Positions 1 through 32,000 of a DNA stretch of 32,000 bases are shown piece by piece. The first letter of the stretch is position 1. The number at the start of each line of letters is the position of its first letter. The notes beneath the pieces were generated by a model that was not told the DNA's origin, made no database searches, and was given only the letters and a program-made list of their open reading frames with translations. This DNA is from Roseofilum halophilum BLCC-M91 (GTDB lineage Bacteria > Cyanobacteriota > Cyanobacteriia > Cyanobacteriales > Desertifilaceae). A program made the translations under genes and the position numbers. Location: the NCBI RefSeq assembly GCF_030068445.1, contig NZ_JAQPOK010000012.1, positions 1 through 32,000 on the forward strand, given 5' to 3'.

Positions 1-99
1 GCCGCAGGACTTGCGGTGTCAGTCTGTGGAGCGAGTGTAAGACCAGAGCAGAGTAAATCTGTGAAGGCAACTGCTATGAAGCAGAAACCTAAATTGTGA
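1..99 (+). CDS. tnpB: 3' end of an IS200/IS605-family tnpB-like (RNA-guided endonuclease) gene, 5'-truncated by the window edge
   Basis: Frame 1 is open from base 1 to TGA at 97-99 and reads AAGLAVSVCGASVRPEQSKSVKATAMKQKPKL*. This G..A.S.CG....MKQ.P tail matches my recollection of cyanobacterial TnpB/OrfB C-termini. Only 32 aa are visible. Confidence 0.4.
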   Translation, partial: AAGLAVSVCGASVRPEQSKSVKATAMKQKPKL

Positions 100-142
100 G
101 ATTTAGGAATCACCGTCCTTCTAGGGCGGTGAGGATGTCAAC
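1..142 (+). ncRNA. Putative omega-RNA/reRNA scaffold overlapping the tnpB 3' end; probable IS right end near 142
   Basis: Two hairpins are present: cctaaat(88-94)/atttagg(101-107) and tcaccg(110-115)/cggtga(127-132). They are followed by GGATGTCAAC ending at 142, which resembles the scaffold termini of TnpB/Cas12f guide RNAs. The boundaries are inferred. Confidence 0.3.
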
Positions 143-381
143 TTAACCTGTGTCAGACCATTAACTCGATAAAAGTTACCCTCTCCTCTGGGAGATTGCG
201 ATTTTAAGTATTTTTATTTATAAATAAGGTACATTAATGGCGGTTTTTGTCCGCTTGCTCAAAGCTAGATTGAGTTTGTTGGTTGCTCCCCCCATTCCCC
301 TATTCCCCCACGACAGGGCGCAAAGCTCTGTATCAGGGGATTCCAGGAGTGCGGCGCTTCTCTTTTCCTATTAACCGGATT

Positions 382-1326
382 TTAATTTTGAATGGTATCA
401 GTTGGATTTTCAGTGTCCGAGCTACCCCAAGGCAATTTACACAAAATGCGACTGGTTCCCCGTTTTGCGGAGGATTCAGGAGAGGGAACTTCAAGTAATT
501 CTAAGCTGCCGTGCATCAGTTCTAAGAGCAGTTTATTAGCCATGAGGGTGAGTCCTGGGGAGGGGGAGCCATTCCAAGTCAATTCTGAGTCAGGGGGAGT
601 ATTTAATAAATCAATGGGTTCTTGCCAACAGTCGGGGGAGCGTTGATCTTCGAGATAGAGATAAACTTGTTGGGTTTCGGGAACTGGATCGGCATGAAGG
701 TGAATAGAACCTTCACTCATGTGGGCGATCGCACTATCGACTAAGCTGGTTAAGACTTGTCTGAGGCGACGTAAATCGGCTTTGACATAAATTTCGGGGT
801 CAGGCATGACAATATTGAGGTTTAAATTGCGATTGGCTGCCTGCAAGTAAGTTAAATCATAGATGTCTTGAAAGACCTCGGTTAAGGGAATGGTTTCGAT
901 TTCCATCACATCGGTTCCTTGCTCGGTTTTGGAAATGATCACCATTTCATCAATGAGCTTAATGAGCTTGAGGGCAGAATCATGAGCTTTGGCGATAAAT
1001 TCCCGTTCCTCTTCTGGGGAGTCACAGAGGTCATTGAGAATCAGTTGATGCATTCCGATCAAACCGTTGAGAGGCGATCGCAATTCATGGGAAATTCTGC
1101 CTAAAAATCCTTGCTTGAACTGGGCCATATCGGTTGCCATTTGATAAGCCAGTTTAAGCTGTTGCACATCATCCCCATCGGACGAAGAAGCAGAGTGATT
1201 GCGGTTCATTGTTGTATTCCTTGAGCGTTTCCGATTCTTCCACAGGGTGCGACTGATACTCAGCCCCGCCATGCCTACGATCAGTCCCGATGTAAACTGT
1301 AACCAATTCCCCCAATCCATACCCAT
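382..1326 (-). CDS. Membrane-anchored sensor histidine kinase with a degenerate ATP-binding domain
   Basis: The N-terminus has a hydrophobic helix (WLQFTSGLIVGMAGLSI). The HisKA H-box is FLGRISHELRSPLNGLIG. The C-terminal HATPase-like region lacks a clear N box (LVDSAIAHM) and G1 box, and its G2 box is only partial (SPGLTL). Confidence 0.8.
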   Translation of the reverse strand: MGMDWGNWLQFTSGLIVGMAGLSISRTLWKNRKRSRNTTMNRNHSASSSDGDDVQQLKLAYQMATDMAQFKQGFLGRISHELRSPLNGLIGMHQLILNDLCDSPEEEREFIAKAHDSALKLIKLIDEMVIISKTEQGTDVMEIETIPLTEVFQDIYDLTYLQAANRNLNLNIVMPDPEIYVKADLRRLRQVLTSLVDSAIAHMSEGSIHLHADPVPETQQVYLYLEDQRSPDCWQEPIDLLNTPPDSELTWNGSPSPGLTLMANKLLLELMHGSLELLEVPSPESSAKRGTSRILCKLPWGSSDTENPTDTIQN

Positions 1327-1342
1327 TTTTAATTTTTAATTT

Positions 1343-1930
1343 TTAATTGATCTTAACGGCTCCTTGCCGTAAAATCTCCCAATCTTTTCCTGTCCAACGG
1401 GCGACAGTTGAGGGAATACCACTGGCTGAGGTTTCAGGGTTAAACTCATCCGATTTCAGGGTTAGCACTTGGGGGAATTCGGCGGCAATCTCGGCTAGAG
1501 TTTCTAGGGCAGGATGGCCGGAGCGGTTGGCGCTGGTGGTGGCGAGAGGCCCGGTTTGAGCGAGAATGGTTTGGGCGATCGCACAATTGGGTATCCTCAA
1601 GCCAATACTGGTGGGATTTTGGGGATTCAGTTCTTTGGGAACGGCCGGGGATGCGGGTAACACTAGGGTAAGCATTCCCGGCCAATGCTGCTTGGCCACC
1701 TGTTGCCAAATTTGCTGCTCTTCTGGCGTTCCCTGACAAAAAGGCCAAAGGTCTTCCGGAGCAGCCCCCATCAGGATCAGAGGTTTGTCTAAACTGCGGT
1801 TTTTAGCCTCAAAAATCAGGGGGGCGCACGGGGGCAGAGCGGCTAAAGCGGGTACAGTATCCGTGGGGAAGCTCACCAACTGACCCGCTTTTACACCCAC
1901 AATCAGTTCCTGGAGAGGGACTTGGCTCAT
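1343..1930 (-). CDS. tsaC: L-threonylcarbamoyladenylate synthase (YrdC/TsaC type)
   Basis: YrdC-domain motifs are present (FPTDTVPALAA, LILMG, TSANRSGHP). Its start overlaps the upstream gene's stop in an ATGA overlap at 1927-1930. Confidence 0.85.
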   Translation of the reverse strand: MSQVPLQELIVGVKAGQLVSFPTDTVPALAALPPCAPLIFEAKNRSLDKPLILMGAAPEDLWPFCQGTPEEQQIWQQVAKQHWPGMLTLVLPASPAVPKELNPQNPTSIGLRIPNCAIAQTILAQTGPLATTSANRSGHPALETLAEIAAEFPQVLTLKSDEFNPETSASGIPSTVARWTGKDWEILRQGAVKIN

Positions 1931-2562
1931 GGGGAATCTTCCTCTTCCTCCTCTTCGATGTCCTCCTCTGTTTCCCTCGCCGGTGGGGGTAAAATTTGCT
2001 CTGGGGTAATCAGGCGATCGTCTTTGATAATGGCGATAATCATTTGGATCGATTCCATTACCCCAGGGCTTTCCACAAATTGTTGATGCTCCGTGACCGA
2101 GTTAGCCAGGCGAGTAAGAATTTTACTAAAGGATTTATCTTTAGCCTGTACGGTCTGTTCTTCGGTCAGTTTTTGCCCTTTTTCAGCAGCCTCTAAAATC
2201 GGTAATAGGGGCGTGGCCTCTTGGATGGCTTGCCCGCGATTAATCAGTAAATCGATTAGGGTAACCACGTCTCGCGCCGCTTTTTGTAGGGGCAATTCTT
2301 CCTCTGTAGCGGCGCTAGATGAGTCTATGGCAGGCCCAGAGGCTCCAGGGGCAAAAAGAACATTTTCTAGGGATAACCCATCGGGAAAGCCCTCTAATTG
2401 CCCTTCTTGCCACAATTCGATTGCCTTGTCTAAGGCTTTTTGGCGGTTGCCTTCGGTGTTGCGACGACCTTCAACGGCGATCAGGGTTCCTTTTTGGTCT
2501 TCCGGGGGAACACTCAGGTCATCGACGATCAGATAATTAACAGTTGCTTTTTTGCGACCCAT
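1927..2562 (-). CDS. Hypothetical protein with an acidic C-terminus
   Basis: This 211-aa ORF contains HIP1-like sites and is translationally coupled to tsaC. I recognise no domain. Confidence 0.55.
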   Translation of the reverse strand: MGRKKATVNYLIVDDLSVPPEDQKGTLIAVEGRRNTEGNRQKALDKAIELWQEGQLEGFPDGLSLENVLFAPGASGPAIDSSSAATEEELPLQKAARDVVTLIDLLINRGQAIQEATPLLPILEAAEKGQKLTEEQTVQAKDKSFSKILTRLANSVTEHQQFVESPGVMESIQMIIAIIKDDRLITPEQILPPPARETEEDIEEEEEEDSP

Positions 2563-2689
2563 GAAGTTTATAGCAGATGAAAAGCGCTATCTCAGTTTAC
2601 CGTATGGGTGACAAAGATGACTTGAGGAGGGAGAAAGGAGCGCGGCGATCGCCCAGACTGATAAAATAAACCTATCAACCTAATCTTCA

Positions 2690-3442
2690 GTGTCTGGGAT
2701 GAATGATTCTGCCGCCTTTTATCTTTATGGTATTTTTCCCGCTCCAGGGCCGCAACACTTAGATGGGGTAGGCTTGGATAAACAACCGGTTCATGCTCAC
2801 CGAGTGGATCGATTTACATTTCTTTACTCGGAAGCCAAGCAAGACCGGTATTTGGCCAGTCGTCGGAATCTGTTGTCCCATGAACGGGTACTAGAAGAAG
2901 CGATGCAAGCGGGATATCCCACGGTTTTGCCTCTGCAATTTGGCTTAACGGTGGACAATTGGCAAGAGGTGGAAGCACTGCTAATTGAGCCTTATCGAGA
3001 CCAGTTAACGACGTTATTTGAGAAACTGAAGGGTCATCGAGAGGTGAGCGTGAAGGTGTTGTGGGAGATGGAGGAGGAGTTACAACAGCTTTTGGCGGAA
3101 AATGAGGATCTAAGGCAAAAGCGCGATCGCCTGGAAGGACAACCCCTAGCGATGGATCAGGTGATTGGCATTGGTCAAGCGCTGGAGCAAGCTTTGCAGC
3201 GTCGCCAGGATCGGATTATAAGCGAATTTCAACAGGTGCTGAATCCGTTGGCGATCGAGGTCATTGAAAACGACACCCTTACCGATGCCATGATTTACAA
3301 CACCGCTTATCTTATTCCTTGGGATGATGAACCCAAATTCTCACAGCAAGTCGAGCATTTAGATCTGCAATTTGAAGGCCGTTTGCGAATTCGGTATAAT
3401 AATTTTACCGCTCCATTCAACTTTGCCAAATTAGAGGATTAA
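2690..3442 (+). CDS. gvpF: Gas vesicle protein, GvpL/GvpF family
   Basis: The N-terminus YLYGIFPAP...LDGVGLD...V..H and the overall ~250-aa layout are typical of GvpF/L. The start is GTG at 2690, with an alternative ATG at 2699. gvpG follows directly. Confidence 0.85.
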   Translation: MSGMNDSAAFYLYGIFPAPGPQHLDGVGLDKQPVHAHRVDRFTFLYSEAKQDRYLASRRNLLSHERVLEEAMQAGYPTVLPLQFGLTVDNWQEVEALLIEPYRDQLTTLFEKLKGHREVSVKVLWEMEEELQQLLAENEDLRQKRDRLEGQPLAMDQVIGIGQALEQALQRRQDRIISEFQQVLNPLAIEVIENDTLTDAMIYNTAYLIPWDDEPKFSQQVEHLDLQFEGRLRIRYNNFTAPFNFAKLED

Positions 3443-3458
3443 CCTCTGGGATTTCAAC

Positions 3459-3701
3459 ATGATTATCAAATTACTCACCCTACCCGTTCTTGGCCCCATT
3501 GAAGGAATGCTCTGGATTGGCGAACAAGTCCTAGAACATGCCAACGCCGAGTTAAATGATAAGGAAGATTTGAACAAGAAATTGCTCACCCTTCAGTTGG
3601 CCTTTGATATGGGTGATATTTCCGAAGAAGAATTTGAAGAACAAGAAGAAGCCCTCTTACTCGCGATTCAGGAGCTAGAAGACGAGAATAACGAAGAATG
3701 A
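3459..3701 (+). CDS. gvpG: Gas vesicle protein GvpG
   Basis: MIIKLLTLPVLGPIEGMLWIGEQVLEHA followed by an acidic tail is the characteristic GvpG pattern. The gene lies 17 nt after gvpF/L. Confidence 0.85.
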   Translation: MIIKLLTLPVLGPIEGMLWIGEQVLEHANAELNDKEDLNKKLLTLQLAFDMGDISEEEFEEQEEALLLAIQELEDENNEE

Positions 3702-3862
3702 ACCATTACCGATCGCGATCGGGGTAGAAACAAGGCATGTCTTCATCTGTAGGGGCGGGTTATACCCATATTTTTGTAAACCCGCACGAACCCACTGTCT
3801 GTACAGTACGCAGAAAGTAGCAACCCTTTAAGGATTTGATCTGACTAACGCACCCACCCCTT

Positions 3863-4096
3863 CTAACTGGGTAAAGGAATGTCATCGCCACATTCCCAAG
3901 CGGTTTCGAGCCAGGCAGTTTTAGCGTCTTGGATATTGGCAACAGCTTCTTCTAGGGTATCTCCTTGAGAAATACATCCGGGTAAGTCGGCGATCGCCAC
4001 CGTATATCCTCCCTCTACTTCTGGGTATAGTGTAATGGGATAGCTTAAATTAAGATAATCTTGCAAGGTTTGCGGCTTAATCTTGATTTTCATCAT
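3863..4096 (-). CDS. hicB: Type II antitoxin HicB (short form)
   Basis: YPITLYPEVEGGYTVAIADLPGCISQGDTLEEAVANIQDA is the HicB N-terminal fold signature. The likely start is the MM pair at 4096/4093, which overlaps the hicA 3' end. The longer ORF starting at 4138 is unlikely. Confidence 0.8.
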   Translation of the reverse strand: MMKIKIKPQTLQDYLNLSYPITLYPEVEGGYTVAIADLPGCISQGDTLEEAVANIQDAKTAWLETAWECGDDIPLPS

Positions 4097-4334
4097 TCCA
4101 TTCTTCCAGATTAAGAAGTTTGACAATTTGTTGGACATAGACTCGTTTTACCATTTTGCCACCTGTTTTTGGAACTGTAATTTTTAGACCATCTTGGTTA
4201 CGAAATGTGTGATGACTGCCTTTAGATCGCTTTTCTTCAAAACCAAATGATTCCAAAAGATATTGCACTTGATTGAATCGGACTTCGGGAGGGTCTCTTA
4301 AAAACAATTCAATGAGTTTTTCTAGTTTACTCAT
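4077..4334 (-). CDS. hicA: Type II toxin HicA (mRNA interferase)
   Basis: The core KGSHHTFRN...ITVPKTGGKMVKRVYVQQIVKLL is HicA/YcfA-like. The gene sits upstream of hicB and overlaps it. Confidence 0.8.
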   Translation of the reverse strand: MSKLEKLIELFLRDPPEVRFNQVQYLLESFGFEEKRSKGSHHTFRNQDGLKITVPKTGGKMVKRVYVQQIVKLLNLEEWNDENQD

Positions 4335-4386
4335 ATTTTCTTTATTTTCAAGGATATCAATTAAAAATCACAGGTGCAGGAATTCT

Positions 4387-4713
4387 CTAGTAATCTAACA
4401 AGAATGTCTCATAACTAGTCGATCGCCCTGATGTTTTTTTAGTCGGATTGAGTCCGGGTAAGGAAGGGTTAGAAGCGCTGGTAGCGCCGGGAGCTGGGGT
4501 GTTTTTTTTTAGTCGATCCATCTGACGATTAATGATCGCCAAGCGTTTCTCAATCTGCTGACTCCGTTGCTCAATGGTTTGCAGTTCATTCGCCAGTCTT
4601 TGTTTTTCTACTGCGAGTTGATAGAGATTCAGATAATCCGATGCTTCCGACTCTTGACGGGGGATGGTGCTGATTTTCGGGGGAATGCTACGGCGAGAAA
4701 TAGGGCGTTTCAT
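4387..4713 (-). CDS. Coiled-coil protein; possibly gas-vesicle-associated (GvpV-like) by position only
   Basis: This 108-aa ORF has a central heptad-rich segment (YLNLYQLAVEKQRLANELQTIEQRSQQIEKRLAIINRQMDRL) and a Pro/Ser-rich tail. It is in reverse orientation after gvpG, as described for gvpV in some cyanobacterial gvp clusters. The identity is not verified. Confidence 0.5.
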   Translation of the reverse strand: MKRPISRRSIPPKISTIPRQESEASDYLNLYQLAVEKQRLANELQTIEQRSQQIEKRLAIINRQMDRLKKNTPAPGATSASNPSLPGLNPTKKTSGRSTSYETFLLDY

Positions 4714-4780
4714 AAGCTGGTAATGGGTGTATCAATTCTTGATTTTACGGTGAGGGACTCACAATCCGCTTTGGAGTCAA

Positions 4781-4915
4781 TCAACGATGGGGTTTATTGC
4801 TCATTTCTTCAAGCTTTTTAATATCATCGTATAAGGCTTTCAGATCCCAATTGAATTGGGCAGCATAGGCCTCGCGGATAGCTCTAATCTCTTCGACAAT
4901 TGGATCATGTTTCAT
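4781..4915 (-). CDS. Small 44-aa ORF, below the ORF-track cutoff
   Basis: Hand translation gives MKHDPIVEEIRAIREAYAAQFNWDLKALYDDIKKLEEMSNKPHR*. A GAGGA motif lies ~7 nt upstream of the ATG. The ORF is 67 nt upstream of the 108-aa gene on the same strand. Confidence 0.4.
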   Translation of the reverse strand: MKHDPIVEEIRAIREAYAAQFNWDLKALYDDIKKLEEMSNKPHR

Positions 4916-5013
4916 TGTTCATCCTCTATAAGTTCTTCTATTGAGTGCTTACTGGTCTAGTTTACCGGATAAAATGGAAGTTAGACTTATCCTCAATAAT
5001 TTGTAAACTCAGA

Positions 5014-5466
5014 ATGATGACGATTTATTTCTATTCTACTCGTGAAAAGCCTTATGGCTGTTTCTCCAATTTTTCAGCCCATGGGTTTATGTTAGATGAG
5101 TTATGGTGGCCCACTAGCGAGCATTATTTTCAAGCGCAAAAGTTTGTAACCACCGATGCAGCGTGGTTTGAGCAGATTCAAAGGGCGAAAACCCCGAAAG
5201 ATGCGGCAAAAATGGGACGCGATCGCACCCATCCCCTACGAGAAGATTGGGAACAGGTGAAAGAGGAGATTATGTTTCAGGGAGTGTTGCAAAAGTTCAC
5301 AACCCATGAGGAGCTACGGCAGATTTTGTTAGAAACGGGAGAAGAAGAAATTGTTGAAAACTCCCCCATTGACTATTATTGGGGATGCGGGAAGGACGGA
5401 AGCGGCAAAAATCGGTTAGGGGTCATTTTGATGCACGTACGTGAAGAACTCCGTAATATTTGTTAA
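5014..5466 (+). CDS. NADAR (YbiA/DUF1768) family protein
   Basis: FYSTREKPYGCFSNFS...WPTSEHYFQAQKF...AKTPKDAAKMGR and YYWGCG are NADAR hallmarks. The start is chosen at the ATG pair 5014/5017 rather than the GTG at 4945. Confidence 0.8.
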   Translation: MMTIYFYSTREKPYGCFSNFSAHGFMLDELWWPTSEHYFQAQKFVTTDAAWFEQIQRAKTPKDAAKMGRDRTHPLREDWEQVKEEIMFQGVLQKFTTHEELRQILLETGEEEIVENSPIDYYWGCGKDGSGKNRLGVILMHVREELRNIC

Positions 5467-5529
5467 AGTTCTCCCCTATCCGTGACGCACAGGTGTAAAA
5501 TCGAGAACGGACTATAACTCCCACACCTC

Positions 5530-6387
5530 ATGAAGACCATTGCGATTTACCACAACAAAGGCGGAGTCGGGAAAACCACCACGGCAGTGAATCTTGCTGC
5601 TGCCTTTAGTAACAAAAATAAGCGCGTTTTGCTCATTGATATTGATGCTCAGGCTAACTCGACGTTTGCTACGGGGTTAATCAAGTTTCAATTTGAAGAA
5701 GATGATAACCTGAAAGATCGGAATATTCTACAAATTTTGAGTTCAGGGGAGTTGGATTTTATTCCCGAAATTGCCCGTAAATCCAAGGGGTTTAATATGC
5801 CAGAAATTGATGTGGTTCCTTCCCACATTACCCTGATTGATGAACAAGATAGGCTCAATCGTATCAGTGCTGTTCCGTTTCGCCTGAATACTAAGCTACA
5901 ACAAGTCGAGGATCGCTATGATATTGTGATTATTGACGCGCCCCCTTCGAGAGACCTCTATGCTCAGATTGCGTTAATTTCTGCTGACTATGTGATTATT
6001 CCTTCGGATATGAAACCCTTTTCTAATCAGGGACTCACGAATGTGAAAAAATTTATTCGTGAAATTAATGAGACTCGATCGACGATTGGTAAAGAACCTT
6101 TGGAAGTGTTAGGGGTTTTGGCTTCTAAAATTTTAACCAATAGTAAATACTTGGAATTTGTGTTTCCCAAGCAGAAACAAGCCGTCTTACAACGGTATCA
6201 GCTTTCGATGTTGAAGACGACGATCTATGAGAGGGTGGCACTTTCTCATTGTGTGAATCAAACGGTGAGTCGAGGCGATATGGAAATTCCTGACCCAAAA
6301 TCGGTGTTTGAGTTTGAGCGGGATGGGTATTCCGTGACAGAATTTAGAAATCTGTCGTCTGAAGTGATGCAAAAAATCGGTCTGTAA
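5530..6387 (+). CDS. parA: ParA/Soj-family P-loop ATPase
   Basis: It has the deviant Walker A motif YHNKGGVGKTTT, then LLIDIDAQANST and IVIIDAPPS. Confidence 0.9.
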   Translation: MKTIAIYHNKGGVGKTTTAVNLAAAFSNKNKRVLLIDIDAQANSTFATGLIKFQFEEDDNLKDRNILQILSSGELDFIPEIARKSKGFNMPEIDVVPSHITLIDEQDRLNRISAVPFRLNTKLQQVEDRYDIVIIDAPPSRDLYAQIALISADYVIIPSDMKPFSNQGLTNVKKFIREINETRSTIGKEPLEVLGVLASKILTNSKYLEFVFPKQKQAVLQRYQLSMLKTTIYERVALSHCVNQTVSRGDMEIPDPKSVFEFERDGYSVTEFRNLSSEVMQKIGL

Positions 6388-6389
6388 TT

Positions 6390-7100
6390 ATGAGCAAGTA
6401 TTATTTAGTGGATGTTAAAAGTATTCAGTCAAAGGTTTCTCGTTCAGAATTTGCTGTAGAGGAGTTGGAACATTTGGCTCAAAGTATTCTGAAGTCAGAT
6501 GGGTTGTTAATGCCTCTGATCTTAAAACAAACTGGGCCGGAATCTTATGAGGTGTTGGCGGGCGATCGCCAATATTATGCAGCCGTCAGAGCGAAGGAAA
6601 TCAATCTGCGTGCAGGGGAAATGGTGAATGCGTTTGTGGTTCCCCCCAAGTTGCAAGAGGCAGCCCTAGAGCAGGTTTCGGCGCTCCATCCGACACTGAC
6701 TCAGGGGGGGAATACCTGGACGGATACAGGAGCGACGGGAGCGGTAGAGCAACGTTTGAATAACCTGGAATCTCGCTTCGATCGCGCACTGCAAGATATG
6801 AAACAGATGCACCAACAGGCAATTCAGGAATTGCAACAGCAGATTGATGGCTTACAGGAACAAATTCCGGCGAAAATTGAGCCACTGGAGCTACTGAACC
6901 AGGGTAGTTCTGTGGAATTGCTGGAAAAACTGGCGATCGCCAATATACGGGGTAAAACCGCAGATAAAATCATTGATGGGATCGAGAAAGCCCGCAAAAA
7001 AGCGCCATTTAAGTCCTTCAGCGATGTCATCAAGCGAGTTCAAGGACTGGGAGACAAACGCATGATCTCCCTCCTCGATGCTTGGGAAAATCGCCTTTGA
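6390..7100 (+). CDS. Atypical ParB-N domain protein with a Q-rich coiled coil and a ComEA-like helix-hairpin-helix C-terminus
   Basis: The gene starts 2 nt after the parA stop. The N-terminus is ParB-like (VEELEHLAQSILKSDGLLMPLILKQ...YEVLAGDRQYYAAVRA). I see no central HTH. The C-terminus LLEKLAIANIRGKTADKIIDGIEKARKKAPFKSFSDVIKRVQGLGDKRMISLL resembles ComEA-type HhH. Confidence 0.7.
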   Translation: MSKYYLVDVKSIQSKVSRSEFAVEELEHLAQSILKSDGLLMPLILKQTGPESYEVLAGDRQYYAAVRAKEINLRAGEMVNAFVVPPKLQEAALEQVSALHPTLTQGGNTWTDTGATGAVEQRLNNLESRFDRALQDMKQMHQQAIQELQQQIDGLQEQIPAKIEPLELLNQGSSVELLEKLAIANIRGKTADKIIDGIEKARKKAPFKSFSDVIKRVQGLGDKRMISLLDAWENRL

Positions 7101-7135
7101 TATAATAACATAATTATGCCCATCGTTTAATAACA

Positions 7136-8308
7136 ATGATCAATAATCAACCCATTTCTATTTCTTTGTTTACCGGAGCCTATGGACTAGATTTAGGTCT
7201 AGAGCAGGCTGGTTTTATTACAGTCAGTGTAGTCGAGAAAGATCTGAATGCGGTCAAGACTATTGCTCTGAATAGACCTGTTCTTAAAAACAGTGCTATT
7301 CCTAGAGAAATAGAACAAGTGACGGCACAAGAATTACTGGAAGAAGGAGGGAAAGCTTTAGGTTTAGGTCGTCCTTTACAACCGGGTGAAGTAGATTTAA
7401 TCACTGGTGGCCCGCCTTGTCAACCCTTCAGTACCGCCGGAAAAAGAGGTTCTGTTCTAGATCCTCGTGGTAGTTTATTCATGGATTTTATTCGGATTGT
7501 TAAAGAAGTACAACCTCGTTTTTTTTTAATGGAAAATGTTAAGGGTTTACTTTCTGCTCCTCTACGCCACCGACCGATTAATCAACGTGGAAAAGGTTAT
7601 CCTCCTTTAAGAAAGGATGAAATAAAAGGTGCGGCTTTGGAGGTGGTAATATCAGAAATGAAGAACATAGACTATCAGGTAATTTACAATGTCTTAGAAG
7701 CAGCAGATTATGGTGTCCCGCAAACCAGACAGCGTGTCATATTTATGGGTTCCAGAGATTCTGAATCTGTCACCTTTCCTCTGCCAAAATATTCCAAATA
7801 TGGTAAAAACTTACCTAAATGGCGGACTTTAAAAGACGGTTTAAAAGGGTTGGTAGATTCAGAACCAGAGTTTATACCCTATTCAGAAAATCGCCTCAAG
7901 TATTTAAAATTATTGAAAGCTGGGCAAAATTGGAAAAATCTACCAGAAGACTTAAAACAAGAAGCTATGGGAGGTGCTTATCATTCAGGAGGAGGAAAAG
8001 TCGGTTTTTATAGAAGATTATCTTGGGATAAGCCTTCTCCAACCATCACAACCAGTCCCAATCAAAAAGCTACCGATATGTGTCATCCTGTCGAACTGCG
8101 TTGTTTAACAGTTCGTGAATCGGCGAAACTGCAAACTTTTCCTGATGATTGGATTTTCTCTGGTTCCACTCTTTCTAAATATAAACAGATTGGCAATGCA
8201 GTACCAGTTTTACTCTCGAAAGAAATTGGTGTTTATCTTTTTAATTTAATTCAAGGACACCAAGAAAAAGGCCAACAAATTACTGAACAACTTTCTCTAT
8301 TTTCTTGA
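7136..8308 (+). CDS. DNA (cytosine-5)-methyltransferase
   Basis: The canonical m5C motifs are present: FTGAYGLDLG (I), GGPPCQPFS (IV), ENV (VI), QTRQRV (VIII) and GNAVP (X). Confidence 0.95.
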   Translation: MINNQPISISLFTGAYGLDLGLEQAGFITVSVVEKDLNAVKTIALNRPVLKNSAIPREIEQVTAQELLEEGGKALGLGRPLQPGEVDLITGGPPCQPFSTAGKRGSVLDPRGSLFMDFIRIVKEVQPRFFLMENVKGLLSAPLRHRPINQRGKGYPPLRKDEIKGAALEVVISEMKNIDYQVIYNVLEAADYGVPQTRQRVIFMGSRDSESVTFPLPKYSKYGKNLPKWRTLKDGLKGLVDSEPEFIPYSENRLKYLKLLKAGQNWKNLPEDLKQEAMGGAYHSGGGKVGFYRRLSWDKPSPTITTSPNQKATDMCHPVELRCLTVRESAKLQTFPDDWIFSGSTLSKYKQIGNAVPVLLSKEIGVYLFNLIQGHQEKGQQITEQLSLFS

Positions 8309-8314
8309 TCTCGT

Positions 8315-9109
8315 CTATTGAGCCGCAAGTTTGGCAAAAGCCCGATCGATTTTGAGTAACATCTGTCTTACTCGCTCCTCTAGGAGATCATAATTAATAT
8401 AAATGATCTCCCAAAACTCTTTACCTGCAAGACGAGGAATTCGGGCATCATTAAATGTCCATTCTCCTAAATCAAAGGCTGATATGAAAACTGGATTTTC
8501 ATGAATCGCTAATTCTTTTTTAGCTCTACTGCGTTGGGAACCCGTCAATGTTCCTTTTAAGGTCTTAATTTGTGCAAACACAATTTTATCTTGTGATAAG
8601 ATAAGCAGATCGATTCCCTTAATTTTAATTCCAAATTGAATTTCAGGAATAATTATATAAGGACTAATATCAGCTATATCTTCCCAAAGCCTACCCATTT
8701 TTGTACTTAGACTTCTGGTGACTGAGTTACTGGTCATTAGTAATTTTGCCCCACATAGCTCAAAAAGATTTTTAGGTTTAGGATGGGATTCCAAGAGAAG
8801 ACTTTGGTTTTGAAAATCTACTGTTAACCACTCAATAAAATTATCGGTAAATTGGTTGGTTTTGCTAGAAATTAACTGATATTGTTTATCCAATTCTAAA
8901 ATGGTTCCATTTTGCAAATCTTGTGCAAGTTGATATTCAAAGTAACCCGGTGCTATTGAGGAAATGATTTTTCCATATTGGTAGGGCTTATGTAAATCTT
9001 CATCAGTAATATGGGTCACCTTAATCAATGAAGCATGATGCAAAATGAGTGATTTCCTTTCTTCAACAGAAAGCGATATTAACGTCTCAGCAGATAATGG
9101 ACTAAGCAT
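8315..9109 (-). CDS. Putative type II restriction endonuclease partner of the m5C methyltransferase
   Basis: The gene is convergent with the methyltransferase, with stop codons 6 nt apart. It shares the same AT-rich, HIP1-free composition. A possible PD-(D/E)XK-like core is GIDLLILSQDKIVFAQIKTLKG. The family and specificity are not recognised. Confidence 0.55.
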   Translation of the reverse strand: MLSPLSAETLISLSVEERKSLILHHASLIKVTHITDEDLHKPYQYGKIISSIAPGYFEYQLAQDLQNGTILELDKQYQLISSKTNQFTDNFIEWLTVDFQNQSLLLESHPKPKNLFELCGAKLLMTSNSVTRSLSTKMGRLWEDIADISPYIIIPEIQFGIKIKGIDLLILSQDKIVFAQIKTLKGTLTGSQRSRAKKELAIHENPVFISAFDLGEWTFNDARIPRLAGKEFWEIIYINYDLLEERVRQMLLKIDRAFAKLAAQ

Positions 9110-9130
9110 GATTAAACCAGTGGAAGCATT

Positions 9131-11659
9131 TTAAGTTAAATCCAGACTTTGCGCCAGTTGCCACGCTTTGAAGAAACGACCTTGCATAGCCCAGGAAATG
9201 GCTTGTAAGGCTTGCAGTTCTGGCTCGTCTGGTTTGAGCTGTAGGGCAGTTTCTAGAACTTTTTGCGCTTTTTGAGGTTTCCAGTCATAAAGATAGACGA
9301 CGGCTAAATAGGCCCAGGGATAGGGGCTGTTTGGCTCTAGGGTGGTGAGGGGATCTAAGGCGGCGATCGCCCCCGGCACATCTTGACGCAATACCCGCGA
9401 TAGCACCAAGCCATACAGCCAGTCTACCCGGTTCGGATCTTGCTGTAGTCGATAACTCAAGGTGCGATCGACTTGCCATAAATAATCTTGCGTCGGATCG
9501 TATTGGTTAATCCGGCCCACTTCGGCGAAAATATGCTCTAGAGCTGTCGGCCCTTGGGATAACGTCCCTGCAAACTGGCGAAACTGGGTCGATAAATCCA
9601 ACTCTAAAGCGGGTTGGATGGGAGCCTCTAAAGATAAACTGATGGGAATGGGAGGAATGGGAACATCTTGCGCAGGAGTCTCCCAATTTCGGTCTGGCAG
9701 ATATTGCACCTTTAATAAATAACTTCCCGGTTCCATATCCGCAGGGGGTAACATCGAGGTCAACTCGCTCACTTCCACCCCTTGCTCTGGATCGAGGTTT
9801 TCCGGAGCGTAGAGATTTCCCATTCCGAACCCATGGTCATGTATCCAGGCAATTTGACCATCTCTTTCCCGAATCCAAGTAATTAGCACTAAACCTGATT
9901 GTAGATCTTTCCAGGGGCCGCGCCATTGGTAGGTTACAGGAACGGGACTTCCGGGAGGGACGGGACTGGAGACAAACAAGTTATAGAGCTGGACTTCAGC
10001 CAGGGGTTGAGGAAGGGGAACCACCTGCACGGGGGGAGTATGCTGATGATAAAGATTGAGTTGCGTGCCATCGTTGAGAGACCAGGATCGATGCAGGTTA
10101 AATAAGCCACCGGTTTCAATGAAGTGGGTTAATTGTTGTCGTTCTGCGCTTGGTGCTGAACCTTGTTGACCGGTTTTGGTGATAAACCAACGCAGCGATC
10201 GCCCATCTTGTAGAATGTGTTCAGGATTGGTTCCCACTTGCCGACCATAGACCTGTCCATTTCGCACTTGCCCATAGTAGTTAATATTATGCTGATTTAA
10301 GGTTGGCTTGGAGGGCAAAACCCCAACATTGGAGCGTAGATAGGGTTCGGTTTTAATCATTTCATCGATGACTTTGGGATGGGGAGCAGGTAACCCCAAT
10401 TCTGGATAATGCATCCCTCCGGGACTCAATGCTTGCATCAAGAATTGTCCTCCGAGGGGATAGAGGTTTAAGAACATCAATAAACCCGCTAATCCTACGG
10501 TTCCCCAACGGATTTTGGGGCCCCATTTGCGACTGAGTTTATCCCACTGATTTAAACCGCAAGCCAGCAGGAGGGAGAGAACGGGAAGAAAGGGGAGAAT
10601 GTAGCGCGTATCTTTGTTGACGTTTAAGGAACAGAGAAAGTAAGACCCGACTAGAAATAGGAGTATCCAAACGGTTTTAGGGTGCTGTTTTAGGTTTAGT
10701 CGTTTTTTGGAGCTACAAAATTGAATCCCTAAACCGATGAAACCGACGATCGCCATCCATAATAGGGGCCAAGAGACCAGCTCTGGCAGGTCTTTCCAGT
10801 AATAGAGCCAAGCATCGAGGGTATGGAGGGGGGGGTCACCTTCGGCGATCGCCGCGTCTACGGTGGCTCGTTTTCCGGAGGTGAGCATCAGTAACCAGTT
10901 GGTACGCACCCAAGGATAGAGTAGGGTGATGGCGATCGCACCCCCTAAAAGCCATTGGCCGAAGCGTTCCCACTGTCGCTGATAGAGGGTGCTGATTCCG
11001 GAAACGGCGATCGGGGTCAGCAAAAAAAATAGCGCTGTTTGTTTCGTTAGCAATGCTAATCCTACGGAAACACCCATCAGCGCAGCCATTCCCCACTGTT
11101 GCAGTCTCGCAGATTTTTGGGAAAACCACCATAAAGTCAGACAAAAAAAGCTCCATGTCACCATCGCCGTTAAGGGATAATCCAGGAGAAAATCCAGGCG
11201 ATAGCGATAGAGTCCGGGTAGCAACATACACAACAGAGCCGCCCACAGTCCCAGATGGCTATTGAACAGGAGGCGACCTAATCCATAAACTGAACCCAGG
11301 AGAATAGCGCTATAGAGCAGCATCACCAGGGTTGAGGAATCCGGACTTGCGCCAAAAATCTGCACAAAGGGAACCGTCGTCACATAAACTAGGGGCGGAA
11401 TTTTGGGAGAAAGGAGCCAAAATTGATGCCACCAGTCGCCAGAAAAAAATTGGGCGTTTTCCAAGATACGCTGATATTCTAAGACCCAATTGAGATAGTC
11501 GGCCTGATCCCAAGCCGGAACCCGGCGATCGATCGCCAACCAGAGGCGATCGCCCACCATCACCAAAAACATCATCAACCCCAGCGCTAACACCGGATCG
11601 GTTTCCGTATTTTTCTCAGACCAACGGTGCTGAGTTTTTTCCAATGCTTCCTTAGTCAT
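9131..11659 (-). CDS. GT39/ArnT-like membrane glycosyltransferase with a C-terminal TPR region
   Basis: The N-terminal ~420 aa are highly hydrophobic and multi-pass, in an ArnT/PMT-like layout. A large soluble domain and TPR-like repeats follow at the C-terminus (AYLAVVYLYDWKPQKAQKVLETALQLKPDEPE). Confidence 0.75.
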   Translation of the reverse strand: MTKEALEKTQHRWSEKNTETDPVLALGLMMFLVMVGDRLWLAIDRRVPAWDQADYLNWVLEYQRILENAQFFSGDWWHQFWLLSPKIPPLVYVTTVPFVQIFGASPDSSTLVMLLYSAILLGSVYGLGRLLFNSHLGLWAALLCMLLPGLYRYRLDFLLDYPLTAMVTWSFFCLTLWWFSQKSARLQQWGMAALMGVSVGLALLTKQTALFFLLTPIAVSGISTLYQRQWERFGQWLLGGAIAITLLYPWVRTNWLLMLTSGKRATVDAAIAEGDPPLHTLDAWLYYWKDLPELVSWPLLWMAIVGFIGLGIQFCSSKKRLNLKQHPKTVWILLFLVGSYFLCSLNVNKDTRYILPFLPVLSLLLACGLNQWDKLSRKWGPKIRWGTVGLAGLLMFLNLYPLGGQFLMQALSPGGMHYPELGLPAPHPKVIDEMIKTEPYLRSNVGVLPSKPTLNQHNINYYGQVRNGQVYGRQVGTNPEHILQDGRSLRWFITKTGQQGSAPSAERQQLTHFIETGGLFNLHRSWSLNDGTQLNLYHQHTPPVQVVPLPQPLAEVQLYNLFVSSPVPPGSPVPVTYQWRGPWKDLQSGLVLITWIRERDGQIAWIHDHGFGMGNLYAPENLDPEQGVEVSELTSMLPPADMEPGSYLLKVQYLPDRNWETPAQDVPIPPIPISLSLEAPIQPALELDLSTQFRQFAGTLSQGPTALEHIFAEVGRINQYDPTQDYLWQVDRTLSYRLQQDPNRVDWLYGLVLSRVLRQDVPGAIAALDPLTTLEPNSPYPWAYLAVVYLYDWKPQKAQKVLETALQLKPDEPELQALQAISWAMQGRFFKAWQLAQSLDLT

Positions 11660-11710
11660 GCGATCCTTTCGGCATTTTAATATGGGGTATTCGGGCTTCT
11701 AAACTAATCC

Positions 11711-11836
11711 AGTAGTGCCGTGACACAGCTAAAATAGTGCATTAGCGTAGGGTGGGTTAGGCGGCTAAAACCTAGACTCTGACAGCAATCTATCAATCCG
11801 CCGTAACCCACCATTTTAGGGTTGTCACGGCACTAC
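11711..11836. repeat. Long imperfect palindrome (MITE-like or structured element)
   Basis: The outer arms are a perfect 14-bp match: gtagtgccgtgaca (11712-11725) versus tgtcacggcactac (11823-11836). Inner pairs are ctaaaat/attttag and ggtgggttaggcgg (11751-11764)/ccgccgtaacccacc (11798-11812). Confidence 0.6.
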
Positions 11837-11941
11837 GATCCTAATATCCACAGGAATTAAGTGCAAACTTAAAGAGCAATTGTATTACAGAAGAAGCAAT
11901 TATAATTGAAATTTACCCAAATGGAAATTGGAAGTTTGTTA

Positions 11942-12136
11942 ATGAAGTCTGATTTTGAGTTAATGACGATGAAAGAACTTCAAAAGTATGTTCTAGAGCA
12001 TAGAAATGACCAAGCCGCATTTCAAGCGCTTATGGATCGGGTTGATGCCGTCCCCCAGAATCAAGTCTATGGAGAGGTGAATGCTCAGGAATTCTCTGTA
12101 CTCCTTGAGCAGTCTCGTCATATCAAATCCGAATAA
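11942..12136 (+). CDS. Small conserved cyanobacterial protein (64 aa from the ATG at 11942)
   Basis: MKSDFELMTMKELQKYVLEHRNDQAAFQALMDR resembles a recurrent small cyanobacterial family. The TTG at 11906 and ATG at 11921 are alternative starts. Confidence 0.5.
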   Translation: MKSDFELMTMKELQKYVLEHRNDQAAFQALMDRVDAVPQNQVYGEVNAQEFSVLLEQSRHIKSE

Positions 12137-12168
12137 TTAGTCACACTATGTTATCACTAATTATTCGG
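12129..12168. terminator. Hairpin between convergent genes; possible bidirectional terminator
   Basis: A perfect 13-bp stem pairs ccgaataattagt (12129-12141) with actaattattcgg (12156-12168). The U-tracts are weak. Confidence 0.4.
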
Positions 12169-12175
12169 ACTCGAT

Positions 12176-13249
12176 TTAAATATACCGAGAAATATCCTCC
12201 TGACAATCATCCGCCAGATAAGACAAAGCGCGGAAACGCAACCCCACCAACTGCTCATAAAGCGGATTTAACTTACACATCGGGGGAATATGGACAATTT
12301 TATGGCCAAACAGCTTAATATCCCGTTCAAACGGACATTGGGGCGGAATCATTTTACAGAGAAACCTAGCCATATAAGGCGTATTAATATCCAAACCATC
12401 TAACCACTGCCGCACCGGATGCAAAACATCACCTTCCGGAAAAGTCGCTTGCAACTTTTCAATCATCGCTTGCCGTTTTTGCTCCGGTAGAGTGTCTGAA
12501 GTAATCAATAAAAACTTCAGCACATCTAACACCTCACTCGAAGGCTCTAGAGCTTCACAATAATCTTGTAAAACCCGATCTTCCTCCTCAGAATAGGTTC
12601 CATTAGCCAACGCCATAATCACCCCAGTCCGCAGAAAATTCTCCGCCACTGAAGTTTCTCGCCCTAAAACTGCTGCCAATTCTTCGCCCGTAATCGGTTT
12701 CAGGGAGCCTAAATTGAGATTAGAGCCTAACTCATCTTTAATTAATTCAGAAATTAGCTCTTTTTCCTCTGGATTATATTCACCATCTGCCCAAGCAATA
12801 GTGAGTAAACCTCTTAGCCAGGCAGTGACATGATGGTTAAGAATACGCACTCGCTGACACAAAAGCCGAATTATATTTAACCCCAACTCTGGATATTTTT
12901 CAATAGTTTTATAGAGATTTGTTTGAGATAAAACCAAACATTTACACTCTTCTAGGGCAGTGACAGAAGCCGAATGGCACTGGGAATCTAAAACCGACAT
13001 TTCGCCAAAATAGTCGCCCGGTTTGAAATGAGCTAACCTCAGTCCGCCGATATGGACTTCAACTTCTCCAGACACGAGAATATAGAGATAAGAACCAATT
13101 TCATCTTGACGAAAAATGGTGTGACCGGCGGGAAATTCAATTTCTCCCAATTGATCTGCTATTTCAGCTAAAAAAACATCATTTTTAGCTTCAATATTAC
13201 CAAAGAGGGGAATATCTTTCAGAAGTTCAAGGGACTGTGTAGAGATCAT
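12176..13249 (-). CDS. cNMP-binding domain protein fused to a TerB-like module and a Mo-nitrogenase-C-like Cys/His domain
   Basis: The cNMP-binding core is FGEMSVLD...SASVTA. TerB-like pairs are WADGEYNPEEKELISELI and ANGTYSEEEDRVLQDY. The C-terminus CKMIPPQCPFERDIKLFGHKIVHIPPMCKLNPLYEQLVGLRFRALSYLADD matches my recollection of the Mo-dependent nitrogenase C-terminal family. Confidence 0.75.
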   Translation of the reverse strand: MISTQSLELLKDIPLFGNIEAKNDVFLAEIADQLGEIEFPAGHTIFRQDEIGSYLYILVSGEVEVHIGGLRLAHFKPGDYFGEMSVLDSQCHSASVTALEECKCLVLSQTNLYKTIEKYPELGLNIIRLLCQRVRILNHHVTAWLRGLLTIAWADGEYNPEEKELISELIKDELGSNLNLGSLKPITGEELAAVLGRETSVAENFLRTGVIMALANGTYSEEEDRVLQDYCEALEPSSEVLDVLKFLLITSDTLPEQKRQAMIEKLQATFPEGDVLHPVRQWLDGLDINTPYMARFLCKMIPPQCPFERDIKLFGHKIVHIPPMCKLNPLYEQLVGLRFRALSYLADDCQEDISRYI

Positions 13250-13752
13250 GATAAAACTTGCCGTTGTACCTGGTTATAAAAGATGTCTTCAGATGCTCCA
13301 AAGAGGCGATTGAGTTTACGCACCCGTTGGCAAAGAACGTTAATCATTTTTATGGCTACTTTGGGCCGTTCTTTGATCGCTTGATAAACTTGTTCTTGGG
13401 TTAAAACCAGACATTGACAGGGTTCTAGGGCTGTCACGGAAGCCGATCGCGGCCGAGATTCAAAGATCGCCATTTCACCAAAATAAGATCCGGCAGTCAG
13501 TTCTGCCAGTTGCACGTCATCAAAATGGACTTTAACCCGACCGGAAAAAAGAATGTATAATAAGTCGCCGCGATCGCCTTGAGTAAAAATGGTATGGTCT
13601 GGGGGAAACTGCACCTCTTCTAAATGAGTGGCTAACTGTTCTATGAACTCCGTTTGAGCGAGATCTTGGAAAATGACCAGCTCGGTTAAAAATTTGAGTC
13701 GGTCAGTTACACTCAACATGGGTTTTTCTCGATCGCCTGTATCAGTCACCAT
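13246..13752 (-). CDS. Stand-alone cyclic-nucleotide-binding domain protein
   Basis: The cNMP motif is GDLLYILFSGRVKV...FGEMAIFESRPRSASVTA. Its stop overlaps the downstream gene's start in an ATGA overlap at 13246-13249. Confidence 0.85.
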   Translation of the reverse strand: MVTDTGDREKPMLSVTDRLKFLTELVIFQDLAQTEFIEQLATHLEEVQFPPDHTIFTQGDRGDLLYILFSGRVKVHFDDVQLAELTAGSYFGEMAIFESRPRSASVTALEPCQCLVLTQEQVYQAIKERPKVAIKMINVLCQRVRKLNRLFGASEDIFYNQVQRQVLS

Positions 13753-13817
13753 AGGCTTTGAAGGAATTGAAACTGCCTGCTTCTAAGCTACCATGTCATT
13801 TGGCTTCTGAGCAGTAG

Positions 13818-13850
13818 GGAAAACATCCCAAGTCATGGGTTAAGCTTCTG
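13818..13850 (+). repeat. Left copy of a ~33-bp imperfect direct repeat
   Basis: gggaaaacatcccaagtcatgggttaagcttctg matches gggaaatgtccccaagtcatggcttaagcttcta at 17123-17156. The core cccaagtcatggNttaagcttct differs at one position. Confidence 0.6.
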
Positions 13851-13882
13851 GATTGGTAAATAGATTGGATAAGCATAGCAAC

Positions 13883-14040
13883 GAGGACTATCCCGCAAGG
13901 ATATAGTAGAGCTATTTCGGCTCATCGACTGGCTGATGGAACTTCCAGAACCAGAAGAGCGGCGGTTATGGGCAGAAATGGAAACCTTAGAGGATGAAGT
14001 GGCTACATCAGCAGAAGAGCCAGATAGCCCAGAAGAGTGA
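13883..14040 (+). pseudogene. Decayed C-terminal remnant of a paralogue of the Rpn-family gene at 17318-18277
   Basis: Bases 13883-13992 align at >90% identity by eye with ~17893-18001. Bases 13993-14065 align with 18230-~18305. The fragment therefore lacks the N-terminal ~190 codons and carries an in-frame 228-bp internal deletion. It reads ...GLSRKDIVELFRLIDWLMELPEPEERRLWAEMETLEDEVATSAEEPDSPEE*. Confidence 0.8.
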
Positions 14041-14069
14041 TGTTTCTCTCCTTAACGATCTGATCCGAT

Positions 14070-14810
14070 TTAGAATGCCTTTAAAAACTGGTCAATCACA
14101 GCGACGGGTTGACTCGCACACTGTGACTGGTCATAAATGCGGATCAGATCGATACCCGGAAGCTGCTCCAAATCACTTAATTCTGGAAGATCTAACTCTT
14201 TTGACTGCACAATGAGTAAGCCTGATTTATCTTGATGCTGCACCAGGAGATCGAAAACATAACTTTGGCGGCTATTTGCGATCGTCAGACGGAATTGGGG
14301 ACTGACCAGAAAATTGATATTGCGAGCCTCAAGAATTTCTGCAAGTGTGGCGACAATGGAGCAATGACAGGTTAAATTTTGCCAGCGAAGAATGGCATCT
14401 TGGGAATAGGTCAAAGAATGGGTATCCGAGGAAGAATCTGTAACCGCAGGTTCAATTAAATTAGCAACTAAACGAGAACCCGCTAAATTCGCTCCACTGA
14501 GATCCGCACCACTCAAGTTAACCTCAATCACCAAATTGCGCTGAATATTCACTTTGTGACGGTGGAGATAACGACGCAGAACCGCTTTCAGATTATCTTT
14601 TTTAACCCGCTCCCCTAACTCCTGAGAGATCCGCTTCCACAGTTTAGCGCCCACATCCTTGATATAATCGGGATCGTAGCCCGCATCCTGGGCAATTTTA
14701 CTGTAAGATTTGCCTTCCCAAGATTGCCGAAAGACAAGTTCTTGGACTTGAGTTAAAGCTTCATAGTCCAAAATGGTTTCCACCCAAGTCAAGGCTTCAT
14801 CAACGGTCAT
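14070..14810 (-). CDS. HTH-like N-terminal domain plus pentapeptide-repeat protein with an unknown C-terminal domain
   Basis: The N-terminus LTQVQELVFRQSWEGKSYSKIAQDAGYDPDYIKDVGAKLWKRISQELGERVKKDNLKAVLRR is a module I recall at the N-termini of cyanobacterial STAND/pentapeptide proteins. Pentapeptide repeats follow (NLSGADLSGANLAGSRL). The ATG overlaps the upstream gene's stop in an ATGA overlap at 14807-14810. Confidence 0.7.
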   Translation of the reverse strand: MTVDEALTWVETILDYEALTQVQELVFRQSWEGKSYSKIAQDAGYDPDYIKDVGAKLWKRISQELGERVKKDNLKAVLRRYLHRHKVNIQRNLVIEVNLSGADLSGANLAGSRLVANLIEPAVTDSSSDTHSLTYSQDAILRWQNLTCHCSIVATLAEILEARNINFLVSPQFRLTIANSRQSYVFDLLVQHQDKSGLLIVQSKELDLPELSDLEQLPGIDLIRIYDQSQCASQPVAVIDQFLKAF

Positions 14811-15643
14811 TGGGGGATACTAGCAAGCCATTCTGTTAAGTCCTGCTGTTGTTGGAAGTTAGGCATCGCTTCCATTAACCCTTGGAGTTGGGTGAACGAC
14901 AGATTATAAATTTTCTCTTCCGTCTCTGCTGCGATCTTCCCAAGTTTGTGGCGTAACATCATCAAGACCGCTTCCTGGCGGCCTTCCTGAAGACCTTCTT
15001 GGCGACCTTTTTGCAGGATAAACTGATAAAAAGAAGAGTCTTCCAGCAAGTCTTCGCGGAAGAGGTCTTGAATAATTTCCGGGTTGTGAATCAGTCCAGA
15101 CATAATAGCAGTACAGGCGATGATTTCTTTGCGTTGATTAGGGTCAGGAATTTTGCGCGTGGCCTCTGCTACCTGTTGTAGCAGATCTCGCGGCGCATTG
15201 CTACGGGTTAGAGGGGCTAAAGGGAGAAGAGCAGCATCATTGAGGAAGGGAGCAGGATCTTGTTCCCACAAACGGAGGACGCGATATGTGTGAAGGGTAT
15301 TTTGGACTTGGAAGCGATCGACATACACTTCAGGTGAGTTGGTCTGTTTCAGAAAAATGACCACTTGCTCAATGGTACAGTGATATTTCCGATAAAGCCT
15401 TAACCAATAGTCGATCATCCGCTCTGGTAAGGGGGGGTTAGGTTTGGGAACGCGCTCAAATTCCAGATGCAGGATAGTATCGGCTGCTTTGAGTAAGATT
15501 AAGGAGTCAGCACGAACCGGTTCAGTAGAGAGTTCAGTTTTAATCACTTGCACATTGCTGGCATTGACTTGGGGAAGCAGCAAACGGACAAAACTGATTG
15601 GGTTTTGGGTTGCCAGGAATTTACAGGTGTTGTCAAAAGCCAC
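14807..15643 (-). CDS. Rpn-family recombination-promoting nuclease / PD-(D/E)XK putative transposase with a DUF4351-like tail
   Basis: FDNTCKFLA...VRADSLILLKAADTILHLEFE is the PD-(D/E)XK core typical of the cyanobacterial Rpn/YhgA-like family. The C-terminal helical tail (QEGRQEAVLMMLRHKLGKI...) is DUF4351-like. Confidence 0.75.
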   Translation of the reverse strand: MAFDNTCKFLATQNPISFVRLLLPQVNASNVQVIKTELSTEPVRADSLILLKAADTILHLEFERVPKPNPPLPERMIDYWLRLYRKYHCTIEQVVIFLKQTNSPEVYVDRFQVQNTLHTYRVLRLWEQDPAPFLNDAALLPLAPLTRSNAPRDLLQQVAEATRKIPDPNQRKEIIACTAIMSGLIHNPEIIQDLFREDLLEDSSFYQFILQKGRQEGLQEGRQEAVLMMLRHKLGKIAAETEEKIYNLSFTQLQGLMEAMPNFQQQQDLTEWLASIPQ

Positions 15644-15704
15644 AATCTACAAGAGACCCAAACGTGAAGTTTCTTCACTATTCTACCTCATATTGGGGTA
15701 GCAC

Positions 15705-15746
15705 CTGACATTTGCCTTACTTTTTGATTACTTTTTGCTACTGACA
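15705..15746. promoter_or_regulatory. Operator-like repeat architecture in a divergent promoter region
   Basis: The arrangement is CTGACA (15705-15710), N6, TTACTTTTTG (15717-15726), a, TTACTTTTTG (15728-15737), cta, CTGACA (15741-15746). A TATAAT lies at 15784-15789 and an AGGAGG at 15839-15844, 9 nt before the TTG start at 15854. Confidence 0.3.
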
Positions 15747-15853
15747 GAGTGAGCATAAACAATTATCCTTTTAGAGGGGAGTATATAATCATACAGAAAA
15801 TCCTTCTAATTTCAACATTCTAATGTCCTTCTTGACTCAGGAGGCTTGCTACC

Positions 15854-16489
15854 TTGGATATCTTGATCAAATTGATTACGCCAGGCCCTTTTGCTTTGCC
15901 TTCAGGCTTTGGTCTTCGCGTTGTCAGTAGCTGGTTTGTTTCTCACTTTATTTTGACATTTGTAATTGCTTTTTTTGCTATAGTTTCAGGTGATCTAAAA
16001 GATCCAGATTTCGGTTATCTAGCTTACAATGGAAGCCTATTTGGAGTCGCGCTGTGTTTTTATGGGTTACTGGGAATAGCTATAGATTATATGCGAGGGA
16101 ACCGACCTTATTATCCGGGATGGTATTGGTATTTATACCCTTGGATTTCAGCATTTTATGTGGTGATATTATTGGTGATCTTTCTACTATCCCTTTTGGG
16201 GGTGAGTTTACCAGAACAACAAACTAGGAAGCTCACTAGAGATCGGTTACATCAAGCTCTTGAACAATCCTCTCTCCAAGATTTATTAGAGAATTATGGT
16301 AATGCATTTGAAGAACTAAAAAAAAGAGAGCAAGCAGGAAAGCTCGATCCGGCTCAAGCAGAGGTTGTCAGAAAGTTGAGGACTTTTGATCGCTCGAAGT
16401 ATGATAGAAAGATCACCTCGCTGTTGAGTCAGGAAGAATTTAAAAGACTATTTATCCTGATGTTGATTGTAATGTTGATAGAGGAATAA
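15854..16489 (+). CDS. Multi-pass membrane protein with a cytoplasmic helical C-terminal half
   Basis: The TTG start is preceded by a perfect AGGAGG. There are three clear hydrophobic helices (FVSHFILTFVIAFFAIVSG; SLFGVALCFYGLLGIAIDY; ISAFYVVILLVIFLLSLLGV), a charged helical region and a short hydrophobic tail. No family is recognised. Confidence 0.6.
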   Translation: MDILIKLITPGPFALPSGFGLRVVSSWFVSHFILTFVIAFFAIVSGDLKDPDFGYLAYNGSLFGVALCFYGLLGIAIDYMRGNRPYYPGWYWYLYPWISAFYVVILLVIFLLSLLGVSLPEQQTRKLTRDRLHQALEQSSLQDLLENYGNAFEELKKREQAGKLDPAQAEVVRKLRTFDRSKYDRKITSLLSQEEFKRLFILMLIVMLIEE

Positions 16490-16491
16490 CC

Positions 16492-17121
16492 ATGGGATTT
16501 CAACTGTTTAAAATGAATGTACCGCGCAATAGCCCTATTTTAAAACATCTCAGTATTCAGCCGGGCAAGTATATATTGAAATGGGACAACGTTAATGGTG
16601 ATTTAATATTTTTGTCTCAAAGGGGTACAGAAAAGCTTGCCTTAAAACTGTCCCCTGAAGAATTTAAAATGATGCAATTAATGATGGACAATCTCACAGA
16701 TAAGTACACATTTGATGAAGAGAAGCTAAAAGAATTTGTTAAACGTTCAGGAGGATTTTCATCAAAGGTAAAAGATTATGTAGGGCATCATATAATCCCT
16801 CTAGACTTATTCAAGACTAGCAAGTTACTCTTGGCAGTAAGTCCAAATAATAAAAAGGGGAACCCAATCCATATTAATTTTTATGAGAACCACCCTGCTA
16901 ATCGTCTTCCATTACCAGCTACTTTTCATAAGGGGTCACATGGTTCGTACAGTAACTTCGTTGAAGACTGCCTAGAAGGTGAATGGTCTGATATTGTTAA
17001 GTTTGGGTTGGAAAACGATAGGTCTCACATTGTAGAGATCATATATCAAATCATTATTTTTCTGAAAGATAAGATCCGGGAAATGCGAAAAGATGGGTTA
17101 GTTTCAATTAATGATATTTAG
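16492..17121 (+). CDS. Stand-alone HNH/EndoVII-superfamily nuclease, AHH-like
   Basis: The ATG lies 2 nt after the upstream stop, with GAGGA upstream. The motif string VGHHIIP...NHPANRLPLP..FHKGSHGSYSNFV matches the AHH-family pattern (xHH-I-I/V-P ... N..LP ... H.GSH..Y). The N-terminal ~90 aa are unrecognised. Confidence 0.55.
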   Translation: MGFQLFKMNVPRNSPILKHLSIQPGKYILKWDNVNGDLIFLSQRGTEKLALKLSPEEFKMMQLMMDNLTDKYTFDEEKLKEFVKRSGGFSSKVKDYVGHHIIPLDLFKTSKLLLAVSPNNKKGNPIHINFYENHPANRLPLPATFHKGSHGSYSNFVEDCLEGEWSDIVKFGLENDRSHIVEIIYQIIIFLKDKIREMRKDGLVSINDI

Positions 17122-17122
17122 G

Positions 17123-17156
17123 GGGAAATGTCCCCAAGTCATGGCTTAAGCTTCTA
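17123..17156 (+). repeat. Right copy of the ~33-bp imperfect direct repeat
   Basis: See 13818-13850. This copy directly abuts the DUF2237 gene-tail fragment. Confidence 0.6.
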
Positions 17157-17157
17157 C

Positions 17158-17238
17158 ATCAACAGTATATTCTTTCAGCAATTCTAAGGAAATCACCGCT
17201 AAGGTGTTGAGATGGGTAGCGGATAGGACGACAGGTGG
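17158..17238 (-). pseudogene. 27-codon fragment of a DUF2237 paralogue (3' end only)
   Basis: The minus-strand translation PPVVLSATHLNTLAVISLELLKEYTVD aligns with PPVVLSATHFNTLATIPLELLKEYAVD at the C-terminus of the intact gene at 18314-18691. Nucleotide identity is ~80% by eye. Confidence 0.7.
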
Positions 17239-17250
17239 TAGATAAAAACC

Positions 17251-17298
17251 AGCGATCGCACTCAAACCGCTATCCTGATAAATACCAAGTTTTCCTAA
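17251..17298 (+). pseudogene. 15-codon fragment of a LuxR/NarL response-regulator gene tail
   Basis: [15 protein letters not shown] aligns with [15 protein letters not shown] at the end of the intact regulator (stop at 20275-20277). Similarity continues ~20 nt past the stop. Confidence 0.65.
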
Positions 17299-17317
17299 AG
17301 CCACTCAGGGACAAGCA

Positions 17318-18277
17318 ATGACCGATTATGACTCCCCCTGGAAAGAAGCCATCTCTCTCTACTTTCCCGAATTCATGCGCTTCTTCTTCCCCAACATTGC
17401 CACAGACATCAACTGGAGTCGAGGATTTCAATTCCTCGACACCGAACTCCAGAAAATCAAGCGGGAAACCGAAACTGGGCGACGAGAGGCCGATAAACTC
17501 GTCCAAGTTTGGCAACATAATGGACAAGAAACCTGGGTTTTACTCCACATCGAAGTTCAATCTCAGCCCCAATCCGAATTTGCCGAACGCATGTATATTT
17601 ACAACTCTAGGCTCTTCGACACCTATCGTCGGCAAGTCGTCAGTTTAGCTGTCTTAGCCGACGAACGCCCCTCCTGGCGACCCCATCGCTACAAACGAAA
17701 ACTGTGGGGATGCAAATCGAGCTTAAACTTTCCCATCGTTAAGCTTCTGGACTACAATACGAGTGAATTAGACAGCAACCGAAACCCCTTTGCCGCCATA
17801 GTTCAGGCCCATAGAGCAGCTCAAGCGATGGGAAAGAACCCAGAAAAGGGCTATCAGAACAAACTCAGGTTAGTCAAAAGTCTCTATGAACGGGGATTAT
17901 CCCGCAAGGATATAGTAGAGCTATTTAGGCTCATCGACTGGCTGATGGAACTTCCAGAACCAGAAGAGCGGCGATTATGGACAGAACTGGAAACCTTAGA
18001 GAAGGAGAAAGTCATGCCTTATATTACCAGTGTTGAACGCTTTGGCATTGAGAAAGGACGTGCTGAGGAACGACAAGAATCTATCCTTCGGATCTTGGAA
18101 GTTCGTTTTGTGGAGGTTCCAGACGAGTTAAAAGAGCAAGTGAGGAAAATCGCCAGCTTGGAAGTGCTGGCAGAATTGTTGACTCAAGCTGTAACAGTCG
18201 AGTCTTTGCCGTCTTTCCAAACAGTAATTGATGAAGTGGCTACGTCAGTACAAGAGCCAGATCGCCGAGAAGAGTGA
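17318..18277 (+). CDS. Rpn-family recombination-promoting nuclease / PD-(D/E)XK putative transposase (intact)
   Basis: DSPWKEAISLYFPEFMRFFFP...ETGRREADKLVQVWQHNGQETWVLLHIEVQSQ is the classic N-terminal nuclease core of cyanobacterial Rpn/YhgA-like proteins. The C-terminal tail is helical and DUF4351-like. Confidence 0.85.
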   Translation: MTDYDSPWKEAISLYFPEFMRFFFPNIATDINWSRGFQFLDTELQKIKRETETGRREADKLVQVWQHNGQETWVLLHIEVQSQPQSEFAERMYIYNSRLFDTYRRQVVSLAVLADERPSWRPHRYKRKLWGCKSSLNFPIVKLLDYNTSELDSNRNPFAAIVQAHRAAQAMGKNPEKGYQNKLRLVKSLYERGLSRKDIVELFRLIDWLMELPEPEERRLWTELETLEKEKVMPYITSVERFGIEKGRAEERQESILRILEVRFVEVPDELKEQVRKIASLEVLAELLTQAVTVESLPSFQTVIDEVATSVQEPDRREE

Positions 18278-18313
18278 TGTTTCTGTCTTCAACAATCTGA
18301 CGATCGATGGTTT

Positions 18314-18691
18314 TCAATCAACCGCATACTCTTTCAGCAATTCTAAGGGGATCGTGGCTAAGGTGTTGAAATGAGTAGCCGATAGAACCACGGGAGGCGC
18401 AACCCCAGCTTCGAGGGCTTCTTTCCAACGGGAGGCACATAAACACCAGCGATCGCCACTTTTAAGCCCCGGAAACCCATAGATCGGTACAGGGGTACTG
18501 AGGTCATTGCCCTGCTTGCGGGTATAATCCAGAAATTCATCCGTCACTTGGGCACAAACCACATGCAGACCGAAATCTCCCGGCCCGGTTTCGCAATATC
18601 CGGTGCGGTAATATCCCGTCATGGGGTCAGTGCAACAGGGTTGTAAGGGTTCACCGAATACGTTTTTGGCTTCAGATTGGGTTTCAGACAT
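18314..18691 (-). CDS. DUF2237 family protein
   Basis: NVFGEPLQPCCTDPMTGYYRTGYCETGPGDFGLHVVCAQVTDEFL is the conserved Cys-rich DUF2237 pattern. Confidence 0.85.
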   Translation of the reverse strand: MSETQSEAKNVFGEPLQPCCTDPMTGYYRTGYCETGPGDFGLHVVCAQVTDEFLDYTRKQGNDLSTPVPIYGFPGLKSGDRWCLCASRWKEALEAGVAPPVVLSATHFNTLATIPLELLKEYAVD

Positions 18692-18836
18692 GGGGGTTAA
18701 TGGAGTCGCTTTTGGGTTTATTTTAATCCTTCGTCAAGAGTTATGGATCTGTACCTGATTCAGCTACAATTCTAGGGGATCATTTCCTCACCCCCGATTA
18801 CCCATTACTGATTACCAGCGCCAAGCGCTATAGTTG

Positions 18837-19628
18837 ATGAAAGTTGCCACTTGGAATGTTAACTCTATCCGTACCCGACTCGATATTGTTGTTAATTGGC
18901 TGCGGGAAAACCCGGTAGATGTGTTGGGGTTGCAGGAAACAAAGGTGATTGACGAACTGTTTCCGCGATCGCCCTTTGAAGAGGCAGGATATCATGTTTA
19001 TGTCTCTGGCCAAAAATCCTATAATGGTGTCGCCCTGATTACGCGATCGCCCCTTTCCGATGTCAGTACCGGTTTTACCCCCATTTTAGGCGCGGATCGG
19101 GTAGGAGAGTTTGACGAACAAAAGCGTTTAATTACCGGAGTCTTAGATAATATCCGCATTATCACCGTTTATGTGCCCAATGGCGGCGACTTTGAAAGTG
19201 ATAAATATTTCTATAAATTAGATTGGCTCTCGCTTCTACAAGATTATCTCGATATCCTCCTCAAACGCCATCCCCAAGGCCTATGTATTAGTGGTGATTT
19301 TAACATCGTTCCAGAAGATCGAGATGTGCATTTTGAAGTCTCCCCCAATAGCCAAAAAACCGGTATAACTCCCAAGGAAAGGGAAGCATTGCAACGGATT
19401 CTCAAATTGGGATTAGCCGATGCTTTCCGTAAATTCAACCAAGAAGAAGGTCAATATACTTGGTGGGATTATCGTCAAAATTCCTTTAAGCGTCAGCGAG
19501 GGTGGCGGATCGATCATCACTATTTATCGGCTCCATTAGGCGATCGCGCTTCAAGCTGTATCATCGATATCGCCCCTCGACATTTGACGAAACCGAGCGA
19601 TCATACTCCCGTAATTGTGGAGTTTTAA
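18837..19628 (+). CDS. xth: Exodeoxyribonuclease III
   Basis: [15 protein letters not shown]...LQETK...VYVPNG...WWDYR...RIDH...PSDHTPV are the ExoIII/AP-endonuclease motifs. The ATG at 18837 is preferred over the TTG at 18834. Confidence 0.9.
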
Positions 19629-19641
19629 GCCCTATTTTTTT

Positions 19642-20277
19642 ATGATCCGAGTATTATTAGTAGACGATCAAAGCTTAGTCCGAGAAGGGTTATGTAGCCT
19701 TCTACAAACCAAAACCGATCTCGAAGTAATTGGAGCTGCTGAAAATGGAAAAATTGCCCTTGAACAAGCCATATCTTTACAACCGGATGTGATATTGATG
19801 GATGTGCGGATGCCTGTGATGGACGGCGTTGCCGCTACGAAAGCCTTGCAAGAACACTGTCCCCAGATTAAGGTTTTAGTCTTAACGACCTTTGACGATG
19901 ATGAGTATGTCACCCAAGCCGTGCGCTATGGCGCGAAGGGCTATTTATTAAAGGATACACCTTCAGAAGATTTAGCCGAAGCCATTCGAGCTGTTCATAA
20001 AGGCTACACCCATTTAGGGCCAGGATTGTTAGAAAAAATGCTCGCCAGTCAACCCGAACCAGAAGTGAATTCAGCGCCACCAGAATTGCAACTGTTAACT
20101 CCAAGGGAACAGGAAGTCTTGAAGCTTATTGGTGCAGGGTATAGTAACCGAGAAATTGCCCAAACCTTGTATATTTCCGAGCGCACGGTGAAAAATCATG
20201 TCGCGAATATCTTAAGTCGGCTCAATGTCCGCGATCGCACTCAAGCTGCTATTTTGATCAATACCAAATTTTCCTAA
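19642..20277 (+). CDS. NarL/FixJ-type response regulator (REC + LuxR HTH)
   Basis: The receiver domain is [10 protein letters not shown]...[10 protein letters not shown]...LTTF. The HTH is [40 protein letters not shown]. The start is set at the internal ATG at 19642. Confidence 0.9.
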
Positions 20278-20304
20278 AACCCCTCATCGACAGAAAGAGT
20301 CAAG

Positions 20305-20808
20305 TTAACTGAGTTTTTTCACCATCCAAGTGGACAGGGGTTGGAAGCCTAACTTATCGTACAAGGCGATCGCCGCTTGATTTTGACGAAAGACTTGCAG
20401 ACTAATTTGCTGCTCTCCCCGCTCCTTGGCGTAAGTTTCCGCTTGCTCCATCAGTGCCGAACCCAGACCTTGGCGGCGGTGTTCCGGTAGGATATAGAGG
20501 AGGAAAATATGGGTATGTTGCTGTCCATTCACCTGATCGACTGCGTTGCCCATCCATAAACAGCCAATGGGTTGAGAGCGGGGAGTCGAAGAGAGGAAAT
20601 CAGAAATTTGCGGATCTTCCACTTTCTCCACCCACCAGAGGGGAGTCGTCTGGGCAAAATGTAACTCGATCGCCTGATTTAAATGGGAAAAATCCTGTCC
20701 CGGAAACAACTCCTCATAGGTTTTGTGCATAAAGCTAATTAGCATGTCGCGCTCCATCACCCATCCGGCGCGAATGCGATAGCCTGGAATCAATTCATTT
20801 TGTGCCAT
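20305..20808 (-). CDS. GNAT-family N-acetyltransferase
   Basis: The acetyl-CoA binding motif is RRQGLGSALMEQAETYAKERG, followed by LQVFRQNQAAIALYDKLGF. Confidence 0.85.
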   Translation of the reverse strand: MAQNELIPGYRIRAGWVMERDMLISFMHKTYEELFPGQDFSHLNQAIELHFAQTTPLWWVEKVEDPQISDFLSSTPRSQPIGCLWMGNAVDQVNGQQHTHIFLLYILPEHRRQGLGSALMEQAETYAKERGEQQISLQVFRQNQAAIALYDKLGFQPLSTWMVKKLS

Positions 20809-20881
20809 TTACCAACGAGAAACTCAGAGTCAAACTCTATCCTAGGGCAAAACTGTACCCTATTACCCTTGTGCCGCCCAT

Positions 20882-21274
20882 TCATGTCCGTGAAGCTCGA
20901 AGGGCTATATGTTGTTTCAGCACATCTAAACGAGAAATATCCCAAGTATCGATATGGGAGCAAATTAAGCCATTTTCATTGATTTTGAGTTCGCTCGATC
21001 CAGGAATAGAAATACGGGGTTTCCAGGGGAGGGGAGTATTCCAGTGCAATGTCCATCGGGTGTGGATAGTGTTTCCATCTTGCTCGATGTGATGTAAGTC
21101 CATTTTGATATTGAAGAACCAGCGTTCCATCAAGGAGATCATCTGCTGATAGCGATCGCCTCCCCGAAATTCGGTCATTGGATCTTTAAAATACACATTT
21201 TCTGCGTAAATATCATAATTTTGATTGACCGGAAACCGTTCATAGTCTGCTTTGAGAATATCAATTATTTCCAT
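20882..21274 (-). CDS. DUF2358 / NTF2-like protein
   Basis: DYERFPVNQNYDIYAENVYFKDPMTEFRGGDRYQQMI resembles the DUF2358 family as I recall it. Confidence 0.6.
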   Translation of the reverse strand: MEIIDILKADYERFPVNQNYDIYAENVYFKDPMTEFRGGDRYQQMISLMERWFFNIKMDLHHIEQDGNTIHTRWTLHWNTPLPWKPRISIPGSSELKINENGLICSHIDTWDISRLDVLKQHIALRASRT

Positions 21275-21361
21275 AGAACTAGCGCTTTCTTCTGGTAGTT
21301 GTATAATTACAGAGAAATAGTATGCATTGAAAACCTAACCTCGCGATCGCACAGATTCACC

Positions 21362-22405
21362 ATGGTTGCCTTGTCTCCAGAACTGCAAGCTCGACTCTCG
21401 TCCCCCCTGAAAATTGGCACGGTAGAAGTCAACTCTAGGGTATTACAATCGCCCCTATCGGGGGTGACGGATTTGGTCTTTCGTCGCTTAGTGCGTCGCT
21501 ATGCTCCCAGTTCCATGATGTATACGGAAATGGTGAATGCTACGGGATTGCATTATGTGCGGGAGTTGCCAAAACTGATGGAAGTAGACCCCCACGAGCG
21601 CCCCATTAGTATTCAGCTCTTTGACTGTCGGCCGGATTTTTTGTCCGAGGCGGCACAGATGGCGGTGGAAGAAGGGGCCGATACGGTAGATATTAACATG
21701 GGCTGTCCCGTGAATAAGATTACTAAAAATGGGGGGGGTTCCTCCTTGTTACGAGAGCCGGAAGTAGCCGAGGCGATCGTGCGGGAAGTGGTGGCAGCCG
21801 TTGAGGTTCCGGTAACCGTAAAAACCCGGATTGGCTGGTCAAATCAGGAAATTAATATTTTGGAGTTTGCCCAACGGATGCAGGATGCGGGAGCGCAGAT
21901 GTTGACCCTCCACGGCCGCACTCGGGCCCAGGGGTATAATGGGCCGGCCCGTTGGGAATGGATCGCGAAGGTGAAGGAAGTTTTGTCGATTCCGGTGATT
22001 GCCAATGGGGATATTTTTTCCGTGGAAGCGGCGGTGCGTTGTTTGGAGGAAACGAAAGCGGATGGGGTGATGTGTTCGCGGGGAACGTTGGGGTATCCGT
22101 TTTTGGTAGGCGAGATTGATTATTTTTTGAAGACAGGGGAAATCTTACCCCAACCGACGGCGATCGAGCGCTTAGAATGTGCCAAGGAGCATTTGCGGGC
22201 ATTGTATGAGTATAAGGGCGATCGCGGCATTCGTCAGGCCCGTAAACACATGACCTGGTACGCCAAAGAGTTCTATGGTGCCGGAGAATTGCGGGGTAAG
22301 TTAGCCCGGATAGAATCGGTGGAAGACGGGGTAACCTTATTAGAAGGGGCGATCGCCAAACTGATAGAATTAGACCTCGATCCAGCTCCTGTATCCGTGG
22401 GCTAG
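21362..22405 (+). CDS. dusB: tRNA-dihydrouridine synthase
   Basis: LQSPLSGVTDLVFRRL, VDINMGCPV.KI, TVKTRIGW, LTLHGRTR and ANGDI are Dus-family motifs. The ATG at 21362 is preferred over the TTG at 21299. Confidence 0.9.
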   Translation: MVALSPELQARLSSPLKIGTVEVNSRVLQSPLSGVTDLVFRRLVRRYAPSSMMYTEMVNATGLHYVRELPKLMEVDPHERPISIQLFDCRPDFLSEAAQMAVEEGADTVDINMGCPVNKITKNGGGSSLLREPEVAEAIVREVVAAVEVPVTVKTRIGWSNQEINILEFAQRMQDAGAQMLTLHGRTRAQGYNGPARWEWIAKVKEVLSIPVIANGDIFSVEAAVRCLEETKADGVMCSRGTLGYPFLVGEIDYFLKTGEILPQPTAIERLECAKEHLRALYEYKGDRGIRQARKHMTWYAKEFYGAGELRGKLARIESVEDGVTLLEGAIAKLIELDLDPAPVSVG

Positions 22406-22479
22406 TTTTCTCCAGTTTCCGGGAGATCGGCCGCAGTAGTGTGTATTCTCAAGAATGGCATTTAGACAGGAATGTGGTT

Positions 22480-22869
22480 ATGAAAGCGCTAAAAATGGTG
22501 GCTTTAGTTGGAGGAGTGGCGATCGCCACCCTCACCGGAGCAATGGTCGCCACCAACCCCAAATCCCCCAACTATGAAGAATTTGCCTCCCAACAGTTAG
22601 TCGAATATCTGCAAGAAAACGTTTGCGACAAAACCAACCAAACCCTCGGTAACATCCTGCAACAATCTTGTGATAACTTCCTCCAAGAGGCTCGACCCCA
22701 ACTGCAAACCATCATTGCCCAACGCACCGAACGCCAAAACTATATACTATTCAGTATCTATCGAACTAACCTTTCAGTTGCCGCCTTTCTGCCTGCCTAC
22801 GAATTTGAAACCCTAGGGGTTTTTTCCAATTTCCATATCTTAAAGGCAGAAGAAACATCAGCCCCATAA
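22480..22869 (+). CDS. Small membrane-anchored protein (DUF4359-like)
   Basis: It has an N-terminal TM helix (MKALKMVALVGGVAIATLTGAMVA) and NPKSPNYEEFASQQL. The start is set at the ATG at 22480. The family assignment is from memory only. Confidence 0.55.
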   Translation: MKALKMVALVGGVAIATLTGAMVATNPKSPNYEEFASQQLVEYLQENVCDKTNQTLGNILQQSCDNFLQEARPQLQTIIAQRTERQNYILFSIYRTNLSVAAFLPAYEFETLGVFSNFHILKAEETSAP

Positions 22870-22896
22870 CGTCATCTTCCTAGTCAGGATACTCCC

Positions 22897-24429
22897 ATGA
22901 GTTACTGTGTCAACCCCGACTGCAAATCCCCCCAAAATCCCGATAGCGCTAAATTTTGCTCCAGTTGTGGGACTTCCCTCTATCTCCGACAACGCTATCG
23001 GCCCGTGACCCAACTCGGTCAAGGAGGATTTGGTAAAACCTTTATTGCCATTGATGAAGATATTCCCTCCCAACCTCTACGGGTCGTTAAACAACTCTAC
23101 CTCAAAGGCTTTAGCGATCAAGTCGTTCATAAAGCCCAACGGTTATTTCGCCAAGAAGCCGTTCGCCTCGATGAGCTAGGAAAACACGATCAAATTCCCG
23201 ATTTACTCGCCCATTTTGAGCAAGATAAACAGCTCTATTTAGTCCAGGAGTTTGTGGACGGCCCCACCTTAGCTCAGGAACTCCAGCAAAAAGGAGCCTA
23301 TGAACCCGAAGAAATTGAACAACTCCTGCGAGATCTTTTACCCGTTTTGCAGTTTGTCCATGACAATAATGTGATTCATCGGGACATTAAACCCCAAAAC
23401 ATCATCCGCCGCAAACGCGATAATTTACCCGTATTAATTGATTTTGGTGTCTCTAAATGGGTCTCCCAAACCACCTTAAATCAAACAGGAACCATCGTGG
23501 GCAGTGCCGAATATATGCCCTTAGAACAATTGCGAGGCAAGGTATTTCCGGCCAGTGATTTATATAGTTTAGGAGCCACTTGTTTGCATTTGCTCACCGG
23601 ATTGCCTCCCTTAGAACTCTATGATATTGCCAATGAAAAATGGGTATGGCGAGATTATTTACTACCAGAAAAACGGGTGAATTTATATTTGGCCGAAACC
23701 CTCGATCGCATGGTCTCTCGGAACTTAAATCAGCGTTTTCAATCGGTCTCCGATGTATTGTCTGTACTCTCGGTTACCCCTGGTTCCTTAATGGCCGTTG
23801 CTCCACCCAAACCCAAAACCCCTAAACCCGTCACCCCTCGTCCCGCTTCTAGTCGAACTGCGCTGAGTAACCAACCGACAGAACTCTCCACAAAAATCTC
23901 CACGAAACTCCCCAGCAAAACCTTTAACCCCCTTCATGTGGTGAAAACTTGGGTCTTTGGCTCCTCGGAAATATCCGCAGAATTAACTTCTGTCGTTGGT
24001 GTGGATTATACAAAGTTGCAAGGTTTCTTGCAACTCAAACGCTGGAAAGCAGCCGATGAAGAAACCTGGAACTGTCTGCATCAAGCCGCAGGTAAACCCC
24101 TGAGTCGCTTTTTAGCCCCCCGCGATATTACGAAGATTCCCTGTGAAGATTTGCAGACAGTCGATCGACTGTGGCTAGAAGCGAGCGAGGGACGCTTTGG
24201 ATTTACGCTTCAGGTTCAGGTGTATCAACAGTCGGCAGAGGAGTATTTTCAGTTCTGTCAAGCCGTAACATGGCCCTTACGACCGGGTGGTAATGCGGAG
24301 GACTATATTCAGTATAAAAATAATGCTCCAGTCGCTCACCTGCCCTCCCCCATTCGCTTCAAAGGATCGGATTGGTCAAAGCATGTGGAGGCGATCGCCT
24401 CTAAGTGTATTAGTTGCGGCTTAGTTTAG
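22897..24429 (+). CDS. Ser/Thr protein kinase with an N-terminal zinc ribbon and a C-terminal GUN4-like domain
   Basis: The zinc ribbon is CVNPDCKSPQNPDSAKFCSSCG. Kinase motifs are GQGGFGKTF, HRDIKPQN, DFG and AEYMPLEQ. A Pro-rich linker follows. The C-terminus KRWKAADEETW...IPCEDLQTVDRLW...SEGRFGF is GUN4-like. Confidence 0.85.
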   Translation: MSYCVNPDCKSPQNPDSAKFCSSCGTSLYLRQRYRPVTQLGQGGFGKTFIAIDEDIPSQPLRVVKQLYLKGFSDQVVHKAQRLFRQEAVRLDELGKHDQIPDLLAHFEQDKQLYLVQEFVDGPTLAQELQQKGAYEPEEIEQLLRDLLPVLQFVHDNNVIHRDIKPQNIIRRKRDNLPVLIDFGVSKWVSQTTLNQTGTIVGSAEYMPLEQLRGKVFPASDLYSLGATCLHLLTGLPPLELYDIANEKWVWRDYLLPEKRVNLYLAETLDRMVSRNLNQRFQSVSDVLSVLSVTPGSLMAVAPPKPKTPKPVTPRPASSRTALSNQPTELSTKISTKLPSKTFNPLHVVKTWVFGSSEISAELTSVVGVDYTKLQGFLQLKRWKAADEETWNCLHQAAGKPLSRFLAPRDITKIPCEDLQTVDRLWLEASEGRFGFTLQVQVYQQSAEEYFQFCQAVTWPLRPGGNAEDYIQYKNNAPVAHLPSPIRFKGSDWSKHVEAIASKCISCGLV

Positions 24430-24577
24430 CGATCGGCTCACGGGAGAGTACAATGGTGAGGGAATGGGGGAATAGGGATATAACATAGACCTCGGCTGCA
24501 CATTATTAACTCATCTGACAGGTGTCTAATGTTGGATGACCCATAACCACCCATTACCCCTGGGCAGCACTTGATCT

Positions 24578-24988
24578 TTATTCTTCTTGGGGAATAAAGT
24601 CTAAGGCCGCAGAATTCATACAATAGCGTAACCCCGTGGGAGCAGGGCCATCAGGGAAGACGTGGCCAAGATGGGCATCACAGGCAGCACAGAGAACTTC
24701 AGTGCGCTTCATGAAAAAGCTCCAATCATCTTTAGTGGCAATATGTTCTTCCTTGCTGGGGGCCCAAAAACTGGGCCAACCCGTACCCGAATCACATTTC
24801 GTTTCTGAGGTAAATAATTCTGTCCCACAACAGATGCATTGATAGGTTCCGGGTGTTTTATTGTTATAGTAAGCACCGGTAAATGCCGGTTCTGTACCCT
24901 TTTTGCGGGTGACCTTAAATTGCTCTGGGGTCAATTGAGCCTTCCATTCGGCTTCTGATTTCGAGATTTTTTCCACTGGCTTCACCAT
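24578..24988 (-). CDS. msrB: Peptide-methionine (R)-S-oxide reductase
   Basis: The SelR motifs are present: [24 protein letters not shown] and RYCMNS. Confidence 0.95.
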
Positions 24989-25063
24989 ACACGACGATAG
25001 AATTAAGATACCATTGCGATCAAAGCATAAGCTAAATAAACTAAAGCTATTGATCCATAATTC

Positions 25064-26530
25064 GTGATTGCCATGATTCGGATTGGAAATTGGAAGCTCC
25101 GTTATTGGATTCTGACAGGTTATGCAATTCCACTCGGTGCGATCGCCCTCTCAACGATCTTAACTGCAATCAGTTTGAATGCGGTGCAACAGCGTAGCCA
25201 TACCTTAGAATTGTTTAATCGGATTGAATATCGCATTGCCCGAATTTACACAGATGTTAAAAATATTTCCATCCTGACGCGAGGATATCTACTCTCCCAG
25301 GAATCTCAAGTTCTCGATAGCATTACTAATTTGCGAGAGGTTTATACGAAGGATTTGGATCTTTTAGAAGAATTGATGGCCCAACAGGGACGGGAAGGAG
25401 AAGTGCAAGAAATTCGCCAGTCGATCCGGTTTCTGAGAAGTGCGAATAATCAACTCTTAGACACAGCCCGTGGGGGAGATGTGGAGGGGGCGATCGCCGC
25501 CTGGCGGAGCGGAGTGGCACGTGAGGAAGCCGAAGAATTGTCTGAACAGGTACAACGGCTATTCGAGCGCAATAATGATTTGACGGGGCGTGCAAGTCAG
25601 GAACAGGCCAAAGCCATTCAAAGACTTTCATTTTCAATTTGGGCGATCGCCTTTTCAGCGATATCCCTTTCCTTATTAGCCGCCTGGAGAACCTTCCAGA
25701 GAACCACTCGGCAAATGGACGCATCCGCTCAGGCGATCGTCCATTCATCGGCGGCGATCGGAGAAACCGCAACCGTACAAGAGCAAAACACCCAACAACA
25801 AGCCAGCTCGATTCGAGAAACTGATATCACCATGGGCAATCTGCGCTCAAGTTCCCAGCACTCTGCCCAACAAGCTGCCTCTGCACAGACAGAAGCCGAG
25901 CAAGCCCGACAATTGGCTGAACGGGGACGACAAGTTGTCGCCCACACCCTAACCCAGATGATGGAACTCCAAAAACAGGTCACAGCCGTCACGGAAGATA
26001 TTAACGGGTTACGAGAGAAAACCGCACAAATTCAAACCATTTCCGATTTAGTCGGCGAATTAGCCGAACAAACCAATATGCTGGCCCTAAATGCCGCCGT
26101 AGAAGCAGTACGAGCAGGCGATCGCGGTCGTGGGTTTACCGTGGTTTCTGAAGCCATTCGCAACCTTGCCGATCGCAGCAAAACATCCGCCTTAGAAATC
26201 AGCGCTTTGATCGCCGATATTCAAAAAACCACCGGTAACACCGCCCAGAGTGCCACAGCAAGCGCTCGATCTGCCCATTCAGGAGTCGAAAGTATGCGGG
26301 AAACAGCCGAAGTGTTTCAAGGTGTGACCATCGCCGTGGAAAAAATTGCCACCAACAGCCAGACCATTGCCATTCACCTGCAAGAGCAAGCCGCCGCGAT
26401 CGAACAAATCTCAGTCGCCATGACCGATCTCAAACAAACGGCACAGCAGACAGTACAAGGCATTCAGCAGGTTAAAGTTGGGACACAACAATTAAATGCG
26501 GCGGCCGTCGATCTGCAAGCATTTGTCTGA
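25064..26530 (+). CDS. Methyl-accepting chemotaxis protein (CHASE3-like sensor + MA domain)
   Basis: There are two TM helices flanking a ~170-aa periplasmic helical sensor. The highly conserved signalling hairpin is [38 protein letters not shown]. The start is GTG at 25064 or ATG at 25073. Confidence 0.9.
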
Positions 26531-26606
26531 CCTCAAGGGTTGACATCAATCAAAAATTTTCACCACTATGATTACCAATCATCATAGGGTGGGCAGCAGA
26601 AGGGAG

Positions 26607-27947
26607 CTATGGACTTGGAGAAGGCGCGGGAGCCGGTGCTGGGGAGGGAGAAGGAGAAGGAGAAGGAGAGGGGGATGGTGTCGTGCCTGGAGAGGGGGAT
26701 GGTGTCGTTCCCGGCGTTGGGCTAGGTGTCGTTCCCGGTGTGGGTGTCGGAGTAGGAGCAGGAGCAGGAGATGGGTCATTATTCAGGTTGGTATCAACGG
26801 TAAACACATCCGTGACATTATCTCGGAATTGTCGCCAAAACAGCATGAAGGTAAGGACATCTTGAAACGGCTGGGTAATCCGAGTCAGGGTTACGCTCAA
26901 TCTAGATAATAAGTTGCGATTCACTACGATAATGTCATTATCTAGCAAGCGAATATTTTGGGACACATCCCCTAATATGGCACTACGAGCATTAATGATT
27001 TTGCTCACCACTCGTCCCTGTTCTTGATCGAAGCGAATGACCCCGACTTTACTCAGTCTCGCTTCTTCAAAATTGGGCCCGATCGCCGTAATCGCATCGG
27101 CAAAGGTACTGCCATTGGGTAAAGTAATTGTCCCCACATTGTTAGTCGTATGGCGTACCACATCAATATTAATCGTGGGTTGAGATAAATTTGATTCTGC
27201 GGCTAACTGATGATCGTAGTCGAGATCCTGAAAATCAATTTTAGGGACAATAATCACATCCCCATCTTCAATCCGCAGGTCTTGGACTCGTTGCCCATAT
27301 TTGAGGGGAGTGAGCAAATCTACCGAAGCTTCTAAGACTGAACCATCCAATAAGGTTCGCCGAATAATAATATTACGCAGGTCTGCCGATTGAGTAGATC
27401 CCCCAGCCTGAACAAGAGCATCGGCCACTAAAGGAATCGGATTACTAGGGAGAGCATAGCTTCCCGGTTGAAAGACTTCACCGGTAATAATCGTTTCAAC
27501 AGGTCTCCGATTGCCCAGAGTGACCAAGACATTGGGTTCAATCACAAATTGATTTAAGCCAAAGCGTAGTTTTTCTTCCAGTTCGGGGAGAGTTAAACCT
27601 TTAACGGCCAATCGTCCCATTAAGGGGACAATAATATTCCCCTCTAAATCAATCAGAGCTTGAAAATTGAGATCGGGAAAATTGCTGACATTAACCGTAA
27701 TGGAATCTCCGGGGCCTAGGCGATAAACATCAAATTCTGGAGGAGGAGCGGTAGGCAATTCGTTATCGAGTTCCAGAGTTTCCCCTCGGTTTCTCAGTCT
27801 CTCTCGTGCGTCTTCTAGCAGTTGATCGACGGAGGTCGGTTGATCGATATCAATGGGTGGCAGTTGTCCCCTGGCCTGAGAAGGGAGGAACAATCCCATC
27901 GCTAATGTCAAATTAATAGTAATGTGGAAATTCCGAGAGTTAGCCAT
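26607..27947 (-). CDS. Polysaccharide export protein (Wza-like, Poly_export + SLBB) with a Pro/Ser/Thr-rich C-terminal tail
   Basis: The signal peptide starts at the ATG at 27947 (MANSRNFHITINLTLAMGLFLPSQARG). YRLGPGDSITVNV...GNIIVPLMGRLAVKGLTLPELE is the Wza N-terminal signature, and SLBB-like repeats follow. The terminal ~55 aa are PSP/PTP/PAP repeats. Confidence 0.85.
   Translation of the reverse strand: MANSRNFHITINLTLAMGLFLPSQARGQLPPIDIDQPTSVDQLLEDARERLRNRGETLELDNELPTAPPPEFDVYRLGPGDSITVNVSNFPDLNFQALIDLEGNIIVPLMGRLAVKGLTLPELEEKLRFGLNQFVIEPNVLVTLGNRRPVETIITGEVFQPGSYALPSNPIPLVADALVQAGGSTQSADLRNIIIRRTLLDGSVLEASVDLLTPLKYGQRVQDLRIEDGDVIIVPKIDFQDLDYDHQLAAESNLSQPTINIDVVRHTTNNVGTITLPNGSTFADAITAIGPNFEEARLSKVGVIRFDQEQGRVVSKIINARSAILGDVSQNIRLLDNDIIVVNRNLLSRLSVTLTRITQPFQDVLTFMLFWRQFRDNVTDVFTVDTNLNNDPSPAPAPTPTPTPGTTPSPTPGTTPSPSPGTTPSPSPSPSPSPSPAPAPAPSPSP
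26646..26738. repeat. Tandem nucleotide repeats inside the Wza-like gene's 3' end
   Basis: A (GGAGAA)n run starts at ~26646. A 24-nt unit agagggggatggtgtcgtNccNgg occurs at 26667-26690 and 26691-26714, with a partial third unit to 26738. Confidence 0.8.
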
Positions 27948-27954
27948 AGAGAAT

Positions 27955-28710
27955 TTATTGCACAGGGGATTGAGTAAAGACGGTTTCCATGAGGGTGGTT
28001 TGGATGGTTTGCACCAGAGACTGGGAAATGTCTTCAACGTCCTCTAGATCTCCTAGATGTTCCATCGGAATCATCATCGAAACGGCCATCCAAGGGGCCC
28101 GATCGCCTCGTGTTTGGGCTAGGCGATCGGCCATAAACCAGTTGACGGGAGCCGGATTTCCGCCAGTGGGCCAAGCATACCATTGCACCACAGCAAAGGT
28201 TTGCACCGGATTCCAGCCGCGAAAAAACCGCGATCGCACCCTTACTTCTTCACCAGAGGGAGTCTTCACTTCCCAAGTCTTCATTTGATAAGAATCCGTT
28301 TGCCAATCCCTAAAAATCTGTTGCACAAACCCATTCACATCGACCCATTCCACCCTGGGTTGGTCTAGGTCAGAATTTTGGATTAACAGCAACAGCAGTA
28401 CGGGTTTTTCCCAGTTTCCCTCAAGTTGCTGATAAGACCATCGATGACCCCCCAGACGAATCTCCATCTGCTCGATGGTTTCCCAACCGGAAAGGGTTAA
28501 TCCATTGTTGCGGACTTGTCGCAGCTCTTTTAAGGCCACTACTTTGGGGGGAGACTGCCATTGCCACGATCCATTGAAGTATCCCGGAATCGCACCTATG
28601 GCTAAAATGACTACCATAAAGCCGAGCAATACCCATAGGGGCCAAGACCGTTTTCCCGTTTTGGGGGGAGGCCCATCATTCATCGGAGTTGAGGGATTCA
28701 AGGGTTTCAT
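27955..28710 (-). CDS. Exosortase-associated EpsI-like protein (cyanoexosortase system-associated)
   Basis: It has a single N-terminal TM helix (WPLWVLLGFMVVILAIGAIPGY) and a ~200-aa soluble domain. The gene lies immediately downstream of the exosortase gene and overlaps it. The assignment rests on position and architecture. Confidence 0.6.
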   Translation of the reverse strand: MKPLNPSTPMNDGPPPKTGKRSWPLWVLLGFMVVILAIGAIPGYFNGSWQWQSPPKVVALKELRQVRNNGLTLSGWETIEQMEIRLGGHRWSYQQLEGNWEKPVLLLLLIQNSDLDQPRVEWVDVNGFVQQIFRDWQTDSYQMKTWEVKTPSGEEVRVRSRFFRGWNPVQTFAVVQWYAWPTGGNPAPVNWFMADRLAQTRGDRAPWMAVSMMIPMEHLGDLEDVEDISQSLVQTIQTTLMETVFTQSPVQ

Positions 28711-29593
28711 CAGTCTCTTCTGAGTCTAAATAGTCGTCACGATTGAGCCAGTTCAAAAAAAGCACCACCATACCTAACATGCCTGCGGAATATAAATCTC
28801 CGCCCCAACTTTCATGTAACCAATGAAATACGGGGTCATTGCCTGTGCCATGAAAATAGGTGAGTAGGGCATTACGGATAATATTGGCCACCACGCTAAT
28901 CACTACCGATCCGGCTAATAAGGAAATGACTTTACGCCCAGAGGCGATCGCCCCCGTCCAATAAAGCAGCATTAAGGCCACATAGAGACTGGTAAACAGC
29001 ATTTTCAAGCCCGCGCAGTGGGGCGCAACTTCCACCAGTCTGCCCCCAGTGGACAGATAAATACCATTAACCGTCACATCCATTCCCACGATACCAGAGA
29101 GGATAAATCCCGCCATGGTAGAAATAAAGCTTTGTAAGGGCAGAATATAAGGCTCGATTAGATAGGGGACTTCTGTGGGGGTGGCTAGGGCAACTAAAAT
29201 CAGGGGAAAGGTTTGGAGTTTGAGACCGGGAATCCCTTTTAGCCAGAGACAGACTCCAATCAACATTAGGGGAAAGGAGAGATTAACCAAATCGGGTAAT
29301 CCGGTAATGTAGAACACTCCACCGAGTCCCAGGAAAACGCCGCCTAGGGGATGGAAATTGTCTGGCAGTTGGGCCCATTGCTGGCGTTTTTCCCAGAAGG
29401 CAATATAGAGGGCAAAGGGTAGGCCGATTAATCCATGACTAAAATATTCATGTTCAATACTGATACTTTTATTAATCCAGCCGTCATACCAATGGAAAAG
29501 TAAGGGCCCATAGAGCAGGATAAAGAGGGCTAGAAGGGCATAGTTCACCCAAGATTTGGGGATGGAACTGGGAAAAGCAGAGGGTTGGGTCAT
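28676..29593 (-). CDS. Exosortase (cyanoexosortase type, EpsH/Xrt family)
   Basis: It is a multi-pass membrane protein with the catalytic-Cys motif VAPHCAGLKML and ANIIRNALLTYFHG. The start is set at the ATG at 29593 (MTQPSAF...). The longer tracked ORF overlaps the DegT gene. Confidence 0.8.
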   Translation of the reverse strand: MTQPSAFPSSIPKSWVNYALLALFILLYGPLLFHWYDGWINKSISIEHEYFSHGLIGLPFALYIAFWEKRQQWAQLPDNFHPLGGVFLGLGGVFYITGLPDLVNLSFPLMLIGVCLWLKGIPGLKLQTFPLILVALATPTEVPYLIEPYILPLQSFISTMAGFILSGIVGMDVTVNGIYLSTGGRLVEVAPHCAGLKMLFTSLYVALMLLYWTGAIASGRKVISLLAGSVVISVVANIIRNALLTYFHGTGNDPVFHWLHESWGGDLYSAGMLGMVVLFLNWLNRDDYLDSEETDETLESLNSDE

Positions 29594-29615
29594 GGTTTTA
29601 TGCTCGGAGAGGGTT

Positions 29616-30758
29616 TTAAGAATTGATACATTCAGCGATCGCCTCAACGACTCGTTGCATTTGTTCTGAGGTAATCCCTGGAAACATGGGTAGAGAGAGG
29701 ATCGACTCGCACAGTTGTTCGGCTTCTCGAAAGTCTCCCGCATGATAACCCAGATGGGTATAAGCGGGTTGCAGATGGCAGGGAATGGGATAGTGAATAC
29801 CGGTTTGAATGTTGGCGAGCTGGAGTTTTTCTTGTAGGGTATCCCGGTTAATTCCACTCTTTTCTAAGAGGCGAATCACATAGAGGTGATAAACATGGCC
29901 TGAGCCACTGAAGTTGGCGATCGGGACAATACCAGATTGGGCTAAGGGGGCGAGCAGGCGATCGTATGCTTGCGCCGCTTGATTGCGCTGTTGGTTCCAG
30001 CTCTTCAGGTGGGGTAACTTGACATTGAGAATCGCCGCTTGGATGGTATCTAAACGGCTATTGGTTCCCAGTTCCGTGTGGTAATACTTGCGCGGCGCTC
30101 CATAGTTTCTCAGGCTTTGCATGGTTTGGGCAACCTCTGGATCGTTGGTTAACACCATGCCCCCATCCCCAAAAGCCCCTAGATTTTTACTGGGATAAAA
30201 GCTATAGGCAGCCGCTTTGCCCACGGAACCTGCTGTATAGCCTTCTCGATGAGCTAAATGCGCTTGGGCGGCATCTTCAAAGATAAACAGGTTATGGGTT
30301 TGGGCAAAGTCTAGGAGGGCCTGCGGGGAGACCATTTGACCGTAGAGATGAACGGGCAAAATGGCTTTAGTTTTGGCAGTGACCAACTTTTCGGCCGCTT
30401 CGAGATCGATTAGGGCGCTCTGGGGGTCACAGTTGGCTAAAATAGGGGTTGCGCCTGAATGTATAACCCCGATTAGGGTGGCGATGAAGGTGTTGGCCGG
30501 TAAGATGATTTCGTCTCCGGGTTGGATGCCACAGGCTTTGAGTCCGAGGGCGATCGCATCGGTTCCACAAGCAACTCCAATACCATGCTTAACTCCGGAG
30601 CTTTCGGCAAAGGCGCTTTCAAAGTCTTTGACTGCTTGACCCATGATAAAGTCGCCTTGTCGCAAGACGGCTAACATGGCTCGATCGAACTCAGTTTTCA
30701 GGGGCTGGTGTTGGATCGAGAGATCCACAAAGGGAATAGTTGCAGAGGATGGGTTCAT
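29616..30758 (-). CDS. DegT/DnrJ/EryC1/StrS-family PLP-dependent sugar aminotransferase
   Basis: IPFVDL..Q, FE..FA...G.KHGIGVACGTDAI, the PLP-lysine context SFYPSKNLGAFGDGG, and SLPMFPG are present. Confidence 0.9.
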   Translation of the reverse strand: MNPSSATIPFVDLSIQHQPLKTEFDRAMLAVLRQGDFIMGQAVKDFESAFAESSGVKHGIGVACGTDAIALGLKACGIQPGDEIILPANTFIATLIGVIHSGATPILANCDPQSALIDLEAAEKLVTAKTKAILPVHLYGQMVSPQALLDFAQTHNLFIFEDAAQAHLAHREGYTAGSVGKAAAYSFYPSKNLGAFGDGGMVLTNDPEVAQTMQSLRNYGAPRKYYHTELGTNSRLDTIQAAILNVKLPHLKSWNQQRNQAAQAYDRLLAPLAQSGIVPIANFSGSGHVYHLYVIRLLEKSGINRDTLQEKLQLANIQTGIHYPIPCHLQPAYTHLGYHAGDFREAEQLCESILSLPMFPGITSEQMQRVVEAIAECINS

Positions 30759-30880
30759 TCGCTAATGACGATCGCAAGTTTAATCTTTTTCGAGTTTGGC
30801 ATTAACGGATAGAAAGTGGCAAATCACTGAAGTGGGTTAGGTGCTGAGATCAAATTTTATCGTTCTGGGGAGAGTATTGT

Positions 30881-31240
30881 ATGGACTATAAAACTGCCTG
30901 TGAGTTTGCGATCGCCCAAGGGTTACCCACGGGTGAAAATCCCGATGCCTTTTTGCTCCGCCTGCGAGCCGGAGAGCCACCGGTTCCCGGACAAGTTACT
31001 TCTTTGTTGTTGGCACTCAGTATTATTGCTGAACAATCCCAGGAGCAGCAACTCTTAGATCGCCGTTTGGTTTGTGCCCTGCATCAGTTAGCCATGGACT
31101 CTCGCCAAGCCTTCCTGGAGTATAAACAGTCGGGTGTCATTTGGCCGCCCTTATTAGACCAGGATCTGACTCGGATCGCGATCGCCGTGCGGAAAGTCTT
31201 TATCCCAAAACCGGCGATCGCCTTGAAACCTAGCAAATAA
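30881..31240 (+). CDS. Hypothetical protein
   Basis: This 119-aa ORF contains several HIP1 sites and has host-like composition. No domain is recognised. Confidence 0.45.
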   Translation: MDYKTACEFAIAQGLPTGENPDAFLLRLRAGEPPVPGQVTSLLLALSIIAEQSQEQQLLDRRLVCALHQLAMDSRQAFLEYKQSGVIWPPLLDQDLTRIAIAVRKVFIPKPAIALKPSK

Positions 31241-31607
31241 CAGTAATTCCCCTCCGTTGCACTCCAATAAACCCAGCAAAAGATTCACTTATTGTTAACC
31301 TAATTTTGACAAAATCTTGATGAAAAACATCAGGATCTATGGTAAATCGATCCCTTCCCCACACTACTGAAATCACCCCTGACCCGTGATCTAGATAACA
31401 AACCTTCAACAATCGACAATTTTCTTTACTTTCTGCTACCATTAAAAGTAGCGCTCTCTAATAGGTGTTAAGAAGAAAATTGAACTATCCTCCCTTAACT
31501 GGATACCCCTGGCAAGGCTTGTGGTATCTAGACCTAAAACTCAAGCGTAGACGTAAATGTGACCCCACAATCTCCTGGGTGGATAGCTGTGAACCCCCTA
31601 GTTTGAT

Positions 31608-31673
31608 TTGACCGGTCTGTAACTGCTAGGTTTGCCCCACCCTCAACTGAAGTTGGCAAACTGGGCCGGTCAA
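31608..31673 (+). other. Nested hairpin in a long non-coding region
   Basis: The outer stem pairs ttgaccgg (31608-31615) with ccggtcaa (31666-31673). The inner stem pairs gtttgcc (31630-31636) with ggcaaac (31655-31661). Confidence 0.3.
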
Positions 31674-32000
31674 TCAGCTAAGTTCATCCTAAACATTGCC
31701 TCTTGGAGAGAAAACCCCAAGGGAACTCGACGGTTATTTAGCTGCTCAAATCTCAAACCTTATAAGCTTTAAAGCTCTCGAAAAACACAGGGATAAAAAC
31801 CCAAAACCAGCTAGAAACCAATCTCTAGACATAACGTTTTGGGCAATTTTTGGAATAATTATAAAAAAGCCCTGCAAGTGATAACCCCTCCAAATTTGGG
31901 ATTGAATTGACCTGGAAATTCTCAAAATCTGGATTCAAGAAAGATAGAGAACCGGTATCCCAATCAAGCAGATTAGAACATAGGAGAATCCATCATGTCT

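Follow-up and report, generated by a model that had tools for sequence, protein, structure and literature searches.

AHH nuclease domains are described as largely confined to secreted polymorphic toxins (PMC3482391), and a locus of the cyanobacterium Roseofilum halophilum BLCC-M91 raises the question of what such a domain does in a small stand-alone protein that is encoded immediately behind a membrane protein. The initial annotation of the window (the whole stretch of 32,000 nucleotides analysed here) described two coupled genes 2 nt apart, the first with a perfect AGGAGG ahead of a TTG start, and both open reading frames are confirmed (Table 1). We propose that this pair is the core of a membrane-tethered nuclease conflict module of the abortive-infection or programmed-cell-death type that is regulated by a STAND NTPase, a tentative reading to which we give slightly less than even weight and for which we infer the function throughout. 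The module is rare, has been seen so far only in filamentous cyanobacteria and probably represents a self-killing or defence system that has not been described before.

Table 1 Features of the nuclease locus in the window and, where stated, in related loci
Feature	Position	Strand	Details
Rpn-like gene fragments	13880..14063	+	Copies of 17889-18006 and 18219-18300; at the left margin of the insert
HTH and pentapeptide protein	14070..14810	-	246 aa; HTH VMAP-M9 at ~1-85; pentapeptide repeat at 96-112; C-terminal half unassigned
Rpn-family gene	14807..15643	-	278 aa; PD-(D/E)XK putative transposase, DUF4351
Divergent intergenic (promoter) region	15644..15853		Between the Rpn/HTH operon and the pair
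Iteron-like direct repeat	15717..15737	+	TTACTTTTTG twice, 11-bp spacing; candidate operator of the HTH protein
AGGAGG Shine-Dalgarno	15839..15844	+	9 nt 5' of the gene 1 TTG; read from the sequence
Gene 1	15854-16489	+	TTG start, 211 aa; from the ORF list
Gene 1 motifs			Conserved YPGWYWYLYP loop (TM2-TM3); KLRxFDRSKY in the helical domain; hydrophobic C-terminal helix
Gene 2	16492-17121	+	ATG start, 209 aa; from the ORF list; begins 2 nt past the gene 1 stop codon
Gene 2 N-terminal domain	16492..16746	+	Residues 1-85; four beta-strands and helices; no family match
Gene 2 nuclease core and tail	16747..17121	+	AHH at residues 86-162, then a conserved C-terminal helical hairpin at 163-209, stop
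33-nt element	17123..17155	+	Directly 3' of gene 2; second copy at 13817-13849, 85% identity
DUF2237 fragment copy (debris)	17158..17259	-	81-83% identical to 18317-18456
Three-gene 3.2-kb block in L004	5314-8554		Coordinates in L004
Intergenic repeats in L009 (Planktothrix tepida PCC 9214)			CCCACTTTTT; full HTH-STAND gene present

A Pfam profile check assigns gene 2 to the AHH family (PF14412; 27.0 bits against a cut-off of 22.3, E = 4.8e-6, residues 86-162), as had first been read from its motifs GHHIIP, N..LPLP and HKGSHGSY, all of which are confirmed; relatives of gene 2 score 33-68 bits with the same profile. Residues H99, H100, N137, H146, H150 and Y153 are invariant among 20-22 family members that share 20-82% identity, and together with G98, the only position of the set that varies, they fit the Tox-AHH signature of [AG]HH, N, H, H and Y (PMC3482391, table). 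On this sequence evidence gene 2 is predicted to be an AHH-family His-Me (HNH/EndoVII) nuclease, and in the module it would be an active, non-specific DNase of the cytoplasm.

Members of the gene 2 family are 199-241 aa long and carry a novel N-terminal domain of ~85 aa, which bears out the description of a small, stand-alone protein with an unrecognized N-terminal region. AlphaFold2 models this domain of gene 2 with a pLDDT of ~80-91, and Foldseek returns only weak PTB/PH-like matches for it (E > 0.3). It would serve as an adaptor rather than as a secretion signal. No gene 2 homologue contains a TM or signal-like segment, and the family gives no matches to trafficking domains (RHS, PAAR, LXG, MIX and the like). 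Two large proteins (P0026 and P0027) that match residues 23-53 of gene 2 do so through Ig-like N_BRCA1_IG repeats, a short-motif artefact rather than an occurrence of the N-terminal domain.

The TTG start of gene 1 is backed by the N termini of its homologues, which align from this position (MNLIIKYVTPG..., MLEQLLTFITPGP...). Hydropathy places three TM segments in gene 1 and in most homologues, and the AlphaFold2 model, in agreement with both this and the architecture originally proposed, has helices at residues 21-44, 53-80 and 90-114 and a helical domain of ~90 aa at 129-210 (pLDDT 81-87). An N-terminal ITPGP motif and the TM2-TM3 loop are strongly conserved. Positive-inside counts are ambiguous, and the C-terminal domain is predicted to lie in the cytoplasm; an extracellular C-terminal domain could not hold a cytoplasmic nuclease.

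Gene 1 has no family above cut-off in Pfam or NCBIfam, and every match of its profile to solved chains has an E value of at least 0.06; neither the gene 1 nor the gene 2 protein is like any solved structure. The top family match of gene 1, Tetraspanin, scores 16 bits against a cut-off of 32 and is noise from hydrophobic segments, Pfam and NCBIfam do not reproduce the UniRef cluster name DUF805, and nothing in these two collections makes gene 1 a member of a known AHH immunity family. A likeness noticed by eye between the gene 1 tail and helix 55-67 of gene 2 (SQEEFKRLF... and SPEEFKMMQ...) is not supported by hhalign, which aligns only an unrelated stretch (E = 0.024, 2% probability).

In the mechanism that we envisage, gene 1 would be translated just ahead of gene 2 from the same mRNA to give a membrane-anchored partner, the helical domain and C-terminal helix of which may tether the nuclease to the membrane or control it there. 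A partner that holds or controls the nuclease would thereby replace the missing immunity or antitoxin protein, which is what we propose for gene 1.

The pairing noted in the window recurs elsewhere: gene 1 lies directly 5' of gene 2 in all 13 loci recovered, from at least six genera (the sources are Roseofilum, Spirulina, Planktothricoides, Laspinema, Planktothrix, Anabaena and metagenomes). Of 12 distinct loci, 10 have the two genes overlapping or separated by 0-14 nt. The family comprises 23 cluster representatives among 1.84 billion proteins, and every named host is a filamentous cyanobacterium. A profile search of genome contigs found only Spirulina, two metagenome scans and one viral scan were empty, and plasmid and phage collections gave no tblastn match to the module. 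Frequent neighbours of the pair are toxin-antitoxin, restriction-modification, SNF2-PLD, CHAT, integrase and resolvase genes, and the context of one metagenomic relative (L008) is plasmid-like; these neighbourhoods contain no secretion-system genes.

No downstream ORF is common to the 12 loci, save for a few matches of 13-33 aa between L004 and L007, two closely related loci in which the matches fall in several reading frames. The absence of a downstream immunity gene, first remarked on in the window, thus extends to its relatives. Because no downstream gene is common to different genera, the pair is not a decayed polymorphic-toxin tip, a scenario that had been raised at the outset and that the loci of the relatives exclude: no relative belongs to a large protein or is followed by a conserved gene.

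In the window the pair occupies a segment of 34-40% GC, compared with 44-50% in the flanks, and the HIP1 sequence (GCGATCGC), found 39 times in the window, does not occur between 13578 and 17251. The two copies of a 33-nt element bracket this HIP1-free segment. Rpn-family genes stand on both sides of the pair. The one at 14807-15643 matches TIGR01784 at 52.6 bits (cut-off 52.1) and DUF4351 at 47.5 bits, shares 4 nt with the HTH gene and separates it from the shared intergenic region; the other, at 17318-18277, is a weaker relative of the DUF4351 type. Within the stretch 17122-17317, correctly described before as gene-fragment debris, 17158-17259 copies the 3' end of an intact DUF2237 gene (18314-18691), and a 52-aa ORF (17146-17304) resembles the C terminus of the 125-aa DUF2237 protein. 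The GC, HIP1 and repeat evidence is in accord with the view of the initial annotation that this AT-rich segment, with the pair in it, looks horizontally acquired. The window is not a defence island and its other genes are mostly housekeeping genes; no terminator above chance follows gene 2, and there are no Rfam or tRNA matches in the window.

A divergent gene for a STAND NTPase with an HTH (VMAP-M9) and an NB-ARC domain accompanies the pair in 6-7 of about 11 lineages. The HTH_VMAP-M9 and NB-ARC fusion lies divergently upstream in six loci (L004, L007, L009, L011, L013 and L015), and an HTH-only form is found in L010 and in the window. The 246-aa HTH and pentapeptide protein is the window's reduced counterpart of this STAND gene. 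Its N terminus is 29-36% identical over ~85 aa to those of the HTH-STAND proteins, the Pfam match to PF26355 (HTH_VMAP-M9) sits on its near-identical copy in L002, the Pentapeptide score of 20 bits falls just under the 20.2-bit cut-off, and it contains no NTPase domain. Neither the divergent HTH_VMAP-M9 (STAND) gene nor the intergenic iteron-like repeats had been picked up in the initial annotation.

The STAND proteins are ~460 aa long and have no C-terminal repeat sensor. Their NB-ARC domains score 38-55 bits in L004 and L007, with the GxxGxGK[ST] and hhhhDD motifs intact, and a profile built from them finds the MalT-like sensor PH0952 and the plant NLR Roq1. Their HTH lies at the N terminus and, by weak matches of 16-17 bits, is sigma-70 region 4-like. 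A shared adaptor domain (EAD or Death-like) that would link the STAND protein to gene 1 or gene 2 was not found by hhalign (E = 0.32 against gene 2 and 0.53 against gene 1). PADLOC has no matches for gene 1 or gene 2 and returns only 13-26 bits for the STAND and HTH neighbours (P-loop matches of 14-26 bits in three of four STAND proteins and a Cyclase match of 13.5 bits in the 246-aa protein; none in the Rpn-family proteins), which argues against the pair being a known defence system.

Exact 8-10-mer repeats at a spacing of 10, 11, 14, 20 or 22 bp occur in the intergenic regions of all seven HTH loci tested (each P <= 0.05 against Markov shuffles), and such repeats are absent or non-significant in all four loci that have no HTH gene. 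Promoter-like matches in the intergenic region of the window are at chance level, and the T-tract-rich iterons could be structural promoter elements instead of operators. In the full system, the HTH-NB-ARC STAND NTPase would bind the iteron-like repeats of the promoter region that it shares with the pair, so coupling a signal, probably infection, to expressing the pair or releasing it. The window would hold a reduced version, in which the NTPase is gone and the 246-aa protein is co-transcribed with the Rpn-family gene instead. Four loci (L001, L014, L016 and L008) have the pair with no HTH or STAND gene nearby, and the regulator is therefore dispensable or replaceable.

L004 and L007, which come from different genera and have unrelated flanks, share 79.6% DNA identity over a region made up exactly of the STAND gene, the intergenic region, gene 1, gene 2 and ~270 bp downstream. 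The STAND gene, gene 1 and gene 2 move, by this alignment, as one 3.2-kb block. An NB-ARC STAND NTPase of ~460 aa is far beyond what an autorepressor needs and yet is co-transferred, which weighs against the alternative that the pair is a two-gene toxin-antitoxin or immunity addiction module, with gene 1 as a membrane antitoxin and gene 2 as a toxin that together stabilize the mobile segment without dedicated sensing, and with the HTH protein as a transcriptional autoregulator. A membrane antitoxin with three TM helices and an aromatic loop would also be atypical of type II systems, and the plasmid and phage collections hold no match. Such a module would nevertheless fit the antitoxin-first order and the translational coupling, the pair standing alone in L001, L014 and L016, the toxin-antitoxin genes that often adjoin it, the position of the window copy in a HIP1-free, low-GC insert between repeats, and the plasmid-like setting of L008. 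We consider this alternative unlikely, and it overlaps with the STAND-regulated conflict module because the boundary between toxin-antitoxin and abortive-infection systems is blurred.

The gene 1 protein of L011 has one TM helix and no conserved loop, and it retains both the helical domain and the nuclease partner, which suggests that the membrane part is an anchor. This is difficult to reconcile with gene 1 being a sensor that detects perturbation of the envelope (phage DNA injection or depolarization) through a conserved outer loop and activates the nuclease in the manner of Kiwa, Zorya or RexAB, as might be supposed from the strong conservation of the YPGWYWYLYP loop and the ITPGP motif and from the loci in which the pair would function without a STAND gene (L001, L014 and L016). 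An unrestrained AHH DNase would, moreover, require an inhibitor, and PADLOC shows no homology of gene 1 or gene 2 to Kiwa, Zorya or any other system. The comparison with Kiwa and Zorya made when the pair was first described holds as an analogy of logic and does not extend to any PADLOC match of gene 1 or gene 2. Direct sensing by gene 1 is, in our judgement, distinctly improbable.

The nuclease is, by comparison of related loci, the hypervariable part of the module. At the same chromosomal site in L013 and L015 the STAND gene is 98% identical, the body of gene 1 99% and gene 2 29%, with a breakpoint 29 codons ahead of the gene 1 stop, such that replacement of gene 2 alters just the last 28 residues of gene 1. 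Translational coupling and this joint exchange of tail and nuclease are indirect evidence that the gene 1 protein may neutralize a toxin by binding it. For a specific inhibitor, however, the change is slight, and its extent may reflect no more than the site of recombination; in partial Mantel tests against gene 2, the gene 1 tail (r = 0.44) is not clearly stronger than the body (r = 0.37). Between the window and L002, the flanking genes are 99.8-100% identical, the divergent intergenic region 91%, gene 1 97.2% (dS 0.08) and gene 2 88.7% (dS 0.23). DGR-type hypermutation of gene 2 can be rejected, as the spectrum has no adenine bias and dS is raised too; the pattern is one of allele replacement. 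In L008, a GIY-YIG domain takes the place of AHH behind the same N-terminal domain (hhalign E = 1.8e-4 over 66 columns, probability 48.7%).

Exchange of this kind, in near-identical strains and between AHH and GIY-YIG, mirrors the modularity of polymorphic toxins and would suit an exported antibacterial toxin that kills non-kin filaments, with gene 1 as a holin-like factor for release or export, or as a docking site in the membrane, and the N-terminal domain of gene 2 as a trafficking or receptor-binding region. The layout of gene 1, with three TM helices ahead of a charged C-terminal domain, may correspond to the topology of class I holins, which counts in favour of such an export role. Although AHH is described as largely a domain of secreted polymorphic toxins (PMC3482391), we regard export as the least probable reading: no locus has an immunity gene beside the swapped nuclease, and the producer and its kin would therefore be unprotected unless gene 1 were immunity protein as well; gene 2 lacks a signal peptide and any known trafficking domain; no secretion-system genes lie nearby; the linked STAND NTPase is left unexplained; and gene 1, at 211 aa and with a conserved helical domain, is about twice the size of a typical holin.

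Returning to the STAND-regulated module, a more ambitious version of it can be put forward, which we think rather unlikely as a whole. Here the three genes would form a new immune or cell-death system of multicellular cyanobacteria in which a signal-dependent HTH-STAND transcription switch fires a membrane-tethering adaptor together with an interchangeable AHH or GIY-YIG warhead. The C-terminal helix of gene 1 and the N-terminal domain of gene 2 would be a cognate docking pair, such that warheads can be exchanged by recombination at the conserved KLRxxDRSKY boundary, and AHH nucleases, up to now viewed as exported toxins between bacteria, would also be internal suicide effectors.

If the proposal is right, the AHH clade, described as essentially secreted, would also act inside the cell, and a lethal DNase would be controlled by a membrane-anchored partner without a classical soluble immunity protein. 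The three genes would be a compact case of a STAND NTPase that acts through transcription, by way of its HTH and the iterons, instead of a fused effector, with a bearing on the diversification of NLR-like proteins. The locus would be a natural experiment in effector swapping (a 29% identical gene 2 inside 98-99% identical flanks; AHH exchanged for GIY-YIG), and the system is small enough for direct tests in Synechocystis, Anabaena or E. coli. A family this rare is of limited general importance unless its mechanism turns out to be new.

Among known systems, Kiwa (KwaAB), Zorya (ZorAB with ZorC/D), RexAB and Shield have only the logic of a membrane component and nucleic-acid targeting in common with the pair, and none shows sequence similarity to gene 1 or gene 2 (PADLOC-DB v2). 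Holins, membrane proteins that are encoded beside a lysis enzyme and make lethal lesions in the membrane, are smaller (~70-150 aa) than the 211-aa gene 1 protein, which has no endolysin nearby and no Pfam holin match. Type II toxin-antitoxin systems resemble the pair in being small, coupled two-gene operons of mobile or variable regions with the presumptive neutralizer first. They differ in that the presumptive antitoxin here is a membrane protein without a DNA-binding domain, the putative toxin is a His-Me DNase with an N-terminal domain, and a separate HTH-STAND gene often accompanies the two.

With the Tox-AHH toxins (Zhang, Iyer & Aravind 2011, PMC3113570; Zhang et al. 2012, PMC3482391; PF14412), gene 2 shares the catalytic family, the full signature and the character of an exchangeable module. 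Those toxins are large secreted proteins with the domain as a C-terminal tip, whereas gene 2 is neither large nor, with no trafficking domain, recognizably secreted. As in polymorphic toxin systems, the toxin module is replaced between close strains (L013 and L015; the window and L002), but gene 2 is not the C terminus of a large protein and is not followed by an immunity gene. None of the immunity families known for AHH toxins (SUKH, SuFu, Imm-ank, PA2201, Imm11, 20, 23, 24 and 43) is present on either side of gene 2, and in their stead stand the upstream partner with three TM helices and, usually, the STAND NTPase.

That NTPase is reminiscent of MalT, AfsR and GutR, in which an HTH is likewise fused to a STAND NTPase beside an operon with repeated operator-like sites; here the HTH is N-terminal, the neighbours are a nuclease and a membrane protein rather than metabolic genes, and the regulation is predicted. 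Conflict systems built on STAND NTPases with exchangeable effectors, which are enriched in multicellular prokaryotes, are well established (PMC7159879, PMC8195603). Compared with the STAND conflict systems (Kaur et al. 2020, PMC7159879; 2021, PMC8195603; Avs, bNACHT), the module has its effector in a separate gene, no shared EAD adaptor, a STAND protein without a repeat sensor and no vWA-MoxR genes, and the Walker motifs are intact in the relatives, whereas the window carries only the HTH and pentapeptide protein. It has in common with them an NB-ARC STAND NTPase and a swappable nuclease, filamentous hosts, the VMAP-M9 HTH that is named after these systems and variable neighbourhoods, and it places an obligatory membrane protein between regulator and nuclease.

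The gene for a membrane protein (gene 1) and the AHH nuclease gene that follows it (gene 2) form a conserved unit. The gene 2 family is very uncommon: exhaustive searching of 1.84 billion representative proteins with its profile gives 23 matches at E ≤ 1e-3, about 16 of them full-length proteins of roughly 200 amino acids. Those with named hosts belong to Spirulina, Planktothricoides, Laspinema, Planktothrix and Anabaena, all filamentous cyanobacteria, and the others are metagenomic. Across the 13 loci (12 distinct) at which genomic context was compared, the nuclease gene is invariably preceded, on its own strand, by an adjacent gene 1 homologue, with 21–62% identity between lineages (BLASTP or alignment). 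In 10 of the 12 distinct loci the two genes overlap or have no more than 14 nt between them, and the genes flanking the pair vary between genera. The initial annotation had proposed such a coupled pair from the window alone, where gene 2 begins 2 nt past the gene 1 stop codon by ORF reading, and had noted no immunity gene downstream. Both points extend to the relatives: the 12 loci have no downstream ORF in common, save for a few short matches (13–33 amino acids) that L004 and L007, which are close relatives, share in several reading frames, so the opposing possibility, an immunity gene always present 3' of the nuclease in relatives, does not hold.

Gene 2 has an exact database match in Roseofilum sp. 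BLCC_M91 annotated as 'AHH domain-containing protein', and the AHH assignment, first made from its motif, is borne out by a Pfam AHH (PF14412) score of 27.0 bits against a curated threshold of 22.3 (residues 86–162). The columns invariant over 20–22 family members of 20–82% identity (H99, H100, P103, L112, N137, H146, H150, Y153 and W165) give exactly the Tox-AHH signature [AG]HH, N, H, H, Y defined by Zhang et al. 2012 (PMC3482391). In the AHH dyad the first histidine is assigned to metal binding and the second to activation of water (Zhang et al. 2011, PMC3113570). The domain is a true Tox-AHH member. The AlphaFold2 model (pLDDT 83.5) has three parts: a β-rich N-domain of ~85 residues (strands 4–10, 25–32, 37–41 and 47–52; helices 55–67 and 74–80), a ββα core (strands 96–100 and 138–142, helices from 143) and a C-terminal helical hairpin. 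The model has no significant Foldseek match in the PDB or BFVD, and profile searches against PDB sequences gave no match. No gene 2 homologue contains a hydrophobic segment, suggesting that the nuclease is produced in the cytoplasm.

Gene 1, a 'hypothetical protein' in the exact Roseofilum sp. BLCC_M91 match, reaches the cut-off of no Pfam or NCBIfam family and has no match in a PADLOC search. Its TTG start, noted earlier together with the AGGAGG before it, is supported by homologues whose N termini align from residue 1. Hydropathy identifies three transmembrane segments and the AlphaFold2 model (pLDDT 69.6) agrees, with helices at 21–44, 53–80 and 90–114 followed by a better-predicted helical domain at 129–210, the order of helices originally described. 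The homologue at L011 has a single transmembrane helix yet keeps the helical domain, which suggests an anchoring role for the membrane part and makes the helical domain the likely conserved functional part. By eye, the tail of gene 1 (residues 192–211, SQEEFKRLFILMLIVMLIEE) resembles the N-domain helix of gene 2 (residues 54–68, SPEEFKMMQLMMDNL), as it does in Spirulina; hhalign gives no support for homology between them.

The initial interpretation, sound on the pair, the AHH domain and the lack of an immunity gene, missed a third component. At six loci (L004, Planktothricoides; L007, Laspinema; L009, Planktothrix tepida; L011/L012; L013; L015) a ~460-amino-acid fusion of HTH_VMAP-M9 with an NB-ARC STAND NTPase is encoded divergently upstream of the pair. 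These proteins score 38–55 bits for NB-ARC (local scoring), their profile finds PH0952, a MalT-like STAND, and Roq1, a plant NLR, and their Walker A and B motifs are intact. They have no sensor repeat, and a search for an adaptor domain common to STAND and pair found none. The divergent gene of L010 encodes an HTH alone (164 amino acids). In the window, the first ~85 residues of the counterpart align with the HTH domains of the fusions, and a near-identical copy in L002, another Roseofilum, has a precomputed PF26355 match. A pentapeptide repeat and an unassigned C-terminal half follow the HTH; lacking the NTPase, the copy in the window is a reduced one.

L004 and L007, from different genera with unrelated flanks, are 79.6% identical in DNA exactly across the STAND gene, intergenic region, gene 1, gene 2 and ~270 bp downstream. 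From this alignment, the STAND gene and the pair move together. The right end of this shared three-gene block is marked by a ~100-nt repetitive element, present in five copies within 3 kb of L004, that may be a MITE-like repeat. Four loci (L001, L008, L014 and L016) have no HTH or STAND gene near the pair, indicating that the pair is the core and the regulator an accessory. One of these, L014 (Anabaena sp. CCY 0017), has a defence-island-like context without the HTH-STAND gene, in which a 1099-amino-acid PLD-SNF2 helicase gene, the pair, and kinase, vWA and PP2C genes run co-directionally in that order, with an integrase nearby.

All intergenic regions beside an HTH gene hold exact 8–10-mer direct repeats at 10, 11, 14, 20 or 22-bp spacing, 40–75 bp from the HTH gene start (Table). 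Significant repeats (each P ≤ 0.05 against first-order Markov shuffles) occur in all seven loci examined that have an HTH gene and none of the four without. The repeat core varies between loci, as expected if it co-varies with its presumed binding protein. We regard these iterons as candidate operators; they are rich in T-tracts, so a purely structural role is also possible.

Table. Features of the window and of related loci.
Feature	Position	Strand	Details
C5 cytosine DNA methylase gene	7136–8308	+	228 bits
264-aa ORF	8315–9109	−	convergent with methylase gene
Two adjoining cNMP-binding protein genes	12176–13752	−	
Longest HIP1-free stretch	13578–17251		
33-nt direct repeat	13817–13849 and 17123–17155		85% identical; brackets ~3.3-kb HIP1-free segment
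Rpn-like gene fragments	13880–14063		copies of 17889–18006 and 18219–18300
HTH gene	14070–14810	−	counterpart of HTH-STAND gene; 246 aa
Rpn-278 gene (Rpn family)	14807–15643	−	4-nt overlap with HTH gene; between it and intergenic region
Intergenic repeat, window	15717–15737		TTACTTTTTG twice
Intergenic repeat, L004			CGTACATTTT three times
Intergenic repeat, L009			CCCACTTTTT
Intergenic repeat, L010			TCCGCCTTTT
Intergenic repeat, L013			TTTGTTAC twice
AGGAGG	15839–15844		9 nt 5' of TTG
Gene 1	15854–16489	+	TTG start; 211 aa
Gene 2	16492–17121	+	ATG start; 209 aa
DUF2237 3'-end fragment	17158–17259		partial copy of 18317–18456; 81–83% identical
Intact DUF2237 gene	18314–18691		
Ser/Thr protein kinase-GUN4 fusion	22897–24429		
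~100-nt element, L004	8446–8650, 9511–9616, 10499–10610, 11214–11380		
~100-nt element, L007	8446–8564		
Helicase-to-PP2C gene array, L014	943–9293		

Between the window and L002 (Logan assembly), DNA identity is 99.8% over the HTH and Rpn genes and 100% over the debris 3' of gene 2, and falls to 91% in the intergenic region, 97.2% in gene 1 and 88.7% in gene 2 (84.8% in the AHH core). The dS is 0.23 for gene 2 and 0.08 for gene 1, and dN/dS is 0.44 and 0.18, respectively. The substitutions have no adenine-biased spectrum; the pattern is that of diverged-allele replacement rather than hypermutation of gene 2. L013 and L015, which occupy one chromosomal site in Planktothricoides, are 98% identical in STAND, 99% in the gene 1 body and 29% in gene 2. 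Their DNA homology breaks off 29 codons ahead of the stop of gene 1, immediately past the conserved KLRxxDR motif, and resumes downstream, suggesting that the gene 1 tail and nuclease were swapped as one cassette. In the replaced cassette of L015 the nuclease gene is directly followed by a DDE_3 transposase and an HTH gene, and IS activity may have helped the swap. When the gene 1 body is controlled for, similarity in the tail follows that in gene 2 over the 12 loci (partial r = 0.44, P ~0.001); the body itself also tracks gene 2 (r = 0.37), so the correlation may reflect linkage only. At L008, whose surroundings are plasmid-like, the gene 1 homologue is followed by a gene for a 179-amino-acid protein whose N-domain aligns with that of the family (hhalign E = 1.8e-4, 66 columns, probability 48.7%) and whose C-terminal half is GIY-YIG-like (GLYYIH...VYIGKS...R...E), just below the cut-off at 22.2 against 22.6 bits. 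This suggests that the N-domain acts as a constant adaptor for exchangeable nuclease warheads.

The signs of horizontal acquisition originally listed for the pair are all present: it is AT-rich (34–40% GC against 44–50% in the flanks), lies within the longest stretch of the window free of HIP1 (39 occurrences in 32 kb) and has Rpn-family genes on both sides by family searches. The gene debris after it traces to DUF2237. A ~3.3-kb HIP1-free segment holds the Rpn fragments, HTH gene, Rpn-278 gene and pair; the 33-nt repeat around it opens with a small GGGA...TCCC hairpin and may mark insertion ends or a recombination site. Duplicated Rpn-like and DUF2237 fragments stand on either side, as though the insert had split a duplicate of the convergent Rpn/DUF2237 junction. 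Outside this segment the window holds mostly housekeeping genes and does not amount to a defence island. Searches for Rfam families and tRNAs gave no RNA gene in the window. The C5 methylase gene and the unassigned 264-amino-acid ORF may be a restriction-modification pair. The kinase-GUN4 fusion has an architecture listed among cyanobacterial conflict-system effectors by Kaur et al., and the longer cNMP-binding protein additionally contains a Mo-nitrogenase C-terminal domain and gives a weak match to TerB.

The best-supported model, to which we give slightly less than an even chance, is a conflict module in which a membrane-anchored partner would be made together with a potentially lethal cytoplasmic DNase and would control it; in its full version the HTH-STAND NTPase would govern the module through the divergent promoter. 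The model explains why there is no immunity gene, the order of the genes and their translational coupling, the three-gene co-transfer, the iterons, the warhead swapping, the restriction of named hosts to filamentous cyanobacteria and the neighbourhoods, in which toxin-antitoxin, restriction-modification, SNF2-PLD, CHAT, integrase and resolvase genes abound. STAND-based conflict systems are enriched in filamentous cyanobacteria (Kaur et al., PMC7159879, PMC8195603). The model is weakened by ambiguous positive-inside counts for the topology of gene 1, by a STAND without sensor repeat, by the lack of a STAND-pair adaptor domain and by the ability of the pair to stand alone. A plain toxin-antitoxin addiction module is rather unlikely but the strongest competitor, and a membrane-sensing activator pair is less probable again. 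Least likely is an exported bacteriocin-like toxin with a holin-like helper.

The module is not in PADLOC v2, published full texts on AHH with defence, membrane proteins, STAND NTPases, effectors or cyanobacteria yielded no description of it, and a 2026 STAND survey does not mention such an HTH-type clade. We rate it as a STAND-associated nuclease effector module whose core is toxin-antitoxin-like. Lacking a large carrier protein, a trafficking domain and a downstream immunity gene, it does not qualify as a polymorphic toxin system. The module resembles Kiwa, Zorya and RexAB by analogy only, and is alike in logic to STAND conflict systems and STAND transcription factors.
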